Assembly: GCF_963853765.1 (NCBI RefSeq)
Contig: NC_088858.1
Span: 39,060,001 to 39,124,000, forward strand
DNA length: 64,000 nt
Origin: Magallana gigas
Taxonomy: Eukaryota
Direction: 5' to 3'
Positions 1-64,000 of the stretch are shown here, one piece after another (the first letter of the stretch is position 1; each line of letters starts with the position of its first letter). A program made the translations under genes and the position numbers. The notes beneath the pieces were generated by a model that searched no databases, was not told the DNA's origin, and worked only from the letters and a program-made list of their open reading frames with translations.

Positions 1-596
1 AAGGAGTAAGTGATTACCGTGCTAACTGTGGGTTTTAAACTGGGTTTTCCAAAGGAAAAATCCTGTTATTGAAATGTTGAAAATGGCAAGCAATTGGGCG
101 GACGGGCAGGCGGTTGCCAAAAGGGTACACTTATTGTACAGATAACTCCTCCTACAGTTTCAAGTTAGGAAGTTATTGTTTTGTATATCAGTTGTTCATA
201 TATCAGAGATGTTCATATTTGATTTTTGATAATCTATGGGGAAAAAACAGCTATTGAAGTTAGTCATTTTTTTGCATAACATTGCATATAGGGTACCATA
301 ATTGAACGGATAACTCCTCCTACAGTTTCAAGTTAGGAAGTTATTGTTTTGTATATCAGTTGTTCATATATTAGAGATGTGCATATTACTTGAATTTAAA
401 TATTTGATAATTAATGAAAAAAATACCACCTGTTGAACTTTGTTATTTTTTGGCAAAATATTGCATATACCGGTAGTGTACCCCATTTCTCTGAATAGGT
501 AGTATTCATCAATTCAGGGTTGACAAATGGATTATGGATACTGTTCATTCAAACGAAAAGCTGGTTTGCTGTCACACTGACAGCTTTTCTCTTGTT
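1..596. mobile_element. Non-autonomous Helentron/Helitron-like element with a ~167-bp internal duplication
   Basis: GATAACTCCTCCTACAGTTTTCAAGTTAGGAAG... occurs at ~142 and ~309. A terminal hairpin AAAAGCTG...CAGCTTTT is followed by CTTGTTT. Family assignment is inference. Confidence 0.5.
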
Positions 597-921
597 TCTC
601 TTATATATTGATTAAGGACATTTATATACCTGGTATATGGGTAGCCAAGGAAGAGATTTTAATCCCTTTACAGTTATTTGAAATAATTTATAGCTGAAAT
701 TTATAAAGGGGTATCCATTTTTAAATTTCAGCTATAAATAATTTCAAGTTTAAAGCATTTTACTAGAAATGACATAGATACATGTACATCAGATACAATG
801 TATTTGAAAAGGAGATAATTTTCAAAAGTTAAATTTTTTTTACAATGTGTCCAGTTTTCTTTGCTGCAAATCAAAGCTACATGTATATCTACATGTATAA
901 ATATCTGTTGTTTCTCTTTAG

Positions 922-3374
922 GGAACAGGTTGGTGGAAACATGAGTTTTGTTTTGGAAAGTATGCAAGACAGTTTCATGATGTAAGTTTTGAATTAACAA
1001 TTTAATGTGCACATTTTAATGTATTCATTTTTAGCTCAAAGGATCAAGTGAGCTTTTCTGATAAAGATTTGTCCCTTGTCTGTCGTTGTTGTTGTCATTG
1101 TTAAAAACTCTGCACATTTTCATCTTCGTCTCCAGAACCACTTGGCTGATTTCAAATAAACTTGGCATAAAGCATCACTAAGTGAATGGGATTCAAGTTT
1201 GTTCAAATAAAGGGCCGCACCCTCTTTAAATGGGAAATGATTTAGAATTATTGAAAAATTGTTGTTATTTTAAATTTTTTTTCTCAAAAAACTATTTGGC
1301 AATGAAAACTCAAATTGGTGTTGAAGCATTCTCAGGTAGTGTAGAATAAGTTTGTTCAAATCATGTTCCCCCCGGGCAGGGTGGGGCCACAATGGGGGGG
1401 GGGGATGAAGTTTTACATTGTAATATATGGAGAAAATCTTTTTAAAATCTTCTTAAAAAACCATTTGGCTAGAAAATTTGTGTGGAAGCATTCTCAGGTA
1501 GTGTAGAATAAGTTTGTTCAAATCATGGTCCTGGGAGTTTCAAAACATGGTTCCTTGGGGTAGGGTTGGGCCACAATGAGGGAATGTAAAATTTATACAC
1601 ATGAAGATATAGAGAAAAATCTTTATAAAATCTTCTCGATTACCAATCGGCCCAAAAAACTGAAACTTCTGTAAAAGCACAGTGCACATCTAAGTTTGAT
1701 CAAACCATCATTCCCTGGATAAAAGTTGGACCATGAGGGGAGGGGGTGGGTGGGGGTTAAATAGGAATAGAGGAAGATCTCACAAATACTGAAACAACAA
1801 AAGGGGCTTGGTATTTACCATAAAGACATGTGGATAAAAAATGGCAGATTTTTAAAACTTTTTATGCAAGATCTACTGTACTTTATATAAAAGACTGATT
1901 TTATTCTTTACAATATAGGTGGGGTATTTTATCAAACCTGAATTTTGCAAAATAAAATGTAGTTTTGTTTAAATCAAGATAAATGAAGTCTATAACGGCT
2001 ATTTTTTTTTAAACAGGATCCAGAGGGGAGAACAGTTATTTACCTTGGACAATGGAATGAGAAGAATCATTTAGAATGGGTGTCAAAAAATCCTTCAAAG
2101 ATGCCTAAAGAAAAAGGCAAAAGGAAGTAAGGAACTTTTCAAATCTTCCGGCTTCATAAAAATACATATAGATATCTGTCCTACAGATACATTTATATGT
2201 GTATTTATTCTTTGGTTATCAAAGTTGTCTCTAAAAATTGAAGTAGAAGGGAGAAATAAAAAAGTAGAAGGGGTTCTGGGGGTCTAGCTTATAGCTAGAT
2301 TGTGTTTGAAATGCAATAATAGCCGGGTAATAACGTCACTTTGGGTGGGGAAATTCCCCGCCTCCCGGGTCTTAGAGACAACCCTGGGTTATATTGACTA
2401 TAATTAAGAAATAATGCTTGTTTTACAAGGATTGTATAGGTCTGTATAATACCAGAAAGATGTTTTCAGTACTAAATTTTAAATGTGCTGATACATGGTG
2501 TAATTTACTTCACAACTAGATCCCTATCTTTTCTGTATACTGATGGTGACCAGTGTGAGCTCACAGGGAAAAGACGAATAGCAGAAGTTAGATTAAAGTA
2601 AGTGGTCTTCTCTCTACAATATTATAATCATTCAATTATTGTCTTTTCTTTACAATATTATAATCATTCAATTATTGTCTTTTCTTTACAATATGTTAAT
2701 CATTCAATTATTGTCTTTTCTTTACAATATGTTAATCATTCAATTATTGTCTTTTCTTTACAATATGTTAATCATTCAATTATTGTCTTTTCTTTACAAT
2801 ATGTTAATTATTCAATTATTGTCTTTTCTTTACAATATGTTAATCATTCAATTATTGTCTTCTCTCTACAATTTGATAATCATTCAATTATTGAAATCCT
2901 CTCTCTTTAAAATTATTTCATTAATTTGAAAATATACTATTTACTTGTACTTTTAAAGAACATTGAAGATTTTAAAAAATAATGTTTGTAAAATGTTATT
3001 TCTGTTATAATTTGATAATATTTTAAGAACATGCACTAGTAAGATAAGAAATTTTATTACGAGGATTTTCTTTTTTCAGATGTGTAGAAAATAATGCATC
3101 ACCACATTCTGTATCTATATATCTCATTGAGCCTAAAACATGTGAATACATCATGGGAGTAAGTCAAATTTGTTTTATAAATAGAGTGCAATTTAGAACA
3201 AATCACTAGTAGTTTTTTTTGTTTTGAAGAATGAAAATATCAGAATTCAGCAGACTGTGAAACTGCAAACTTACATTTTCATTCTATTTCTATTTCCAGA
3301 TCGAGTCGCCATTATTTTGTTCAATTTTAGACAGAGCTGATGAATATGGTATTATAAAGGACACAAAAGTTTGA
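922..3374 (+). CDS. ERLEC1: Endoplasmic reticulum lectin 1 (XTP3-B), last five coding exons (second MRH domain); 5' part lies upstream of the window
   Basis: GT-AG exons 922-981, 2017-2126, 2520-2597, 3080-3158, 3300-3374 splice in frame to GTGWWKHEFCFGKYARQFHD-DPEGRTVIYLGQWN...YTDGDQCELTGKRRIAEVRLKC...SIYLIEPKTCEYIMGIESPLFCSILDRADEYGIIKDTKV*. This matches the recalled ERLEC1 C-terminal MRH domain (WWKYEFCYGK...[21 protein letters not shown]). Confidence 0.9.
1028..1740 (+). mobile_element. Helentron/pearl-like non-autonomous element carrying degenerate ~165-bp Cg170/HindIII-type satellite monomers, 3'-truncated
   Basis: Begins TTTTTAGCTC...CAAGTGAGCTTTTCTGAT, then GTCTGTCGTTGTT and CCAGAACCACTTGG...AAACTTGGC...GGGATTCAAGTTTGTTCAAAT. 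GAAGCATTCTCAGGTAGTGTAGAATAAGTTTGTTCAAATCATG repeats at ~1323 and ~1486. Confidence 0.65.
2605..2892. repeat. 36-bp minisatellite, 8 copies, in an ERLEC1 intron
   Basis: Unit GTCTTTTCTTTACAATATGTTAATCATTCAATTATT at 2605, 2641, 2677 ... 2857. Confidence 0.97.
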
Positions 3375-4818
3375 TAAGAACTTTGGAAAGAAATGAAATC
3401 CAGGAAGTCTTTCATGTGATACATGTGACTGTGTGTAAATGGTGGGTTGTCATGATTGCGGACTATTTGTTTTATCCTACTCACATAATGTTTCGAAGCT
3501 TCTGAGTAACGGTACTCTCTTTACATGGTTTATAGCTTTTATGATCGTGGGCGTAAACGAATGCTGTAATATTGAGATGTGTTAAGTTGTATGCAGCTTT
3601 CCTGTCAATACAGTCATTTGCAATGGACAAACAGAGGGTCGGTCATTTTTTTTACCTCTTTCATTGCAAGTCATAGCAAAGACAAATGAGCATATAGAAG
3701 CAAGGTTGGTCACACTTTATTTTAAAATGTCTAGTTCATTAAAGTATCGGTATACTGTAAGTTTTATTTGTAGTCAATGTACAAAAAGACAGGGAATTTA
3801 ATTTGATGGTAAATAAGATATTCTGTTTCTTGTTGACTGTTCAGATTTTATGTTGATTTGTGTTTAATATTTTCTTTTCCGGTACACAAACATTATTTAC
3901 TCTCGTCAGTTTTGATATTGGAACTATGCAAAGATTTTATATGTTGATGGTGCAATTTTATTGTTGTCAAGTATGCAGAGGATGTTCATATACATGAATC
4001 AATATTACTTATTAAAAAGTTTTAAAACAAGAAAACTAATGAACTTGTGCAGGTAATATAATCATTATCTTGTCTAAATTTGAAATTCATAAAGCGTTTT
4101 TCTTCAAATATTTTATACAGATTAACTCTCTCAGTAATAATAATTGTTGGCTATTCATGTACATGCACATACACCTCTACATACATTTTCTTGATTACAG
4201 TTTAATTTGTTGAATATCCAAAATAAAGATTCACTAAACCTATTGACCTTTCCTTTTTTGAATACACCAGTGGAAATCATCTTGAGACTTTTTAGCTCAC
4301 CTGGACTGAAGTCATTTAAGTTTATAAATTTGATATGTTGAGGCTTTGGATAATAGAGATTGATCAGTAACCACCAGTTGATGCAGATCTTAGAATTTGT
4401 CCAATAAAGTAGGCTTCTTTGTATGTATCATGTATTGTCAAATCTTGGAATATAAGAGAATAATCTGTGAGTTTTACATTTTTAAAGAGTTTCATATTTA
4501 AAAATTTCAATAGAGAATTATACAAGAACTGTGGGTCACTTGTTTCATTTAATGGTAAATAATGTTCAGGATAACCAAAAAAATAAAACACCAAAAAACT
4601 CCTAATTTTAAAGAATTTATTTTTGTATTATAAAACATTTGAACAATTACATGTCAAAAAATAATGCTTAACAACGTATGTTTATGTATCACATCACAAT
4701 GATTGTCATTTATGAGGTATGAAGTTGATCATCAGTCATCCAAATAAACTAAAACATGCCCTGTGTGATACTAAGTGGTGTGTCCCCTGGAGTATCATGG
4801 CTGGAGAGATGCACACTT

Positions 4819-8111
<3,293 letters not shown>

Positions 8112-8156
8112 TTTTATCGGTGAACTCTCCTTTTCACGGAGGTAGGAAAACAAAAG

Positions 8157-11100
8157 ATGGAAGCCAACGTGCCTCGAAAAAAATCACGCCTTGCTAAAAA
8201 CAAGAAAAAGGCATGGAGAAAAGTAGATATAACAGACGTAGAGGAATTTTTAGAAGATGAAAGACTCCAAGAAAGAACTGGGTAGGACTTTATGTGAATA
8301 CATGCGACATAATTGCTATTCCTAAACTAGTGTAAATTATACACACTAAGCCTGTTAACCAGAATTTCCTCGAGGAAACAGCTGGTTGTTTACAAATATG
8401 AGTAGTTAAAACATTGTAATCACATGTATTTAATCTTTCACAGGATACAGGATATGTGATGTGTATTGTTTTAGTTTTATACCATGTCATTAGCATGGAA
8501 TCCAATTCTTTATTGACTTGATCTGTTGATATTAATTAAAAGTACTCTTGGAATGGATTGCATTTGCTTTTAAAATGTCAGTATGATTTGTTTTCTATTA
8601 TTGATTGTATTTGACTAACAATCATATGTTGTATTACTCTCATTAAACAGTGGATTGGTTGCTGAAAAGCTAGATGCAGAACTTTTCACATTAGAGAGAA
8701 AAGCACCAGCAACTGCAACAGGTATTTTTTAGTACTAATTTTTTATCACTTCTTATCAAGATATATATTGTAGTACAGTATTTTTCATAAAATATGATGT
8801 GTTTTATTCAATTGAAATGAACTTTTTAAACTTTAGAAGAACCAGTTCCAAAAAAGAAAAGAAGGAAGGAACCCAAAGTGTTGAAATGTTACTCACATTT
8901 AATGCCAGATCCAAAGATCAAATTAGCCCGCAAGTAAGTCAAATCAATTTTAAAAATATATATATTAATATCTAAAATTAATGAAAGTACTATAAATCTG
9001 TGTTTCATTTCATAAATGGTAATATATGGTATATTGAACATACACTATTTGAAAAACAGAAAAAAGAAGCCATCACAAATAATTTACCGGTATTACAGTG
9101 AGCATTGCATGCATTGAGTGATCTTTTATTTTTCCATTGTGTGACATAGACCTCAGCCATCCAGAAAGGTCAAGGACAAACAAGCTCCACATATCAAAGA
9201 GAAAGTACTGAGTGGTGTGAAAACACAAAAAGAACTTAAAGCAGAGGATCAGAGAAAGCTAGTCCAGGAAAAGAGGCTGAAAAAGGACAGAACTAAGGGC
9301 TCCATAGTGGTTGCTTCTTACAACCTGTGGGACGGTGAGTGGCTTGTGTCACTTGAATTTGTAGCCAAAAAAATATTTGTGATTTATGCACAGATAAATA
9401 TTTATGTAGTAAACTAAGTCAACATACCCCTTTTACTTACATCTACAAGTAGGTGCCTCGGTCAACGTCCCTTGACATTTCTTATCAACCACAGCACCAT
9501 ATCTATACAACATTATTTCAATTTTAGCGTTTAGAAAGATGGTCAGTTGTACCCATTCACAATGAAAGCTTTTATCTATGCTTTACTCTGCTTTCTTTGT
9601 TATTGTTTAACATTTTGTATCCATTAAGACAACTACCGGTAAAATTTACAGTCTCTTGTTTTGATAATCACTGTAGAATTTTATATGTTGCAGATGAACC
9701 TAAGAAACCAGTGGACCCATTTGCAAAACCTTTAGTGAAAGTAGGAATTGCTTTTACATGTATTTAATTTGAACAATTGATGTATACAAGATCAATTCAT
9801 GAATATGGTTTTCATTTGTTAGTTATTTATTTGTATACATTAAAATAAGATAAAATGTCTTTGTGTCTGTAAATGTATAAACCGGTAAATAATACGTGTA
9901 GTTGCAAAGTTTACTGAATGGTAATTTGTGATAAAATAAAGTTTAATCTAAGGGATTTTTTTTGTTTTCCCTAGAGGCCAAAGAGGAAAGCCCCTTCAGA
10001 CCTGCCAGCAGTACAAGTTCCTCACCCTGGGGCTTCATATAATCCAGATTATGAAGATTATCAGGTAATCTCACAATAACTACTGCTGTATGTCAAGAAA
10101 GTTCTCTCAAAATATTTTGATAGAGTCAACTGCATTTATTTTAACTTAAGGTTACATTTGAGGAAGGATTGTTTTTTTATTTTGTTAGGAACTTTTGAGC
10201 AAAGCACATGAAGTTGAGGAAAAGAAGTTACTAGAGGAGAAGAAGTTACAGAAATTTGAGGAGGAGATAAAGAAAGTGGACCCAAAAACACTTGAGGTAT
10301 GTGTGTATGTATATATACACTCATGAATTTATTTTTTGCTAAAATAAGTAGGTACCCTGAAAACAAATTATTAATGGTAATTCTTCCATTAATAAAGTTT
10401 TTCTAAATTTTGTTACAAGGGGAAAAAACTCTCCTACTCTCCTTTTACTCCTTACTTTGGTTTCTTGTTATAGAGAACCTGGCTCTCAGAAATGTCTGAA
10501 GGCATCAAGGATAAGGAAGAATTGAAAGAAGAAGAGGAAGATGGAGATGATGCAATAAATGCAGAGGACCTAGACAGGATTTCTGTGAATCCGCCCGTAC
10601 GCAGGGAGTCCAAGAAGACAAGAACACAACGGAATAAAGAGAAAAAGAAAAAGATGCAGGTTTGTTGGGGGATTTGAAGATGGACATTGTTTGGAGTTTT
10701 TTTATTTTCTTATTTTTTGGTTATTCTATTGGTCAGATTATTCATGTAAACTATATGTTACAGGGAAAAGGTTTATACTGTACGTGTAAAGAATAATGGG
10801 CATACTTGAAGGTGTTGTGACTTTATCTACTGTTGGATCTAAAAATTTCATTTTTTTCCTCAGGAAAAATTAAAAGCCCAAGGAAAGATGGATAAAACCA
10901 AGGCAAATGAGATTTTCAGGTAATGATTATCATTGGCATTGTGAACAGTCAATGCAGTGTTTTTGTATTTCAATGAAATATGAAAACTTCTTTGGAAATG
11001 GTTTTATTTTTTTGGTCAATATGTAGCAACATGTAACTGTAGACTTTCCTTCTACTTTTCCAAATTTCATTGTAATGTTCTCCAGGTTGAAGTCAATGAA

Positions 11101-12526
11101 AGCAGAACTAGATGAAAGAGAGGCTGATCTCCAGAGGAAGGCCCAGGAGAGGAGGCAGAAATGGCAGTCTCAGGGTCTACAGACTCGCAAACTCGGCAGA
11201 CTCAAGTATCCTTGAATACTCTGACAGCATGTCTTCTGTTTTTAGATGACAGCAAATTTTCCCTCTAGCTAAAACAATATTTTCTATTATGGCAAAAGCA
11301 AAAGTATTGTAGCTTAAAGTAATTCTATTTATAGATAAGAGCAAGCTTTTGTTTGTCCTTAAAAGCAAATCTTCTACATGTACTTGCATCTTTGCTAGCT
11401 AAGTGTCCAAATCGTATCCCTTCACAGTGGAAACAAATCAGACACTTGGCCAACAATGATTTCTAGCTGTAGCTAAAAGCAAGTATTTTATTTTATTTTG
11501 CATAACATATTCACTTTGGTAGCAGGATACATCATCTGTTCTGCAATGTATTTATTTGACCTTCATATTTGCACACTTACAGTTAAATAAACACTTTCTG
11601 TGGAATCATTAGGTTTTGTGGTGGCTCAAATTTCGTGGAATTTATGGGGAACTCTCATACACGAATAAATATCCTCCACGAATTAATAAATTAGGGTTAT
11701 AAAGTAATATTTCTTTTTGTGGGTGTAAGATAATACACGAAATTCTGTCCCCACAAACCTCAAAAAAGTTCAGCAATCCACGAAAATTCGCCCACAAAAT
11801 TTGATGATTCCACAGTATTCCATATTCTTTTGTATGGTAAAGAACACACATTCTGAACTCTGTACATGTACAGTCTGTGCATCTGGCTTATTATTGTAAA
11901 CCCTGCATGACAACTGTTGATCCTATTTTGTGATGTTGTAATTTTTATTGTGAGAGACATGGGATAATCCTTAACACCATGTAGATTTGAGGAGCCTTTA
12001 CTGGAGATCAAGTTAAGTGGTGAATTAGAGGGATCACTAAGGAAACTTAAGGTAAACAAATACTTACTGGTACTAAAATTGTTATACAACTGTGATTCTT
12101 TTAATACATATATGTATATATACTTCAGCATCATAATTTTCTGTTTTGTTTATATGACTCATACCATATTTCAGCCTGAAGGAAATTTATTTGTTGACCG
12201 AATGAAGAGCTTTGAAAAGAGAAACATTATGGAACCCAGACAAGAGGCCAAGTAAGCTGACATTCATTTACTTCTGTCATTGAAATGTTCAGAATGTTGG
12301 TAGGATAGAAAAGTATTATAATATGAACAGTTTTTTCAGATTACATGTATGTAAATATACATATACCAGATGTAATATGCATGTTATCCACAAGAGTCAT
12401 TCAATGTTATACACTATTTAATTTATTCTCGTTAATCTTAACCATTATGGACAATATTTGTTTTTTTGCAGGAAATACAGAAAATACAAGAGAAAAACAG
12501 TCATTAAGAGAAGTCACAAAGTGTAG
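8157..12526 (+). CDS. NOP53: Ribosome biogenesis protein NOP53 (GLTSCR2/PICT1), multi-exon
   Basis: Exon 1 8157-8281 gives [42 protein letters not shown]. Later exons give [55 protein letters not shown]. Stop TAG at 12524-12526; an alternative last-exon usage is possible (see findings). Confidence 0.92.
11598..11815. mobile_element. MITE (CTGTGGAATCAT TIR family)
   Basis: 12-bp TIR CTGTGGAATCAT / ATGATTCCACAG; the interior shares AGCAATCCACGAAAATT with the copy at 61771-61993. Confidence 0.8.
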
Positions 12527-15500
12527 GTACAAATACTTTGGAATGTTTTTTGTATGTTTTTAACAATGAAATCCAGATGCTTTGAAATAAACTTACAAGA
12601 ATATTTTTTACCTGCTGTAATATATTAATGTAGAGAGGAATTGGTAACTATTAGCAATAAGATCTCTGTCTTTTTTTTCAGATGATGGAAGGTGCTGTTC
12701 TGTTGTATTCATTTGTTGATTAATTAAATCTTTTTTTAATTCAAACAATCTGTATTGTTCTTTTTACAAATATACCTGTATGTGATTGAGAAATCTGTTA
12801 ATACAAAGAAGCATTGTTATATGCTGCTTCTAACAAAGAGTTGTTTGGTAAAATGCATTCTAACTGCAATCAAAGTAATCAAATATTTCATTCAGACATA
12901 ATTATTCAATCAAGAAGTGTACGGAACTATATATAGGAAAAAATTGCTTTTAACAACCGATGTATGGTTTTATAACATTAATATATTCAATAACCATCAA
13001 AGACAGCAAAAAATTACAACTTCTAAATGTAATGCTGTCATTAAGAGCTTGAAGTCAAAGATCAATACTTTCAATCGATTTTTGTTTGGTTTATTCTATG
13101 TACTGTAACATAAGTATATTAACAAAATAAAAAAACATACAGAAAGTAATTCATTACAAAATACAAAACTCGACCAGACCTAGTATTAAGTAAAATTATA
13201 TAGGTATACAAAACACCAACAATAAGGTAGAAATATTAAGATCTATAGGCTTCATTACACAGGAATAGTTCACGCAACAGCATCAAGGTTAAGCATTCAA
13301 CATGCACACTTTTATCAGTTATGTACGAAACAAGTCCAATCCAATTCTTACCGGTAACATAACAAACAACTTTCTTGTACATAATAGATCTATACTAAGA
13401 TAGAAAATGTACCGGTATGTTTAGTTGTAAAAAATGAGCTCAAATTTTGCAAACCATTTGATGCTGGGGAAGGCATGCATGTTAGAATAGAAACAGTACT
13501 GTTAGAAAATATCCTCGTGTTATTTTGTGATTTTAGAAGTATTGCACTTGTACCTCAATTTCCTATAATGCTGATTTGATCATTGAGCTTAGAATGTACA
13601 TGAATATCTGAGAAAATGTTGCATGGGTGATGGAACTTGTTGGAAATCTCCAAGCCTAAAGCTCTTTATGTCATGCCCTGTTACAGCGAATTACAGAATA
13701 CCGGTAGAGTTTTCAATAGCTTGTTGGATTGCTCAATAGGGTATTCAATTTGGTCAGCAAGGTATCACATCAGGTTTAAATCTAGGTCCTGTGGTTACTC
13801 TAGTGTAGATTGTTATTTTGCACTCAACCCATTCATTTTACACAAAGAAAACCTCTAGAACACTCCCTCCTATTGTTAGCTATTCTATTCATAGAAAAGA
13901 ATGTTCACCTGGACAGCACTGGACTCTATAGAGCACCAATTCTGCTTGCATGGAGTAATTTGAATTTTGTTTTTCAAAAAATGTAATTCAAAAGGCAGTT
14001 CTGAAGAAACAAACAAAAGAGAAAAGCATAACTTAAAAAAGGAGGTATTTTTCACTGCAAAAAATCATTAAACATTTTGGTTCCCTGATTCCTGGTGCAT
14101 CTTACAGCACTAATAGTTTTTTTTGTGCTGACTGCTTAATTAGTTCAGACTTTTATAGCAGTAATGTAGGATAACAGAGAGAAACAAAAAGGCCCAAAAT
14201 GTGCAAATGTAAACCAGATTAACTCACTCTATTGCTGTCATACCTGAGTAATCACATGACCTAGATTTAAACCTAACGTGATACCTTGCTGACCAAATTG
14301 AATACTCTATTGATCAATCTAGCAAGCTATTGAAAACTCTACTGGTATTCTGTAATTCACTGTAATGCAGGTTATAATAGTATTATTATGTAGCCTAACA
14401 ATCTAAACACACTGTAAAGCACCAGTACAGCACAGGAAGATCTGTGTACTGTTAAAATTTGGAAGTCATATTTATAACTACAGTTATAAAAATTATTCAC
14501 AGCTATAATTTTACTTTATATCTACCATATCCTAACTCAAATCTTAGAGATTATTATTAGCTATTTTATATTTTTTCATTGCCTATGGCACCATGAACAA
14601 ATGGCTGTTGATGATGTAGAAGGCACAGCAATTAAAAAATTTAAGATTTGCGGATAAAAATATAATTATGGGGCATTTGTTTAATATCATGTAGCAAAAT
14701 GCTGCACTGATAGATGGTACATGTATAGTTTACAAGGCTATAGAGTTGTACATTTTTATAGGGAAAGATTTCTATGATTTACATCATCCTAAGAACTGAT
14801 GAATGTTGGTTCTTAAAATGTTCAATTGGGAGCACTGGGGGGATGGTTAAAATCAAGCAGCAAGCAGAAAAATAGATAAATTTCGGTAAACATTAATGTG
14901 TCACAAATTGTACCCATTTATACAAACTGGCTTGGAGGTCATATATAAGATCAGTATAAATGTACTAGTACAATGTATGTTTAATGGCAACACAACAGTT
15001 TAAAGAAATCAATTGAACGTGCACATAAACCATGAAAAAAGGAAAATTAATATCAACACAGTAATTAAGCTATAGAAAGAATAATAAATACTTGTTATCA
15101 TAAAAAATATGAAATATATGACACATTAAAGATATACTACTGTATGTATATTATATGATGTCTTCAGTTCATTCAGTAGAAATACAACATTGTAAATAAA
15201 CTCTGGCTGTCGTAACAAACATAAAATTGACCACTCTACAACATCTATCACAATTCAAGTTAATTAAACATCACCCAATCATACATGTATTAATTACATG
15301 TAAGGTATAGGAAAAACATGTACTTGGAGGTTTAGTTTAATACTTTTAAACTGATGTAGGGACACAAGGGGCTTAATTTAGTGTGAGAGTTGATCATATA
15401 TAAATTCAACCATTTCAGAGAATTTCAAAAATTTCAATACTATGTTCATGTCTAATATAATTTTGAGGGTTTGAAGCAAAGATCCTGACCAAAAGTATAA

Positions 15501-16377
15501 TGTATAATTTATATGATATTGTTGAATATTTTTTTTAAGGGGTATATCGGGGGGCAGAATACAAATTATTGAATATTAAGAATAATATTGCACATTGTGT
15601 ACAAAACTTATACATGTATTTACAAAACACATATTTACAGCACTATGTAATAAATATGTATGTATAAGTTATGGTTACATGTATTTATATTGAGCGACCT
15701 GTTGAATATAACTCATGCAAATTGAATAAATGTTGGTAATTTACATCAAATATATATATACATGTATATTTGTATATACATGTACAGGTATGATATATGT
15801 ATATGTACAGTAAATGTATGTGTTGTATGTGTATGAATGTTAAAAGGATATCAACCCTTGAATGAGTGTGTCAGTATTAAATGCACATACATGTAATGTC
15901 AACATGCAAGACTATAGTATAGAAATTGGAATGATGAATATTCATTTAGAGAATAATCAACTCTTGATCTTAAAAACTGAGGTATAATTTCTCACCATCT
16001 CCCAACAAAGAAAGTATAAGTTGAACTCAACTATACAATGCTTTACAAGCATTTGTCACAACATCAAAAGCCAAAAGAAACAGTTCCGCTATTACAAGTT
16101 TGACTTGCATTCTACAAAGGGACTATTTCTAATAATTACTCTAGAGCAAGTTCAAAAGAATTGCACAGTATGTCACTTTTTTTCAAGCTCACAGCACTTT
16201 CGGATTCTGTGGAAATGGAATTACATGGTAGTTATTACAGTAACATGTAAAACCAAAATGAAGGGAATTGATAATTGATTAATAATACAATCAATGTCCA
16301 CAGAGATCCAGTGTGGTTACTAGTCCACATTCTGGCTTTTCCTGTATGAAGTGAGAAGTCTCGGAATAAAGAATGAA

Positions 16378-44872: not shown

Positions 44873-47800
44873 CTATCGGTGTGGGCTATCTACTCTGCCA
44901 ATATCCTCCATAGGTCTTGTCTGAGGTTTATCTTTTTCATCGGTATCCTGGACATAGGCACCAGAAACATCATTCTGACCAGTGTCCATTAGACCGAGAT
45001 CTTGAAAATCCCCATCTAAGGCTTGAACCTTGAGGACCTCCCCCATTCCTTTGGTTGTTCCCTGTCGGAAGAGCAGTCTGGACCCTGGTCTCACGAACTC
45101 TGGCTGCTTCAGGAAACGGAACAAGACACGTGCCTTTTCATTTGTCTTTATGGACTCCTAAAATAAAGAAATAAAACATTTTTTACCTTCATACTTTCTC
45201 TCGATTCCAAACTACTCATAAATACATTTTTTTCCTTTCAGAATCTGCCATTTGCAGAAAAATCAGATTTGAAGAGTTGTCATAAAGAAAACACTAACAG
45301 ATATGTACATACCTTGTCTACAATGATATCCACCTTACAGATCTGGCAGACATTTCCCACATGCACTGTGGTTTCAAATCCTTTGCTGATTCGATGGCTG
45401 TGATAAAGCAGATAGATGTCAGCCTCGAAGATTCTGCAAACAAAGTTTGGGAAGGTAGACTTTGGGCTTACCAACACCATCCCCTGTAAAAGAAATTTAT
45501 GCATATATATAATATATAGCTTTAGTTTTCACTGTTGCATAAAAGTTTTCACCTTTACATAAATTTAATCTTTAAGCTCAGATTTTTCATTTAATGCAGA
45601 TAAGACAGAAAAGATGTCAGCATTTATTGCAAATGTATTATTGATTGTACAATATACAGAAAAGATGTCAGCATTTATTGCAAATGTATTATTGATTGTA
45701 CAATATAATGCCAATACAATATAATAAACACATACATGCAAAGTTTTTATTCTTAAAATAATGTATAACTACATAAAAGCAATTGAAAACAGAAAATCCA
45801 TACAGAGTAAATTAAGATTATACAATATACACTTGGACTAGTATATATGAGCCTTATCTTTTTAAGTACATACCCTCCTGAGAATGTCTCGGTGGTTTTC
45901 AGTCAGAGCGACGGTAGCTGCCTGGCCCGCCTGAATGAGGCGACACGGGACTCTGTTCCTGTGGACAGTTTTGACGGTCACTTCCCGGAAGTTGCCATCC
46001 TCCAATGGACCGAGGTGTAACTTGTCCCCCTCCTTTATGGACCCCCGACTGATGTGGCCTCCTAGAACACTGTCAACACCAGGAACAGTGAACTGTGTGT
46101 CAATCTACAATGCAAATTTTGTTTATTTTAAAAAAAATGGTCAATTAGAACAAAAAATGAAAAGGAAATAAGAAGCAGTTTTAAAGAAGACCGTTGAATT
46201 GATTAGTTTCTGACCTGGAATTCAGTATGGTCTTGGGATAATTTCTCTCTCTCTGTCACATTCTTCATGGAAGGAAGAACATTTAGGAACCGGGTTAATA
46301 GATCCATATTTTTTCCAGTGACACTTGATATCGTAAATATGGGGGTTATCCTGCAATATAACAGAAGCATTTAGTATGAAGTATCCTAAAAATAACCAGT
46401 AAAGATCAATAAGGGGAATTCATGAGTAAGGTTTACCTCTCAGAGTTGAAGTTAGCAGCTGCTGTCATTGCGTCATCCTCAGATTTGATTCGTAATGGCA
46501 CTCGGTTACAGCCGGGGGACTTCAGTATTTTCTCCAGCTGCGAGACGGTTCTTTCAATCATGAACCTCCTACACATATCAATCTTGGTGATGACTACAAA
46601 TACAGGGACGCCCAGCGCCAGGGCAAAACCAAGGTGCTCTCTTGTGGTGCCAGCTAAAAGTATAACCAAAATACTGTAAAATATCTGGAATATCCTGGTA
46701 TTCTATGTGGGTATGATATGCATCACTGGAAAAAATTGTGATGCATTCATTCTAATGTTCATGTCGAAATAGCTGGAGTTGGGCTGATTTTTTTTTTTTT
46801 TATTGGTCGTTTGGGATTTAACTACAATTTTTATTGACCAACTGAAAATATTTACATTCATACTGGACTGATACTATTATAAAGACCTTTGAGCCATCAT
46901 TTACAATACATGTATTTTAAGCCTGATATTATGCTTGATGTAGCAGGAAAAGTTTGTGTAATAGCAATCTCTTACCCATCCCTGTATTGGCAGACACCAC
47001 AAGCATGGCAAAGTCTGGACAGTACCCTGTCAACCCAAATATGGTGGTTTTCAAGTATTTATGGTGGCCTGCTAAATCTATCAGAGTTATAAGTTTGGTG
47101 GAATGTTCACATATCTCCTCCACTGTTTTAGAGTCACTGTAGTTGACTATCTGGAAAGTAACATATAATTTGAAAGTAAAGATTTTAGATAAATTAATAA
47201 GAGTATTTTTCAAATTGTAGATTTCCTATGAAGAATATTGATATGTACCGGTAGTTCACTTTTGTTCTTTTAAAAAACTAAACTGTTTTTAAATTGGTGA
47301 TAGTCACCCATATACTAAATGTCATGTGTTAAACACTGTTGAGAAGAATAACAACATTATAAAATTTTATCTAATATCTTCCCAGTCTTTAAATATAAAC
47401 GTTTCATTCTGACAGGAATAAGCAACATTTCTTTTTATTCTTGACTGTTAAATCCTTAAAGGAGTATAGCGCACTTATAATGGAATATCGCATACAATAT
47501 AGCACATTTTAAAAAATGAATTTTTATTGATTTTTTTCAAATGTTTCCATTATTTTACAGTTCGTACAAATCGTAAAGAAACTTGGTAAAAAATGTTAGA
47601 GTAGTGTCGATAAAAATCCGATAAAATAATCAGTTTTTGTATTGACCATAAGGGAATATGTGATGTGGGCATTGGCAAATAACAAAAACAAACATTAAAC
47701 CAATGTTAGGAAATGGAAAACACTCGCAATACCAACAAAAATTGGATATATTGACACCATCTGTTCAAGACGCAGCGGCAATTCCTGAGGTAGAGATTGA

Positions 47801-50800
47801 TCTCAAACTTCTCGACTAACTTACGTATGTGATAGTAAATGAATAATTATTACCACTTTAAAATTGTTTGCATGTGTTGTTATTGCATTTATTAAAAGGA
47901 TGTGTATCAGATTATTATTTAAGAGTGGAAAATGCAGATTCATATGACCACACTTTGAATTTAATCGCAATATGTTAAATACCACTGTTTAATTAAGTAT
48001 TACAAAAGCTTGACCTTAAATTTCAACGCGTCAGATAAATCTATTTATAGAAGCAGGTACTTTCCATTTAAAAATGAGAAAGGGCGAAGAAATGGGAAAG
48101 TACGCTATACCTCTTTCATGATTTATGCATGTACAGGGTTTCTTACCTCCCCTTGACTATCAAATCCTAGGATTTCATGACTTATACATGAAGTTCTTCC
48201 AGTCTGGATCTCATGTAGATGACGGAACAAATTCAGTCTGGCACGCCCCCTCCCATTATCCAGTCCCCCCTGGGTGAGGACTCCAAGCAATGTAGATTTA
48301 CCAGCATCCACATTTCCTAGTACGGCCAGTTTGAGATCTATAAACTGCAAAAATTGGAACAGTCAGTTGTCAAATTTCATTCTTATAAGTAACACTAATA
48401 ACCATTCACCTGCTTTTTTTCAAATTTAATATCTGTAACATTACCTGCTGAATGATTTTTTTTAATGATTAAAACTGTATTTCATTCATAACATATTGGA
48501 ATAAGAAAAGAAAGGTTGTGTATGTAATGGCCTACCTCCTGATTTTCAGGGACCTTTCTAATAAGGATTTCTAATGCTTTTCTTTGGCACTCTGCTCCCT
48601 CGGCTTCCACTAAACGCTCTCTAAGTATAGTTGTTGTAGCTCCAAGTCTACAAACAAGTGAGTAAAATTAATTAAATTGTTTAGTCAAGAATAACATTAA
48701 AATTGTTTTCAATAAAGAGAAATAAATGAATCATTTTGCATTTAATTAGTTAAAGCAGAAAAGGTATAATTTTTTTCTGGATTACCAAGAGAAAAAGTGA
48801 TTCCATTTTCATAAAAATAAACATGCATCATTTTCTATAAACTAACAAATGTGTTCAACTATTATAACCACAGATAACAATGAAAGACAACTGAGCCACA
48901 ACTGATAGCCAATCAGAATTGCTTCTCCCCTGACCTGCTGGCCATTGTGTTGAGTGTGTTGAGGGAGGCGGTTAGTTCCTGGTCCGTCAACCCCACCAAC
49001 AGGCCGTTGTCCTCCACCCCGATCTCGTAGATGGCCTCCCCTTCTCCCTCCTCCAGCCGCCATTTCATTTGAGTGACAAGGTGCTCCACTCGAGATTCCG
49101 ATGGGTTTACTAGCTTCAGCTAATAGAAAATAAGTAACACTCTCAAATACACGTACTTTGCACCTACAAAATGTATATTGGTACATTGTATTAATTAAAT
49201 ATGAAATATTCATTTATCTGAGCGTTTTTTTGTCATGTTGGTCACATATTTTTTATTATTCAGTCATATCAATAATCCGAGCTATTTTGTTTATGATTTA
49301 GCATATATGTGGTTTTCATTTACTGGTAGTTTAATGTTCAATTATTAAAGCATCTGAACAAACAAGAAAATCAATGGTTAGAAATATTTTTTGACTGACT
49401 ATGTCAATATACAGGTAAAGAGTAGATATGTCAAGGTAAACATAAATACAGACTGATTAAATGCTCATCCTGAAAAACAGTCTAATAAGTTAACAGATGC
49501 AGAATGTGGGTGGCATAGTATTGAATAGAGTTACTGCAAATACAAAGTACAGTATTTAGTGTATACATACCTTATACTCAATGTTTCCTTCTTCTATCTG
49601 AAAAAAGGAAATAAAAGATGAGTTTAACATTTTTGATAGAAATTCCTTTATGTATCATAAACAAAACAAACAAAGACATATATAAGTAGAGTTGTCAAGG
49701 AAGGACCAATGGATCAATACTTTCTCTCAAAAGCGGCCTCTACTGAAGAAATTCAATGTTGATAACTTGGAAATGATGTATAACCTTGACCTTTGTCAAA
49801 AACATTATTAATAATTGTTTCCTGATTAAGACAGATTGCATGGATACTAGCTATTATTCAGTATTCACTGTAGACTTACTCAGGGGAATAATGTTTAATA
49901 AACATCTTTTTTGGGGTATGTTATTCTGTCTCCAATTATACATACCATGTGACCATAACAGTCAAAGATAAATGAAGATTGATAAGGTTCAAGGTCATGC
50001 AACAATTATCATAATCTGTTCAATGTACGGTAGATATGGTCATTATGTCTGACTATATACTATCATCGAAATGATATATATGCTGCACAGTGCACAAAGT
50101 CCTAATTTGAATATATCCTCAACATTAATTTTTAATCCTGGAAATGAAACATCCCTACACAGTTCAGAGAAAAAAAACTTTTAAATATACCAGTACATGT
50201 ATGTGTAGAAACTTCACTTGTTTATTCAAACAATAAAATGCTTTCTTTGGTGGTTCATTTGGGATATGAAGGTAGCGACATTGCAGGAAAAATACATAAA
50301 TTTTTCCTGCAATGATCGCTACCTTCATAACCCGCATGAATCATCAAAGAAAGCATTTTATTGTTTATATTAACATCTTTCTTTAACTAATTAATAAACT
50401 GATTATGAAAAGTTAGTAAAATTCACTAAATTACTGTTAATGTACAAAAGTATGTTAGCTAAAAGAAACAGCTAAAACGTCATGATTATTCATTATTTCG
50501 TGCAGTCTGGGATTTTACTAAGGTCGCTGTAGGTTCAGACCAATCGTTAAACAGGGCGTGTCAATTTCAGTCCTGTCACTTTCAGCCGCTGTAGATTTCG
50601 ACCAATTGATAAATAGGGCATGTAGATTTCAGTCTGGGCTGTTTCTATAGAGCTATGAATTAACTATAAGTTTCCGTAAGAAATAGAGGAAATTATGCTT
50701 GTTAGATGTAAATATAATAATTTTAATGAAAATTATCCAATGTCTGAATGTTATTTATTTGATAAATTTACTTATGAAGGACCAAATATTATTAATCCGA

Positions 50801-51916
50801 ATCATTTATAACAGTAAACAATTGTATGACACTGGTCATCGTTATGCACATCTTTGATGTCCTGTTAGGATGGCTGTTTAAATGATCAATGGTCCTGTTT
50901 ACAAAGCTAAGCCCCCAGAGTTTTTAAATGTTACCCATTTCTCTATGTACTGGGTGTTAACATTCTTTCCATTTCTCTATGATACAGTGATGAAATCTAG
51001 AGAAATTAAACTTATGACCTCCAGATTGTTTGAATTTTACAAATCATATCATAGCAATAAAAATAAAAGTTATCATTAAATTAAATATTTACTGATAAAA
51101 GAATTACTGTTTCAAATTCATGAAGATATCTTGGATATTTTTCCTTTCATCGATTTCAACTGCACGTCTTTTACAGGTTAGAGTATTTTTATTAAAAGTC
51201 AAAATTATTAGTCAAAATTGTATTCATAAATATCTTGGGACAGACTAAACTGAAGAAATAATCTTGTAATAATAATCTTGACAAGGGTCAGTCTAAAACT
51301 TCAAGCTCAGCCAAATTTCTACCGAGATAAAGTAATATATATATTAGGTCAAACTGAATTATCTAATGGAGCTTCAGATTTGCTGTTAGAAAAAATATGA
51401 AGCATATAAAAGTGATGAAAAATATTGAAATCATTCCATGAATTGCAGTGTTTTAAAATAAAGTGGTATGCATGAAGATAAATAAATAAAATGTATAATG
51501 ATAAAAGATAAAATTATTGGACAATAATATTGGGCTGGACCATAATAATCACTAATCCTGCTCATAGTTACACGATCTAAAAGTGTTTTATATCCGTAAT
51601 CTACGATAGCAGATAACAGCTGTGTGTATAACTATAGGCATAAGCGCAATAGATTTATTTTGAGGACAAGGTCAAATCCACAAATTCAAATAATTTTTTT
51701 TAGAAATACAAACCTATCATATATAATTTTTTTCAATATACATTCTTAAAACATTCTGTTATAAATCGTTAATCAGTCCATGCATATTGCTGAGAATTAA
51801 CGCTGCGATCCATAAAACAAAAACAATAATATTTTGACGTCGGTTACCTCTGGTGGAAGGGCCGCGGGCAATCCAATCGCCACGTCTCCGTGGTCGGTAG
51901 CATTTAATTCATCCAT
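44873..51916 (-). CDS. GTPBP2: GTP-binding protein 2 (translational GTPase, ribosome rescue)
   Basis: Exon 1 ends ALPPE; 27-nt exon 49597-49571 gives IEEGNIEYK; then [80 protein letters not shown]. Confidence 0.95.
45605..45706. repeat. 51-bp exact tandem duplication in a GTPBP2 intron
   Basis: ACAGAAAAGATGTCAGCATTTATTGCAAATGTATTATTGATTGTACAATAT x2. Confidence 0.9.
50229..50365. repeat. Long inverted repeat (~65-bp arms, 6-nt loop), probably part of a non-autonomous transposon
   Basis: AACAATAAAATGCTTTCTTTG...GAAGGTAGCGACATTGCAGGAAAAAT / ATTTTTCCTGCAATGATCGCTACCTTC...CAAAGAAAGCATTTTATTGTT. Confidence 0.85.
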
Positions 51917-52035
51917 TTTCTATCGTTCTTTATCGTATATGATGCCGTAGCTTTGGTGTTAAGAACATTTCAAACTTCCTAAATGCACAGTGTGGTCTAA
52001 ATTTAGATAACATTGTATCAGCTGTTGCTACTTTT

Positions 52036-52069
52036 GGCGGCCATATTGCATCATCTAACTACAAATCCC
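52036..52069. promoter_or_regulatory. GTPBP2 proximal promoter motifs: YY1-like and ZNF143/Staf-like
   Basis: GGCGGCCATATT at 52036-52047 and ACTACAAATCCC at 52058-52069, 120-150 bp upstream of the ATG. Confidence 0.55.
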
Positions 52070-52320
52070 CGGATGATAATAATAATCAACAGAGAATATA
52101 AAATTGAAAACCAATATCGTTTTCCCCGGATTTTTATTGCAGAGAGCTGATGAAATGTTTGCAATATTTGTGAAATGGGGTCGATTGAGAGCTTATTAAA
52201 TATCTATGGATATGGAAAATTACATTATCAAGTGTTTTTTTAAACTATAGTATAAGAATAGAATTCAATAAATGTAGCAGTACATGTATTTATTTTCTGT
52301 AAATTGTGTTTTGTTTAAGG

Positions 52321-52456
52321 AATGAATTCTATATATATTTGTTTTATACGATATGGGACAGTTTACGCTTTATAAACCTCGAAGCGGTTTATAAAAAAGC
52401 GTAAACTGTTTCAAACCATTTTATATCGTATAAAACAAATAAATATTGAATTCATT
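52321..52456. repeat. Long imperfect inverted repeat, probably part of a non-autonomous transposon extending to ~52680
   Basis: AATGAATTC...TTTGTTTTATACGATAT...ACAGTTTACGCTTTATAAACC [TCGAAGC] GGTTTATAAAAAAGCGTAAACTGT...ATATCGTATAAAACAAA...GAATTCATT. Confidence 0.8.
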
Positions 52457-53016
52457 GCTAAAAATTTAATTTTTTTACTCATCATTGTAGATAAAAACGG
52501 TCATTTGACCTTTAAAATGACGTAAAATTGTACAAAATTCAAACGTAACGTCAGGCGTATTGATATGTTTTTGACGTTAGTCTTACTATGACGTAGGCAA
52601 CATTCTTTATACGATATAAAATAATTTTTTAGCCAATCAGAAAGCGCGTTACAACCAAAATTAAATTATTTCATATTGCACATTAAAAAAATTGATTAAC
52701 AAATTAACTTTTCAATCAAATCCCAAATAACAGTTAAAATGATTCATTAACCATTCAATTTATCTTTATTTCCTCGAAAGACATTTGTCTCTCATTTTAA
52801 AAAGGAAAAAAAGTAAAAACTTGTTTTTTATCAATATTTTTATTTAGTATAATAAAAACCAAGCAAAAGAAAATGTATAATAAATGTAATCAGTCATATG
52901 TCAAACTTGATTATGCCTGCAAATCACACAATGATATATACCTAGTACTCATAAAAAAATTATATCTTTTTTATCAAAGACCAGAAGAGGCTATTCTGTT
53001 CAAAGATGAATTGTCT

Positions 53017-53088
53017 GCCCTTTGTCACTCCTCCAACTATGCCAAGTACAGAGTACTTTTAGACAGAGTCATCATTATGGACAAAGCC
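53017..53088 (-). promoter_or_regulatory. Type II SECIS element in the SELENON 3' UTR
   Basis: CTTTGTC cata ATGA TGACTCTGTCT AAA AGTAC tct GTACT TGGCATAGTTG GA ggagt GACAAAG. This gives a 7-bp helix I, an ATGA/GA core (53075-53072), 11 nt to an unpaired AAA, and an apical mini-helix. Confidence 0.85.
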
Positions 53089-53966
53089 AGCTTAATTCAT
53101 CCCAGAACAAAACAGACACCCCTGAACAATCTTTCCACATGTTCTCTCTTCATTCAATAATGATATCATGTACAATGCATATACCTGTGGTATTGATAAA
53201 CTTAAATTATACATGTATTAATTACTGGTAATTGATTTTCATGACAAAATCAAGACATTAATAAAAATGATAAATAAACAATACATCTAATTGGGATTCC
53301 CAGAATAATTTTTTTTAAATTAAAATATGAGATACAATCCTATATGAAACTTTTAAAGGCCACAAAAATAATACCCAAATTATACAAGTACCCTTAAAAA
53401 AAATAAAACTTCAAAAGAAAATATGCCTAGGAAATCACAAGTTAGAAAAGAAAGCTGCAAAACAGGTGTATAAAGAGTCTCTAATCTTAAAATTATGTTT
53501 ATGGAATAAATAACTATTTACAAAAAAAGGAAGCAGAAAACGCAACATATACACAATAAAGATATTGTCAAAACAAAGAAATATACTGTATTCATTGGCA
53601 TGTCATAAACTATGGATTTCATTTTTTGGCCATGATGTATATCATAAAGAATTATACAGATCAATGTCATGTAATAATGTGATGTCATATGAATAGAAAA
53701 CCCTGTCCATATCAGAACCGTACATAGTAATTATATATTATCCCATTTCATATTTATATTTTTATATCAAAGAAAAATAAGTTGATGCCAGATCATTGCA
53801 TAGACACCAATAATAAACAGAAAATGCATTATAATGCATTACACATGTATTGATTGTAAATATAATCAATAGAATATTGCAACAAAATAAAAATACATTT
53901 GCATTCAAAAAAAGAAAAGAATTAATGGTCCCATTAAAATACAAATAATGAGATGTAATTCATCCA

Positions 53967-54057
53967 TTATCCAGAGGATGTCTGCAGATAATCCGCGGAG
54001 CGTTTAATTCCTTCCTTCAGAAACGCATGGTAATGATAGGTATGAGGGTCTTCAAAT
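53967..54057 (-). CDS. SELENON: SELENON alternative last exon B
   Basis: Acceptor tttttgttgttgtag, same phase; encodes (G)[29 protein letters not shown], closest to the recalled vertebrate FEDPSTATYMQFLKEGL. Confidence 0.8.
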
Positions 54058-57000
54058 CTACAACAACAAAAATCGCACAAGATTGATCAGTAAATTGTTC
54101 TATCTTTTACACATTTCTAAAAAAAGCATCGGGCATGAAAGGAGCTGATTTCTGAATGGCATGCTGCAGAAATTTCATGTAATGGTACTCTTGAGGGCCA
54201 TCGAACCTGTTAAGAAAAAAAATAAAAACTCAGAATTAGATGAAAAAAAAATGTTGAATTTTTGTTATAAGGATTCTTTTTTTTTTTTATCACCAAAGCC
54301 ATATACCGGTACTGGTAACTTTTTTTTTAAATGATAGAAAACCCAAAACCATAAGCCACCCATTGACGTGTGCTAAATATTTGTGCAATCTTTGGAAAAT
54401 AAGTTCAAAAAGTTGCAAGAAAACACTCTTAATTATTTGATACATATTTGATTGAAAGACACAATATCTATTTTCATCGAGAAATAAACACAACATTAAA
54501 CAAGATTAACAGAGACAGAAGTTGGTTAAGGGAAATCCAGTAAATAGCACCCAGTAATACATTTTTTAATATAAAGAAAAGTGTGAATCCAAGTTGGTTG
54601 ATCAAAAGAAAAGGCACAAAAAATTTAATCTTTCAAACTTAATTACAGCTTTGGGAGTGATAGAGTTTTGTGTCAGAACAGACAAGTTATATCAATTAAA
54701 ATGAAACTAATTTTAAAATCTGTAACCTGGTATATTTCTTTGGTTAGATAAAACTAAATAAGTTGCTTTGATTAAATAGAAACATGTTTGGTGTTCAAAC
54801 AGATAATTTCACAAACCACAACAGTGATGGTGGAAGTAAACAGAAAAGAATTGTGAGAGTAAAATGTAGGGAAATCCGAGCTACACGTAGTCACACAAGA
54901 AGTTAGATCACCACTACAAGGTCTATACATACCCATCCGCCTTAAATTTCTCCAGATCTTGTTTTAACCTGGGGCACATCATGTCCCCTTGTGGGCCTGC
55001 TAATCTACTAGAGGCAGTTATTCTCTTGGGCTTAGGATTGACTTTTTCCATGAACTCCCTGTAAAAATTGCATTCTTTTTTATGCTCCATTATCTAGACT
55101 CCCCCAAATAATTAATCATTGGTACTTCTGGGTACCACTTTGTATGCAATTTATCATTCACCATCCTCATCTTATATTCTCCATATAAGTATCTCGATCA
55201 ATAAAAATATAGTATTTGAATGTATTCCCTCAAATTAACATTTTAATTTTCACATAAACAGACTTAAAAATTTTCTTTCTTTTTTTTTGCCTTATCGTTT
55301 TAATTACGTGATCTTTTCCATTTCCCCACCCCTACCCTAAACATTAAAAGGACAGCTGAAATTAAGTTCATTCCACATTTATAATGACAAAGTTTAAGGG
55401 TTCATGCATTGCATTTGGAACAGCTGAAATCCCATTACTTATAAAGTAAACAAAGGAGAGATAAACCCATGCATATTCCAAGAAAGTGAACAAAGTCCCA
55501 AAATACATGCAGTCTAACTCAATGGTTAGGGAGGCAAACACACAAATAAACCATATTTTCATAAACACAGATAGAATTTCTTAAAATTTTCATGGTTACA
55601 GGTTTATAATTGTAAAGTTTCGTCGACCACACCAAAGTGACTGCAGAATTTCCTGTTGTTTGGGAAAAAAAGTTAGTTATTTTGTTTGAAATGAACAAAT
55701 ACTGCACAGAACTCACACTTCATTTTGTTTCCCATAACAAAAATAAGTTTTATCCTTTTTTTCTTTCTTTTTTTAAATATTTGAAAAAAATTCTTCAAAT
55801 TACATACCAATTTTTTTTATCTTTCTTGAATTTGTTTTAGCTCTTTTTTGATCTACTGATCATATATTAAGTAAATAGATATTTTTAAAATTCGAAAAAT
55901 AAAGGCTGATAATGATCAGCAACGGTGAAGAATCTGTACAGTATTTCACACAACTTTTAAAAACAAGGTATGAGTTAGTATGTCTTATCTAAATTGCTAT
56001 ATATCAGCTCCTTTCAACAACATAGTATGAATATTATTTAAAACAAACAATTTTAGTAAAAGTATAATATGAAAATTTCTGCCTTTCAGCTTGGAAAAAA
56101 GAAAGTAAAAGTTTATACATTTTCTCTACTCAAGCTGAATGGTGATGGCAGTAAGGTAGAAAATGTATTGAAGCACATGTATCATAGTTATACATTTGAC
56201 CTTCATGGACTTGCTTTTCAAATGCATGAAAACTATAATAAATGTATTACTGCAAACTACAATTCTGATGATAGAGAGATAGATTGATTCGAGTCACTTG
56301 TGGGTTAATGACAATTTGGTGAATGATGATTGAAACTTGCATAGATAAAATTTATTAAAATGGAAATGAAAAAGATTGCCAAGCTGGAATGATAACCAAA
56401 ATATCTTGAATTCAAATGAAAATATTTTTTTTTTAAAACAAAACCTGGTATTTTTACAACTCTTCATTTTTACTATATTTTAAATTTATTTCACCCGTTT
56501 ATAATGACTGCCTACTTGCTGTGGCTTAACTTCCCCCTTGCTTTGGTTTACCAGAAGGTGCCTGTCGATAACCATAGCTAACAAAAAAAGAATTTCCCTT
56601 ACTGTGGTTTACCAAAAGGTCCCCGCCATAAACCCTAGTTAATTATTCTAATGACTCCCCCCTTGCGATGACTTACCCAAAGGTACCCACTGTAAACCTG
56701 AACTAATACTTTAATGACCTTCCCCCTGCAGTGGCTTACCCAAAGGTCCCCGCCAGGGAGCTGAAGAGGGAGGGCTCATCGTCGCCATCTGCTCCTTCAT
56801 CCATGAACTCGTTGGCGTTGACCTTGTGGAGGATGGTGCCATTAGGTAGAGCCACCATCATCATCACCGGGAACTTATAGTTCTCCAGGAAGTGGCTAGC
56901 CACCTTGCTGTACTCGGGCTGATGAGAATCTTTTTCAAGTTCCTGAAAAGATGGTTTATATTTTTAGGAACAACAAAATAGTCACGCCACATTGGCAAGT

Positions 57001-60000
57001 ACAATCTGATGAAAGCTCATTCTTCAACTGTTACTACAAGAGATGTGTCTTTGTCCAACTTCTGCATAAGAGCAAAAGAAAACTGGAAATTTTTTGTTTG
57101 TTAGAATTTAAACTCTTGATGATAGAAAATCATTAAATAACATTCAAAGAGTACAGAATTTAAATCATATATAATCAATCACATTAATTTGCTAATTGAA
57201 GCTAAATTCTATAATTCTATGGACACAAAGTCACTTAATAACCTCTTCATAACATATACAGCTTCACTAAACAAAATGAAACTGTCATCAATTGAGCACT
57301 CACCTTCAAATCAGCCACGAGTGACCAGCTGCTGACAAAGCTCTCGTTGAGGAGAGCCAGTACGGGCGTACTCTCGAGGGCTGTTTCCCTCAGAGTACGC
57401 CCTGAACCTCAGCAACTCTGATCGTCCAGCGCACCCCAAAGTAAGATGTGGTGCACCAGGCGGTTCTCTTTCTTGGCGACTTCAAATGCGTCCGTGAAGT
57501 TGTAATACACTATCTGCAGTAGTAAGTAGGAAGAGTAAAAAATAGCACTTAACGTCCTAATTGGGGGATTTTTTAAATATTATTTTTCCCATGTTTATGC
57601 ATATCTTGTGTTTGCAATAAGCAATGAACATTTCTTGCATTTTATCATTTACTTTAAGTTTTATAAAGGTGCAATCAAATAGCATTCTACATGTTGTAGC
57701 TCTTTCTAACAAAGAACATTATTAAACTGGCATATACATGTTAAAAGATTATTAATAATATGAAAACCTACAAAACATAAATCAGACCACATAGTCAAAA
57801 ATAGTGGATTGATGTACATGTATCTTACCTTTTTAAATGGATAGAAGGCTATTTCTAGAGTCCTCTCCGCATCATACATGGATATCTCCTTCTTCCACTT
57901 CATGTTCTGGACATTCTTTGCCATGTTCTTATCCTCTGGAAGCTCTTTCTCTTGGAGGTCTTTGGGGACTTTTTTGGATGGACTGGTGATTTGGATCTCC
58001 ATCTGAGGGATAAACCCAATGTCGACCTCCATATTTTCATCAGTCTCTGGACCATTCAGCCATTCCATATCTAAAGCACACAACTCTCAAGTTAGAAAAA
58101 TACTGGCACATGAATATGTACTGGTCAAGAATGGATTTCAAACTTTTTAGATGTATTTGTAGGATAAATGATTATTAAATATTTAAAACAATAAAACGTC
58201 AATTTCATGCTGTCTACAAGCTGGTTGGAATTTTGAATATCTTTTCCTTAACTTTGACAAAATGTTAAGAGCACTTATTTTTCCACATGATATAAATGTA
58301 TAGTATTAGCTTCACTAGAACTCAATGTTCTAAATATTGAGTTTACTTGTGTGAAAATTTTCGAAATTGCTATAATAAACATACCAATATTGAGACGTTT
58401 GTCGGTGGGAACATACATATGGAAGTACTGAATATGGGAGCCACCTCGTGAGATTATCAGATTGCCCTTGAATTGAGCTGGTGTGAACCAAAATGGGTAA
58501 TATGGCGGATCATTCAGTTGAAATTCTGCATGAATCCTACAACAGTTTGAGAAAAACATATGTTAGCAATTATGGTTTTTTTCAATCAAGTAAAATGATC
58601 AAATATGAGAACACAAAATTTTTTTTCAAAGATAAATAAATTGTTAACCAGGAAAAAATATTTTATATTTGAGGTATTATTCCTGCTATCTGCTATCCCC
58701 TGACCCTACCCTCCCCTCAAAACTATTGATTTCCTTTTAAAATTATATATTAAAATTGTATACACAGTAAGGCAGTTACCTGAAGACTATGTCAACATAT
58801 TTGTCATTGAATGCTCTTATAGTGGCCTTGGCCCCTTGAGGAGCAAACCTGGTCCTGAGGAAGGGGCGAGGATGAAACATGGTCAACAATCGATGGATGA
58901 GGACCACTCTATCCTCCACCTTAGGAGGATTATAGCGGTTGCTGGATTTCATTTGCACGTCAAACATAGCAAAAATTCCCTCGTCCATCTTGTAGATGTC
59001 ATATACTTCGCCTACTTTCTCAAGGAGCTGTTTGTCTTCTGGGAAGAAGGCCTGTTTAAAATGTTTGGCCCCATAGTTGTTCCACTCTTGAGTGAGAGAC
59101 GTCCATTTTTTCAGACCAATCAAGGAGTCCATAGAGTCGGACAGGAACTAAGGAGCATGAAAAATACATATCGTTCATGTCACTTCAATCTCATTATTTA
59201 ATAGTGAAATTATTTTCAAACATGTTAAGCATAAATAACCCTCATACTAGTCACATATAAAATGTATATACCGTATTTTCATGAAATTATTTACAGTTCA
59301 TCAAAATGACAGTTTGAAATCATGAACTTTGACCTTTTGTAGTTGTAAAATGGGTCCGGCAAAATCATCTGTATTTTATATGAAAATAAATTTAAACTAT
59401 AGCATAGTTAACAAAACGGTGTGTTACGTTGGCACAATTCCTAAAAAAAAAACACAAATGCAAACCTTATCTTATTCTACCGGTATTTTTAAATATTACA
59501 CAAAATGATTCATATGGGTTTTTCCGTCTATTGCTAGGAGTTTGTGTTTAAAAAGCCCAAGAATTCATATTAGAAAAAATGCAAATAAACCTAAGAAACA
59601 ACTTGCAATGCGAAATTACATTTTGTTGATTTTGAAATATATTAGTAAAATCACAATGAAATCAATGCCCACCAGTACTTCAGTACTTTGATTAAAAAAA
59701 TACTGTTACATGTTATGTAAAATTCATACAGCAAGATGTTGCATCAAAAGGACTGAACAAACAAACCATAAAAGTGAAACATGAGCAGGGTGAAAGTAAA
59801 AAAGCTGAAATTGACACCAACAGATCCTGTTGGCCACAAATCTAAATATATACCAATAAAACGCAACAGCTGTTGCATGGAAACTCAAACAACGGATTGA
59901 CAAAAAAACAAATCATGTTTAAATCACAGCATAGTGTCATGACAAATGCTCTTTCCATTTAAACGGACTAACTGTATTATCAGTACTTTATATAAATAAT

Positions 60001-61061
60001 GTAGCTTTATACCGATTCGTTGAAGTCTTTTGTCATGGTCTCTAGGAGGAGAGGTTTGAAGCTAGCTCTAGCAGTTAGAACTTCGTCGTCTTCATCAATA
60101 AGTTGGGTATACTGAACATTTGCTGTTATCTAAAAGTCAAAGAATACATGGCATTGCATAAAACTGGTTTAAACTGCACATATACACAATATTAGATGGA
60201 CAACTGCAAATTATTAGATGTTTATTTGTTATTAAATGAAGACTGGTGCATAAAACATATAAAGCAGTATACAATAACATATATAATGAACATAAACAGA
60301 TTAAACCAAATGGCAGATTTTAAAGGGTAGCTATTAAATTCATAACTGTCATATAATGATGTCAGTTTTACATTACCGGGTATATTTTTTATAGCCTTAA
60401 TTCAATCTAAAATTTTAAACGGAATTGACAAGGAATGATTAAATTTGAATACCATATACATCGGTATATATGTATATTAACATAGTAATTTGTTAATCCC
60501 GTTATTTCTCAGTTAAAATTATTGCAATGAGACATGTGTCCTTACATTAACCCCGTCTCCTATCAGCCTGTAGTACATTGCTTCATACTCCTCCAGGGAC
60601 AGCTTTCCGTCCATGTCTCGGTCATACTGGCGGAAAAAGTCCACCCCTGCATCCCCGATGACATTCTTCAATCCGGACTCAGAATCCCATGGGATGATGC
60701 CATAGTAGTACTTCCATACCCTGTCTCCAATAAACCCACCCAGGATAACAAAGCCAATGGCCATAATCACCAGAACTGGGTAACAAATCCATTTGGGTAT
60801 GGCAAATATTACCCTATTGGCTGGAATATAAATAACGTCAGGTTGCGGGTAGGGCATTTGTTGTGGCATGGGTTGCTGTTGCTGCTGTGCCGGGGCTTGT
60901 GTTTGTTCAGCATTTGCAACTTCCTGGCCATTTTCCTCTGTAGTTGTTTTATTGTCCTTTTTCTGTTTCTGTCGACCTTGTTTTCTGTTCCTAAGTTCTG
61001 TATCCCCCTCACCCCCTGGGTCAGGGCCGGAGGGCTTCGACAAATCCTCCTTTTTCGGCAT
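53967..61061 (-). CDS. SELENON: Selenoprotein N, with an in-frame UGA (Sec) and two alternative last exons
   Basis: Exon 1 61061-60546 has a TM helix and EF-hand loop [13 protein letters not shown]. Internal exons give [37 protein letters not shown]...[57 protein letters not shown]. All are SelN hallmarks. Confidence 0.96.
54107..54206 (-). CDS. SELENON: SELENON alternative last exon A
   Basis: Acceptor ttttcttaacag, phase matches the TTT GG donor at 56740; encodes (G)[32 protein letters not shown]. Confidence 0.75.
56515..56755 (-). repeat. Four degenerate 61-64-bp tandem copies of the SELENON penultimate exon end and donor
   Basis: GGGGACCTTTGG|GTAAGC (56739), GGTACCTTTGG|GTAAGT (56676), GGGGACCTTTTG|GTAAAC (56612), GCACCTTCTG|GTAAAC (56551). 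Confidence 0.8.
57364..57402 (-). promoter_or_regulatory. Selenocysteine redefinition element (SRE) hairpin
   Basis: GGGCGTACTCT-GAGGG [AAACAG] CCCTC-G-AGAGTACGCCC: 16 Watson-Crick pairs, one bulged G, starting 6 nt after the UGA. Confidence 0.9.
57409..57411 (-). other. SELENON: Selenocysteine codon (TGA) in the SCUG redox motif
   Basis: Minus strand reads CAG AGT TGC TGA GGT TCA GGG CGT, and the frame continues in SelN-like sequence to the donor near 57303. Confidence 0.95.
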
Positions 61062-61409
61062 TTCTACTCCCCAAGGCTAACGTGTCGTCCTCTCCATGGC
61101 TGTTGTCACGTATGCAGAGATAAAACTTCCTGGGACTGCGAAATAACCTCCTCGTTGCTTGCCTAAACAAGTTGACTCGGAACTCCTCGAGCATGAAATT
61201 TGTTTTCATTCATATATATGCAACCTTAGAAAATGGATTGAAACATCAAAACAAAAGAATATTTATTCCAATAACAATTTTATTAAAATTATATGGGATA
61301 AAAATGTATTCTTTTTATTTTTGGCAAATTGTGAAAACGAAAGTATGCGTCATCAGCAATTTCCCTTCGTAACCCACCGCGTGATGCTACTTTCGAAATA
61401 GTCGTTGAC

Positions 61410-62322
61410 ATGAGCATTCGAGCATTATGGATTGTTCCAATAGTTCGTCAAAGTACTGCTGATATCTTGCAAGATAACATAATTTTTACAAGGTATTGTG
61501 TCTTATTACTGCAACAATTGCCTTTAATTATCAAACCAATGTTTACCATGAAAGGGGGCGTATTCCTCAATAAGTATATATATTATCTTCATAAATATTT
61601 ACCTGGAGACTGTCTAGGCTCTTATGTAGCATAAATGATAACAGTCTTATTTACTCTTGATAAGATATTTTTATATCTCAAAACAGTAAATGACAGCTAT
61701 ATAGAAAACCATATGCTGAGAATTTATATAGCTCTGTGCAATACATATAATCTCAACTGAGCTGAAATATCTGTTGAATCATTAGATTTCGCGGTGAATT
61801 AATTTTTGTCGAATTCGTGGGTACCTCTCATCAACGAATTAACATCCTCAGCAAATTAATAAAGTAGGGTTAAAGTCATATTTTCTTTTGCTGACTGTAT
61901 TGGCAGAGAATACACGAAATGACGTCCCCCCGAACATGTACAATTTAAGCAATCCACGAAAATTAGCACCTACGAATTTTAATGGTTCCACAGTATGCAT
62001 TATACAGTACTCCTTTGCAATGAACCAGATGCAGACTGTGTTGAAATATAAGCAGAGTCCCCAAAATATCATGATCAATGTGTGTTAATTTTTAAGTTCT
62101 AGATGTGACAATAACTTATAAAATGTATATAACTTAACTCAACCATGGCAACAGATTAATGTATCATAATAAATTAAAGACAATTTAATGGATGTAACAG
62201 GTATTTTCCACTTATCGAAAAGAAAGTCAAATCAGCAAATGGGGAGGCGTATATATCCTTGCCAAGTCCAACTGAATTTTCCAGTGCACTTCTTTTTGAG
62301 CTAGGATTCAAGGATGAAGAAA

Positions 62323-62404
<82 letters not shown>

Positions 62405-63983
62405 CATTCATTCTGTCCAACACATTCTCACAGTTGAAGATTATTTTGATTGTCATGATATTAAATCAAATTTCATTGAAGTTTATACAATCACGAGACA
62501 CTTGTCAGAAGGTGGAGAGGAAGCCGGTGTTTGAGGTGACCACGCCCGCGGGAACAGTATGGCCGGTTGTGGTGGTGGAGCAGGTATAACATCCTCTATT
62601 GCTGGCTTCAAAAAGATCAATCATAAGGAAACAACCATTTTTTTCATGAGCATATACACATTTCCTCATTGCTCACACAACAAACCTTCACACAATTTTA
62701 TATGTTTGTACATTTATTACATACATGTATGTAGTAGGAAAGGAGGATTGAGCATTTAAATACAATGAAAATATATGACTGGACTGGAGATCGAACCCAG
62801 GACACCTGCAACTCTAGTCAGGAGCTCTACCACTGAGCTACCAAAGCTGATATCCATGTTCCATATAGCCCCAACTACTACACTCACATGCGCGGATCTA
62901 GAGGGGGGTCGGGGGGGTCCCGACCCCCCCTGGAAAATGAAAATTTATTAAATTTACATAGTAAAATTATCGCGAAAATATGCCTCGGACCCCCCCTGGC
63001 AAACACAATTATCCTTCGGACCCCCCCTGGAAAAAATTTCTGGATCCGCGCATGACTCATATATTAAAGATACATTTCTGGTTCTCATATTCATGCTGAG
63101 GAATGCCAGCAGGAGACAAATTTCATAGTTTGGACATGAATTTCTTGTTCATGAATTTATTTTCCTCTTATTTCCCTGTATCATTAGAGGGGCCTGCTAT
63201 TTTGCTGTCTACCCTTGGTCCCTGATAACCTGACCACAAGTCGACCAGATCTCATACAGATGTAAGTGTTCACACAGGGTTTTAGTCAATTTGATAAAAC
63301 TTTGTGAGAGAAGATCTTTTGTATGCCATTATTTCTTTGCTTTAAATTGTGTCTTTTGTTCTGTGTGCAGCAATATTTTTTAAGAAATAGCTTCTTTAAA
63401 AACAGCATTCTTAGTGATGTTTCATTCATCTATGAATAGTTACCGGTAAGTTGTATTTTCTTCAGACCTGGTGTTTCTCTTGGATTTTCCCTGCTCTGTG
63501 GATTGACAGACTTTCTGAGGCAATCCCCACCTTCTGAGGTAGCTCATACCATATGCAAGATAATATTGAAGAAAACATAGTAACAATACTAGATAGGTGG
63601 GTTTTTTTTTTTAAAACCAATTGCATAGAAGTAATTGAATTAAAATTACTAGGTCGCACAAAGGAGTGGAGACTTGCATCTATACCTGAACACAGCAGCT
63701 CCATTCGGAAGAATATCTGATGTCAATTGTGATACTGTGATGGCTAAAATGTCTAACAAACCTAGCTACCTCCCCAGAGCTCAGAAAGTGAGAAACAAAT
63801 CAGTATGAAATGATGTTGTTATAACTAAACATTATTACGTATGCAAAAAATGAGGGGTTTTGGAAGTGGATTTTAATGCTAAAATTATTTTAATACTTAC
63901 AGCAACCTTCTTGGAAACCTGTTCTCCACAAAGGAAAGAATATTCTGTATCTAGCCCTTACAGAAAACATCAGAGCTATCCAG
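61410..63983 (+). CDS. AP5M1: AP-5 complex subunit mu-1 (MUDENG), 5' part; continues beyond the window
   Basis: Exons 61410-61492 (MSIRALWIV...IIFTR), 62201-62324 (YFPLIEKKVKSANGEAYISLP...ALLFELG), 62482-62583 (FIQSRDTCQK...WPVV), then RGLLFCCLPLV, PGVSLGFSLLCGLTDFL, AAPFG, QPSWKPVLHKGK. Colinear with recalled human AP5M1. Confidence 0.88.
61771..61993. mobile_element. MITE, same family as 11598-11815
   Basis: Termini CTGTTGAATCATT / AATGGTTCCACAG followed by TA; shared internal motif. Confidence 0.7.
62326..62400. repeat. (CT)n microsatellite starting at the AP5M1 exon-2 splice donor
   Basis: GAA AAG|GTCTCTCTCT... Confidence 0.95.
62776..62884 (-). mobile_element. tRNA-derived SINE head
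   Basis: Minus strand TAGCTCAGTGGTAGAGC (A box) ... GGGTTCGATCTCC (B box); the acceptor stem is not intact. Confidence 0.65.
62887..63054. mobile_element. MITE with G/C-run interior
   Basis: Perfect TIR CATGCGCGGATC / GATCCGCGCATG; ACTCA on both flanks (possible TSD). Confidence 0.8.
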
Positions 63984-64000
63984 GTACGCTCCTTGTGCTT

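What the first reader, a model, noticed from the sequence alone, without database searches (positions are those of the whole stretch)
57364..57411. Near-perfect SRE recoding hairpin next to the Sec codon, apparently conserved between mollusc and mammal
Six nucleotides after the in-frame TGA is a 16-bp Watson-Crick stem with one bulge and a 6-nt loop (GGGCGTACTCTGAGGG-AAACAG-CCCTC-G-AGAGTACGCCC). The spacer and stem length match the SRE described for mammalian SEPN1. As I recall the human sequence (GGGCGGACTCTCCGGGAGACTGTCCTGGAAAGTTCGCCC), several positions differ while pairing is kept or improved, for example G-U to U-A. That is compensatory change inside a coding region and implies a readthrough stimulator predating the protostome/deuterostome split.
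Basis: partly seen in the sequence, partly recalled or inferred. Interest (0 to 1): 0.7.

Follow-up and report, generated by a model that had tools for sequence, protein, structure and literature searches.

The report
Oyster selenoprotein N recoding hairpin (SRE)
Right after the selenocysteine codon of a bivalve's selenoprotein N gene sits the same RNA hairpin that helps human ribosomes read UGA as selenocysteine, and 40 animal sequences from corals to vertebrates show it has been kept by selection on the RNA itself.

Summary
On the minus strand, UGA (57411-57409) is followed by a 6-nt spacer and a 39-nt hairpin (57402-57364): 16 bp, one bulged G, 6-nt loop. RNA-seq shows the exon (57513-57304) is spliced and expressed.

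The gene is SELENON. The geometry matches the published human SEPN1 selenocysteine redefinition element (SRE): 16-bp stem, 1-nt bulge, 5-nt loop, 6-nt spacer.

I fetched orthologue DNA from bivalves, a gastropod, an octopus, a rotifer, a spider, an insect, amphioxus, a vertebrate, a tunicate-like sequence, corals and metagenomes. Of 40 distinct sequences, 37 keep a hairpin in the same register.

- Covariation is strong. One pair shows six standard pair types, and G-C flips to C-G together with Gly..Pro changing to Ala..Gly.
- Resampling synonymous codons gives 225±9 paired cells against 393 observed.

It is a new member of a known kind, and its function is inferred from human experiments.

Side lead: Planctomycetota carry SelN-like selenoproteins. 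Their bacterial-SECIS hairpin is centred on the same codon as the SRE loop.

Other agents of this scan noted this gene's SECIS and terminal exons, not this hairpin.

The parts
57409..57411 (-). In-frame UGA (Sec) codon of SELENON, in the motif ...[19 protein letters not shown]
   Evidence: Sequence and translation. Homologous ORFs in 28 representative proteins end at ...DDQSC.
57403..57408 (-). 6-nt spacer GGUUCA (Gly-Ser codons) between the UGA and the stem
   Evidence: GGU is used in 31 of 40 orthologues and +4 is always G. The literature says the spacer sequence matters (PMC8704476).
57364..57402 (-). SRE hairpin, 39 nt. 5' arm 57402-57387, loop AAACAG 57386-57381, 3' arm 57380-57364 with bulged G at 57375. 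It encodes [13 protein letters not shown].
   Evidence: Folds, covariation, codon-preserving null.
57304..57513 (-). Sec-containing exon (210 nt, phase 0), expressed and spliced
   Evidence: RNA-seq joints 56942|57304 and 57513|57829 with GT..AG ends on the minus strand. Depth about 30-90x in two poly(A)/cDNA runs.
57829..58070 (-). Upstream SELENON exon (DMEWLNGP...YPFKK)
   Evidence: Joints 57513|57829 and 58070|58385; tblastn.
56740..56942 (-). Downstream SELENON exon (…[26 protein letters not shown]…)
   Evidence: Joint 56942|57304 and loose ends at 56739/56740; tblastn.
53022..53084 (-). Candidate 3'UTR SECIS element (AUGA ... AAAA ... UGA), needed for Sec insertion at the UGA
Evidence: Rfam SECIS_1 at 28.6 bits, E 0.024, below the gathering score of 35; sequence.

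Best explanation
This is the bivalve orthologue of the SELENON (SEPN1) selenocysteine redefinition element (SRE). When the ribosome has the UGA in its A site, the base of a stable 16-bp hairpin lies 6 nt downstream, at the mRNA entry channel.

By analogy with the human element, the hairpin and its spacer disfavour termination and raise the share of ribosomes that decode UGA, with Sec-tRNA delivered through the 3'UTR SECIS. The RNA structure constrains the coding sequence. It fixes synonymous codons, and it even couples amino-acid replacements on the two arms.

Shown here: the structure, its position, its expression, its orthology, and selection for pairing across Metazoa. Inferred: the recoding activity itself, which rests on human experiments.
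For: Structure and significance.

Gene identity.

Same geometry as the human SRE: PMC3159437, PMC3628699.

Experimental role of the human element:
- It stimulates UGA and UAG readthrough (PMC2248747).
- It acts even without a SECIS (PMC4561486; PMC3159437).
- SRE mutations cause myopathy (PMC3541580).

Conservation: 37 of 40 distinct orthologue sequences fold a hairpin spanning nt 1-39 with 13-17 bp, starting exactly 6 nt after the UGA.

Covariation:
- Pair 6-34 occurs as AU, GU, GC, CG, UG and UA.
- Pairs 2-38 and 3-37 flip to C-G in L013/L031/L032, together with Gly→Ala and Pro→Gly.
- Pair 3-37 is C-G in Rotaria and L022 (Pro→Ala).
- Pair 9-31 is A-U in L024/L073 (Ser→Cys).

Codon usage inside the hairpin is frozen: Ser13 is AGT in 33 of 35, Ser14 is TCG in 22 of 24, Pro15 is CCC in 24 of 26. 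The next codon outside it, Val16, uses all four codons.

The exon is transcribed and spliced, and a candidate SECIS lies downstream.
Against: - No functional assay exists in any mollusc.
- The window's upper stem uses a different register from vertebrates (3' bulge rather than 5' bulge), and loop sequences are not conserved. The human work reported that loop sequence matters.
- The element is dispensable in some lineages. It is lost in the Macrobrachium cluster (L011) and in L029, and shifted in Biomphalaria.
- Pair counts cannot tell sense from antisense: 21 G-U cells against 16 A-C cells.
- Many metagenome rows have no taxon label and the rows are phylogenetically related, so the shuffle statistics overstate independence.
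- The SECIS candidate scores below Rfam's threshold.
Confidence: 0.88

Rival explanations
1. The hairpin is conserved for another RNA-level job rather than UGA recoding. Examples would be pausing the ribosome for folding or ER handling, shielding the UGA-containing mRNA from nonsense-mediated decay, acting as an ADAR substrate, or influencing splicing of the adjacent ancient intron.
For: Selection is shown for pairing only, not for any activity. In many species an intron lies 1 nt after the UGA or inside the loop. The human literature links failed Sec decoding to mRNA loss (PMC12839072).
Against: The fixed 6-nt distance from the UGA is kept in 37 of 40 sequences whether or not an intron intervenes, so the element is defined on the mature mRNA relative to the UGA. 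Human mutagenesis directly shows an effect on termination and Sec insertion (PMC8704476). No A>G (on the plus strand, T>C) differences appear inside the hairpin among the listed RNA-seq differences.
Confidence: 0.07
2. The hairpin is a relic of a bacterial-type SECIS, kept by inertia or by the protein sequence, and has no present function in the oyster.
For: Planctomycetota SelN-like genes carry a bacterial-SECIS hairpin centred on the homologous codon.
Against: Inertia cannot explain the repeated compensatory double changes. It also cannot explain synonymous codons frozen only inside the hairpin across lineages that are under 50% identical in protein.
Confidence: 0.03
3. It is a chance palindrome, or a by-product of the conserved peptide GRTLRE..LESSP.
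For: The peptide is highly conserved.
Against: Codon-preserving resampling gives 5.9 of 11 pairs against 11 observed (0 of 2000 resamples). Over all sequences it gives 225±9 against 393. Dinucleotide shuffles give z = -4.78. Where the hairpin decays, the peptide also diverges (L011, L029, L006), which suggests the RNA constrains the peptide rather than the reverse.
Confidence: 0.01

Closest known systems
Human SEPN1/SELENON selenocysteine redefinition element (SRE; Howard et al. 2005, 2007; Maiti et al. 2009)
   Same: Same gene, same codons (GRTLRE..LES.P) and a 6-nt spacer after the UGA. It has a 16-bp stem with one bulge and a small loop, and the lower stem GGGCG.ACUCU/AGAGU.CGCCC is almost identical.
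   Different: The window has a 6-nt loop and a 3' bulged G, against a 5-nt loop and a 1-nt symmetric bulge in human (PMC3159437). Pair 6-34 is U-A instead of G-U. In the oyster the UGA and the hairpin share one exon, whereas amphioxus, scallop and coral-like contigs have an intron between them. No activity data exist for the oyster.
SRE/HRE hairpins of selenophosphate synthetase genes (Mariotti et al. 2015, PMC4561486)
   Same: A coding-region stem-loop next to the UGA, conserved across metazoans, that promotes readthrough. It has been proposed to descend from a bacterial SECIS.
   Different: It is in a different gene and has a different sequence. The HRE overlaps the UGA and can be a three-stem structure.
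Bacterial SECIS (E. coli fdhF)
   Same: A hairpin immediately 3' of the UGA, inside the ORF. In Planctomycetota SelN-like genes the apex GCAGGUCUGC is identical to the fdhF apex and is centred on the codon homologous to the SRE loop.
   Different: The window's loop (AAACAG) has no GGUC/SelB-type apex. The organism is an animal that uses a 3'UTR SECIS. The SRE is an enhancer, not the essential element (PMC5727441).
3' stem-loops that stimulate stop-codon readthrough in alphaviruses and coltiviruses (Firth et al. 2011, PMC3159437)
   Same: A stable stem-loop a few nucleotides 3' of a UGA raises readthrough.
   Different: These are viral, decoded by near-cognate tRNAs rather than Sec-tRNA, and often larger.

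Membership tests
SELENON (SEPN1) SRE | Lies in a SELENON orthologue, directly 3' of the Sec UGA of the SCUG redox motif | tested here: met
   The translation reads [19 protein letters not shown]. Exon-by-exon tblastn matches named SELENON proteins. The tree places the window next to a bivalve SELENON.
SELENON (SEPN1) SRE | 6-nt spacer between the UGA and the first stem pair | tested here: met
   GGUUCA, then G1-C39. The literature gives 6 nt (PMC3628699; PMC3159437).
SELENON (SEPN1) SRE | Stem of about 16 bp with a single 1-nt irregularity and a 5-6 nt loop | tested here: met
   16 bp, bulged G, 6-nt loop, -30.0 kcal/mol. Human: 16 bp, 1-nt symmetric bulge, 5-nt loop.
SELENON (SEPN1) SRE | Phylogenetic conservation of pairing, with compensatory change | tested here: met
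   Cells paired: 91.4%. Pairs with double changes: 7 of 11. Shuffles reaching the observed score: 0 of 500. Codon-preserving null: 225±9 against 393 observed.
SELENON (SEPN1) SRE | Stimulates UGA readthrough and Sec insertion | not testable with these tools
   Only human data exist.
SELENON (SEPN1) SRE | The mRNA also carries a 3'UTR SECIS | tested here: inconclusive
   Rfam SECIS_1 hit at 53022-53084(-) scores 28.6 bits against a gathering score of 35, E 0.024. The AUGA/AA/GA features are present.
Bacterial SECIS | Apical loop with the SelB-binding G-U (GGUC-type apex) at a set distance from the UGA, in an organism that has SelB | tested here: not met
   The window's loop is AAACAG and the host is an animal. 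By contrast, the Planctomycetota homologues have GCAGGUCUGC, as in fdhF, and encode SelB.

The most novel reading that the evidence does not exclude
The SELENON SRE may be the eukaryotic positional homologue, that is the descendant or the seed, of a bacterial-type SECIS.

Planctomycetota (Gemmataceae, Frigoriglobus, Planctomycetaceae and others) encode uninterrupted SelN-like selenoproteins, 31% identical to coral SELENON at E 1e-37. They have the same ...[10 protein letters not shown]-.SG..LR.G.L.S motif.

Their in-ORF hairpin GAGAGCA-GGUC-UGCUCUC has the apex of E. coli fdhF's SECIS. It is centred at nt 29.5 after the UGA, on the Gly codon homologous to the centre (nt 29) of the animal SRE. 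These genomes encode SelB.

This would be gene-specific support for the idea, raised for SPS genes by Mariotti et al. 2015, that SREs are downgraded bacterial SECIS elements. The alternative is convergence, because both elements must sit close to the UGA, or transfer of the gene from eukaryotes into bacteria.
Probability: 0.25. Interest if true: 0.75.

Novelty: new member of a known kind. Interest (0 to 1): 0.45.

Why it matters
The SRE is one of the few cis-elements besides the SECIS known to tune selenocysteine decoding, and mutations in the human element cause myopathy.

Showing that the same hairpin, in the same register, is under RNA-level selection from corals to vertebrates has three consequences:
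- It explains why the peptide GRTLRE..LESSP is so conserved.
- It gives a natural mutagenesis series: which pairs may vary, that the upper-stem register and the loop are free, and that a few lineages have lost the element.
- It identifies mollusc, cnidarian and arthropod systems for testing.

The Planctomycetota homologues offer a concrete test of whether SREs derive from bacterial SECIS elements.

Tried and rejected
- The primary SRE papers are not held (Howard 2005 PMC1142574, Howard 2007 PMC1869034, Maiti 2009 PMC2909032). I could not establish which species the original phylogenetic analysis covered. Reviews and citing papers mention only 'phylogenetically conserved', and EvoFold used eight vertebrate genomes.
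- Literature searches for SRE together with invertebrate, mollusc or cnidarian terms found nothing on SELENON SRE outside vertebrates.
- Rfam at gathering thresholds finds no SECIS in the window. It has no model that hits the Planctomycetota hairpins.
- Pfam and NCBIfam have no family for the SelN core or for the bacterial homologues.
- The G-U against A-C count does not discriminate the strand.
- No polymorphism inside the hairpin appears among the listed RNA-seq differences, while 57403, 57406 and 57361 just outside it vary. The numbers are too small to mean much, and 17 differences were not shown.

Full report
**1. What is in the window**

The feature lies on the minus strand. Reading 5'→3' the sequence is ...GAT CAG AGT TGC TGA GGT TCA GGG CGT ACT CTG AGG GAA ACA GCC CTC GAG AGT ACG CCC GTA.... 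The coordinates are:
- UGA: 57411-57409
- Spacer GGUUCA: 57408-57403
- Hairpin: 57402-57364

The hairpin is GGGCGUACUCUGAGGG / AAACAG / CCCUC-G-AGAGUACGCCC. That is 16 pairs, one bulged G at 57375 and a 6-nt loop.

The 76-nt context folds at -38.2 kcal/mol, against -23.3±3.1 for dinucleotide shuffles (z = -4.78, 0 of 200 as stable). The 39 nt alone fold at -30.0 kcal/mol.

**2. The gene**

The exon translates to [71 protein letters not shown] phmmer search of 1.84 billion representatives with the neighbouring 118-aa exon returned 150 hits. Twenty-eight of these are ORFs that stop at ...DDQSC, that is, at the UGA.

Cluster look-ups name these hits SELENON/selenoprotein N. The named species are Potamilus, Acanthosepion, Octopus, Branchiostoma, Biomphalaria, Stylophora, Stegodyphus, Nucella, Ciona, Pycnogonum, Mizuhopecten, Gryllus, Macrobrachium, Rotaria, Sanderia, Eptatretus, Vombatus and Oscarella.

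tblastn lays these proteins on the window exon by exon. In a maximum-likelihood tree the window's protein sits next to the bivalve Potamilus, at 57% identity, in a weakly supported group that also holds Biomphalaria, the cephalopods, amphioxus and unlabelled rows (93/90 for the group; 93/74, drawn open, for the inner node).

A candidate SECIS lies 3' on the same strand at 53022-53084. Rfam SECIS_1 scores it 28.6 bits, below the gathering score of 35.

RNA-seq of the same species label confirms expression and the exon borders:
- Junctions are 56942|57304, 57513|57829 and 58070|58385, all GT..AG on the minus strand.
- Depth is about 30-90x over the Sec exon in X19 (both read orientations summed, per 64-nt bin), and about 24-43x in X21.

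**3. Comparison with the known element**

[quoted passage not shown] It stimulates readthrough in cells even without a SECIS (PMC3159437). Other papers add the following:
- It is a stem-loop 6 nt downstream of the UGA (PMC3628699).
- It acts on UGA, UAG and UAA (PMC2248747).
- Mutations in it cause SEPN1-related myopathy (PMC3541580).

The window's element matches on gene, codons, spacer, stem length and single irregularity.

**4. Orthologue DNA**

Twelve exact-protein look-ups gave DNA for the following:
- a Stylophora-cluster coral (L001)
- Branchiostoma (L003)
- a vertebrate transcript (L004, inside the hagfish+mammal clade)
- Octopus (L005)
- Biomphalaria (L006)
- Potamilus (L007)
- Mizuhopecten (L008)
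- Stegodyphus (L009)
- Gryllus (L010)
- a Macrobrachium-cluster prawn (L011)
- Rotaria (L012)
- a tunicate-like metatranscriptome contig (L091)

One metagenome scan with the pattern WG[AVS]LDDQS added 70 loci. After splicing where needed and removing duplicates, there are 40 distinct animal-type sequences. All align without gaps from the UGA onward.

**5. Conservation and covariation**

Thirty-seven of the 40 sequences fold a hairpin that closes at nt 1-39, has 13-17 bp and starts exactly 6 nt after the UGA.

On the 38-row alignment A2, the 11-pair lower stem gives these numbers:

| Measure | Observed | Control |
|---|---|---|
| Cells forming a standard pair | 91.4% | 80.3±0.9% after shuffling (0 of 500 reach it) |
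| Cells with changes on both sides | 36 | 7.5±2.7 |
| Covariation score | 0.314 | 0.106 |
| Cells paired with the 3' partner slid by 1-3 columns | — | 31-54% |

Individual pairs show the following:
- Pair 6-34 occurs as AU (14 rows), GU (8), GC (7), CG (5), UG (2) and UA (1, the window).
- Pair 3-37 occurs as GC (24), AU (4), CG (4) and GU (2).
- Pair 4-36 switches to A-U through the CGN→AGG change.
- Pair 9-31 switches to A-U through ACA with UGU.

Several of these changes alter the protein on one or both arms in a coupled way:
- Gly..Pro → Ala..Gly (GCC…GGC) in L013/L031/L032
- Pro → Ala (GGC…GCC) in Rotaria and L022
- Pro → Ser (GGA…UCC) in Mizuhopecten, Gryllus, L027 and L063
- Ser → Cys in L024 and L073
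- Thr..Ser → Ser..Asp in Biomphalaria

**6. Is it more than amino-acid constraint?**

Yes. I kept each peptide fixed and resampled synonymous codons, matching GC3. The summed lower-stem pairing is 393 of 429 cells observed, against 225±8.6 under the null (maximum 253). The summed MFE is -970 kcal/mol, against -372±19.

Codon use tells the same story:

| Codon position | Location | Usage |
|---|---|---|
| Ser13 | Inside the hairpin | AGT in 33 of 35 |
| Ser14 | Inside the hairpin | TCG in 22 of 24 |
| Pro15 | Inside the hairpin | CCC in 24 of 26 |
| Thr5 | Inside the hairpin | ACT in 29 of 36 |
| Val16 | First codon outside | GTT 11, GTA 7, GTC 6, GTG 5 |
| Gly (spacer) | Spacer | GGT in 31 of 40 |

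The skew in the spacer Gly codon fits the reported role of the spacer.

**7. What varies**

- The upper stem changes register. Vertebrate, rotifer and many other sequences have a 5' bulge at nt 12. The oyster, L019 and L022 have a 3' bulge. Corals, amphioxus and octopus have a symmetric mismatch.
- Loop length and sequence vary.
- The hairpin is lost in the Macrobrachium cluster (4 of 11 pairs) and in L029 (3 of 11). In Biomphalaria it is reduced to a central 11-bp stem. In these three the peptide has also diverged (GRALREGPLSSSK, ARNMRDGHLKDDQ, ARSLRNTALKDPH).
- Intron positions differ. Amphioxus, scallop and many coral-like genomic contigs have an intron one nucleotide after the UGA (TGAG|GT...). 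Rotaria has one inside the loop. The oyster, Potamilus, Octopus and the arthropods have none.

The element is thus defined on the spliced mRNA.

**8. Mechanism**

Most likely, at about 0.88, this is the orthologous SRE. It would be a stable helix at the mRNA entrance when the UGA is in the A site. Together with the +4..+9 context, it would slow termination and favour decoding by Sec-tRNA recruited through the 3'UTR SECIS. Structure, position, expression and selection are shown here. The activity is inferred from human experiments.

The rivals are unlikely:
- Another RNA-level role: about 0.07.
- A functionless relic: about 0.03.
- Chance or peptide-driven pairing: about 0.01.

**9. Novelty**

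The SRE of SELENON has been known since 2005, and its conservation in vertebrates has been published (EvoFold, PMC1440920). I could not read the primary paper, so I cannot say whether invertebrates were included there. No held paper mentions a SELENON SRE outside vertebrates.

I file it as a new member of a known kind. It comes with a useful extension: the hairpin predates the cnidarian-bilaterian split, and it shapes the protein sequence.

**10. Side lead**

Sixteen metagenome loci and seven GTDB genomes of Planctomycetota encode uninterrupted SelN-like ORFs with an in-frame UGA in the same motif...[22 protein letters not shown].... The genomes are labelled Gemmataceae, Frigoriglobus, Planctomycetaceae and other Planctomycetota, and one locus sits on a 3.8-Mb contig.

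The evidence on this lead:
- One of these proteins is 31% identical to coral SELENON over 279 aa (E 1e-37).
- Seventeen nucleotides after the UGA they carry GAG(A/G)GCA-GGUC-UGCUCUC. Its apex GCAGGUCUGC is identical to the apex of the E. coli fdhF SECIS, read here from NC_000913.3.
- A compensatory A-U→C-G change (AGA→CGA together with UCC→GCG) occurs in L064/L066/L069.
- All four genomes tested encode SelB above the curated cut-off.
- The proteins align without gaps around the Sec. The bacterial hairpin is centred at nt 29.5 after the UGA, and the animal SRE at nt 29, on the same Gly codon.

This fits the hypothesis, raised for SPS genes (PMC4561486) and echoed in a recent review (PMC12936836), that SREs derive from bacterial SECIS elements. 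Convergence is an equally open reading, because both elements must sit next to the UGA. So is transfer from eukaryotes into bacteria. I give the descent reading about 0.25.

Noticed in passing
L083-L089 (GTDB Planctomycetota genomes); L057, L060, L064-L067, L069, L071, L072, L074-L077, L081, L082 (metagenomes): These are bacterial SelN-like selenoproteins: uninterrupted ORFs with UGA in [22 protein letters not shown]. They are followed by a bacterial-SECIS-type hairpin whose apex GCAGGUCUGC equals that of E. coli fdhF. SelB is present in 4 of 4 genomes. No Pfam or NCBIfam family covers them.
   Followed up: partly
L003:5822-6290, L008:6559-6860, L012:2860-2960, and L037, L039, L041, L043-L049, L052, L054, L059, L061-L063, L068: An intron lies one nucleotide after the Sec UGA (TGAG|GT...) in amphioxus, scallop and many coral-like or other genomic contigs. 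Rotaria has an intron inside the SRE loop. The window, Potamilus, Octopus, spider and cricket have the UGA and the hairpin in one exon. This is probably an old intron position that has been lost several times.
   Followed up: partly
L011:1137-1196, L029:883-942, L006:14443-14502: The SRE is lost in the Macrobrachium-cluster prawn and in metagenome sequence L029, and reduced to a central stem in Biomphalaria. In the same sequences the otherwise invariant peptide GRTLRE..LESSP has diverged. This suggests the RNA structure is a main reason for that peptide's conservation.
   Followed up: partly
window 56739-56740, 55028-55057 and 54028-54057 (minus strand): RNA-seq reads leaving the exon that ends at 56740 continue into two different downstream exons. 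One starts at 55057 (78 and 21 reads) and gives ...[15 protein letters not shown]-stop. The other starts at 54057 (15 and 15 reads) and gives the canonical ...[20 protein letters not shown]... end. So alternative 3' exons are used.
   Followed up: partly
window 57361, 57403, 57406: Synonymous polymorphisms in the RNA-seq runs lie just outside the hairpin: the last spacer base, the GGU third base, and the first codon after the stem. None of the listed differences falls inside the 39 nt. The numbers are too small to be significant.
   Followed up: no
window 50220-50374: A long perfect-looking inverted repeat gives weak sub-threshold hits on both strands to several miRNA precursor models (best 33.9 bits against a gathering score of 90). 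It may be a transposon-derived hairpin.
   Followed up: no
window 62776-62847 (minus strand) and 44873-49089 (minus strand): There is a tRNA-like hit (Rfam tRNA, 31 bits, gathering score 29). Downstream of SELENON, exons read like a GTPBP1/2-type GTPase (…[18 protein letters not shown]…). The GTPase call rests on my reading of the ORF list only.
   Followed up: no
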